This document shows, in pieces, positions 1-64,000 of a stretch of 64,000 nucleotides of DNA (the stretch's first letter is position 1; each line of letters begins with the position of its first letter). A program made the position numbers and the translations under genes. The notes beneath the pieces are model-generated. The model was given only the letters and a program-made list of their open reading frames with translations, was not told where the DNA came from and ran no database searches. The stretch covers positions 344,720,001 through 344,784,000 of the forward strand of contig OZ024743.1 in NCBI GenBank assembly GCA_964016885.1, written 5' to 3'. The DNA is from Eledone cirrhosa. Taxonomy: Eukaryota.

Positions 1-149
1 ATATATCATAAAACATAAAAAAAAAAATCATCCAGAATTATCTCCCCATACGGGAAGCCACTAGTTTAGTCGAGTCAGAGCACCTCGCAACAATGATAAT
101 AATTATAATGATGCTGCTGTTGGTGATGATACTACTACTACTACCAATA

Positions 150-615
150 TTATTGGTTTCTGATTTAGGAATAGAGTCAACAATTTTAGGGGAGGGGAAA
201 TCGATTATATCTACCCGAGTGCATGCTAGTACTTTATTTTTTTATCCATCCCCGTAAGGATGGAAGGCAAAGCTTACCACGGCGGGATTTGAACTCAAAC
301 CGTAAAGGGCCGTAGATCTGTGCCATAAAGCATGTTGTCCAACACTCCACCGATACTGCTAAATCATCGCCCTAACTGCTACCAATAATATTGGTTTCAG
401 ACATAAGCACAAGACTAGCAATTTTGGGGGAGGGGGAAGTCGATTAAATCGATCCAGTGCACGACTGGTACTTCATTTTCTCGACCCCGTAAGGATGAAA
501 GGCAAAGTTAACTTCGGCGGGATTTGAACTCAGATCATAAAGGTCCGTAACTCTATGCTGCAAAGCATGGCGTCTGACCCCCCCACCCCCGCACCGATAC
601 TGCCAATCCACCACA
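150..615 (-). mobile_element. Two tandem tRNA-derived SINEs (MetaSINE-like central domain)
   Basis: Reverse complement shows A-box (tggcagtatcggt), B-box (gagttcaaatccc) and the gcctttcatccttacggggtcgataaa...gtaccagt domain. Confidence 0.8.
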
Positions 616-969
616 CTTACGGTTACCAATAATATTAATAATAGTAATACAAGACTCCACACACAGACACAGACACACAAACGCACAAACACACATGAAG
701 AGACTTACGAGAATAGGTTTTAGAAATACTGTATAAGTTAAAAAGCAAAAAAATATCGTCATTCATGTGAACTTTTGTTGTAAGATAAGAATGTCATCCG
801 AATGGTTGATAAACAATTCCCACTCAAATATACTCTCTCTCTCTTTCACATACACACATAGATATATATATGTGTGTGTGTGTATATATATATATGTATA
901 TATATATATATACATACACATATATATATCTATGTGTGTGTGTGATATATTAGGTTAACGCTTGATATA

Positions 970-1015
<46 letters not shown>

Positions 1016-1034
1016 ATGTGTATGTGTGTGTGTG

Positions 1035-1147
<113 letters not shown>

Positions 1148-1276
1148 TATATCAAGCGGTAACCTAATATATTCCCTTCCATATACTGTACCGATAGTGT
1201 TGTTATTTCTGTTTAACTTTTACATGCACACACACACACACATACACACATACACACATACACATATATATATACA

Positions 1277-1354
<78 letters not shown>

Positions 1355-1449
1355 TATATATACATACATATATAAATAAATAAATATATATATATATTTA
1401 TATATATTTTTATACATACATACACACATACATACATACATACATACAT

Positions 1450-1483
<34 letters not shown>

Positions 1484-1516
1484 TACGTATTATAATTACA
1501 TATATGTATTATACAT

Positions 1517-1557
<41 letters not shown>

Positions 1558-1564
1558 CACACGT

Positions 1565-1610
<46 letters not shown>

Positions 1611-2164
1611 TAGTGCATATTTATATAAATATATACTAGTGCATATATACAATCGCAGTCACCCCGAACTTTATCATATATCAAATGAAAATTAAAATGT
1701 AAAATGCAATAAAGATCTAATAAAAAAAATATAGAGAAAAAATGTTGACATTAATTCCTAAGATATTTTTATTCAATTAATCGACAATTAATGTTCTATA
1801 CTAAATTCTACCGACCTGATTCCATTTGCTGCCAAATTTTCCAACGTGTACTCTACGACTATTACGATAGTGATCACAAATGCTTACATGTATGTAGGTG
1901 TGAGTCAGGATTTATTGAAGTAGATGACAACATCTAGAGATTTGTCTTTAGATTTCAACCCCTATAAAATTCTATTTCAATTAAGCCCTATTATGAGTTG
2001 CTGCTTACATTTTATTTCTTTATGTTATATTCGTTCTTTAAACAGTCTTTATTGTTCGTTAGTTTTCTGTGTTATGTATTACTGAAATGTGTTCTATGTT
2101 TTCTTTAGAGAAATATTTAAATTGGCAAAATTATTTTATTTTCACTATATTATTAGAACAAAAT

Positions 2165-2206
2165 ACTACTACCACCACCACCACCACCACCACCACCACC
2201 ACCACC

Positions 2207-2241
<35 letters not shown>

Positions 2242-2288
2242 AGCTGCTGCTACTACTACTACTACTACTACAGCTGCTGCTGCTGCTG

Positions 2289-2348
<60 letters not shown>

Positions 2349-2368
2349 GTAGTAGTTGTAGTAGTACT
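2165..2368. repeat. Compound trinucleotide microsatellite (CAC/TAC/TGC)
   Basis: Direct reading. Confidence 0.95.
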
Positions 2369-2451
2369 ATTAAAAATATTATCGACAATGATATAGGTAC
2401 AAAGTCAGCAACTCTAAAAGAATACCGACACCATTAATTGTTTGGAAGGAT

Positions 2452-2594
2452 AATTGTTTCTACTTTAGGCACAAGGCCAGCAATTACCCAGTGCATTACT
2501 GGTACTTTATTTTATCATCCTTACGGGGTCGATAAAATAAAGTACCAGTAATGCACTGGGTAATTGCTGGCCTTGTGCCTAAAGTAGAAACAAC
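2452..2594. mobile_element. Palindromic double SINE 3'-end insertion inside an older SINE
   Basis: 63-bp perfect inverted arms (2454-2516 / 2531-2593), 17-bp TSD TAATTGTTTGGAAGGAT at 2435-2451 and 2595-2611. Confidence 0.85.
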
Positions 2595-3455
2595 TAATTG
2601 TTTGGAAGGATGAAAGGAAAAGTTGACCACGGTGAACACAAGGAACCGTAACTAGATACCCAAACTATTTTGGTGAATATTCCACCGATTCTGTCAATCT
2701 ACCGCACGTGAACGATATCAAAAACAGAGTTAGGAATACTCATAATATTAGTCATAAAAGTAGTAGGTTCAATTGTCATAGTGTTAATGATAATAAATCT
2801 CTTAATTTGGCTAGAAATTTAGAGTGAGAGTTTAGTTGATTAAGGTGACATTAGTACTGATTGAAAATGCCATTACAGTATTTATACATAGTAGTATTAT
2901 TAGTTTCTTGTAGCGTGCTTGTCTACTCTTAAAAGTAATTTGTCAATGCCCTCATAGAAATGGTCGTATATCTCTCCAGTTTTGTCAGCTAGAAATGAGA
3001 TATAGAGATTATTTAGTTGCCATAATGTTCATATATTTGTGGAGAAATGGGCAGTGATGATGGCCTTCGCAGGTTTACAAAGACCGTGGATTTGATGCCA
3101 CTGATTTTCCGCTTAAACTTGCAAATCAATGTCGGTAGGAAACAAATGTAGGTAGGGCGTTGATGGGTAGTGACATTTTGAATAGTAAGCAGTGAGCCAG
3201 GTAGTTATTACGGCGCTTAGTTGGCTGGACACAACATGGGTGATGGAAGAAGGAGAGACGACTTAGTCGAGAATGCCAGAAGGAAGCTGATACTAGACCA
3301 GACTAAACCAGACACATACAAGATGGCGACTGAAAAGCTTGTTCGTTTTCAATCTTTTTTATTTTCTTTTTTGTTTGCAAGTTATAGAGCACCCCTTGTT
3401 GTTTTTCACACATAATACTGAAAAAAAATCCATTGCTTATATTTCCAAATAAAAT

Positions 3456-3795
3456 AATTGTTTCTACTTTTGGCACAAGGGCAGCAATTACCCAGTGTAT
3501 TACTGGTACTTTATTTTATCGACCCCCGTAAGGATGAAAGGCAAAGTTAACCTCGGCGGGATTTGAACTCAGAATGGCAAGAGCCGTAACTCTACGCGTC
3601 AAAGCATTTCCCCACTGGACAGGACGCCAGTCCATCGCAGGGTTAACTCCCCAGCTATTGCTGGTACTCATTTTCAACTGAGTATAGTGGAACGACGTGA
3701 AATGAAGTGTTTTGCTCAAGATCATAACACGCAACCCAGGAATCGAACCCACGACATTATGATCGTAACTCCAACACCCTTACCACGTGCCTCTA
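3456..3795 (-). mobile_element. MetaSINE-like copy adjoining a second tRNA/CORE-like SINE
   Basis: SINE consensus at 3456-3610, then ...ttgctcaag...ggaatcgaacccacg (reverse-complement B-box). A further partial copy lies at 3990-4062. Confidence 0.7.
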
Positions 3796-3808
3796 CATAT
3801 GTATAATT

Positions 3809-3876
<68 letters not shown>

Positions 3877-4679
3877 AATGAAGTGATTCAGTAGATTAGA
3901 GGTTTACTGAGGAAGGTACTAAAATCGTTAAATTTGGGCCTTGAAAACTTGGGCAGCGCCTTTGTTCCGTGTATGAACATAAATAAAGAATATCATAACA
4001 CGCAACCTAGGAATCGAACCCACGACATTATGATCGTCAGTCCACTAGACCACGTGCCTCCACTGAATATGCATGTAGCTTGCTTTAATTCTGTTTTAGT
4101 TCAGGTGGCCAATATTTGGACAATGTTTTAATGAATTTATACTTTGGACTGATGATATTGACCCAACAATAACAACAACAACAGATTTCTAGAAATCATA
4201 TTCCTGAGAAAAGGCTTAAACCAGATATGAAATGAAGAAAAGGTCAAACAATAACAAATAAAGAGAAAAGTAGACTTAATCAGTTCAATTATTGCCAAAT
4301 GTATTTTCATTCCAGTTTCACAATATTTTATTTCTTTATTCTTAAAATATATTTAAACATTTATTTTTTAATTTTATATATTTGCCTTTTAATTTGTCTT
4401 TCTCCTCTTACTATCTCACCTCACCTCTTCCTACTACTTTTATCTCCCCCACCTCGTCACCACTTTTTATCTATTCGTTTATTCTCTTCTTTCCTTCGTC
4501 TACATTCTTCTTTCCCTTCTTTCGTCTTTTCTTTTTAATTTATTTGTAAGCTGAATTTCATTTTCCTTTTGGTTTTGTTAATTCGGTTTTTCTTTTGTCT
4601 CTTTTTCTTTTCATTTCTTACATTTTTTAAATCAACATCACTATTATCGTCACCACCACCAACATTACAATCACCCCTG

Positions 4680-4692
4680 ATCATCGTCGACG

Positions 4693-4742
<50 letters not shown>

Positions 4743-4746
4743 GACG

Positions 4747-4793
<47 letters not shown>

Positions 4794-4800
4794 GTCGACG

Positions 4801-4837
<37 letters not shown>

Positions 4838-5280
4838 TGACGACGTCATCATCATCATCATCATCATCATCAATATCATCATCTCCTTCATCTTCATGAA
4901 CACCCGTCACCACCAGCACAGTGACTAGCACAAGCAGACACATCAGCACCTGCACCATCACTACCATCAACACCATCATCATGAACACCAGCCACATCAC
5001 CAGCAACACCACCAGCACCAGCAGCACCATCACCACCACCATCACCTCCACAAGCATCACTACGACCACTTCCCCCCTCCCCCCCACCACCACCATCTTT
5101 TACTCTTCCATCTCTACTACGACAGCAACGATGACCATTAATAACATCACTATCACCAGAAGCACGAACATTCACCCCCCCCCCGCAAACCTACTACTAC
5201 CACCACCACCACCACCACCACCACCACAACAACAACAAACACCAACATCACTACCACCACAACCACATCCACTACTACTG
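4680..5280. repeat. (CAT)n / (CAC)n low-complexity tract
   Basis: Direct reading, with periodic GTCGACGTC interruptions. Confidence 0.9.
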
Positions 5281-5460
5281 CACATCCTTCCCTCCCTCAG
5301 CAAGCCAACTCGTAATTAAGATTAGCGTTGCTTTAATTAGTCGTCTAAGTGAAATTAAACTCTTCGCAAAGTTGCATCTTTCTGACTCTTTCTTTAATGT
5401 ATGTTGACAGTTATTGCAAACTTTTGGCAACGGTTATATATATATATATATATATGTATG

Positions 5461-5501
<41 letters not shown>

Positions 5502-5726
5502 TCGTTCTTAGCCTCTCACATAGGGTATGTATGTGTGTGAGAGTCTGTGTGTGTATATATGAGAGACAAAGCGTGCCTGTGTTTGGACGTGTGTAAAGTT
5601 TGTATGTGTGTATTTATAGCGAATGTGCTCGTGAGTATGTCTATTCACATGTCTATGTGTTTTTGGTTGGATGCGCGTGTGCCTGTGTATATTTGTGTAA
5701 TGTCTGTATATGCGTCTGCCTGTCTA

Positions 5727-5879
<153 letters not shown>

Positions 5880-6429
5880 TTATATCCATGTAGGAGAACC
5901 CCTACCGATTCGCTGAACGAGTGTGACTTTTTAGTCCAGCCAGCGACTTGAAAACTCTGGTACAAACACTACACTTGTGACAATTATTGACACATAGTGG
6001 TTTGCTCATGGTACCATGTGACGACAAGTGCAGAGAGATCTCCAGATATAAAGCAATGCCTGTGCCGTGAAACTTTTATAGTGAGCAAAGGCACTGCACA
6101 AAGCCAGTCCCACTCTCTTAACCAAGATGATATTTACCAAAAAGAAGAACAAGTCAACATCATTGGATACCATCAGGGTTGCAGGTGTTATATCAGAGTT
6201 TTCCTACTCCTAGAATTCTGCCTTGACAAAGGCTAAGAGGTCATCTCTCCCGCTGATTTTGGATGGCCATTGACTCTTAAGAGCTCCTTTGCACTTTGAC
6301 AGGTTTTGTTTTTAGTCCTGCAGGATGTCCAAAGTCACCCTCCTCACCAAGAAACCTTGGTGGGGTTGCCATTTTGTCGCCAACGACCCGACCATCATAC
6401 ATACATACATACATACATACATACATACA

Positions 6430-6461
<32 letters not shown>

Positions 6462-6575
6462 AGCAATGAAATACCAATGAAAGTTGGAAGATCACTGATA
6501 AAGGACTAATTTTATTCATATGTAACCCATATGCAACCACGCAGCGCTCCATTTTTCTCATATATATAAATATAT

Positions 6576-6660
<85 letters not shown>

Positions 6661-7187
6661 AAAATGGAACGGGATCAAAACAGAGAGGCAGTACAAACAA
6701 AGGTTTATTAGTTTCACGCTCTTGAGAGTGATATATATATAAAGATGGTAATATGGACGAAACAAGAGCAGAACCCCTCAATCAGCTGTTAACTGCAGAT
6801 CATAGATGTTTCCGCACTTAAAACAGGACATCGAAATCGATCAGCAGCGCGCCCAAGGCCTTTTATCAATTAAAAGGCCCCGAGGGGGAGAAAAGATAAG
6901 ATAGTGAAGAGAGAGATAGAAAGAGAAAAAAGGAAAGAGGAAAAAACGAAATAAACTAACCGAATGGAGGGGGCGGGGGGACCCACAGGACAATGGCACA
7001 TGCAAGTGGTCAAGGATCTTATCTTGCCAGGTGATTCTGAGTCCAGTCCCCGTGCATAGCCCCTTAGATGTCTTCTGCTATAGACAACAGTTGACCAATG
7101 CCTTGTGATTAGAATTTGGTAGACAGAAACACTCACACACACACACACACACACATACACACTTACATACACACATATATATATATA

Positions 7188-7377
7188 ACAAAGGAAATGT
7201 GGTAAGGAATCAGATGGACCATAACGCACCAAAGTACTCAATACTTGGGGTAGTAGAGTGGGAAATAGGAAAAAGTATGACCCCCCGACGGCAGAGCTCA
7301 AGCCGTTTCGACGGCTATTTCTGGACTAGAAATAGCCGTCGAAGGGCTTGAGCTCTGCCGTTGGGGTCATACTTTTT

Positions 7378-7381
<4 letters not shown>
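7188..7381 (-). mobile_element. Fold-back mini-element (Penelope-type tail plus palindrome centred on HHR stem II), copy 1
   Basis: About 115-bp palindrome plus a one-sided tail, flanked by (TA)n. Near-identical copies at 52388 and 53417. Confidence 0.75.
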
Positions 7382-7439
<58 letters not shown>

Positions 7440-7442
<3 letters not shown>

Positions 7443-7632
7443 GCATAGTATATTTGGCAATATACCGTATGTTTAATTAAAAACAATTTGGAGACATTAC
7501 GCTATCATTTTAACTCTGCCTTCTTTCGCCGAAAAGAAGTAAGTGACATAGTCACTACTTTAATATGATAGCGTAAGGTCTTCAAAATGTTTTTAATTAA
7601 ACATACGGTATATTGCCAAATATACTATGCAT
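7440..7632. mobile_element. Fold-back / MITE-like element
   Basis: About 65-bp inverted arms TATGCATAGTATATTTGGCAATATACCGTATG... with two small internal hairpins. Confidence 0.6.
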
Positions 7633-8408
7633 ACCACTTTAGAAGGAGAATTAGAGTGGAGAGAGAGGCACTGCACCCCAGTAAATTTACTGAAAGGTAG
7701 GTGAATGTGGCAAAAATGGTCCGGGTGATTGGGCCTTCTCTGTATATAAACCTGTAGGTTGAAGAAGAGAGCAAAAGGAAGAAAGGAGCACTTGCACAAC
7801 ACGATCCTGAAGTTGAGGGTTGTTCTATCGACGGGGTATTAAACAACCCATTTGTGGTGCCTCCCTCCTATTGGGGATTTCGATTGTTATAATTGTTTGT
7901 TTTATACTTTTTACACGATTGTATGTAAAATCCCCGGCATGTCTTTGTTTTGTCCCCTTTTCTTGTGCGCCCTTGTGGCTAATAAAAAATATATATCTAT
8001 CTATGTTCCACCTTTCACTATCAATTTTGTTACCTATCTATCCATCTATATATTCGTATATCTATCTATCTGACTGTCTATCTCTCTATTTATCTTCCTC
8101 TTCATCTAGCTCTATATTTATCTGTCTATCTTCCTCACTGTCAATCTATATACTTATATATACATGTGTATAAATATCCTACTTCGTATGTATATATGTG
8201 TAAGCTCGTATGTCACTCCATATGTGTATCGAGGCTTCTTCAAATCCTCGACGTAATATTGTGCTAAAAAATATAGAAGTCGTCAAAATATTCAAGTAGA
8301 AATGCCATTGAAATCGTTAAATACGTCACAATAAGCTACAACGCTAAATCTTTCATGGCAAAGTTATGTATTACTTTATTTAGATAAACATGTTGTATGA
8401 TATTTATG

Positions 8409-8416
8409 TATTTAAA
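8409..8416 (+). promoter_or_regulatory. Possible TATA box of host gene
   Basis: TATTTAAA about 30 nt upstream of the ATG; AT-rich background makes it weak. Confidence 0.25.
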
Positions 8417-8447
8417 TCTATGTTACACATAAGAGACCCTAAATGCA

Positions 8448-8484
8448 ATGAAGAGTACTATATGTTTATGTCTTCTCATTTTAG
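8448..8484 (+). CDS. Host gene exon 1: signal peptide MKSTICLCLLIL(G)
   Basis: ATG at 8448, 12 codons plus 1 nt, consensus donor G|gtaagt. Phase 1 joins exon 2 to give MKSTICLCLLILGVALS, a typical signal peptide. Confidence 0.85.
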
Positions 8485-8819
8485 GTAAGTAGATAATATT
8501 CCCATTGCAGAAGTATTATTTTTGATTCAATCTACACTTTTTCTCATCATTGCATTTCAGCATTTATCTATCTATCTATTTATATATAACTCTAAATTTA
8601 TCCCCTCAGCGCTTCGTAAAAATCTGAGAGATCGAATATGTATACCCGATATTTGCTTAAAGCCTATGATTCAGTTACTTAATTTAAGGTGGCAAGAGTT
8701 GTCATAGTCCATTGGTTTAATGGGTCAAGACGCCTAGCCGGTATCTGGCAGACAGAAGTTTCGATTCCTCGTAGCTGCCATTGACAACTTCTTTTTCTCC
8801 GTCTTTGGGGGTCTTCACT

Positions 8820-8925
8820 CATGGTTTAGTAGTTAGAGGTTGTTATTTCGATTCTCAGATCAGGTGATGCGTTATGTCCTTGAGCAAGACACTTTATTTC
8901 ACGTTGCTCCAGTTCACTCAGATGT
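8820..8925 (+). mobile_element. tRNA/CORE-like SINE fragment
   Basis: tggtttagtagttag...ttcgattc...gtccttgagcaagacactttatttc; same family at 44673-44790 (+) and 56630-56900 (-). Confidence 0.6.
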
Positions 8926-9144
8926 TGAAAAGAGTTGCGGCATTATTGGTGCCAAGCTGTATTGGGCATTGCTTTTCTCTTGGATAGCATCGGTGGCGTG
9001 TGGAGATGAGACTGGTATGCATGAGCAACTGCTGGTCTTCCACAAGCAAATCTTGCCCATGATAGTTCCCCGGAGGAAAACTTTCTAGATGCAAAACCAT
9101 GGTCATTAGTAACCGATCCGATGGGGGTCCTTTAAATAAATAAA

Positions 9145-9934
9145 TCACCAAAAACCTGCCTAAATGCAAAAACAGAAATGTTTACCAGTTGCCCACACAT
9201 GAAATCACACTTGCTTTCCAGCTCATATAAACTTAACTCACTTTCAGATACTTATCCTCCATAAACTCTTGTTCTTCACTTTCCTTAATTTATCCTCTTT
9301 ACAGACTTCTCTTTCTGATTTACTTTTATTTTTAACTTTATATTTATTTTTATTTTTACTTCACATCCACCAGTGACCCCCCCCCCTATTTTTGATTCAC
9401 TTACCTAATATCTTCACAATTCCACATCTTACTTCCCCATTTTCTTTCACTACCTGATATCACTTGTCACTTGCGCTTTCAACTCCAGATATATTCTGTT
9501 GTTTCGCAGCCGCTTTTATATTTGTACTCATTTATTCATACAGCTGGTTTATAATTTGTATCTATGCGTGTGAGTGTGCATATTTGTGTATGCGTTCTGT
9601 ATATGTATACGAACGCCTCCGTATGTGTACGTGTGTGTGTATATATATGTGTGCGTATGTGTGTTTTTATATCTATGTTTTTTTACATACTTATATATAC
9701 GTGTGTGTGTGTGTGTATGGGTGAATGTATGTCTATATGTATGTATGTATGTATATATATATATATATATATGTATGTGTATGTATGTGTGTATATGTAT
9801 ATATATATATATATAGTCGCGTACGTACGTGTGATTAGATATACATGTGCCGATATATATATATATGTGCCTCGTGTGTAGGTATGCGCGCCTCTGTATG
9901 TATGTACGCATGTATGTGCTTTTGTCTACGTATT

Positions 9935-9965
<31 letters not shown>

Positions 9966-10729
9966 GTGTGTACAAACCTATGTTTGTTTTCTTTTTTTCT
10001 AGTGTTAATTTATAATTGATAACCCCTCCATCTTACTTTCTCTTTGATTAAAAAAAATGTTTCATTCTCATATATTGTTTCATTTTTATACATGTATCGA
10101 GCCCCAGACTGACACTCCTTTGACTAATACACTCCCTTCCCTGTATATCATTCGCATATATGTGATCGCGCGTGTGTGTGTGTTTATACGCGTGCTTTCA
10201 TACTTGTATATGTATATATTTAATACCTGAATCTGGATGTGTGTTAACTATATTATCTTACAATTTCTTTTTCAACTTATATTATATACGTATTTGTGGT
10301 CACACATACACTGATATGCTTGCCCTCATATATGTACTTACGCACACATTTTCACTATACACATGCATTTGTACATACACACATATGTACATTTGTGAGT
10401 GAATATACACACATTTATACACATACCCTAACTATATTTCCTTATTTTTTTTTATATATCTCTTGCATTACTTTTATTTATATATTTTTATTGCCCGTTA
10501 AACATTTGCCTTTCTTGAGGAGATTTTTCAAATATTTCACCATGTTTTAAATTGCCTTGTCCGATGAACGAATGAGGACGTTTTTAGTATTCGTCTTATT
10601 CGGGATACCTGTGGTAATGAGGTAATTATATTGTATTGTATATTATACATTAAATTTAGCTCTGGTACTTACATAGAGCACTCTTCACTCCTATGACTTT
10701 TTCAATTTTCAACGGAAACTTCAATACTT
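9145..10729 (+). mobile_element. 5'-truncated Naiad-type Penelope-like element (ORF end, microsatellite-rich pLTR, degenerate HHR, tail)
   Basis: From 9151 reads KTCLNAKTEMFTSCPHMKSHLL, matching TCLNSKTEIFRCCPHLKSHLI of the element at 18720-18971. Ends in (TA)n. Confidence 0.7.
10552..10625 (+). ncRNA. Degenerate type I hammerhead ribozyme
   Basis: Stem I TTGCCTTGT/ATGAGGTAA, core CCGATGA...GATAC (two core mutations), long stem II, GTA cleavage triplet. Confidence 0.6.
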
Positions 10730-10745
10730 ATATATATATATATAT

Positions 10746-11278
<533 letters not shown>

Positions 11279-11453
11279 GTGTGTATATAGGAATATGTAA
11301 TATATATAAGATACAGAGCTTAGCTTTGTTTTGAAAATTAGCTTTGTTTATAACTCCAACTATTAGGCTAATTTACTTAGTCAAAAATACGTCGGAAGCT
11401 TTATTTTCACCATCTAATACACACACACACACATATATATATACATATATATA

Positions 11454-11941
11454 TCTTAACTATAATAAAGAAAGGAGTGCGGGATTGCGTCCAGAATATA
11501 TTTTTTTACTCCGTTTGTAAAATAAGTTGGATTACTTTGAATAACTAATGAATGAATATTACATAATTTATGTGCTAAATCTCGTGGCTGTTGATTAAAT
11601 ATATTTTATAGCTTAATCTTTAAAATTCACTTCTTTAAAATTATCAAATGTCAACACTTCCGGTTAGCGGCCGTTATATTATAACACTTATAATCGCATA
11701 TATTTCCGTCGCTAATTTTCTCCTACTGCAGTTTATATATAATGTCGTCTTTTTTTAAATATATCATGGATTACTGATTACAGAAGACAGTGTAACATAA
11801 GCTTTGTTTAATTTCTGTGTATATTCTCAATTACGATTTTATTTGATGTATCATATTTACATGCATATATATTTGTGTATAATATCAATATACACTACAC
11901 ATGCTAGCAGAAAACCACCCGTGGGGTGGTTTTTCTGCTAG
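11454..11941 (+). mobile_element. Non-autonomous Helitron-like element
   Basis: A|TC start (TCTTAACTATAATAAAG), terminal hairpin 11904-11941 ending CTAG|T, no TSD. Confidence 0.65.
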
Positions 11942-12180
11942 TATATATAATGTGTAAAAATCTAACTGAAGAAGCACGTTATAAACGATTGCCGCCCACG
12001 CACACAATAAAGAATTTGTAATAAAAACATATCGTATCCTTGTCATCAATCTACGTATATATTCTAATTGATATCAAGAATGTAGACCGGATTTTACTGT
12101 TTTAATATACAGTGTAATATAAAATATTTTTGTGGTAAAATATTGAAAGTATAAACAAAACGAAAATATTAAATTTGTAG

Positions 12181-12280
12181 GTGTTGCTTTGTCGGAATTT
12201 TGCATAAACACACGACAGAAGAGATGTCCATTTGCCGCGGTATATTCACATATGGATCAAGATGTTATGGACTTCTGCAG
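12181..12280 (+). CDS. Host gene exon 2: N-half of six-Cys module 1 (VALSEFCINTRQKRCPFAAVYSHMDQDVMDFC)
   Basis: Acceptor tttgtag|, donor CAG|gtagat, 100 nt, phase 1 to 2, open frame. Paralogous to exon 4. Confidence 0.88.
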
Positions 12281-12819
12281 GTAGATATAAGTTCCTTACT
12301 GTTAATATTATTACTACATACAATATTTATACATTTATTTAATTATATAACCAGTGATACCATCAGCTGTTGAATACTAATGTTTGTAACTTTAGTATAA
12401 AACTGGAAATAGTTCATCGGACTGTAATTGATTCAATAATTTCCTGTACTTTCTGTATCGATCTTAACTAGTGAAATTAGACCGTAATATGATTTAAACA
12501 TACGCCTAACAGATAACTAAATATATAGTTGATCTCTAAGATATGCAAAAGTCCAAAAATGTCGGATTTAAGCAACAGTCAGTTAAATGTAAATCTTGCC
12601 TTGAATATTTCATAAATCTCAAACGTATAAAAGATAGTATTTTATCTAGGATTAAGCATTTTAAATATTGGAAAGCATTTTAAACATTTAGTTAGCTTAT
12701 CAAATATAGTGGAATTATATCAGTAAATATATAACACAAAATATTGCGAGCTGTGACAATAATTTAGTTTTCTAAAATGCACTTCTCTGATCAAAATAAT
12801 GTTCCCTTTCATCTTACAG

Positions 12820-12914
12820 ACGTATGACCGAATATGAACGATGTGGTGCTGTGAATAAAAGTGTGGCGTGCAACGATTTCTTCAATTTCATCTATACGTA
12901 TTATTGCCATTACG
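12820..12914 (+). CDS. Host gene exon 3: C-half of module 1 (RRMTEYERCGAVNKSVACNDFFNFIYTYYCHY)
   Basis: Acceptor tttcatcttacag|, donor G|gtaatt, 95 nt, phase 2 to 1. Contains an NKS glycosylation sequon. Confidence 0.88.
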
Positions 12915-13149
12915 GTAATTCAATCTTATTGACAGGAGCTGTGTATGAGTGAACTAAATTCCAAACAAAAATTATATTGGTCAAGTTACATTATTAGTTC
13001 ATATTCCACTATCATCGATTTTCCATTCAACTGAAATTAATGTTTGAAAAAAGAAACATGGCTTTTGCCAAATGTAACTATATATTGTTTTGAATTCAGC
13101 ACTGAAATCCTTTAATAAGGACACAATCCGGAAATGCTGTGCACCGGTC

Positions 13150-14095
13150 TTTTCCATTTATCTTTACTGCAACCCAGACATAGGATTTCGGATAACTAAT
13201 TCCCAGTAGATTTCTTGATGGTGTCCGTCCATATTCTCCTATGTATGCTTCTGCTATTTCCCAATCCACAGTTCCTTGAAGAATATTGCAAGGCTACTGG
13301 ATCTTGTTACATGGTGATACCAACCCTGTTCTTTAACCGTCGTGTGAAGGTGTTGATAATAGCCAATGTAGTGTTGGTGGGTTACATGGATCATCTGATA
13401 TGTGATGTTATCCATGTTACGAGACACTTAAAATTTCGCAGTAGCTTCTCATTTCATCTGTTTGTAACTTTCACTGAATCTATGGAGTGAGAGTTTGTCT
13501 GTCATATGCGCATAGGGATATATATTGTGACAGTGCCCGTAGGAATCTAATCCTGATCTTCGTGGATTTTGTTTCTATCGTTGCGTATTGGTTTTAGTTT
13601 GATTAGTGCAGCCAATGTATGTGCGATTCTTGAAAGGATTTCTGATGGACATTGCTCTTGATTTGCTTAAGGGAGACGTTGAAGAAAATGGAGGGAAATA
13701 AAGCAACTTTTACAAACATCTCTATCTGTATTTAACCAAACCATCTCGTAAAGTTGTTGCATAGAATGAAATTCCTTCTCCCTCCAACCAAGTTCGTCCT
13801 ATTGGCACATAATGCATGTGGCCAGAGAATTAAGCACCTTCCAGAAATATATAAAAAGACGGTATAATCCTCATTGCTACTGAATGGATTTCTATGTTTA
13901 TGGAAGCCTACATGGTCCTCGGCTATAAAATCTTGTTAGTGGTGCCCTTAATCTAATCCAAACAGCGCTGAGCGTTACCTTGCTTGCAAGGTTGAATATC
14001 CTAATGACAGGATCATTCTTGTATATATGAAGATTGCTTCATCTGCGAAGCGTTATGGCACAATAAGTCGAACATTTACCAGTCAGTAAGATCCT
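13150..14095 (-). pseudogene. Highly decayed Penelope-like element (GIY-YIG remnant)
   Basis: Minus strand reads NITYQMIHVTHQHYIGYYQHLHTTVKEQ then TVDWEIAE, resembling NVVY..C..C...YIG.T.R.L..R.KEH and IDW motifs. Confidence 0.5.
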
Positions 14096-14097
14096 TT

Positions 14098-14135
<38 letters not shown>

Positions 14136-14238
14136 TGTGTAAATGAAGTAATTCCGTCGGAAAGGTCCAGGAAAAAAGAGTGCTCTATGTAGGTTAGAGA
14201 GCTTCATAGTTATGTAATAAACAACATAAGGCAATTAT

Positions 14239-14297
14239 TTCATTTACCAGCGGTTTCTTGAAAGCAAACAAATTTTGCTTTCAATCATTAGAATAAA
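14239..14297 (-). ncRNA. Hammerhead ribozyme, core-mutated copy (CTAATGA)
   Basis: Inverted twin of 21661-21719 with a G5A change. Confidence 0.7.
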
Positions 14298-14403
14298 AAA
14301 AATCCTGGTGTATTTATTGACAATGGATTTAAAAAAACAAAAATATAATCTATATGAAAGTGAGGCTGGAAAAGGAAGAAGGAAAGCAAAAATAAACACA
14401 CAT

Positions 14404-14468
<65 letters not shown>

Positions 14469-14808
14469 TACATAATAAATGTAAAAAGTATTATAAAGTT
14501 GACAGGCAACAAATAAATGAACACGTGGTAAGCAATACACACAAATGCACATACACATACATACATAAAAATAAATACATACACACACACATACATATAC
14601 ATATACACATACACGTACACATATACATACACATACACACACACATATACATATATACACATATATATATATATATATACATACACATATATATACATAC
14701 ATACAAATACATATACACACATATGTATGTGTGTAAAACTCATTCTTAGATGTAATCATATGAACCTTGTTTAACTCTTAAAAATATATATATATATACG
14801 ATATTAAT

Positions 14809-14997
14809 TGTTTCTACGTTAGGCACAAGGCCAGTAATTACCCAGTGCATTACTGGTACTTTATTTTATCGACCCCGTAAGGATGAAAGGCAAAGTCAAC
14901 CTCGGCGGGATTTGAACTCAGATCGTAAAGGGACGTAACTATGCTGGAAAGCATGGCGTCCGACCCTCTACCGATACTGCCAATCCACCGCCAATCC
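14809..14997 (-). mobile_element. Near full-length MetaSINE-like copy
   Basis: 11-bp TSD ACGATATTAAT at 14798-14808 and 14998-15008. Confidence 0.85.
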
Positions 14998-15584
<587 letters not shown>

Positions 15585-15831
15585 CACACATACATATACA
15601 TACACACACACACACATATATATATAAGAAAATACATAAATATTATATATATATAAAAATAAAAAGTTGGGAATACGACAAATAATAAATAAATAAATAA
15701 TTAGAAAAGGGTAAAATGTTTATAGCTGATTTAGAGCACTCAACAAGTTCCTGGAGCAAATGATCAATGAAAATAAGCATTAAATCATTGTATGTAATTA
15801 TACATATACATACACACATATACATATATAT

Positions 15832-15864
<33 letters not shown>

Positions 15865-16145
15865 AACACATACACAACCATACAAATACACACATATGTA
15901 CATACATATACATACATATACGTATATATATACATATAGGAAAAAGTGTGACCCCACGGCAGAGCTCAAGCCGTTTCTGAGGCTATTATATATACACACA
16001 CATAAACAATTATATAAAAATACACACACACAAATATACACACGCACACACACACACAAATACAACAGAAGCATATAAAATAGAATTATATACACACATA
16101 CATATACATACAGATATATATAAAAACATACATACACACATATAT

Positions 16146-16249
<104 letters not shown>

Positions 16250-16267
16250 GTATATACACATATACGC

Positions 16268-16347
<80 letters not shown>

Positions 16348-19186
16348 TAAATATCTAAAAATAAAAAAAGGTGGGTATATGGAGAGTAAGGTAGAAAGTA
16401 GGGGGAAATAAGGAAAATAAATGACATAGGAAAAGGTTTAAATATAAGGGGAGATAAGGGAGAAAAAGAATATAAGAGTACAGAAAGTGGATTCAGAAGG
16501 TAAACAAATCGTAGTGGATGTAAGGCGTAGAGAGCAGAGAAGAAGTTCAAGGTGGTTGAGTTATCGTAGGAACGTCAATCCAGTTACAGATCAGATGTGA
16601 TTTCAGGTGAGGACAACATCTGAATATCTCGGTCTTGGAGTTCAGGCAAGTTGAAGTGGCTTTCAAGTTTTGTAAAATCCTAAATTTTTCAGTAGTACAC
16701 AAAGAACAATTCGTTGTGCCCCTTTGGTACTCTCTCGAATGGTCTAAAATAGATCAATTGATAGAGTACGGGATCTTTTTATCCTTGAATTCCCACACCT
16801 TATTTGCGAGAGCCGTTGCTGTTCTTTTATCGGAGTGTTTAAAAGAAGCGACATGTGCATAAAACCTGGTTTTAAACCTGTCCTGAGTCATGCCAACATA
16901 TCGTTCACTCCTGGCTGGCTCGTTGTTAATTAAAGGTGTACTTTGGCCTCATATACAACGGATTTGGTGTTACATTTGCCCTGTAATGGGCATTAATCCA
17001 GCTTCCTGCAACTGCATCCTGGATTTATTCTCGTACAATTAGAATTAGTGATTTTAGACTTCATTGATGGGCAGCAAGAGTAACTGATTTTAACTACATT
17101 TCTATTAAATATCTTATAATATCTATGATTAAGAGGAAAATGTTTATCTAAGAGGTCAAGGAATTTCCTTCCTACATTAGTTTTGACAGTTAGAGAGAAG
17201 GGGGGTATAAACGAAATAATTTTCCTTTTCCTATTATTGTGGTTATTTTTAGGGGGGGGGGGGGGGGGAGTAGGTAAATAATTAATTTGTTCTGTAAATC
17301 CGCTGTTATTAAGGGCTTTATTAAAAATGTCTAGAGACGAAGATAAGGTAGAAATCCTACGGCTAATGTTGGGAATAAGATTTTTTAAAACTATAGAGGG
17401 ATGGCAAGACTCTTTGTGTATATATCTAAGATTTTCGTTAGGTTTATGATAAGGTTTAAAAGAGGCAGTAAGTAGATCAAGATTAATATCAAGAAAGTTA
17501 GCATTGGTAAGGTTCGCATCTATAGTAATTTTAAGGTTAAGATTAGCAAAAGTATTGATTAAATCTTTACGGAATTTATCAAGGTTATGGCCGTCGGTGG
17601 TATGAGAAACTGCCAATCCATCGTCACGGTATAAACCGATATTATGGGAAAGAAATTTCTCTTTGAGGGTGTGGAGAAGGAATAATCCTACTAAGTCACA
17701 CACATCCGCACTGTCAGATGAACCCATTGCAACATCAAAAGAGTTTTCAGGGTTTGACTTTTTAACCCAAATACTTTCATTAGTAAAGAGTAAAGTTTTT
17801 AGCATGAAATATAATGTCTTCTTCTAATTTAGAAATATTAATGAAGGGTCTTGCAAAATCTAAGGCATTAGTTAATAAGGAAACAGTAATAGAGGGGTAA
17901 AAATCAACAAAATATCAAATTGGGTAAATCTACACTTATTTTTACCTTGTATATTATTAAACCAAGAAATAACAGAGGATGTATTTAACCATTATGATAA
18001 GTCAGTCTTAGTTCTAATTTAGAGAATTATTTTTCTTAATATCTTTTGAACCTTATCATAAACCTAACGAAAATCTTAGATATATACACAAAGCGTCTTG
18101 CCATCCCCCTATAGTTTTTAAAAATCTTATTCCCAACATTAGCCGTAGGATTTCTACCTTATCTTCGTCTCTAGACATTTTTAATAAAGCCGCCCCTTAT
18201 TATAATAAAGCCCATAATAACAGCGGATTTACAGAACAAATTAATTATTTACCTACTCCCCCCCCCCTAAAACTAACCTCAATAATAGGAAAAGGAAAAT
18301 TATTTGGTTTACACCCCCCTTCTCTCTAACTGTCAAAACTAATGTAGGAAGGAAATTCCTTGACCTCTTAGATAAACATTTTCCTCTTAATCATAGATAT
18401 TATTAGATATTTAATAGAAATGTAGTTAAAATCAGTTACTCTTGCTGCCCATCAATGAAGTCTAAAATCACTAATTCCAATCGTACGAGAATAAATCCAG
18501 GATGCAGTTGCAGGAAGCCGGATTAATGCCCATTACAGGGCAAATGTAACACCAAATCCGTTGTATATGAGGCCAAAATACACCTTTAAATAACAACCAG
18601 CCAGCCAGGAGTGAAGGATATGTTGGCATGACTCAGGACAGGTTTAAAACCAGGTTTTATGCAATGTCGCTTCTTTTAAACACTCCGATAAAAGAACAGC
18701 AACGGCTCTCGCAAATAAGGTGTGGGAGTTCAAGGATAAAAACATCCCGTACTCTATCAATTGGTTTATTTTAGACCATTCGAGAGAGTACCAAAGGGGC
18801 ACAAAGAATTGTTCTATGTGTACCACTGAAAAATTTAGGATTTTACAAAACTTGAAAGCCACTTCAACTTGCCTGAACTCCAAGACTGAGATATTCAGAT
18901 GTTGTCCTCACCTGAAATCACATCTGATCTGTAACTGGATTGACATTCCTACGATAACTCAACCACCTTGAACTTCTCTGCTCTCTACGCCTTACATCCA
19001 CTACGATTTTTTTACCTTCTGAATCCACTTTCTGTACTCTTATATTCTTTTTCTCCCTTATCTCCCCTTATATTTAAACCTTTTCCTATGTCATTTATTT
19101 TCCTTATTTTCCCCCCTACTTTCTACCTTACCCTTCACAAACCCACCTTTTTTATTTTTAGATATTTATTTCTATGTGTGTGTTGC

Positions 19187-19238
<52 letters not shown>

Positions 19239-20062
19239 GTATGTGTGTATGTATGTTTTTATATATATCTGTATGTATATGTATGTGTGTATATAATTGT
19301 ATTTTATATGCTTCTGTTGTATTTGTGTGTGTGTATATATATATATATATATAATGTGTGTGTGTGTGTGTATTTTTATATAATTGTTTATGTGTGTATA
19401 TATATAATAGCCTCAGAAACGGCTTGAGCTCTGCCGTCGGGTCATACTTTTACTTATATGTATATATATACGTATATGTATGTAAATGTATGTATATATG
19501 TGTGTATTTGTATCGTTGTGTGTGTGTGTGTGTGTGTGTGTGTTTATATATATATATGTATATGTATGTGCGTATCTATATGCATAATTACATACAGTGA
19601 TTTAATGCTTATTTTCATTTATCATTTGCTCCAGTAACTTGTTGAGTGCTCTAAATCAGCTATAAACATTTATACCCTTTTCTAATTATTTATTTATTTA
19701 TTATTTGTCGTATTCCCAACTTATTATTTTTATATCATTCATATATATTATTATTTGTCTGACCCGAATTGGTCGTTTTTTCGGCTGTGCGAATGATTTT
19801 AAGCATTATCTCAGTGTGTTGGTATTTAAACGTTAGTTATAGCTCTGGTTTATTCAAACTATTGAGTACTTTGCCACACTTTTCGAAGATTGTGTTTCGT
19901 TATTTCGTGGGCCGAGATTCCGATTCTCGATAATTTACTTGTATATACAATATTTATGTATTTTCTTATATATATGTGTGTGTGTGTGTGTATGTATATG
20001 TGTTTGTATATATATATATGTGTTTGCATATATATATGTATGTATATATATATATATCTATA

Positions 20063-20168
<106 letters not shown>

Positions 20169-20727
20169 CATATATATATACAAACACATATATATATATA
20201 TATATATATTTAAGAGTTAAACAAGGTTCATATCAATACTTATAAGAATGAGTTTTACACACATACATATGTGTATATGTATTTGTATGTATGTTTGTGT
20301 ATATGTATTTGTATGTATATATGTATATATATATATGTGCATATATGTATATATGTGTGTATGTGTATGTATATGTGTACGTGTATGTATGTGTATGTGT
20401 ATATGTATATGTATGTGTATGTGTGTGTGTGTATGTATTTATTTTTATGTATGTATGTGTATGTGCATTTGTGTGTATTGCTTACCACCTGTTTGTTCAT
20501 TTATTTGTTGCCTGTATCGCTGTCAACTTTATAATAATTTTTACATTTATTTTTTATTCTTATGTGACGGTACTATATTATTATATTTTTTCTTAGAATT
20601 ATTTCTGTGTGCGTATGTAGGTGTGTGTACATATATCTATATTTGTGCATGTGTATGTATGCGTGTATATATGTGTGTATGTATGTGTGTGTATGTACGT
20701 GTGTATATATGTATGATTGTGTGTATG

Positions 20728-20820
<93 letters not shown>

Positions 20821-20907
20821 ACTAGAAATTGGATTAAATTCATTTGATTTATCTTTATTTATCTTAATTTTGGATATAGATATATTTATATATATATATA
20901 TATATAT

Positions 20908-21197
20908 AAATAAGAGGAATTCCAACTTTGTCTGATTGACTCGTTTTATTTACAATCCTTTAAAATTTATAATGGTATTAGAATGAAATAGTATGATAGA
21001 ATATTAAATGTTAAGTGTTAATTGAACAAGTACTTTCATGCATTCGCAATCTTCAGGTTCATAATGTGTGGTGACAGTCAAGTTTGCAATTTTCAACTGA
21101 CATATTCTATCATACTATTTCATTATAATACCATTATAAATTTTAAAGCATTGTAAATAAAACGAGTAAATCAGACAAAGTTGGAATTCCTCTTATT
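20908..21197 (-). mobile_element. Fold-back mini-element enclosing a minimal HHR
   Basis: About 95-bp inverted arms (aagaggaattccaactttgtctgat...) around an HHR; present only in the right PLE1 arm. Confidence 0.75.
21023..21061 (-). ncRNA. Minimal type I hammerhead ribozyme
   Basis: TGAAC-CTGAAGA-TTGCGAATGCAT-GAAA-GTAC-TT-GTTCA; palindromic stem III AAGTACTT. Confidence 0.82.
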
Positions 21198-21239
21198 AAT
21201 ATAATCTATACACAATCATACACACCCGTGTATATTTAT

Positions 21240-21315
<76 letters not shown>

Positions 21316-21402
21316 GTGTGTGTGCGTGTTTGTATTTTTGTGTGTATGTGTATGTATGGATATGTTGATATATATGTGTGTATGTATATGTATGTGTATG
21401 TG

Positions 21403-21489
<87 letters not shown>

Positions 21490-21660
21490 ATGTGTATGTA
21501 TGTGTATATATATATATGTGTATGTATATATGTGTGCATATGTAATTGTGTGTGCATGTGTGTTTATTTTTCCTTTCCTTTTTCGTTTTCCAGCCACACT
21601 TTCATATAGATTATATTTTTGTTTTTTTAAATCCAATATCAATAAATACACCAGGATTTT

Positions 21661-21719
21661 TTCATTCTGATGATTGAAAGCAAAATTTGTTTGCTTTCAA
21701 GAAACCACTGGTAAATGAA
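21661..21719 (+). ncRNA. Type I hammerhead ribozyme (intact)
   Basis: TTCATT-CTGATGA-TTGAAAGCAAA/TTTGCTTTCAA-GAAAC-CACTG-GTA-AATGAA; predicted cleavage after 21713. Confidence 0.92.
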
Positions 21720-21760
21720 GTAATTGCCTTATGTTGTTTATTACATAACTATATATATAT

Positions 21761-21815
<55 letters not shown>

Positions 21816-21860
21816 GAAAATAAACCTAAGAAGCCTTCAATACATCAAAAGTCTTTATTA

Positions 21861-21898
21861 GCCAACAATGTTTCGTCCTATTAAGGACTCATCAGGGC
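21861..21898 (-). ncRNA. Minimal hammerhead ribozyme (PLE2 inverted pLTR)
   Basis: GCC-CTGATGA-GTCCTTAATAGGAC-GAAAC-ATT-GTT-GGC. Confidence 0.85.
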
Positions 21899-23151
21899 AA
21901 TTAAAGCTATAAGAAGCACTATCGGCCAATACAAGCCAAAAACTCAGAAGAATATGGAGTGTACATTAATTAAAGCATAGGAAAATTATCGGGTAAAAAT
22001 TATGAAGTAAAAATTGCTAAGGAAGTGAATAACATTTTGAACCATATTACTTAACTGCATGTGACACCTAAGTAAATACTTTTGTTTTTGTTTTTCGATT
22101 TCCGGTTGATTTTATTTATATATTTATACTACCGTGCGTAGTTTTTCTGTCTGGTTCTTATTCACTTATTCACATATGTCTGTCCACCAACCACGTAATT
22201 ATATTATACTATGTTCAATATTTTATATTGAAGTTGTTATTCCACTCTTTGTAAACGTACTATTGATCTTTATTATTTACCGATTATTAAATGTACCATT
22301 ATGTTATGTTAAATTTTGTAAATTCTCTAATATGTTTATATTTTTATAATTTTTGTAATGTTTGGATAATATTTATTTACACTAATTGTATAGAAACTTG
22401 ACCTCCATATGTTTCTTGCAATGGTTTTGATATTTTTCCAACATAATTTTTCCCACATAATTTAGTTCTGTACAATATTTTTTCTCACCCGGTCTGTAAC
22501 TCTATATGATTTGTTAAGTTATATGCCATTATATTATAATATTGTTATTATAGTGTTATTCTAACATTTATATTGTTTGTGCAAATTAACCGGAGATTAT
22601 CTATTATATAATTATATAGTTTATTATATATTATATGTTTACTTTTAAGCATTTCTTCTTCATTTTATACTGTAAATAATATATGTATTATATTTTTATT
22701 TTTATTTTTATTTTTATTTTTATTTTTATTCTCATTATTCTTATTTATATTTAAACTCTTAATAAGGGTTAGTTTGTGCTTGTATTGATGGAAATGTGTA
22801 TTGATATATATGTATATAAGTGTACATATGTATATATATATATGTATATTGGGCCTTTTAATATTAATATTATTATTATTATCATTATCAATTATATTAT
22901 ATTATATTATATTATATTATATTATTTTATATAGTACAATAATTCCCGCTCTATATCACCACCTTTGTTTAGCTTTAGTTTTTGCATTGGACTATATTTG
23001 TAATATGGTTCAAAATGTTATTCACTTCCTTAGCAATTTTTACTTGATCATTTTTACCCGATAATTTTCCTATGCTTTAATGTATGTACACTCCATATTC
23101 TTCTGAGTTTTTGGATTGTAATGGCCGATAGTGCTTCTTATAGCTTTAATT

Positions 23152-23189
23152 GCACTGATGAGTCCTTAATAGGACGAAACATTGTTGGC
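23152..23189 (+). ncRNA. Minimal hammerhead ribozyme (PLE2 5' pLTR)
   Basis: Same motif with an intact core; stem I weakened by GCC>GCA. Confidence 0.8.
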
Positions 23190-23425
23190 TAATAAAGACT
23201 TTTGATGTATTGAAGGCTTCTTTGGTTTATTTTCATAATTCTTCGGCTCTGTTTAATTACATTGAGCTATACCTTTACTGTCATTTCTATAATACGAAGA
23301 GGGTGTTTAACTCCAACACACTCTAGTATTTTAATTCTTGTTACTGCTCCTGATTGGTTGAGCTTCCTCCTATATATATATATATATCTGACAGTATGCT
23401 TCCTCCTTTATATATATCTGACAGT

Positions 23426-26101
23426 ATGCTAACAAAGAGTTACTTGCCTTTATCTCTGAAGAATATTCCCATCCGCTCTAGAAATACTTATGAAAAACTC
23501 TTAATTGCTAGTGTTAACTCCTTCGTAAAAAGGATTAGATGGCGTGCTTTCCACTATGATATTAATAGGAATAGGACTGACCCCAAGCATAGAACTCATT
23601 TCAATAACTTTGGCTTCAAAACTTATAAGAGCCCACCACATAATGTTCTATTAGATAATTTTGAAAATGACTTACTTTCCCTTGTCAAAAATGTTAAGTA
23701 TAGGCCATATAATAGATATGGAAATTATAATAAGTTTGACAAGTTCCAGTCTAGACTTAATAATATTGTTAAGGGTTTTAGAGCGAATAAGTCTATTCTT
23801 GTCCCGGCTGATAAGACTAAGAATCTATACTCTATGGATTACAGTGCTTACCGTGATTTTATTTATAAGGAGCTGCATAGAAATTATAAAAAGACTACGC
23901 AGGATAATTTGAACCATATAAATAGTGAGGGTCTTAAGATAGTCTCGGACCTTGACCTCGATAAGTATACCCTAGGGAACCGAGATTCACTCTTAAGGAT
24001 CATAAGGTAGACTTCATTAGTAATCCCTCTGTTAGACTCATCTGTCCTTCTAAGTCTGATATAGCCATAATTAGTAAAACAATCCTTGACCTTATTATAC
24101 CAGATGTTAGGGAGAAGGTTAATTTTAACCTATGGGGGAACACTAAGGAGGTTATAGATTGGTTCTCTGGTATTAATAAACTTGAATCTAGTAGGTTTAT
24201 CCAGTTCGATATTGATGCCTATTACACATCGATTTCATCCATTCTCCTTAATAAAGCCTTAATGTTGGCCATGAGAGTGTCCAGCCTTACACGATCACAG
24301 GTAGATATTATACTAGCAGCCCGTAGAACTATCATTAATTTTGAGGATACTTTTTGGACCCGTAAAAACACGCCCAACAATTTCGACGTTACAATGGGTT
24401 CGAGTGATTCGGCCCAGGTAACTGATCTTGTTGGGCTGTTCCTCCTAAATGAACTATATGTTACCTTTCCGCACCTTAAAGGCGGACACATTATCGTGAC
24501 GATGCATTGTTTGTGATTAACTCTAGCACCAACAACGTCGAGCATAATAAGAAGAAGCTTTATAAGTTTTTTAAAAGCTATAACCTTTCGATCACGATAG
24601 ATAGAAACGATAGAGCGGTCAACCTTTTAGATGTGACTTTGGACTTGGTCACTAATAGTTTTAAACCCTTCCATAAGCCTAATGAAATACTCTCTTATGT
24701 TAGTCCCAATTCTAACCACCCCAAATCTATGATAAGCTCTATAATTAAGGGTGTATCTAATAGGATTTCCACACTCTCTAAGGACGTAGGAACATTTAAT
24801 GCACATGCAGAGTACTATAATAAGGCCCTAGCTAACTCCGGTTACTCTGGTAAAATACATTATAATAATAGTAACCTTAGAAAGTCTCCGCTTACTTATA
24901 ATAATAATAACATAATATCCCATAACATGGCCATGAATGGGAGTAGGACGCATAAGAATCGTAGTAATCACATAGGTGTATCTGAACCCATCCATAAGTT
25001 AAGCCACCGGACTCGTAATAGGGAATCTAATACTTCTATGAATCAAGTCGAGCCCTCTGAGCGCTCACCCAGTGGTAATGATTTTGCTAGATCTAATTCT
25101 AATAATTTTGTTCTACTGATCCGATTATTAGCCCTAATCCTTTTGATATGATTCCAGATAGCAGCAGATATACTAAAGGTAGAAACAGAAAGGGACTTAA
25201 TGGAGTTTCGGCTGATTCTAATAATGTGGTTTTAACTAGTCCTTGTAATAACCCAAATCTTAATAATGGGATATTAGATAACGGTAGAGTTGGTAAGGAT
25301 AAAAATAGAAGGAGACTAAATACTTATTTTAACCCGCCATATAATCAGGAAGTATTAACTAACATCCCTAGATCTTTCTTTTCTATCTTAGAGAAAAATT
25401 TCCCTCCTACTAATAAATACCATAGTATTTTTAATAAAAATGTAATTAAACTTTCATTCTCTACCACCCCTAACATTAGTTCTCATTTAGCTAGCACTAA
25501 CAATGGGAAAATTAGGGATGGATACTCCTCTCTACGTACTACTAGTCTGAATAGATCCATAAATGCCTTACCACCAGAGCAGACCTTATCTCATAGTAAT
25601 CCTACGTGTGATGCATCACTACTTCAGCCGATCAATAACACCCGGAAGTGTAACTGTAGAGTGAGTGCTAACTGCCCTTTAAACGATAACTGCCTCTCTA
25701 AGAACATAGTTTATACTTGTGTAGTTAAAACTAATTCCTCTAATAGCACATATATAGGCTCTACATCTAACACTTTTAAGACTAGGTTTAATTCTCATAT
25801 CTCTAATTTTAAACATGTTAAGTTTAAGAATTCTACTTCTTTAGCACACCATATCTGGGATCTTAAGGGGGCTAATATACCATATAGACTTAATTGGCGA
25901 ATAGTAGCACGCTCTAATAACCTTTCAGCACATACTAAATTTTGTAATCTCTGTATCCTTGAGACCCACTCTATAATTTTCTCTAGGGAAACCTTACTTA
26001 ATAGAAAGTCTAAGATATTCTCTTCTAGCCCCCACGCCATTTTAAATTCTTACTTTTATTATAAACCTAAAGGTTCTAGTAGTGTAAATTGTATCTATTA
26101 G
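23426..26101 (+). pseudogene. PLE2 RT + GIY-YIG endonuclease ORF, frameshifted
   Basis: MLTKSYLPLSLKNIP start, RIRWRA, PADKTKNLY, FDIDAYY, FDVTMGSSDSAQVTDLVG, YRDDA, LLDVTLDL, SNHP, YFNPPY, CNCR....CPLNDNC, NIVYTC...YIGST. Frameshifts near 23970, 24490 and about 25100-25150. Confidence 0.9.
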
Positions 26102-27832
26102 CTGCTATATTCCCTTATCTTTTTAGTTTGGGTTCATTTTGTTTACCACCATCATTATCATCATTATTATCATTGGCTTTTAATAGCTTTTCATTCTAGC
26201 TTTCATAGTCTTTTGGCTACCATACCATATCTATCTTCTTAAATATTATATTTTCACTATTAACACCTTATGAGTTTATATCTGATTATATATTTTATTT
26301 TACATTATTTTATTTTATTTTATTTGGATTCTTCTTTGGATAATTACCCCCCCCCCCACACACACACTTGTCATTCGCCCCTTCAAATATACTATAATTA
26401 TATTCAATTCCCTTTTGTGCTCCTTTCTATTGTAAAATACAGTATATTGATTATGATTTTATGCTCCTTCGTATCCTCCATACATTTCTTTTTCTGTCCC
26501 CATTGGCCTACCATAATTCTATTTAAAGTCCGTTTATTAGATAACGTTATGCAACTGATAGTAGAATATTTCTTTCTTTTCTAGATATTTTTATAGTGAT
26601 ATCTTAAACTTTGGAGATTTTGATTACTTAAACCATAGCTAATATTGTATTGACTTATTATGTATTTTAAATACTTTCAATATTAATTAATTTAATAGGG
26701 TTTTCTAGTCATTTATCCGGGTTTGTTTCCTAAATTTTTTACTTAACTACATGTGACACCTAAGTAAATACTTTTATTTTTGTTTTTCGATTTCCGGTTG
26801 ATTTTATTTATATATTTATACTACCGTGCGTAGTTTTTCTGTCTGGTTCTTATTCACTTATTCACATATGTCTGTCCACCAACCACGTAATTATATTATA
26901 CTATGTTCAATATTTTATATTGAAGTTGTTATTCCACTCTTTGTAAACGTACTATTGATCTTTATTATTTACCGATTATTAAATGTACCATTATGTTATG
27001 TTAAATTTTGTAAATTCTCTAATATGTTTATATTTTTATAATTTTTGTAATGTTTGGATAATATTTATTTACACTAATTGTATAGAAACTTGACCTCCAT
27101 ATGTTTTCTTGCAATGGTTTTGATATTTTTCCAACATAATTTTTCCAACATAATTTAGTTCTGTACAATATTTTTTCTCACCCGGTCTATATGATTTGTT
27201 AAGTTATATGCCATTATATTATAATATTGTTATTATAGTGTTATTGTAACATTTATATTGTTTGTGCAAATTAACCGGAGATTATCTATTATATAATTAT
27301 ATGGTTTATTATATATTATATGTTTACTTTTAATCATTTCTTCTTCATTTTATACTGTAAATAATATATGTATTATATTTTTATTTTTATTTTTATTTTT
27401 ATTTTTATTTTTATTCTTATTATTCTTATTTATATTTAAAATCTTAATAAGGGTTAGTTCGTGCTTGTATTGATGGAAATGTGTATTGATATATATGTAT
27501 ATATGTGTACATATGTATATATATATGTATATTGGGCCTTTTAATATTAATATTATTATTATTATTATCATTATCAATTATATTATATTATATTATATTA
27601 TATTATTTTATATAGTACAATAATTCCCGCTCTATATCACCACCTTTGTTTAGCTTTAGTTTTTGCATTGGACTATATTTGTAATATGGTTCATAATGTT
27701 ATTCATTTCCTTAGCAATTTTTACTTGATAATTTTTACCCGATAATTTTCCTATGCTTTAATGTATGTACACTCCATATTCTTCTGAGTTTTTGGCTTGT
27801 ATTGGCCAATAGTGCTTCTTATAGATTTAATT

Positions 27833-27870
27833 GCCCTGATGAGTCCTTAATAGGACGAAACATTGTTGGC
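27833..27870 (+). ncRNA. Minimal hammerhead ribozyme (PLE2 3' pLTR)
   Basis: GCC-CTGATGA-GTCC/GGAC-GAAAC-ATT-GTT-GGC; near-palindromic AACATTGTT stem III. Confidence 0.85.
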
Positions 27871-28037
27871 TAATAAAGACTTTTGATGTATTGAAGGCTT
27901 CTTTGGTTTATTTTCATAATTCTTCGGCTCTGTTTAATTACATTGAGCTATACCTTTACTGTCATTTCTATAATACGAAGAGGATGTTTAACTCCAACAC
28001 ACTCTAGTATTTTAATTCTTATATATATATATATATA

Positions 28038-29082
28038 TTGTTATACTTGGGGAGGGTCATATTTGTGTAATAATATTGCCAGAATTAATAACAGAACACA
28101 CTCACTGTTTGGTTGGTTTTCGCTTCTGTGTCTTTTATATCGGTTAATTTAATTTATTCGGTTCTCAATGTTGCCATTGACTGACCAACGGTCAAAAATA
28201 CAGATACAATATAGACACAAACACATATATATAGTCTATCAAAGTTCTTTCGTTGCACATCTGCAACATCGTCAGTGGTGCTATTATATTTCCTCCCGTT
28301 GCATTGTATGCTTACGCCATCTTTATTTAGTCTGTTTATTTATTTATATATTTGTTTATTTTCTGTCTTCTCTGCGCATGCGTTTGCGTGAGTGTATAGT
28401 GTTTTGTTTGATGTGTGTTCTTGTTTGGGTGACTGTGCATTGGTTAATGTATTCTATCTTAGTTTACTAGTGTGTCTTTATATGTGTTTGTTCTTATTGT
28501 GTTTGTGTATTTATTTATTTATTTATTTATTTATTTATACTTCTCTTAGGTCAGTGTTGTTTGTTTGGGTGTTGTTATTCCATTCATTTTTTCTGTTTAG
28601 CCTTGGCCTTCTAAGTTCTATTTCGCTGGCCTCTCTGATTTGCCTATCTGCTGGGTCATTTCTATGTTTAGATATTATTCTAACTTCTATGTTGTCTATG
28701 TTACCGTTGTGTTGTTGTCTGGCATGTTCGTATAGTACTGAACCGTTTTTTCGTCCTTTTAGTTCCCCCCAGCGTTGGTCTATCCTTTCACCTATGCTAC
28801 GAGCTGTCTCGCCTATGTATGTTGTTGTCATGTTTCTGCAAGTACCCTCTGTACATCTTATTTTATAGACTACGTTTCTAGTTTTACAATTTATCCGGGC
28901 GTTTACTCTACATATGATACATTTCCTATTAATACAGTGCGTTTTCTTAAAAGGGTAGGTTTTGCTAATCAGGGATTTTATGGTGGTTCCTGGCTTTTCT
29001 ACCACCTTAATCTTTAAGTGGGTCTTTCTCAGGGCCTTTCTACACTGGTTAGCTAATTTACCTCCAGGGGTAGCGTCCACGT
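28038..29082 (-). mobile_element. PLE3 inverted arm (GIY-YIG + pLTR)
   Basis: Reverse complement of about 31850-32910; HHR motif with CTGACGA core at 28236-28280. Confidence 0.9.
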
Positions 29083-32000
29083 TAATATGAAAAGAACAAC
29101 ATACACAAAAGTTAACGAACTTTACAGACAGAACCGCATTAACGGTAAGGATGTCCGAAATCTCACCACACCAAACGAGAGGGATGAATAAGAAAAAACT
29201 AGAAGAAAGAAAAATATTCACAAAAATACCCAGATAACATCAACAATATCTGTATGACTGATGTAGAACTACTGGTAGAATTTACCAATGACCACACAGT
29301 AAATATTTATGGGAACACTTTAATCAGTGAACAAGAACAACAAATCCTGCAGCTACCACCACATCTACAAAAAGTGTAACCCTATTGAGTGCAAAACGGA
29401 GCTGGAAAAGTGTTTCACAAAAATACGTTGGAATGCAAAAGTAAACAACAACAACAACTATACGGACAACAACAACAATAATAACTGTAGTAGTAATATA
29501 AACAATAACTCTGAGTATAGAAATAACAGCTATAATAGTAATAGTCATAACAATAACAATAGCTGGAGAGGGACAAATAGTAATAATGGTAATAATATTA
29601 ACGATAGACAGAACAACAACAACCACAATAATAATAATAATAGAAACATTAACTACAAACACAGCAGCAGCGACCACGGTAGTAATAAAGGTAACAATAC
29701 GAATAACAACAACAACAACAACCACAGTAGTAATAATAGAAATAATATATGTAGTAACATTAAAGATAGACACAACAAAAACAAGAAACATAATAAAAGT
29801 AACAACCACAATGGTAGAAATAACAGTAACAACAACAATAACGGTGGAGAAAACAACAACAATACATCTAACAATCACAGCAACAATACATCTAGCAATT
29901 ATAACAATAATAATAATGTTAATGATAAGAACAACAACAACCACCATAATAACAATAATAGCAACACACACAACTATGACGATAGATATAATTACAACCC
30001 CTTAGAGAAACTATTCTTCAACCCAGCTGACAAAACATATAAGATGGGTAATATCTATCCTACGAGGTTACCCTTTAATAAAAGAGTTTGCATACCACAA
30101 CAAATAGATGATGAGACAGAGGCACAGTTCACCATAGTTAGAAATAAGATTAGACAAATAGTAGACCGGTATACTAAGAGAAAGAGCAGACCAGAAGTCC
30201 AACAACTTGGGAGGAAACCTCTAGAAGGCTAGGTTAGCCTCAAGCAGCGCACAAGGCATAGTGAGGTAGTATGACTACCCACGGATAAGTCTGGTAGGAT
30301 GTCAATAGACAGCATGCCGAACTACATCAATGCTATGCAACCCCACCTCGCCAACACGAGCGAAATTGCACAGCAAATACATGATGGGAGAGAGAAAATC
30401 CTCAACGCTCACATGATGATGTGGACCGACATCCTAAAGCCAAGCAGACGCACTGCCAACAACTTCCAGGCGTCCAACAATGGCATACCACCCTTGTATG
30501 GGCTCCGCAAAGACCACAAGACAGTCGACGACCCGACAACAGGACCACCAACAAGACCTGTATGCGGAGCAAATATAGCTAGCAACTACAGGATCTCCTA
30601 CTTCCTCTCAATGGTTATACGCCCTATAATCAAGATGTCCCCAGATGTATGTGACAGTACAGAGGACCTCCTCAGCAGAATCAGTGAGTGCAACAAAATA
30701 GGAACCTATCTAACTGCATAATAGGCAGTATGGATGTGGTATCACTGTACCCATCCATTAACATTGATTTTGCTGTGGAAAAATGTGTGGAGATGATCAT
30801 TGAGAGTGAGGTGGAGTTCTGCGACGTCGACACAGACGAACTGGGCCTCCTACTTAGACTTACCTACGACACTGACTACCTAGACAGCCAAGACCTTAGA
30901 CGTTTCTGCCCCAGTAGACCCAGAAGAGGTAGACCCCCCCACCATAACCTCAATGGCAAAAAAGACTCCCATGGGAAGGGGGATTGGGTGGACCAAAGCT
31001 ATACGGACCCCCAAAAACAATGATTAGGTAAGAAAAATGGTCGCACATGCAATAGGGGCTAGTATCAAAACTACCCTAAAGGGCCACATATTCAAGTTCA
31101 ACGAGAAGATCTACACCCAAAATGAGGGAGCAGCCATTGGCGTCAGTATAGCTGGTGACATTGCCAACCTTTTTATGGTATGGTGGGAAAGGAGACTCAA
31201 AGATCTCCTTGATGAGAGCTCCATAGACCTCATCATGTACTCTCATTACGTAGACAACATCAATATAGTAATAAGAACATCCCCACAAGAGAGCACTAAC
31301 AAGTTTGATTTAGAACGTAGCACAATGGAAAGCATCCAGCAGATAGCTAATTCCATACACCAGAGTATAACTATCAACTACCCTTCCAAACACCCTAACA
31401 ATAGACTACCTGTATTAGACATGGAACTCTGGATTAACACTATAGACGAGAGAGCCCAAATTCTCCACTCACACTATGCTAAACCCATGGCCTCCAAATA
31501 TCTGATACTCAAAAACTCAGCAATGTCCAGTAGTGATAAGTTTAATATTCTGATCGCAGACTTGATACGAGTGATGAAGAACGTGTCTCGCATGTGCGAC
31601 CCAACAGAAATGGAAAGACACATCCAACACTTCACCAACCGCATGCAGTTCTCTGGCTACAACCAAAGAGACAGAATCAGAGTATACGAAGGAGCCACGG
31701 AGAAGTATAAGTTCCTCATAGAACTGGACATGAAAGGAATTTGCCCACTATACAGGAGCAAATCATGGAATAGCTTAGATAGGACTAGACATAAGACAGA
31801 GAAAGCCACCTCATGGTACGACAACCAGAGATACCAGAGTGTCATGTTTGTGGACGCTACCCCTGGAGGGAAATTAGCTAACCAGTGTAGAAAGGCCCCG
31901 AGAAAGACCCACTTAAAGATTAAGGTGGTAGAAAAGCCAGGAACCACCATAAAATCCCTGATTAGCAAAACCTACCCTTTTAAGAAAACCCACTGTACTA

Positions 32001-32392
32001 ATAGGAAATGTATCATATGTAGAGTAAATCCCCGGATAAACTGTAAAACTAGAAACGTAGTCTATAGCATAAGATGTACAGAGGGTACTTGCAGAAACAT
32101 GACAACAACATACATAGGCGAGACAGCTCGTAGCATAGGTGAAAGAATAGACCAACACCGGGGGGAACTAAAAGGTCGAAAAAACGGTTCAGTACTATAC
32201 GAACATGCCAGACAACAACACAACGGTAACATAGACAACATAGAAGTTAGAATAATATCTAAACATAGAAATGACCTAGCAGATAGGCAAATCAGAGAGG
32301 CCAGCGAAATAGAACTTAGAAGGCCAAGGCTAAACAGAAAAAATGAATGGAATAACAACACCCAAACAAACAACACTGACCTAAGAGAAGTA

Positions 32393-32431
<39 letters not shown>

Positions 32432-32953
32432 ATACACATCCACAAACACAATAAGAACAAACACATATAAACACACACTAGTAAACTAAGATAGAATACA
32501 TTAACCAATACACAGTCACCCAAACAAGAACACACATCAAACAAAACACTATACACACACGCAAACGCATGCGCAGAGAAGACAACAATAAACAAATAAA
32601 TAAATAAATAAATAGACTAAATATAGATGGCGTAATCACACAATGCAACGGTAGGAAACACACAAGCACCACTGACGGTGTTGCAGATGTGCAACGAAAG
32701 AACTTTGATAGACTATATATATGTGTTTGTGTCTATATTGTATCTGTATTTTTGACCGTTCATCAGTCAATGGCAACATTGAGGACCGAATAAATTAAAT
32801 TAACCGATATAAAAGACACAGAAGTGAAAACCAACCAAACAGTGAGTGTGTTCTGTTATTAATTCTGGCAATATTATTACACAAATATGACCCTCCCCAA
32901 GTATAACAATATTTGTTTCGACACAGGATTTCATATCAAAAACATCGCAAAAC
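29083..32953 (+). mobile_element. PLE3 main arm: Penelope-like element of a non-Naiad lineage, RT + GIY-YIG pseudogene
   Basis: TDKSGR, PPLYGLRKDHK, PTRPVCGA, SMDVVSLYPSI, QNEGAAIGVS, YVDNI, LPVLDMELW, HYAKPMAS, NVVYSIRC...YIGETARS. Several frameshifts and stops. HHR-like motif at 32667-32711 (CTGACGG). Confidence 0.92.
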
Positions 32954-32973
32954 TATATATATATATATATGAC

Positions 32974-33010
<37 letters not shown>

Positions 33011-33019
33011 CGGAATAAC

Positions 33020-33107
<88 letters not shown>

Positions 33108-33111
<4 letters not shown>

Positions 33112-33222
33112 GTTCCGGGTTGAATCGGAGGTAACCACAGTAAGTAAGGTACTCAATACATAGCAGAGTATAACAGTTTTAATATAGATGAGATTCTGTA
33201 GAATCTCATCTATATTAAACCT
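33108..33222 (-). mobile_element. Tiny fold-back PLE tail remnant
   Basis: Tail with ATTGAGTACC motif plus a hairpin (aatatagatgagattct..agaatctcatctatatt), flanked by (TA)n. Confidence 0.5.
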
Positions 33223-33290
33223 ATATATATATATATATAATAATAATAAAATGTTGAGAGGAGGCACACGAGTTAGGATATATATATATA

Positions 33291-35449
33291 TGAAAACAGG
33301 GAGAAAGAGACGATTATGAGGAAGAAAAAAATATTTTTTTCCATTTTTGTTTGTCTCTCTCTCTCTTTTTTTTCTGGGTTAGAAAATGATTAAAACGAAA
33401 TGTTTTACTTTGTGTGAAGTGTTAAGGTATTAGTTGATTTATTTATTATTTAACAATTTGCATTTATTTATCTATTTATATATTTAATTATTGTCTATTA
33501 CCGGTTTCAGCATTTTTATGCATTATCAAATGATAGTGAAATGTATTGGTGTGGTGTCGCACGTGTTAAACAGAAGGTGCATAAATAATAATGTTATATA
33601 CAAACAAGGTTTATGAAGTGAAAAGAAAAAAGAAAAAGGAAAAAACAACGTGCATAATGTGGAACGTAAAAAGTCAATGTTGAAGAAAAGATAATTTTAT
33701 TTACAAGTACAGTCATTGAAGTTAAGCAGTTCAAAATGTGTTAATATCGCAAGAGTGTTTAGTTGAATCATGGTTCCGTGAAGGAGGCAAATGGTGGACT
33801 GTGGTTTGATATGATTTCCCTTTTTAGAGAGTTAATATGCAGGGGGAAGTAATTCTTGCTGGGTGATATTTAATTAATTTAAGAAAAAGGATTAGGTATG
33901 GTGTGAGGGAGGTAACTCTTGTAAATGTTTGATGGTTTGTTGCAGTATTAGAAAGGTGCGAATTTCAGGGCATTAAGTACTGGCTGAAATTTATTAATGA
34001 AATGTGTTTCCTTATTGGTGCGTTGGATGAAAGTAGCGTTGTCTATGAATTTACCCACCATCCCTAATCACCAATGGATTCCAACGTGCCCTAAAACTAA
34101 ACATCCAGGAGTGAACCGCAACAAAAAACTCTACCATACATCTACCAAACCCAGGACTGAACCGCAACAAAGATCTCTACCATACATCTCCACACACAAC
34201 CCCCTCAACAATGAGACATTCGATACCATCCTCGAGAACATTCCTCTACTAAAAAGAAACCCAAGAATGAACAATATCCTCCAAACACACAACATCATAA
34301 AGAGCAAAAGACAACCCAAATCCATAAAAAACATCCTCACACAAGCCAAAATCCAACAAACCTTCACAATAAACCCTACAGTAACAAAATGCGGAAGGCC
34401 CAACTGTGGCATATGCATAAATCTAATAGAAGGTTCAACATTCCATTTTAAACAAGGACAGCGTTTCACAGTTAAACACAACTTTACATGTGCATCTGAA
34501 AACCTTATCTATGTTTTGAATTGCTCAGGTTGTCTAGAGCACTATATAGGACAGACAAAAAACAGCCTCCGTCAACGTATGACCGTCCATAAATCACAAA
34601 TTAAAATACAGGAATACAGAAAGATTGCATTTAGTGAACCTATCACCAATTGTGCTCTCAACCAACTTCCAAACTTTAAAATTTTCCCCATTTACAAATT
34701 CATAGACAACGCTACTTTCGACCAACGTACCAATAAGGAAACACATTTCATTAATAAATTTCAGCCAGTACTCAATGCCCTGAAATTCGCACCTCCTAAT
34801 ACTGCAACAAACCATCAAACATTTACAAGAGTTACCTCCCTTACACCATACCCAATCCTTTTTCTTAAATTAATTAAATATCACCCAGCAAGAATTGCTT
34901 CCCCCTGCATATTAACTATCTAAAAAGGGAAATCATATCAAACCACAGTCCACCATTTGCCTCCTTCACGGAACCATGATTCAACTAAACATTCTTGCGA
35001 TATTAACACATTTTGAACTGCTTAACTTCAATGACTGTACTTGTAAATAAAATTAACTTTTCTTCAACATTGACTTTTTACGTTCCACATTATGCACGTT
35101 TTTTTTTCCTTTTTCTTTTTTCTTTTCACTTCTTAAACCTTGTTTGTATATAACATTATTCTTTCTGCACCTTCTGTTTAACATGTGCGACACCACACTA
35201 ATACATTTCACTATCATTTGATAATGCATATAAATGCAGAAACCGGTAATAGACAATAATTAAATATATAAATAGATAAATAAATGCCATTGTTAAATAA
35301 TAAATAAATCAACTAATACCTTAACACTTCACACAAAGTAAAACATTTCGTTTTAATCATTTTCTAACCCAGAAAAAAGAGAGAGAGAGAGACAAAAAAG
35401 AGGAAAAAAAAAATTTTTTTCTTCCTCATAATCGTCTCTTTCTTCCTAT

Positions 35450-35454
<5 letters not shown>
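33291..35454 (+). mobile_element. PLE4: Neptune-type Penelope-like fragment with inverted arm
   Basis: Main arm from about 34050: CGRPNCGIC, FTCASENLIYVLNCSGCLEHYIGQT, KETHFINKFQPVLN. Inverted arm 33291-34052. Degenerate HHRs at 33495-33536 (-) and 35211-35252 (+). Confidence 0.88.
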
Positions 35455-35498
<44 letters not shown>

Positions 35499-35615
35499 TA
35501 TATATATATTGAAAAATGTGTGAGATCATTGGTACAGTTAGGTATATTTGAAAAAAAGGAAAAGAATGACTTCACTTGTAGTTCTAAATAATTTGATTTA
35601 ATTTTATATTATAAT

Positions 35616-35797
35616 ATTTGTTTCTACTTTAGGCACAAGGCCAGCAAATACCCAGCACATTACTGGTACTTTATTTTATCGACCCCGTAAGGATGAAAGG
35701 CAAAGTTAACGTCGGCGGGATTTGAACTCAGATCATAAATGGACGTAACTCTATGCTAGAAAGCATGGCGTCCAACCCTCTACCGATACTGCCAATC
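35616..35797 (-). mobile_element. MetaSINE-like copy
   Basis: Matches the family consensus. Confidence 0.85.
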
Positions 35798-36522
35798 AAG
35801 GTTGTGTTGTGATGTGTGACTATATATAAGAGAGATTTGGATGTGCCTGGGATGTGGTGTTAATGAGTGTGGGAGTGAAGGAGTGTTGATGAATATTTAA
35901 AGGAATTAAAGCATACACACACTCGCACACAGATACATACATATATACACACAGAAAAGGTTGACAGCAAGATAAGGGTATTTAAGAAAGTTGCTGCAAA
36001 AATCCCCTCCTGCTTGTTTTATTTCAATAGATGACCTTTAATGAATAATGTGGCAGGATGTTTTTCAAATTCGTTTCTTATAGCTGAATCAACTCTCTTA
36101 AATTTATAAAGAATGTCTTCTACAAATGTCTATATCAAAGATGAATTTAGGTGTGTGTCTGGTGGTAGTGGTGGGTTTTAATGAGGTGTAAGATACATGT
36201 CTTTTGATAAGAATGAGATGACAGTAAAAAGAAAAAAAGGAGGATAATTTTGGAATATTTGTCAGAAATGTGTTGTTGATATTGATTTGGGAGAGGAAGT
36301 GGGGGGGGGGGATCTTAACTCAATTATTCACTTCCTTATATGTAAATATATTTACAGTCCATATATATTACATACATACACACACACACATACACACATA
36401 TACACACATATATATACACACATAAACACATATACACACACGCATATATATATATACACATATATACACACACATGCATACGCATATATATACACCTACA
36501 TATATATATACACCTACACACA

Positions 36523-36558
<36 letters not shown>

Positions 36559-36633
36559 ATTGAGATGAGCTGAACAAGTAAATTTTAAACATTCTTTTAA
36601 AATAAATTAAAATACAATTCACCTATCCAAATT

Positions 36634-36712
36634 GCTTTTACCGACGGTTTCGCCTCACAAAATATTGGGGGTCCAAAGGAATTCCAATGGAAAGATCGGC
36701 TCTTCAGAAAGC
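36634..36712 (-). ncRNA. Type I hammerhead ribozyme with long stem II loop
   Basis: GCTTT-CTGAAGA-GCC...GGC-GAAAC-CGTCG-GTA-AAAGC; tail runs into (TA)n at about 36555. Confidence 0.8.
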
Positions 36713-37480
36713 TATTTCCATTGCATAGGATTTAAAATCCCATAGCAAGCAAATACACCGCTAACTGCCAGCTAGTGAAAGATCGAGTGGGCCGTTAAAA
36801 ATTGACCTACACGTGAACTGGACGTCTATATTTTTGCTATTTAGAATACATTGTGTAATATGGCACCACTGGCAGCATTCACTGACCTTGATGTATTCAG
36901 TAGTCACAAATCTCTTTATTGGTGGGCAGCTGATAATGAAGAGGTCATATAAAAGCATTTTCGAATAAGCCTGTATGAAGGTTTTGTAAAATATTTCGAA
37001 AATGTGTTTTGTTAAATATGATAGAGGTTCAACTATGTATGGTTTAAAAACAATGGGTGGGACCAAATCTTGTAATACTCTTCTTATAAATACAGATTAA
37101 ATACGTTTTCTTATATGAATTTAGTTAGTATTGGTGAACCAACTGATTGTTACTGATGTTACTGATTATGTTATGCTTTTTTTTAATACGTAATGTGGCA
37201 TTTACCAAAATTAGTAGATGTTAGTAGATATTGCAGTAACATTTTTTCTGTCATTCAAAACAATACATTGGTTTCAGTTTATGAATGTGAAACTATCACT
37301 AAAATACCGATCAACCTATTTAGTAATATCCAAATATCAAACAGCAACTGAGGTCAAGCTTCATAACAACACAACTCTAGACAACATAACTTACTAAAAC
37401 ATTATCTCAAAGAAGGCAGCACAACTATAAGACACACATTCAATCTAGATATTCACATTTACATTACACATTAAAAAAAA

Positions 37481-37866
37481 AATTGTTTCTACTTTTGGCA
37501 TAAGGCCAGCAATTATCCCAGTGTATTACTGGTACTTTATTTAATCGACCCTGTAAGGATGAAAGGCAAAGTTAACCTCGGCGGGATTTGAACTCAGAAT
37601 GGCAAGGGCCGTAACTCTATGCTTGGCGTCCGACCCTAAAATAATGCGCTCAAATTTATCACGAGAGAATTATGAATATAAAATATATAACGTCAAACCT
37701 AGGGTCAGACGCCATGCTTTCCAGCATAGAGTTACGGCCCTTTACATTCAGAGGTCAAATCCTGCCGAGGTTAACTTTGCCTTTCATCCTTACGGGTCGA
37801 TAAAATAACGTACCAGTAATACACTGGGTTAATTGCTGGCCTTGTGCCAAAAGTAGAAACAATTAT
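37481..37866. mobile_element. Two MetaSINE-like copies head-to-head
   Basis: Minus copy 37481-37637, plus copy 37701-37866, both truncated at the same agggtc(g/a)gacgcc point. Confidence 0.8.
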
Positions 37867-37999
37867 TCGAATCAGCTACATTTTTAAGTATTCATAACAT
37901 TTGAACGTAGAAAAGAGAGTAGTATGTAGTTAATGTGGTGTGGTAAATAAACATATACATATATACCAGGTTCGAACACAAAAGAACCAAACTCCCACT

Positions 38000-38280
38000 A
38001 TCACTGCCCCCCTCTGTCCCGCTCTTCCCATCTTTTCACTATTGTGAGCAAATTGGGGTCCACGTGCTGGCTGCCCAGCGGCCCCGGTGAACAGAATAGA
38101 GAAGGCGTTTCACCGGAGGATGGGGAGGTGGTTCTAGAGCCAAGGACACCAGAAGTCTCCACTGCTACGGGCTCGACCGCAAACCTGTCGGAGAGCGACC
38201 GATATTTAGAAAGTTTACTCTCCTCAACTCGAAGTACTGCAGAGTCTGGGTTAGTCGTAGACTGCACCAGGTTGCCGCTG
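38000..38280 (-). pseudogene. 3' fragment of a restriction-like-endonuclease non-LTR element (CRE-like)
   Basis: EESKLSKYRSLSDRFAVEPVAVETSGVLG then ILR*NAFSIL, resembling E..K..KY...PvAvEt.G and QRGNA motifs. Confidence 0.6.
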
Positions 38281-38662
38281 TATTACTATAATTATAAATA
38301 TTTTTGATCACACATCCTGTGACCCTCTCAATGATTGTTTTTGCTCCTCTTTTTTCTGCTCTTGTCTTGACAAAATGGAGTAGGGAAAACAAGAATACAT
38401 ATTTTATTTTAAATCTAACTGAAGATGCACCCCACTAACTTATAACTTCCCTTACACAACATCACAACATATTAATGAAAAATCAAAACAAAATAAAACA
38501 AACTTATCCTCGTCATTATCAAACTATGTATAATTGATTTCATCTGCTAACGTGGATACAAACCAGAACGGTATGCTTTAATTTATGGTAAATTGTCTAA
38601 TATTTACATAATATTGTAAGAATATTTAAGATGTAAAAATAACAAATGATTCAAAATTTTAG

Positions 38663-38762
38663 AACCTAGAGTGCCAGAAGACTGCTTAAGTAAGGATTAC
38701 CCATTTTGCCCGCAAGCCGAGCACATGTATCCTTTAAGAAAACCAGATCATAATTATTGCAG
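38663..38762 (+). CDS. Host gene exon 4: N-half of module 2 (EPRVPEDCLSKDYPFCPQAEHMYPLRKPDHNYC)
   Basis: Acceptor aattttag|, donor CAG|gtacat, 100 nt. Same length, phases and Cys spacing as exon 2. Confidence 0.88.
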
Positions 38763-38774
38763 GTACATGTACAA

Positions 38775-40197
38775 TTCTTCTTCTTCTTCTTCTTCTTCTT
38801 CTTCTTCTTCTTCTTCTTGGCCGACCAGTGGTGCCTTCCATTGCTGGCGGTCCCGTGCCACCCTTTCTGCATCCTCCAAGGTGAGGTTGACCCTCTGGAG
38901 ATCTTCCTTGTTGACATCCAGCCATTAGGTGCGGGGCTTGCCGTCGGGCGTTTTCCAACCTGTAGTTACGGTTTCAAACGAGAGTAAGGCCCTAGTAGGA
39001 TGATGTAGCGACAAGCAGAGAACATGTCCGTACCAGCGTATGAGGCGGACAGCTATGAGGCGGGAAGCTGAGGGCTGATGTGCATGGGCACGAAATCCTT
39101 TGTTGGAAATATAGTAACATCTGATGTACTCGATTGTTCTCAGGGCTCGACTATCGAAGTCGTCTATTTTCTTTACCAAGGTCTTTGTGAGTGGCCCCTT
39201 TTCTACTCCATAGAGGAGAACGGAGAGGACAGACGCATTCTAGATACGGAGCTTTGTATTCCGGAAGATAGAGCAGTGGTGTCAAAGGGGCTTCCATAGG
39301 GATTACATGACCCCGGTGGCCAGACCATATTTGCAGTTGATCTCTGGGGCCAGGTCTCCATGGTTGTTGACTGTTGAACCCAGGTAAATGAAGGAACTGA
39401 CCAACTCCACGACGTCGGGGCCAATATGAAGCGGGGGAGGAACCGGGCCCTCACCGACATGCATCAGCTTCGTCTTCACCCAGCTCACCTAAAGACCAAG
39501 CTTTGCAGATTTCTCTCTGTATATGGTCAGTGTCTCACTGAGCTTATCAGTCGAGTTACTGAATCGGGTGGTGTCGTTCAAGTTTTCCAGGTCGGTAACA
39601 TGGTAGTTCCCGAGGGTAAGACCAGAGACTCGCTTACAGACCTTGGTCATCAGATAGTTGATGACAAAGCTGAAGAGGTCGAGAGTAGCAAGGCAGCTCT
39701 ATCTGACACCTCTGTCGACAGAGAAACAGTCGGAGTCCTTCCCGTTCACACGCACAAAACTCTCGTTGATGATAATTTTCCAGCCACCTGAAGGTCGGCA
39801 AAGGGGATCTCGCAGAACTCCCGAGATCTTTCAATAATACGACGAATGGCAGAAATGTGGTCGGTGTTAAATCAATTTGGCATGAATTCGACTTGTTGTG
39901 GGCGACGTCTGCTCCTAATGACGGGAAGAGCACGGCTGAGGAGGATCTTGATGAAAATCTTGCTTGCTTGGGGATGGAAAGGAGGGTGATATCCCTGTGA
40001 TTGCTGCAGACGAGTTTGTCGCCCTTCCGTTTTCAGAAGCGGAGAATGATGTCCCGGGTCCAATTATTTGGGAGCTGATCTGACACCTATACATGGTTGA
40101 TGATGTAGACGAAACACTGGATCAAGGGGCTCGGCTTTTTGATCCTAAAATCTCTCCCGGGTATTCGTGATGGCCTTGTTGCGTATCCGGTTGAGCA
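38775..40197 (-). pseudogene. 5'-truncated RTE-like LINE with (AAG)n tail
   Basis: KIFIKILL, SWVKTKLM, SSFIYLGSTV, RLIRWYGHV motifs; (TTC)n at 38775-38818. Confidence 0.8.
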
Positions 40198-40267
40198 ATA
40201 AATAATTCAAATATTGTCCGATATGTTCTATTTGTCTAAATTGTTCTCCTATTTTTTAATCTTACAG

Positions 40268-40359
40268 ACGCCTGCTTGTATATAAAAAATGTGCCAAAAG
40301 AAGTGAAGGGAAAGTGTGCAATTTGCATTTCAAAACGATCTTTTCCACTGAATGTATTA
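40268..40359 (+). CDS. Host gene exon 5: C-half of module 2 (RRLLVYKKCAKRSEGKVCNLHFKTIFSTECI)
   Basis: Acceptor tttaatcttacag|, donor A|gtaagt, 92 nt, phase 2 to 1. Same Cys spacing as exon 3. Confidence 0.88.
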
Positions 40360-40769
40360 GTAAGTAGCTTTAATTAATTTGATGTTATTGATAGGAATGG
40401 TGTATCAACTAACAAAATTCAAAACGGAAATTATATTTGTCAAGTTACATTGTGAAACCATATTTCACCATGTTTCATTTTGTACTCAATTGAAGTTAAC
40501 GTTTGAAAATAGTCTTTGCAAGTATAATTTCATAATTACCTTGCATTGAGCGTTAATCTACATATGGTGTCATAGGATCACGGTTTTAAATACTGTACCC
40601 AAGTCATTTTCATCAGTTTTAGCTGTGTGCAGCTGTCCATTTCCAGTTGTTGTTCATCTCTATTGTGCTGTGCGCTTCCCCTTCTCTTCTTCACCAACAT
40701 TTTCTACATATGTTTATAATTAACTAGGCCTAATACACATTCAGATAAACAGTTAATTTAAAACATCAT

Positions 40770-40892
40770 TATTCTGAGTTCAAATCCCGCCGAGGTTAAC
40801 TTTGCCTTTCATCCTTACGGGGTCGATAAAATAAAGTACCAGTAATACACTGGGAAATTGCTGGCTTTGTGCCAAAAGTAGAAACAATTATT
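40770..40892 (+). mobile_element. 5'-truncated MetaSINE-like copy
   Basis: B-box through gtagaaacaattatt. Confidence 0.8.
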
Positions 40893-41259
40893 GAGTGAAC
40901 TTCCAATACATTCTATAGTTGTTTCTATTTCGGAGGGTGTGTGGTGTGTAACATCCCTTTAAATGCCACGGAAACGTTCCGGATCGTTATGTGGAAGGTC
41001 ATCTTCAGGGGCCAAGAGAAAGAACGAACAGTGATCTGAAGAAAGAGAAGAAGCTCGACAAGAATGAGTAAAGGAATTAGTAGTGGTAAGACAGTACGGT
41101 TTGGATGAAAAACAAGAGAAGAGTGCTGCTACACGAGAACAACAAATTAAGGAACAGCGGCAAATGAAATGAAATGCTGTTCAAGCTACAAGTAATACGA
41201 ACGGTCTGATGTGTGCTTTTTCTTATGAGTCCCCAAAAGACTACAGCAGCAATCCACAA

Positions 41260-43527
41260 ATCAACATTGGAAAAATGAACAAATGCTGCCAACATTGTAG
41301 TGCCAAGAATTGGGCATCAGAAACATAAGGTCTCTGCTGCTCAAACGGAAAACTCAACCGCAAAACAAAACAAAAGCCTCCTGAATTTCTGAAGAATCTA
41401 CTCCTCCAGGATACACCAGAGGCACGGCACTTCAATAAATAGATCCCAAAATATAATTCTGCCTTTCAAATGACATCTTTTGGAGCTGAGAGGAATGCAC
41501 ACCTTATAATAAATTAACGGACAGTACTATCACCTATTGTATGGCCTTCTGTCGCTTCCACAGGAACCTCACAAATGGGTGGAAATGAAATAGAGGCACA
41601 ACGAAGAAGTATCGATGTCCATGATGGATTGAAGTTTTACATAATCAGGAAACTACAGGAAATATTTCACCAATATTACATGTACGTCAGTATATTAAAT
41701 ATGCACTGGGGCATATGGAAAACACCAGCGATCGTAAAATCACTATCAGTGTAGACAAACACTAAGCTTCAGAACACGAACGCGGGTTCAATGCACCTGT
41801 CACTGATGAGGTTGCAATCATAATTGTTTCTACTTTTGGCACAAGGCCAGCAATTACCCAGTACATTACTGGTACTTTATTTTATCGACCCCGTAAGGAT
41901 GAAAGGCAAAGTTAACCTCGGCAGGATTTGAACTCAGGCCATAAAGGGCCGTAACTCTTTGCTGCAATCATAATGGTTGATGAACAGCACGAACAAAGCG
42001 ACATTGTTTTGCAAAAACGAATATGTGAAACTCAGAGGGCCTATGACTCACTCCAATACCTGCTTATCTTCTGGAATGGTCAAGATGAATATTTTCGGAA
42101 GATCAACTCAGGAACAGGAGAAGAAACTGACCGATCAATCAGCTACAAAGAATCCTACGCTCATCCTTTCATGGTACGAGACCACTCCGACCAAGTTCTT
42201 CGATTCAAAGAAGTAACCAATCAGTTCATGGTGGATATGCATGCCAAAATTCAAACAGAAATTTTGGGTTTCCTGCGAAAGAATCAGAATAAGTTGAGGG
42301 CAGTGAACTACATCCACCTTAGTGATGCCATCAATTCTGATGGTGATCCAAGAAATACTGGCAAGCCAGTCATACTGCCATCAAGCTTCACGGGAGGACC
42401 AGGTTACATGCATGAACGAGCGCAAGATGCAATAGCCTATGCCAGAAAATTTGGTGAGCTTTGTGCCAAGATGACCACTGTTGGATGAAAGCAGAGAGGA
42501 GTTCCTCCCTCTTACGCATTGATCTGGTGCAAGGAGAATATGTTGATAAGATCGTTTCAGCGGAGTTGCCTGATAAATATGGTGATCCAGAGCTCTTTGA
42601 AACCATCAAAACAAACCTCATCTATCATCCATGTGGAGCCATCAATCCAGCCTCTCCCTGCATGCAAGATCAAACATGCAGGCAGCAAACATTATTCGAG
42701 AGCTTTTATTCAGTAAAGTTGGACTGCCAATGATAGATACCACTTTTACGGTAGGTGTAAAACATGGAAGCAATAATGCAAACCTACCAGTCCGAGCAGA
42801 GAACCTGACCATAGACAATCGATGGGTAGTTCTACACAACAAATTGTTGTGTAAACTTCTAAAAGCCCATATTAATGTTAAATATTACAGTTCTGTCAAA
42901 TAGTACTATATGTTACAAAATATATCAACAAAGGTAGTGACATAGATAACTTTGTTACTGACAAGGAATTCAATGATGGTGAGCTGGTTGAGGTCAAACG
43001 GTATCCAATACATCTCCAGCAATGAAGCTATCTGGTGGAAATATGGTCAACCTAACAATGCACCTGGAAAATGGACAGCGAGTGTGCTTCACTGAGACCA
43101 CTGCTCATTAGTTGGCACAAAAACTCTACCGGAATGATGAATTTGCTCGATCCCTCCTATATACTGAGATCCCAACATACTGCACATGGCCGAATTGCAA
43201 GATGTGGAATCGAAGGTGGCAGGGTCATTTAGTGAAAGGTCATGGATAAAGCAAGTGATGCTATTTGGCGTGTTTACGATGCCCATCTAAACAACAGCGG
43301 GTGTTTTTATTTACGGCTACTTCAGTATACCTTGAGTAGTATTCAAAACAACACCACTGGACAAAACTAATATTTTTATCTAGATGATAATGAATATCTA
43401 GTTACAAGGAATATCCTACTTTAGTTAAAATACAGCAATCATATTTCATTGGTTAAATATGTAATATATTTCAAAATATATTGTCACTTTCATAAAATAC
43501 CCGAGAGTTACCGGGTACCTTTGCTAG
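41260..43527 (+). pseudogene. Helitron RepHel relic (Rep/N-terminal part, internally deleted) with 3' terminus
   Basis: CQHCSAK...LCCSNGK zinc finger, YNSAFQMTSFGA, YDSLQYLLIF, FMVDMHAKI, ILPSSFTGGPGYM, DNRWVV, AHINV. Terminal hairpin TACCCG..CGGGTA then CTAG at 43524-43527. Confidence 0.88.
41825..41962 (-). mobile_element. MetaSINE-like copy inserted in the Helitron
   Basis: 12-bp TSD TGCAATCATAAT (41813-41824 / 41963-41974). Removing it restores DEVAIIMVDEQ. Confidence 0.88.
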
Positions 43528-44541
43528 CTAGGAAATATTTCCTTTCTTGAATTCTTTCACCAATTTGAATGGCACCCAAGTGTTTTTGTTGGAAATTTTA
43601 TACTGAATGTCTGTACATTGTTTGGTTTGCTTCTTTCAATTCCCTTTAAATTTTGTTTTAATATTAAACTTCCTCTCTTCGTTAATCCCTTTGTTGAGTT
43701 CTTAATTTCTTTATTTAATCTCACATATACAGAATCCTGTTTCTGATCCATGGTTTTAATTTATCTTTTTTTACAAAGCTTCTCTTGCTGAGTCTGTTAT
43801 CATTGAATAATAGTAGTACAAATGCCATATCAAGTTTGTCTGAAATATGCCATATCAAGTTTGTCTGAAATATTGAAAGCGCGGGCTGAGATTTCACCTT
43901 CTAAAATTTAAAAACCATGTTACTTTACAAATACTTCAGACAAACGTGACCTGACATTTGCATCTCTACCATCCAAGTAGCATGATTTTTAAATTCTCGA
44001 ATATGAAATCTCTGCTCGTGGTATAGTGTCCTTAACAGTATAGCAGGTAGTTTTCAGGAGAGTTCATTCTGGGTCTAAAAATATTGGTTGCCAGGAGATA
44101 AAGGGAGCTCACCCACATATAGAAGGGTATCACTTAACTTTTATAATGAATAACATTTTCAAAAAATACATATGTGAAAACAAAACAGTGCAATCAATTA
44201 TTTGCAGGAAAAAATGTGTATTTTAAAAACTAATTATAGTGTGTATATATTACTGGCAGTATAATGTAATACTAAATGTTAATACAAAATGTAATAATTG
44301 AAGTTTTGAATAATTGTGAATGTACAGTATACTGCAATTTAGAGTAGAATATGCAAGCGACCGTTCTTACCTTCTCCAAGAAAAAATATAAAGTACCTTG
44401 CGAAATATACACATCCAGGGACGTTCAATAATGACTTTTGGTCTTTCACATTCACTAAAAAAAAAAATAAAAAAAAATAAAATTATATATATATATATAT
44501 ATATATAAATATATATAAATATATATATATATAAATATATA

Positions 44542-44626
44542 TTGTTATACTTGGGGAGGGTCATATTTGTGTAATATTGCCAGAATTAATAACAGAATAC
44601 ACTCACTGTTTGGTTGGTTTTCGCTT
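44542..44626 (-). mobile_element. 85-bp solo terminal fragment of the PLE3 family
   Basis: Nearly identical to 28039-28125, flanked by (TA)n. Confidence 0.85.
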
Positions 44627-46480
44627 TTATAAATATATATATATATATATACATATTATATATATATATAAGTGAAGGCGTGTGGCTGGTTGGTTAGATA
44701 ACTGGATTCGCAATCCTGAGGTTGTCAGTTCGATTCCTGGACCAGGCGATGTGTTATGTCCTTGAGCAAGACACTTTATTTCATGCTGCTCCTTCTACCT
44801 GGAGTTGCGACCGCTAGATAGTATTAGCAATTGGAAAGACCAACGGAAACATTGTTTCCTCGGTCCGATTTGACGAAAGTTGATCGACAAAAGAATATAT
44901 ATATATATATAAGAAAAAGAAACAGGGGCTGTGTAGTTGCTGGATAAGGTGTACTTATATATAAGTTGTCATCAGTTGTCTGCTGGGGTTCATGGATATT
45001 TCTACGCATTAAAGACAAGATATCTATCCCCAGTGCGTCAATAACTACAGGAAGTTTTTGGGGAAAAAAAGGAAGAGAGAGAAAAAAATATATAACAAGG
45101 GAAAGGGGAAGAAAAAGGAAAAAGACAGCAATAAAAAGGAAATATATATATATATATATATGCGTGTGTGTGTGTCCATGTATGTATGCATGCTTGAATG
45201 AATACAGTGCGTTAGACAACCAGTGATTCTAATTGTTAGCACTATCCTATATTTTTGTTCCTTTTAATTTCCTAGCGAATTGTTTGAACAAATGCATTCC
45301 ATATTTGATAATTTATTTTTTAAAAACCTTCATTCTTTCTCTTAGAGATATTTTTAAAGATATTTTATGAAAGCAAAGCATTGGCCCCCTAAAATACTAT
45401 AGTGGGCTCCTGCAGCTAACGTGAGCCTCTGGGGCCCACTTTCCATTGGGCAGCTTGGCAGCCTGGCCAGTCCACCACTGCCTACATCTGCATGCAGAAC
45501 CGCGAACGTTCTGGTAATGTTATATATTGGTCCATACCAGGATGTGTTGTACTTATCACGTATTTGTACCTGGTAATTTCCATTAGATACCATCCTATTT
45601 CATTTGTGTATGAGTGAGAGAGTCATCTCGTGTTACACTATCCACCTTGAATTTCATGTCACACTGTAATATATATTCTTATTGCCTTTCTTCTCAGACA
45701 TGTCTTGAATAGCTGTATTTTTTCATCGCCATAATCTGTTATTTGCCGTGTAGATTTGTGCTCCGTTGATGTTACAGGACTTTGATTGAAGGAGGATTAT
45801 TCTGAGCCTACGTGATTCTAGTTGGAATCCAAGTTTGGTGTTCTTAATAGTTGAATTGCAGAGCCCTAGAATGTGCTTGAGTTGTTTCAGTATTCCAGTT
45901 TGGATAAGTGTTTTAATATTTAGAATGTGTTCTCTAGTAAACTATTTCATGTCAATTCACTAGTAGCCGATATATTCCATTCACCCTGATGACAGAGGGT
46001 TGGCGTGGTCATTGTTAACCAAGGCTGCAGCTGTATGGTATAGCGATATTTCTTCCCGCTACAACATCATACTTCGTATTATTGGCAGCTAAACTGGACT
46101 GAACCCATCTCTTTCCAGGCCAATTTAGACTTAATTACTTCCAGCTAGGTTGCTTGTTTTGGTTGTAAACAGGAATTCGTTGCATCCCGGAAATGTTTCT
46201 GCTTTGGTCAGTTTTGCCCAGTGTTGCCGAGTCAATATCAGACCCCTCATTTTGTTCAATCTGATAGTTGTGCTTTACCTGGGCCTGGTCCTTAGAACCC
46301 CTAAATAAGAAATTTGGAAATAGTTGACGACTAGAGATACACGCCCACACATTCAATTAAATATGGACCATTACATTTAGGGAATAAATATTTAAATACA
46401 CTATGGAACTTAGACTACATGGCTAGCGGTTTTTAGCTATTCCTCTTTACGATATGTTATTTTTGTGACTTTATTATTAA

Positions 46481-46663
46481 GATTGGCAGTATCGGTAGAG
46501 GGTCGGACGCCATGCTTTGTAGCATAGAGTTACGGCCCTTTATGATCTGAGTTCAAATCCCGCCGAGGTTAACTTTGCCTTTCATCCTTACGGGGTCGAT
46601 AAAATAAAGTACCAGTAATACACTGGGGTAATTGCTGGCCTTGTGCCAAAAGTAGAACAATTA
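46481..46663 (+). mobile_element. MetaSINE-like copy
   Basis: A-box, B-box, central domain and attatt tail. Confidence 0.85.
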
Positions 46664-46838
46664 TTTTCTGAGGTCAAAGGTTGAACTTGGTGGGACACAA
46701 ACTGAGAAGAGGAAAATTACCTGGTACATTCCACAGTATTTACTTGTATTTTTAGCTGATTCCAGATAGTTAGATACAATAAATTTGTAATATATCTATC
46801 TGAATTTATTTAAACACCATCCCTTATATATATTCCAG

Positions 46839-46918
46839 CTCCGAAAAGGAACAAGGGCGAGGTTTTAACGTGCAATATGATATTACAAATTATATTACTG
46901 GTTCTGATATACCTGTAG
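46839..46918 (+). CDS. Host gene exon 6: GPI-anchor-like C-terminus (TPKRNKGEVLTCNMILQIILLVLIYL*)
   Basis: Acceptor tattccag|, phase 1 compatible with exon 5. N-K-G small-residue site, short spacer, 13-residue hydrophobic tail, TAG at 46916-46918. Confidence 0.8.
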
Positions 46919-47079
46919 TAAGAATTATATAATATCAACAGTAATATCCGAGTCAAGTCATTACTTCACCATTGCTATTACCATCATTACTGTGACACCT
47001 GTGAACAATATTGAAGCGTATGCAGTAAATATATCTTGTCTAATTTACATTAAATTATCTTCAATACAAATGTGTTAAT

Positions 47080-47085
47080 AATAAA
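47080..47085 (+). terminator. Candidate polyadenylation signal of host gene
   Basis: AATAAA about 160 nt after the stop codon; the region is AT-rich, so this is not unique. Confidence 0.4.
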
Positions 47086-47461
47086 AATCTCTGTATCCTC
47101 TCTACAGATTAATTTTCAATCAGTACTTAGTGGTGATGATATGAATATCTCATGCGTTCATATTACATTAGGTAAATAAAAATATGCTGCCATATTTATA
47201 ACTGTGTTAATTTATAGTTTTGTTCAGATATGGAAACTTGATAAAATTGCAACAAAATTTGGTGATGTGGAAAACTGATTCATTAGAAATGAATACCGGT
47301 GGTTGAATTAGAAAATTGTTCATATATACGTAGATAGCACGTAATACTTTACATTAATTCTTTACCTAAATGCCCTTTAAATTAGGTTGCATGACACACG
47401 TTGTGTTCCAGCCTGGCATTTGTCCCTGGCTGATAAAATAAAGACTCAGAGTGTTTGGTTG

Positions 47462-48256
47462 TTTGGCTGTATCGGTAGAGGGTCGGACGCCATGCTTTGC
47501 AGCATAACGTTACGGCCTTTTATGATCTGAGTTCAAATTCCACCGAGGTTAACTTTGCCTTACATCCTTACGGGGGCGATAAAATAAAGCACCAGTAATG
47601 CACTGGGGTAATTGCTGGCCTTGTGCCAAAAGTAGAAACAATTATTACTTACAGTTACGTTCCTTCACGTTCTGAGTATAAATCCCACCTAGGTTAGCTT
47701 TACCTTTCATCCTCACGGGATCGATAAAATAAAGTAGCAGTAATGCACTGAGGTTGAATTAATCGACTTTCCCCTCCCCAAAATTGTTGACCTAAATCAG
47801 AAATCACTATTACTTAGCGTCGGATTGGCAGTATCGGTTGAGGTTCGGGCGCCATGCTTTGGTGCATAGAGTTACGGCCCTTGCCATTCTGAGTTCAAAT
47901 CCCGCTGTGGTTAACTTTGCCTTTCATCTTTACGGTGTCGATAAAATAAAGAACGATTAATGAACTGGATAATTGCTGGCCTTGTGCCAAAAGTAGAAAC
48001 AATTATAACTTAGCGTCTCAGGGTGGTGGATTGGCAGTATCGGTAGAGGGTCGGACGCTATGCTTTGCAGCATTGAGTTACGGCCGGCCCTTTATGATCT
48101 GAGTTCAAATACGGCTGAGGTTAACTTTGCTTTTCATCCTTACCGGGTCGATAAAATAAAGTACCAGTAACGCACTGGGGTCGATTTAATCGACTTTCCT
48201 TTCCCCCAAAATTGTTGGCCTTGTGCCTAAATGAGAAACCATTATTACTTAGCGTC
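47462..48256 (+). mobile_element. Tandem array of four SINE copies
   Basis: Copies at about 47462, 47650, 47822 and 48022, separated by a repeated ATTACTTAGCGTC target sequence. Confidence 0.85.
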
Positions 48257-50599
48257 TATCAGAATGTTGATGTTTCCAGTACAATTATAATTTCCTTTTG
48301 CAATGTTTGCTAAACAGCCTGTGATAGTTATAGTAAGAATATAATGTTAAAAGTATATCCCTTACGTCTATCATATTGCCAGAACTTTCACACTTTAGGA
48401 TTGTAAAATATTCTCATATGAAATACAAATATCATACAAACGTTGCTATAATATGTAACAGGGATATAACATGACACATCGAAACTGAACTCGTAAGCTT
48501 GCTTTTGGATTTCTAATCTGGAACAGATAGGAGAGATGATGCTTAATTAGATTCAGATATATATGTAACAGAAGAATCGTATCTAATCCCCAGGAATTAC
48601 CTAGAAACACGTAATGTACACCAGGTTTTATGACTACCATTTTAACACCTAAGATGAATTTCGTTTCTTACATGTTTAGAACCTAAAAGGTCATACGACG
48701 TGTTTTCAAGGCCCCATAGTTTATTTACATATATATATTTCAAATAGTAATACGAACTTCATGCATATGGATCTCTAGATAGAAGAAGTGCACTTTATGG
48801 CTGCAGAGCCGATCTTTAACAGACTTTGTGGAGATATATTACTCTTCCCCAGTCATTCCTAAATTTCCGGTATGTGGCTCTAAGAGCTATACACAGCTAG
48901 CGGGATAAATCATATACAGGGTGGTTTTAACACGGGATCACTTGGCAACTGAATTCTATTAGAAAACCATTGACAAAGGAGGAAAACATAAGCAGATGAA
49001 CTTCAATGATTTCCTGTTCACGGCTAAGGTAAGCAACCTAGCTAGAATTAATTAGCTATAATCAAGCCTTCAGATAGATAGTGTGTCTGGTTTAGATGCT
49101 CAAAATACGCCGTATGAGGATGTAACAGAAAGAAGTAAACTTATACCATATTGGTTGTGGCCCTGGTTAACAATAACTCTGCTTACCGTCTCTCACCAGA
49201 GTGGATGAGATAAACAAGCTTTACTGGCTCGAGTGGAAATAATTTGGCAGAGAATACAATCCAAATTTCACTTGAGCAAACTAAAACTAAAACAACTAGA
49301 GAGAGAATGTGAGAGGTAGGGAGATAGAAAGCGCGCGTGTGTGTGAGAGAGAGAAAGAGAGAAAGAACGTATATAGGATATGCTCCTGCCCTATCCGTCC
49401 ACTACACCCACAAACTGGAGTTACTATAGAAAACACTTGCTTTAGGTGCCACGCAATGGAAAAGAACACCACGCAAGGAGACTGCAATGCGAAATTAAAC
49501 CCCACATATATCACTCTACGAATATGATAACATATACATATATTTTTATTACTTACCATCGTATCCCTTTAGGCATTGCTTTGGCTACATTATCTTTGCG
49601 TGGTCACTTGATATGCTAGAAAATGGTGTTAAATATCCCTTCAGTAAACAGTAGGTGTTTTTGTTGTGGGGCTTCTCCGTCGGTTTCAGCGATGATTTTT
49701 CCAGTTATTTGGTCAACGAAACAGCCTGCAGCTGAAAATAACGTAGAACTAGGTGAGCATACAACAGACAATTATACCCTTAATGTAATATTGTAATTTT
49801 CAGGAGATTTAGCAAGACACCGAGTAAGACAAGACTGGCCCTATCATGAACCGAAGATCCTAACCACTAAACCACTCACCTTTATAGTTATAGGTTTCTG
49901 TAAACAACAGATGTAGGTGGCGGTATTGAAAGCATAAATTAGTTGACAGTGGAAGACATTCGGACAAATTGAGAAGACAGAGTCAGATAGATATAGTAAG
50001 AAATTTAAAGACATTGATTGTTATGAAGAAAAAAAGCGTCAAGTAGGAGAGAGATGTTGATGAACATATAGAGAAGAAACAAAAGTATATTCAGGTAGTA
50101 TTGGAGAGAAAGAAGTAGAGATGGAGACATATAGAGAAAAAGAATGACCGACAGAATAAGCCATACAAGGATGAAAGTAGCAAAATGCTCATATATATAT
50201 AGCTCTCTCGCTGTTAATAAGGCCCCTGGGCTTAAACCCAAGTTCCTTCTTTTTAACTTCGTCCTCTCTCTCCCCTAGGTTACTTACTTACATGTGCCAT
50301 TGTCCCGTGTTTTCCACATCTATCGGTGTGTTTTTTCTCTTTTTTCTTTCTTTTTTTCTTTCTTTCTTTCTTTCTCTCTCTCTCTTCGCTATCGCCTCTT
50401 TTTCGTCTTTTCTTTCCCCCATAACTTGTTGACAATAAGTTAAGGGCGCGCTACGGATAGATGTAGTGTCTAGAATGCGCTGAAACATCCGTGACCCGTA
50501 GTAGACACCTGGTGAAAGGAAAATGTCTATCTCTTATTTGTGTTCCCTTAACCTTCTAACACTCGTTATCAGTAACCACGCAGCCTCATCCCTTTTAAT

Positions 50600-50708
<109 letters not shown>

Positions 50709-50747
50709 ATAAATAAGTCAAATATTTAAAATTTAGCTTCGTTTATT

Positions 50748-50802
50748 ACTGCTATATATATTTCGGTGACAGCGATCTTTGGCTGTGACCTCTTCAGGCA
50801 GT
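50748..50802 (-). ncRNA. Type I hammerhead ribozyme
   Basis: ACTGC-CTGAAGA-GGTCACAGC/GCTGTCACC-GAAA-TATATA-TA-GCAGT; about 45 nt from a (TA)n array. Confidence 0.85.
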
Positions 50803-51365
50803 CCGAATTAGTGTGGTAGAGACGAGTACACATGTTGTTGAGGTGTTAACTTTGTCAATACTCTGATATGCCCAATCCTGGTTGGGTTGTTGTTTCTATG
50901 AGGAACTGGAGTCATATGAATTTAAACAAACGAATTTCAGCGTCAAAGAACATCCTCTCCTCCCATTGGTCAGTTGTGAGAACATTCCTCAGTCAAAAGT
51001 TTATAGAAATTATTTCTGAGGCGAGGCTATCTGTAGTGGTTGTTTTTGTTATTGTTAAGTACATCTAACCGCTACTCTTATATTGGTAGTGGTGTTGGTG
51101 CTGGGGTCAGACTTAATTCCTGCTGCTGTTGATTTTAGGAGGATCTGTGTGTGTGTATTGGCATCTATACTGCCACCATTTCTCGTGGTGGTAGTGGGAG
51201 CTGCCAAGCACATTAATGAATAGGAGGCAATAAGATGAAGAAAATAAAAAATAATAAATAAATAATAAATAATAAATGATAAAGAATGAAATGAAAAGGT
51301 AAAAAACTAAAAAATGCGAATAAAATAAAGAAAAGTAGAGTAAAATAAAATAAAATAAAATAAAA

Positions 51366-51436
<71 letters not shown>

Positions 51437-51450
51437 CATACATATATATA

Positions 51451-51556
<106 letters not shown>

Positions 51557-51698
51557 AATCTACCAAAATATACGGTAGTGTCCAATCCGTATGAAGAACT
51601 CAATGTAATCCAAATGTCATGAAAAGAGAAGATGCATTAAAAAATGTTCGATGTAAATCGTAGGAAAACAGAGTCAAGATAAATTATAATTATATATA

Positions 51699-52187
51699 TA
51701 CCGGATTGTTATGAACAACATTTGAAGGCCTTTCACTATGAATCTTTAAGTTTATAACAATAGTCACACACCTAGCCTCAGCAAAAACTGGAAGAAGAAA
51801 TCGACAATGCCATCTGTTCTCATTTATTAGCGTTTATCAGGACGACATGTCTTCCCGTTTCTGTTGAGGCTAAACTAAGCTAGAAACTTATAGAGTGCTG
51901 CTTAGATTCATGAGCTGATGAAATTCATTTGCATACGGAGCGGTAGCCAGCCAGACTGAAAATAAGAAGTTTGTATTGGTTCTCTCCTACATAGCGGTAT
52001 ACTTATAAATGTACATATGGTATATTGAATACGGGATGTTTTTGTTGAGGCTGGGTGTGTGACTATGGTCACAACCTTAAAATTCTGAGCGAATGGCCTT
52101 CAAAAGTGTTTCATAAACATCCCGTATATTATTCAATATACAATACGAACATTTATATGTATACCGTTATGTAGGAACACTAATACA
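51699..52187. mobile_element. Decayed Tc1/mariner-like MITE with overlapping inverted repeats
   Basis: 51700-51787 is inverted to 52038-52123; 51973-52040 is inverted to 52115-52187. Confidence 0.5.
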
Positions 52188-52263
52188 CACATACACACAC
52201 TCGAACACGCGCGCGCACACACACACGTACACATATGTCTGTATATATGATAAATATGTGTAT

Positions 52264-52366
52264 ATACAGGGTGTCCTAAAAATGTATACACATTTCAATA
52301 ACATTCCTATAAATATTGCCTGAATAAGTAATCAAAGTGTGTATACAATTTTGGGGTACTCCCTGT
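52264..52366. mobile_element. Mariner-type MITE
   Basis: TA-CAGGGTGTCC..TGTATACAC / GTGTATACA..TCCCTG-TA ends. Confidence 0.65.
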
Positions 52367-52387
52367 ATATATATATATATATATATA

Positions 52388-52577
52388 TAACGAAGGAAAT
52401 GTGGTAAGGAACCAGATGGACCATAACGCACCAGAGTACTCAATACTTAGAGTAGTAGAGTGGGTAATAGGAGAAAGTATGACCCCGACGGCAGCGCTCA
52501 AGCCGTTTCGACGGCTATTTCTGTTCAGAAATAGCCGTCGAAACGGCTTGAGCTCTGCCGTCGGGGTCATACTTTTT

Positions 52578-52581
<4 letters not shown>
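52388..52581 (-). mobile_element. Fold-back mini-element, copy 2
   Basis: As 7188-7381, in (TA)n. Confidence 0.78.
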
Positions 52582-52638
<57 letters not shown>

Positions 52639-52813
52639 TTCTGTGTCTGTGTCTGTGAGAGAAAGAGTGAAAAAGAGAGATAGAAAGAGAAAAGAGATGG
52701 GAAGGTAGTTAATAATATGCAGAAGTTAAAAGTGTTACGAGATAGATAGATAGATAGATAGAAAGATAGATAGATAGATAGAGAGAGAGAGATAGATAGA
52801 TAGATAGATAGAT

Positions 52814-52844
<31 letters not shown>

Positions 52845-52861
52845 GAGATAGATAGATAGAT

Positions 52862-52900
<39 letters not shown>

Positions 52901-53375
52901 GAGAGAGAGAGAGAGTGAGAGAGAGTGAAAGACACATAGAAACAGTTTCTTATCAGATCTTTGGTTGACTAGAATATATTAGATTCCATCTATCACAATT
53001 AGTTAAAACCCTGCCAGCCCTCACACCAATATCCTTCACTAACACCACCATCTCCCACCAATACCACTAGCCCCCACCATTATAAACACGAACATAACAT
53101 CGCCCACTACCACCAGAAACACCGCCACCGCTATCACCACCACAAGCGGCACCACCTCCACCACCACCACCACCAGCGGCATCACCATCACCACCACCAC
53201 CACCTCCACCACCACCAGCAGAACCACCACCACCACCACCTCCACCACCACCACCACCATCACTACAACTCGCATAGACATAAAAACAATTCGGTGATTT
53301 ATAGAATCACAAGGATACTCTGCACACACACACACACACACACACGCACAGACAGACAGACGTATGCATGTGTGC

Positions 53376-53416
<41 letters not shown>

Positions 53417-53419
<3 letters not shown>

Positions 53420-53610
53420 CGAAGGAGGTGTGGTAAGGAACCAGATGGACCATAACGCACCAGAGTACTCAATACTTAGGGTAGTAACGTGGGTAATAGG
53501 AAAACGTTTGACCCCGACGGCAGAACTCAAGCCGTTTTGACGGCTATTTCTGGACTCAGATATAGCCGTCGAAACGGCTTGAGCTCTGACGTCGGGGTCA
53601 AATATTTTCC

Positions 53611-53612
<2 letters not shown>
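53417..53612 (-). mobile_element. Fold-back mini-element, copy 3
   Basis: As 7188-7381, in (TA)n. Confidence 0.78.
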
Positions 53613-53656
<44 letters not shown>

Positions 53657-53694
53657 TTTACATGCATGTGTAAATACATACATGCATACATACC

Positions 53695-53777
<83 letters not shown>

Positions 53778-54456
53778 GAAACACACAGATACATGCGGAC
53801 ACACACATATATACATGAATGCATCCGCACCCAACTGTGAGTTAAGGGTGCATATATATATATACTACATACATTCACACACACACACACACAGATATGT
53901 ATGTATGTATATATATATATATATATATATATAACACGTATTAATAGATATCCAGTAGATATCCATGATTTATAAACGTATCGATAAACCGTTATGTATA
54001 CATAGACACGATCAAACAGCCATACTAACATGCACATAAATACCATCAATTCAAATACACACACAAAATCACACACGATCGCACACAGCTCCAAAACTAT
54101 ATTGAAATACATTGACACCCCTTATGTCTCCTTTTCATACCAGCTTAAAACTAATATAATTTTCAAGCCCGTATCTGTCACTAATGCAAATGAAATGAAA
54201 TGCAATGTATTAAACGGGCTTTCTTCCTCAAGACATAACCTCACTGGTATTGTTTCCAACAGATAGGTGGCGGATAGCTTTTAAGATAAACCCAGAGCAT
54301 GCGCCGAGGATCCAAAATGCTGCTTTTACTTCATATCTTAATTCCCCAAACACAAGATGGTTATTAAGAATAATAAATTTGAAGACGCAATGTGTTTCTC
54401 CTTATCTTTATCGTTCATTCACATATATATATATATATACATACATGCATACACAC

Positions 54457-54508
<52 letters not shown>

Positions 54509-56002
54509 GCACGCATGTATCGAGAACACACAAACACGATTATACATATAACTATACTTACATCTATAAATTTACAAATACATACGCAATCATTGAAACA
54601 TGTCTTTAATATATCACCGTACATTTTGAACCATATGCCATTTCCATTGAACGGACGATATATAGCTGCTAACATATGAGATCGAGGAAAGATATAGATC
54701 GCAAGAAGCCAACCGGGTGTGATAGAAAATATCCGTTATCTGAGATATGTTACCTCATATTGTCAGTAACTGCCAGTTACTATTACCTGGAAACTACAAT
54801 GAGGTACTGAAAATGACATTGGATAATAGATTAAGCCGAAAAATGTTCAGCATCCCTTCGTAATGCATTCTATCATTGCATAGCTTGGCGTTATTAGAAA
54901 AACAATCCCAACGCTCTTTGTAAAGATGATGATTACCGAACAAACTATTCTCTCCGAATCTAAATAGAGTTGTAATATAGAAGTTATATTTTGATAATAA
55001 AATATGCTAAGTGACGGGTGTACATAGCTCAACGGCTGTGTACAGTACAATCAGTATTGTTAGAAAAATGCCTCCGAGTATTTACTTAGGTATTCTTATA
55101 TTCTGCGTTCAATTCTCACTAAACACATAGCTTACCACACATTAAAATATCACGCATTAAAATTAAACTGAGCAACAAGGAGACCTTATGTGGTTTCTTA
55201 AATTGTTAAACATGGTAAGCAAATCTCCCAGAAAGCACAATATGAAGAGGACATATTAGATAATATAGTTTTACATACATTTACATAGATCGGATTGCCA
55301 AAGCTAGATTCTATTTGATCATGTATGTTCGATCAAATCCTACATAACTCATAATCAACACCGAGCACTATAACAAATCTGATAGGCTAGCAAGAATATA
55401 TACACATATTCTACTCAATTGCTATCTCATTAACCCATTGGTTCTTGAAAACAAATATTGAAATGCTTTTTATCCGACGCCCTAGCTATAATTATGATTC
55501 GGCAGCTCTGACATACGACGCCGCATAAAATACCTGGATGGTGTTATCCTCTTCCTCAAATCAAGTGGATTTTATCTCCTAACACAAAACTTGCAATATT
55601 ATGTCAAGAAAATTATTGCATTCTTGGCCGAGTCGTTAGTGCCAGTTTTTGTTTTGGTTGTCTGTGTTCTGAGTTCAAATTCCAACCAGGTCAACTTTAC
55701 CTTTCATCCTCTCGAAGTCGATAAATAAAAGGAAATCCATGGCCCTCGACTTGTCGAAATTGTGAAAGATACATTGTGGTATCTGTGCATCGTGTTAAAA
55801 TTCAACCTCTTGTTACCTGAGGAACGACGTCCTTCTACCAGGAATTACCACCGGCTAATAGCATCTGAGATAGAAAGAGTTCCTTTTCTTTCATTCATGC
55901 CTCACGCGGACAGCGATCTAGTGCATTTTGAAAATTGAAGCCAATTTTTTGAAACCCCCTAAACACCATTCTTCAACCGAGTTGGCAGTCTTCTCGTCAA
56001 GC

Positions 56003-56147
56003 CTGCATAGTTACGTCCCTTTACGGTCTGAGTTCAAATCCCGCGGAGGTTCACTTTGCCTTTCATCCTTACGGGGTCGATAAAATAAAGTACCAGTAAT
56101 GTTACTGGGTAATTGCTGGCCTTGTTCTAAAAAAGTAGAAACAATTA
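56003..56147 (+). mobile_element. MetaSINE-like copy
   Basis: Matches the consensus; an older decayed copy lies at about 55620-55760. Confidence 0.8.
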
Positions 56148-57370
56148 TAGTCTTGATTTGCTTCCTTCTTTGTACTATGCCCTATCAATGAAACTCGAGC
56201 CGAGGATAAGAACCTTTGGAATCATTAAGTCTGCTGGAAATATTTTTGGAACATTCTTTATATAACACCCTACGTGTTTTAAAATGTTTGATCATGGAGT
56301 AAATTACAATATCTCATTCCTATCTTCATTACCTCAGTTGTATGTTCATCCTGATTCCCGCTTTTCTACTTTAATAAATAAGCCATATTAACATATAATG
56401 TAGTTCAAGTCTCAGATGAACCATATACTTCTTTGTTCACTCTTTGTTAGGCTTTACTAATTGAGTCATATGACACATAGGAACCATATTCTTCCTGATT
56501 CACTCTTTGTTACTTTAGTATCTGAGCCATAATACCATCATATAATGTAGCTATGTCACAGATGTTATTATTACTGTGGTGTTGGGCCTCAGTCTGTTCA
56601 GAAAATGAGTGTTCCAGATGATTCAATCAATGGAACAGCAGGCTCGCGAACTGAACCTGCAAGTGGCTAATCATTACACAAACACACACATTTAATATAG
56701 ATCTAAAGGAGATTAAGCGTGACACAGAGTGTGTCACGGTTGGCATATTCAACCACATGTACAACTCATTTTTGCCAGGTGAGTTGATTCGAGCAAGGTG
56801 AAATAAAATATCTTGTTCAAGGACAGACACAACACGTCACCGGGGAATCAGAACCACGATCTTACGATCGTGAGCCAAACATCCCAGCCAACAAGCCGTG
56901 CACATTTACAACTAATTTAACCGTAACCGTAACTGCAAGGCTAAATAATTTGTTTCAATATACAACATTGTTGTCAGAACTGGGAGAAAACATTTATACA
57001 GTTAAAATCTTTATTTAAAGACCTTTCTGCGTCCGCACCAGTAATCGATACATTATCTAGAAACTTTTATTAGAGAGAGAAATTACAGGCAATCAAACCT
57101 CACTGGAACAACATCGACCATATCATTTCTCGCAAATAGATTTGTGGGTATAAACAAGCAAGTTGTCTCCCCTTACCATGCGAAATTTTTTATTACATTT
57201 CCTCTGACTCTTTCCACTTCTGACTACCTAGTTTTCTCACTGGCTCCGCCTCCCTCCTCGCTCTGTATTACTACTTCCACACACACATAAAGATATATAC
57301 ACACAACCCCAAACATATATACACGCATGCACTCACTGTTACTTTCTCCGCCTCCATATATATATATATA

Positions 57371-57405
<35 letters not shown>

Positions 57406-57416
57406 ATATATATATA

Positions 57417-57469
<53 letters not shown>

Positions 57470-57520
57470 ATATATATATACCTATACCTATATACATATA
57501 CCTATATATATATATATATA

Positions 57521-57560
<40 letters not shown>

Positions 57561-58025
57561 TACATATATCATACACACGCGCAAATATATATCAATATAT
57601 ATCATGTCTTGTTTATTTCGCTCTATCTATCTTTCTCTGTCTCTCCTCAGTTTTTATTCTTCATTCGGTGGACAGTGTCAAGAAAATTATAGACTAGTTC
57701 GAATAGAAAAGCTCATTAAATGTTGAAATTGATGATCTTCATCCTGGACCCAGCATTATTGCTATTTAATTTGCTGGCAAGATTGTTACCAATAATTCCA
57801 GTCTGCTTTCTTCAAACTGCCTATTGTGTGTTCTCTCCAAGAATCGTTATGATTGGATAAATTCCATTTAACAAAACTATTTTTGGTACTCTCCCACTCC
57901 TCCGCTCTTTCTCTTTAAAAGCTTCTTACCACTAAAAGTTTTTGGCCACGTCGATGGTTGATCTAAGTAGTTATTTGTTTTTACTCTGGTCAGGTGCTAC
58001 ATATATATATATACACACACATACA

Positions 58026-58118
<93 letters not shown>

Positions 58119-58799
58119 GCGTACGTCCGTGGTATATATATATATATATATATATGTGTATATACATACATATATATGCACGCGTGAATGAAGTGTGTCT
58201 GTGTGTAAAAACACATACATACATACACACAGACAGACATATATATATATACACGTGTATATTGTGTGATGCTGATGGTGTAGTGGTGCTATAGTAAGGT
58301 TTTGTTTGTTCATACACTATTTATTTATTGGTATTGTGATTTATTCTTTCATTTGCTTTAGAAAATTGCCAATTTCAAAACAACCCATATTTTTTGTTCT
58401 CATCTTACTAAAAACTAATTTCTCCTACTTATTTTGTCTTTTTCCCGCCTATATTTATCTACATTACCTCCCTTATTATATATATTACATTATTCTATAT
58501 TTATCCTTCTCTTGATAACAACTCCAATCCTGCTAACTTTAAATCTCGAGCCAACGCAGGTACCCACAAGTAAATGACAAGGTGGTTTTATACTTTGCCA
58601 CTGGATGCTAGAAATAGCAGCCATATTAGCATCTTAAATTAAGAAAACAATTATGACGTAATATAATCTTAGGTATCTTTAAAATGATTAGATGGTCATG
58701 GTTGGAAAGATTTGGATCACATATTTGCTCTACCAGCAAGAACGAAATATCAATATAATGTCAATGTTTATTCACATGTGACGCGCGTTTCGCGATCGA

Positions 58800-61000
58800 T
58801 CCATCGGAAGTGCTCGAGCCCGATTCTTGAATTGATAGTTCATCAGACTTGAAGGTTTTCAAATCAATAGTTCATCAGATTTTTGGATTCCTGAATCCCC
58901 AAGTCCGATGTGCTATCGATTCCACAGTCGGACCCGGTGAACCTTACGTTTACATGCCAGACTTGTTCGCTGACCTCTTGGCAGATCTCTACTGCTACTG
59001 GTAGCAGAACGGGTGAATTCTCAACTTTGAGAGCCGCGGAGTGGTGGCGCTGCATAGAAAAGACCCGGACAAGAAGGACAATATAGATAATTTTAGGCCC
59101 ATATCTCTGCTAAATGCAGAGTTCAAAATTTTGGCCAAGGTATTAGCAACGAGGTTGCCGCTTGTCGTCGGCGATCTGGTAGGGGGGAGACAGACATGTA
59201 CCATTCCTAAGAGAACCATCCATGACAATCTCCATCTCATGCGATATATCATAAAGGAGTTGATTAATGAACGTGGAACGCGTGGGGCACTGGTTTACTT
59301 GAATCAATCGAATGCGTTCCATAGGGTCGACCATCGATACCAGGTAACGATCTTCAAAGCAGCAGGATTTGGGCCAGTTTTCAGGGGATGGATCGCTGCT
59401 ATGCACAGTGACATCTGCTCTCTGCTCACCTCTCGGAATCTTTCAATATCATGTGTTCGGTTCGCAAAGGCCGACCCTCTCGTCTCTGTTGTATGTATTG
59501 ACTCTCGAGTCACTATTACACAACTTAGAGACGTTGAGGGGCATCCCACGTGAACAAGAACATGGAAGATCTGCATTGAGGTGATCGGCATTGCTCTGAA
59601 AGAATACGAAGCGCTGGCGGGAGCGAAAATCAACCAGGAAAAGTCCGTGGGTCTGCAATTCTGTCCAACAGTGACGTCGGACGCTGGTCGGACGGGACGG
59701 TTAAATTACTCGGGATCTGGTTTGTTCCTGACCCCCAGATGGACAGAAACTGGAATGTAGTGACGAAAAGAGTGGCCAATCTCACTCAGAAACGGGCCGA
59801 AATAAAGCTGCTGAAATAAAGGTAGGGCAGAGGTGGCGAACGCATACATCGCGTCCGTCATCTACTAATGCTTGACCGTCATACCTTGTCCGAAGCGCCG
59901 CCTGATTGCACTGGAGTGTTTGCTCTTCCGCTTCTTGTGGAAGGGATGCGTTCCGATGGTCAGGCGGTCCACCTGCTGTCAACACCCGCTGCGTGGAGGA
60001 CTGGGAATGCTGTGGCTGATGATGCGCAGACATGCGCTGAGGCTACGACATCTCCATCTTTTCCTTAACAGTGAATGGGTGTGGTTGCTGTTCAGCAGAT
60101 GCGTGTTTCCCCAGCTCGTATCTTTAATGGAGCTACAGTCTTTGGTTAAGCGGAGACCGCGAGAGAGCGCTTGGAAACTCGAATGTGTTCAAGCGCTTAC
60201 AGCCCTTCGCCAATCGGACATGATCAGGGAATCTTCACCTTAGCGTTAGTGACGGATAAAGCGACGGCGTTCTTAGGGAAAGACGTCGACGAAAATGAAC
60301 TAGCCAATTTTTGGGGGGAGATCATTGGGTCCAGGGCCCATGGATAGTTTCCAGAAATCCCTGGCCTGGCAGTGCTACCGAAGAGCTTTGCCAGTTCGAG
60401 ATAAACTCTACAGACATGGAAGTGCCGTCAGCCGAGCTGTGCACAGGGCGACGGAACTGTCCTGCACGCAATCGTCCAGTGTCCGAACATTCCTGACTTG
60501 TGGGTTTATGTCGAACACCAGCTGTCGAATGTAGGACAGATTCGGTTATCAACTGAATCCATTCTGAAGATTGCCCTGCCGCCTTCATTTAGTCAAGAGA
60601 GGCAGGCTTTCTTTTTATATATCTGGTGGCTATGATGAAAGAGGTTGTATGGTGGAAACGCTTGAAAGGTTTGAAGACGAGCACTTTCTTCTTTGACGAA
60701 GCCCTGATTAGCTTCAAGTTTCTCATGAGGAGGAAAATCAGGGTGGAGAGTGACGTGCTGACTTCAAAGCAATTTGTTGACAGGTGGGTGAGAGAAGTGA
60801 GCATGGACCGAGTAAATGGGCCCGCTCTGAGTGTGAGCCTGTAGATTGGAGCGGTACAACTGCGTTAGGTCACTTACCCTAGAGATCAAGGCATCCGTGG
60901 TGTTATGGGGCTTTTATCCACGAATGACTCTCGAAAGACTCCTTCCTATTGATCAACATTTTTTGTTTTAATGTTTTAATTTTATTGTTATCTTCTTTAT
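58800..61000 (+). pseudogene. Decayed L1/Tx1-clade LINE ORF2 (RT to C-terminus)
   Basis: NFRPISLLNAEFKILAKVLATRL, RTIHDNL, NAFHRVDH, LSSLLYVL, GAKINQEKS, LLGIWF, GGLGM, WQCYRRALPVRDKL. Many frameshifts. Confidence 0.88.
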
Positions 61001-61687
61001 TTGACATTGTTAAAATGTATTTACACGCAAAATCCACACAGCAACACATACACGCACACATACACACACTCTATGTTTTCATCCTGTACTGTCAGAATGT
61101 TTTTCTTGGTGTAAACCTTTTGTGGTTAATAACGGATTCACTATTATTACTATTATTACTATTATTACTATTAACGCTTTTCTTCTTAACGATACCGAAA
61201 ATGTAGAATCCCATATCGGTAGCCGTAGAGAAGTCGTAAAGAGCGATAACATAACTATAAATCCTGGGCTTAACAACAAACCTTCATGGCAGCATGGCCT
61301 CTGTTCACCGACAGACGATAGTAAAAAAGATGTTGATATACTTATTGGGAGGGTGGTTCGATCCCATCGTGTGTCATCTTGGGTAAGTGTTATTTACCAT
61401 AACTTCGTTTCGATCTATGCTTTTAAGTGAAAATGAATGGACGGAAACTGTTTGGAAGCCCGTCGAAATGATTGTATCTTTAATTGAAAGAGCCAGCATT
61501 TTTATAGTCTGTGTTAAGCTAAAATCTCCTGATATACACGTGTCTATCAAATACTCAACCACATACACGATAACTGCATGAGCCGGTAGGTCCATTAGTC
61601 GAAACTGTCGGAAGTGTAAGAAGAGAGCGTTGGACTAAAGCATTTCTAGTGCAAACTTGCGTGAACCGAAAATCGAAACCGAATCTC

Positions 61688-61761
<74 letters not shown>

Positions 61762-62075
61762 GAGAGAGAGAGAGAGATTGACAGGGGGTATTAAATGTGT
61801 TTACCTCTTGTTCTAATGGTGTATAGTGTTCTTAGACAAGACAAAAATCATATATCAAAGTGATTGCAAGTAAGTTTAAGAAATTAAGAAAAGTGAGTTT
61901 TAATCACCTGAAATCCTCTTCTCAGAATAATGGTCTCCGTTGTAGTCATAATTTGTTTGGAGAGGTGATTGATGGCAGTGATGAGGAATGGTTGTGGTCG
62001 GGGTGAGAGAGGCTTGCGTACAGAATGAGGTTGTTGGTGTATGCAGATGGCGACATAACACATTTCTCATCCCTC

Positions 62076-62108
<33 letters not shown>

Positions 62109-62347
62109 CATATATATACATATATATATATATACATATATATACATATATATATATATACATATATATGTGTGTATATGTATATACACACCACATATAT
62201 ATGTAGATATATAATAGATATACACATATATGTGTGTATATGTATATAGTACACACACATATATATGTGTATATATATATAATATATATACATAGATATG
62301 TTAATATCAGTGTGTGTGTATGTATGTATTTATAAATATATGTGTGC

Positions 62348-62447
<100 letters not shown>

Positions 62448-62829
62448 GTATATATATATATATATATATATAGATACATATATATATGTATATACGTACA
62501 TTGGAAGATATTAATGACGATCTGGCATGATGTTTTTCAGCACTTTTGCACACGTCTACAAAACGTCTGCAAAAGTTCTTAGCAATAGCAACGTGAGTAA
62601 ACACCATTAATTTCTAAAAGAAGATTGAACATTGTAGTAAGCGGAGTAAAGAGCAATAGATTTAGGTTGAAGGTACTGAGTAGTTTGGATGAGAATGTTG
62701 AGATGCTGGGGGACTGCGGGCTAAGATGTATGAGGAAGTGAGGGGGGGGGTGGAGTGGTACTGGTCATTGGTGAGGGGGGGGTAGGAGGTGTGAGTATGA
62801 TGTGTGTATTTGTGTATTGTGTGTGAGTG

Positions 62830-62859
62830 TGTATATATATATAGTATATATATATATAG

Positions 62860-62901
<42 letters not shown>

Positions 62902-62981
62902 TATATACACATTTACAGTTATATATATATTATATATATATATATATAACACATTTACATATCATATATATATATATATTA

Positions 62982-63036
<55 letters not shown>

Positions 63037-63116
63037 TTACATACATATATTATATATATATATGTATATATAGCACATTTTCACATATACATATAGATAT
63101 ATATATATATTATATA

Positions 63117-63167
<51 letters not shown>

Positions 63168-63205
63168 ATATTATATATATATCTAGCGGTGTATATTGTG
63201 TCGCG

Positions 63206-63239
<34 letters not shown>

Positions 63240-63352
63240 ATATATGTGTATATATTATATAGTATATATGTGTGTATATACAGATTTACATATACATTTA
63301 TATATTATATATATATATATGCATATACACATTACATATATATATTATATAT

Positions 63353-63388
<36 letters not shown>

Positions 63389-63747
63389 CTATATATACTA
63401 TATATATATATGTATATACACACATATATGTATGTGTGTATGTATGCATGTATATATACATGTATGAACACACACATATATATATATGCGCGCTTGTGTG
63501 TAATCTGTGTCTTGAGAGAGGGAGGGAGAGAGAAAAGTGAGAGCGAGTTTAGGCCGTTTACCTTAAATATATATGTGGGTATAAGATTTATTTATATGTG
63601 TGTATATATGTGTATATTATATATGATGACATTTCACGTACATTGTGCCATACACATGTTTTCAGTTTCCTTTCTACCTTACATATGTGTGTGCGTAGAG
63701 TCTATCTATCTAGCGTAGAGTCTATCTATCTATCTATCTATATATAT

Positions 63748-63815
<68 letters not shown>

Positions 63816-63816
63816 T

Positions 63817-63858
<42 letters not shown>

Positions 63859-63859
63859 C

Positions 63860-63958
<99 letters not shown>

Positions 63959-64000
63959 CATACATACATACATATGTATATATATATATATATATATATA
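62830..64000. repeat. (TA)n-dominated microsatellite field (representative of dozens of TA/CA/CATA/GATA arrays in the window)
   Basis: Direct reading. Confidence 0.95.

What the first reader, a model, noticed from the sequence alone, without database searches (positions are those of the whole stretch)
7188..7381. Recurrent mini-element folded back exactly on hammerhead stem II
Seen: three copies (7188, 52388, 53417) of a palindrome of about 115 bp plus a one-sided tail of about 80 bp. Each arm reads stem II (GACGGCTATTTCT..AGAAATAGCCGTC)-GAAAC-GGC TTGAGCTCT GCC-GTC-GGGGTCATAC. This is the 3' half of a type I HHR with stem III ACGGC/GCCGT and a GUC site, but the CUGANGA half is replaced by the inverted copy. 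Inference: the ribozyme's own stem II supplies the self-complementarity at which cDNA folds back or two cDNAs anneal, generating PLE inversions. Alternatively this is a non-autonomous family whose half-ribozyme could be completed in trans.
Basis: partly seen in the sequence, partly recalled or inferred. Interest (0 to 1): 0.75.

Follow-up and report, generated by a model that had tools for sequence, protein, structure and literature searches.

The report
Aborted Penelope copies record RNA ends
These short mirror-image repeats are pieces of a Penelope-type jumping gene present in tens of thousands of copies; they are likely aborted copies made when the copying enzyme ran off the front end of the element's RNA from both sides of a DNA cut, so their centres would mark where that RNA starts and, in a rarer class, where its ribozyme is predicted to cut.

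Summary
The three palindromes with an 80-bp one-sided tail are real and belong to a family with 49,212 tail hits genome-wide. The parent is an autonomous Hydra-clade Penelope-like retrotransposon (intact 719-aa RT/GIY-YIG ORF) whose pseudo-LTR holds a complete type I hammerhead with a U3-A8 core (UUGANAA), not CUGANGA. The mirrored 'stem II' is not the real stem II: junctions predicted by a stem-II fold-back have 0 hits. Arms start at two fixed sites (+100 and +20 from the ribozyme cut) and end mostly at -35 to -45, peaking at an initiator-like A (-41) about 30 nt behind a TATA-like box, usually followed by an untemplated C (cap signature). In a second class (381 palindromes) both arms end exactly at the predicted scissile bond in 33 of 50 loci. 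Palindromic copies are not a clade; they are interspersed with long copies. Best reading: two cDNAs primed internally near the 5' end of one RNA run off that end and are joined head to head. Layout, tail and U3-A8 core are known; the fixed run-off ends and the genomic trace of cleavage were not found in my searches. No RNA data were available.

The parts
7185..7264 (-). Copy 1 tail (+21 to +100 from the ribozyme cut): first 80 nt of the parent's 5' leader, between the two copying starts
   Evidence: the parent continues into 5' UTR and ORF after +100
7265..7328 (-). Copy 1 tailed arm, parent +20 to -41/-42: end of loop II, 3' strand of stem II, GAAAC, stem III, GUC site, 3' strand of stem I
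7328..7382 (+). Copy 1 inverted tail-less arm, parent -36 to +20, ending in (TA)n; 1-nt overlap at the junction
52387..52466 (-). Copy 2 tail
52467..52523 (-). Copy 2 tailed arm, +20 to -37
52524..52582 (+). Copy 2 inverted arm, -37 (or -39 with one mismatch) to +20
53416..53495 (-). Copy 3 tail
53496..53556 (-). Copy 3 tailed arm, +20 to exactly -41; the next base is C (untemplated or first base of the partner arm)
53557..53613 (+). Copy 3 inverted arm, -37 to +20
15936..15987 (-). Solo tail-less arm of a related subfamily (+20 to about -34) in (TA)n
19406..19457 (+). Inverted duplicate of the solo arm, within the large inverted repeat 15639-16194/19188-19752

Best explanation
The minis are short inverted pieces of an autonomous Hydra-clade Penelope-like retrotransposon, likely made when two cDNAs primed inside the 5' region of one element RNA ran off that RNA's 5' end and were joined head to head. 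Shown: arms begin at +100 and +20 in (TA)n, end mostly at -35 to -45 or, in a rarer class, exactly at the hammerhead cut (0), match each other, and recur in many subfamilies. Inferred steps: (1) Pol II starts at the initiator-like A at -41, inside loop II and 29-31 nt behind a TATA-like box that is also the 5' strand of stem II, so this capped RNA carries only half a ribozyme at its front and cannot cut there. (2) The RT/endonuclease cuts both strands of a TA repeat and primes at +20 and +100 (TAT matches the target). (3) Both cDNAs run off after about 61 and 141 nt, often adding a C opposite the cap. (4) The RT jumps end to end onto the other cDNA, or repair joins the two, with little trimming. 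(5) When the template is a read-through RNA already cut by the complete ribozyme, both arms stop at 0. The minis lack the TATA-like box, the ribozyme core and the hairpin behind +100, so they are probably dead on arrival.
For: Parent with intact ORF and tandem plus inverted layout. Of the first 100 tail hits: 10 long, 90 short, 74 with an inverted arm; deepest point -33 to -46 in 64 of 90, and only 2 break between -47 and -170. Inverted arm ends at +20 in 59 of 74 (most of the rest are alignment stops in divergent subfamilies). After an arm ending at -41 the next cDNA base is C in 84 and T in 16 of 100 rows (4,146 hits; the pattern excludes the commonest C class, and some loci appear once per arm); about 60 of the 84 C are not explained by the partner arm (hand check); the parent base there is T 91, C 9, G 0, A 0 of 100, so the C is never templated by its own arm. 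With both arms at -41 and one base between, C:T is 13:1 where templating predicts an excess of T. An extra G marks capped 5' ends of full-length L1 insertions (PMC11702581, passage). Second class: of 50 loci, 23 have both arms at 0 with a mostly A/T insert, 10 are blunt, 6 have one arm at 0 and the other at +/-1; 10 of 10 fetched have one tailed and one tail-less arm; no 0/-41 hybrid among 100 rows, which points to one RNA for both arms. Either arm can be the longer (28 tailed, 37 tail-less, 9 equal). Arms differ by a median of 1 within an insertion and 5 between insertions (49 pairs); palindromic label needs 17 changes on the tree against 16.8 shuffled. A second family in the window also shows a sharp 5' end at a fixed A.
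Against: No RNA data: the start site, cap and cleavage are read from DNA junctions only. Arm ends spread over -33 to -46, so trimming or microhomology must be assumed; my automatic calls overshoot to -44/-46 where the junction resembles the parent (12 such calls). RTs add untemplated bases at any end, and -41 also lies in an upper hairpin of stem II that could stall RT. The 10 blunt junctions at 0 can also be read as two arms ending at -1 with a 2-nt CG overlap. only lists arms followed by A or T, so hybrids whose partner starts with C or G were not visible; two near-hybrids (0/-38, +1/-42) occur. In the second family only about 6 of 24 ends at the fixed A carry a G. One-sided deletions after insertion, and gene conversion between arms, could mimic arm asymmetry and arm identity. 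Covariation within the family is nil and Rfam finds nothing.
Confidence: 0.75

Rival explanations
1. RT stalls at RNA structure (upper hairpin of stem II or bound protein) on a long RNA, and the stalled cDNAs are joined; -41 is not an RNA end.
For: -41 lies in the 3' strand of a predicted upper hairpin in loop II; ends are spread over about 12 nt.
Against: Untemplated C at -41; initiator-like and TATA-like motifs in register; almost no stops between -47 and -170, although the 5' strand of stem II and the core lie there; RT passes the stronger stems I, III and II; copies that have traversed the whole ORF mostly pass this site (16 pass, 5 stop), which a structural block would not allow.
Confidence: 0.12
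2. Fold-back: a single cDNA from +100 snaps back on itself near its end and is copied to +20, where it joins the target.
For: Arms are near-identical and share their stop; snap-back is reported for R2 (PMC11371274, passage); some junctions have 1-4 nt microhomology.
Against: Zero- and one-base loops are common; the tail-less arm is longer by 10 nt or more in 21 of 74 flagged cases, about 13 after hand inspection; both arms can carry their own extra C; the +20 end is fixed although other TAT sites exist in the tail, and solo tail-less arms occur.
Confidence: 0.07
3. One reading: native stem II supplies the complementarity for fold-back or annealing.
For: Break points cluster next to the 3' strand of stem II.
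Against: Predicted junction (loop II retained, then switch at the 5' strand) has 0 hits against 6,855 read-through copies; minis lack the native 5' strand.
Confidence: 0.02
4. Self-propagating non-autonomous family (SINE-like or MITE-like) that copies itself as a palindrome.
For: Minis outnumber tail-to-5'UTR junctions about 100-fold (49,212 against 334); one 5-row branch of the tree has no long copy in my sample.
Against: Junctions differ copy to copy; identical sequences occur in long and palindromic copies; label not clustered on the tree; ends are not inverted repeats of each other; the hairpin behind +100 and the TATA-like box are missing.
Confidence: 0.04

Closest known systems
Hydra clade of C-terminal EN+ Penelope-like elements (Craig et al. 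2021, PMC8557442; section 11 read, passages, supplement hits)
   Same: Single ORF with RWR/DKT, CxCX5C linker, CxxC and CxH around E and N, (TA)n target, hammerhead in the pLTR, tandem and inverted copies with a one-sided tail
   Different: Tail is 80 bp (30-40 reported for PLEs); core is U3-A8 (the Hydra-1_oBim row has a canonical core and a different protein); about nine in ten insertions are pLTR-only minis with fixed 5' ends
Poseidon_Ac internal initiation (Frangieh et al. 2024, PMC11167929; parts 1-2 of 4 read)
   Same: Two internal RT starts that define the tail; both target strands cut and extended; uncleaved RNA is the main template
   Different: Here both starts end in TAT, matching the target; that paper found no RNA reads at the ribozyme cut and does not describe run-off products or a start site inside the ribozyme
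U3-A8 minimal hammerheads of Schistosoma Cercyon PLEs (Cervera and de la Pena 2014, PMC4209133; parts 1-2 of 4 read)
   Same: U3-A8 core, type I, bulge at the base of stem II, opposite-strand pairs 100-700 bp apart
   Different: Here stem III is 5-6 bp with a palindromic loop, loop II is about 35 nt, and junctions at the cut site suggest cleavage in vivo
Adineta vaga and D. virilis Penelope pLTRs (PMC3846280 parts 1-3 of 5; PMC2377424 passages and Discussion)
   Same: Inverted pLTR abutting a direct pLTR, palindromes at pLTR 5' ends, TATA/Inr-like motifs in the pLTR, promoter inside the pLTR
   Different: In D. virilis the start lies upstream of the ribozyme; no run-off model is given in the parts read, and PMC2377424 states that no mechanism for pLTR regeneration is obvious
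L1 twin priming and retroviral minus-strand strong-stop DNA (recalled, except the cap-G passage in PMC11702581)
   Same: Two primers on one RNA give a head-to-head inversion; priming near the 5' end gives a short run-off cDNA
   Different: Second start is fixed, both primers are target DNA, and both arms cover the same 5' segment

Membership tests
Hydra-clade PLE (parent) | Single ORF, RT with C-terminal GIY-YIG endonuclease | tested here: met
   719-aa ORF L065:3280-5436 with YRDD and YIG motifs; Pfam gave no hit; 2,054 homologues at E<=1e-30, one carrying PF01541
Hydra-clade PLE (parent) | RWK-like motif and DKT in place of DKG | tested here: met
   RWR and DKT in the translation; motifs align by eye with Hydra rows of the supplement
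Hydra-clade PLE (parent) | CxCX5C linker; CxxC and CxH around conserved E and N | tested here: met
   CNCPDRSIC, CNLCSEE, NKK...CKH
Hydra-clade PLE (parent) | Insertion into (TA)n | tested here: met
   TA repeats at the tail end in nearly all of 30 loci and after +20
Hydra-clade PLE (parent) | Canonical hammerhead in the pLTR | tested here: inconclusive
   Hammerhead present but core is U3-A8 in about 74 of 100, C3/A8 in about 23 (my count)
Hydra-clade PLE (parent) | Placement in the Hydra clade on an RT tree | not tested
   Reference proteins were not in a form usable by the tools
Type I hammerhead (parent) | Core boxes, three stems, G10.1-C11.1, NUH site | tested here: met
   UUGANAA with all four bases at N7, GAAA, GUC; 93.7% of cells paired in 24 copies; hammerhead fold is the minimum-energy fold for L065 but not for L031 or L036, and z is only -0.56
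Type I hammerhead (parent) | Compensatory changes; Rfam match | tested here: not met
   0 two-sided changes; no Rfam hit at E<=10
Type I hammerhead (parent) | Self-cleavage | not testable with these tools
   Indirect only: arms end at the predicted bond
Type I hammerhead (minis) | Complete core | tested here: not met
   5' box and 5' strands of stems I and II absent
MITE / DNA transposon | Terminal inverted repeats and constant internal sequence | tested here: not met
   Ends are +100 and +20, not inverted copies; centres vary
MITE / DNA transposon | Target-site duplication | tested here: inconclusive
   Cannot be read inside (TA)n
Non-LTR retrozyme | Tandem non-coding units each with a complete hammerhead | tested here: not met
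   Minis are single, inverted and carry half a ribozyme; tandem units of the parent are coding, period about 3.5 kb

The most novel reading that the evidence does not exclude
Penelope-like elements replicate through a retrovirus-like strong-stop step in which the hammerhead sets RNA ends: transcription starts inside the ribozyme (its stem II doubling as the TATA box), so the front copy cannot cut while the rear copy cuts, leaving a 41-nt terminal redundancy. The run-off cDNA must transfer to the rear end, or use a ribozyme-cut and ligated circle, to give full and tandem copies; failure gives these minis. This would explain pseudo-LTRs, inverted ends, the tail and why an uncut ribozyme site is found in insertions. 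Against the pure transfer version: copies that have crossed the whole ORF pass -41 in 16 of 21 cases (13 of 18 with one array counted once) against about 10 of 74 on first arrival, which fits circular or read-through templates better for long copies.
Probability: 0.35. Interest if true: 0.85.

Novelty: new variant of a known kind. Interest (0 to 1): 0.62.

Why it matters
How Penelope-like elements, the closest relatives of telomerase RT, rebuild their pseudo-LTRs and inverted ends, and what their hammerheads do, is open: the one in vitro study found cleavage dispensable and no RNA ends at the cut, and the promoter study saw no mechanism for pLTR regeneration. Here tens of thousands of junctions behave as a fossil 5'-end map with two sharp ends, one with a cap-like extra base at an initiator motif and one at the scissile bond of a U3-A8 ribozyme. 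That gives base-exact predictions (capped start at -41, cut at 0, run-off cDNAs of about 61 and 141 nt) testable by 5' RACE and an existing in vitro assay, and suggests that many 'MITE-like' hairpins in such genomes are retrotransposon run-off products.

Tried and rejected
Rfam on the window gave only microsatellite-driven matches below gathering score and nothing on the parent ribozyme. Pfam gave nothing on the ORF. First break-point script was corrupted by TA repeats in the references and was redone. Covariation test uninformative. Sequencing runs: no RNA holder listed; contigs of four unlabelled runs were laid and cannot show RNA ends, so they are not used as evidence. A 3' splice site at the AG near -40 was considered and rejected: arms include the AG and no constant upstream exon appears. 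Inverted duplication of host flanks is not general (clear in L021, otherwise about 2 of 30 loci). [quoted passage not shown] PMC7229834: passages only. The host species was not determined; 'octopus' was a guess.

Full report
Numbering. Positions are given on the parent's sense strand relative to the predicted hammerhead cut: 0 is the first G after GUC. The tailed arm of each window copy is on the minus strand.

1. Observation. The three copies exist as described: 88-92% identity to copy 1, palindromes of 116-118 bp, an 80-bp one-sided tail, (TA)n on both sides. Spacers are 5, 4 and 6 nt. Two more tail-less half copies lie at 15936 and 19406. A tail 16-mer has 49,212 exact hits in the 3.0-Gb genome, control 0; 10,629 palindromes with spacers up to 30 nt match a strict pattern.

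2. Parent. Four of the first 30 loci continue past the 'stem II' into a 3' UTR and an RT/GIY-YIG ORF. L065 holds an inverted truncated copy with tail, a partial tandem copy and a full unit with an intact 719-aa ORF ending at +20. The protein has the RWR, DKT, CxCX5C, CxxC and CxH features given for the Hydra clade (PMC8557442 section 11; supplement rows); no RT tree was made. The tail continues into the 5' UTR in 334 places, some in arrays with a 3.53-3.54 kb period, so the tail is the start of the leader, as in Poseidon_Ac (PMC11167929).

3. Ribozyme. The parent has stem I, a core UUGANAA, G10.1, a stem II with a loop of about 35 nt, GAAAC, stem III and GUC (6,405 hits). By my count of the 100 listed rows about 74 are U3-A8, about 23 C3/A8, 3 other, none CUGANGA; N7 takes all four bases. 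In 24 aligned copies 93.7% of cells pair but there is no compensatory change. The hammerhead is the minimum-energy fold for L065 (z -0.56) but not for L031 or L036. Rfam finds nothing. The U3-A8 core is known from Schistosoma PLEs (PMC4209133).

4. The fold is not on stem II. The native 5' strand lies about 35 nt upstream and is missing from the minis. Folding or annealing on native stem II would keep loop II and switch at that strand; this junction has 0 hits against 6,855 read-through copies.

5. Where arms start and stop. All of the first 100 tail hits on contig C1 were analysed: 10 long, 90 short, 74 with an inverted arm. That arm ends at +20 in 59 of 74; most others are alignment stops in divergent subfamilies. 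The deepest point is -33 to -46 in 64 of 90, 25 stop earlier, and only 2 break between -47 and -170. Twelve calls at -46 include overshoots where the junction resembles the parent; read by eye the peak is -40/-41. The tailed arm is longer in 28, the tail-less in 37, equal in 9; the tail-less arm is longer by 10 nt or more in 21 flagged cases, about 13 after hand inspection, which simple fold-back of the tailed cDNA cannot give.

6. -41 looks like a capped RNA start. It is the A of T(T/C)AGTCC, matching the initiator consensus YYANWYY (recalled), and TATTTA(A/T) lies 29-31 nt upstream in 16 of 24 aligned parents (the first four letters were fixed by my search pattern and also pair in stem II). 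After -41 the next cDNA base is C in 84 and T in 16 of 100 rows (4,146 hits; commonest C class excluded by the pattern; some loci listed once per arm). About 22 of the C can come from the partner arm and about 60 cannot (hand check). Parents have T 91, C 9, G 0, A 0 at -42. Junctions with an extra C on both arms, or C followed directly by target TA, occur. An extra G from the cap is described at full-length L1 5' junctions (PMC11702581, passage).

7. A second stop at the scissile bond. 381 palindromes are centred near 0. Of 50 listed loci 23 have both arms at exactly 0 with a short, mostly A/T insert, 10 are blunt (also readable as -1/-1 with a CG overlap), 6 have one arm at 0 and the other at +/-1, 11 are other. 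Ten of ten fetched have one tailed and one tail-less arm. Four junctions at 0 also occur among 30 loci that include the 5' UTR. No arm stopping at 0 is joined to an arm starting at -41 among 100 rows (which lists only A/T-followed stops); two near cases are. A rare end shared by both arms argues for one RNA template, and C enrichment at -41 but not at 0 fits a capped against an uncapped end.

8. Not a separate family. In a tree of 53 palindromic, 17 long and 5 truncated copies (75 of 135 insertions; the rest were too short or failed my motif filter) the palindromic label needs 17 changes against 16.8 for shuffles, and identical sequences occur in both groups; support is rough. Arms differ by a median of 1 within and 5 between insertions (49 pairs). 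Small bulged hairpins sit just behind +20 and +100, as earlier notes of this scan proposed; the second is absent from minis.

9. Mechanism. Shown: two fixed starts, two fixed stops, untemplated C at one, shared template type, repeated origin. Inferred: capped RNA from -41, double target-primed initiation near its 5' end, run-off, end-to-end joining (template jumping is reported for R2, PMC11371274 passage), and ribozyme-cut RNA as template for the 0 class. Open: how long copies arise. They pass -41 on first arrival in about 10 of 74 cases but on second arrival in 16 of 21 (four belong to one array), so most long copies probably come from circular or read-through RNA, as proposed in PMC4209133, rather than from a low-efficiency transfer at every pass.

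10. Generality. A second hammerhead-bearing family in the window (14998-15354) forms 225 palindromes with clustered centres; of 100 rows about 31 are truncated and about 24 of these start at one fixed A in a CCACTAT context, with G before it in only about 6. There the end lies upstream of a complete canonical hammerhead. So the sharp 5' end recurs, the cap-like base less clearly.

11. Novelty. Layout, tail, two starts, pLTR promoter and U3-A8 core are in print (PMC8557442, PMC11167929, PMC3846280, PMC2377424, PMC4209133). Run-off at a start site inside the ribozyme, the cap-like base and junctions at the cut were not found in eight searches; older reviews were not read. No RNA run was available. 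Verdict: new variant of a known kind, interest 0.62.

Noticed in passing
window 14998-15354 (tail to about 15440): Palindrome with tail of a second PLE-type family with a complete canonical hammerhead per arm; 225 such palindromes genome-wide and a sharp 5' end at a fixed A upstream of the ribozyme.
   Followed up: partly
window 15639-19752: Nested inverted repeat: a decayed Hydra-like RT/GIY-YIG element in fold-back form (35-56% identity to the L065 protein) with about 570 bp of flanking sequence, including a solo arm of this family, duplicated in inverted orientation.
   Followed up: partly
L021 (G000:C1 near 2,989,350): A mini whose host flanks are a 91-bp, 99% identical inverted duplication; suggests both arms were primed from the same side of the target in some events.
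   Followed up: no
window 21659-21722 (+) and about 36640-36715 (-): Complete canonical type I hammerhead motifs of other elements, found by my motif scan.
   Followed up: no
window 23429-26068: Another Hydra-like ORF, 36-46% identical to the L065 protein, in pieces.
   Followed up: no
window 20895-21210, 7440-7633, 2451-2596: Further self-palindromic elements in or near TA repeats; may be run-off pairs of other families or true MITEs.
   Followed up: no
L178/L179 (G000:C1 near 27,009,640), L180, L182: Short tandem units running from about -41 into the 5' UTR or first codons (257-bp period in L178/L179), i.e. repeated restarts at the same 5' end.
   Followed up: no
L036, L050, L051, L053: A subfamily with a C3/A8 mismatch in the ribozyme core, about 23 of 100 parents, has amplified; possibly a non-cutting ribozyme in an active lineage.
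   Followed up: no
L074:485-3237: Helitron-like Rep/helicase ORF pieces next to a long copy (label from recalled motifs).
   Followed up: no
window 28035-32912 and 33278-35467: Two more large inverted repeats at 95-96% identity, not examined.
   Followed up: no
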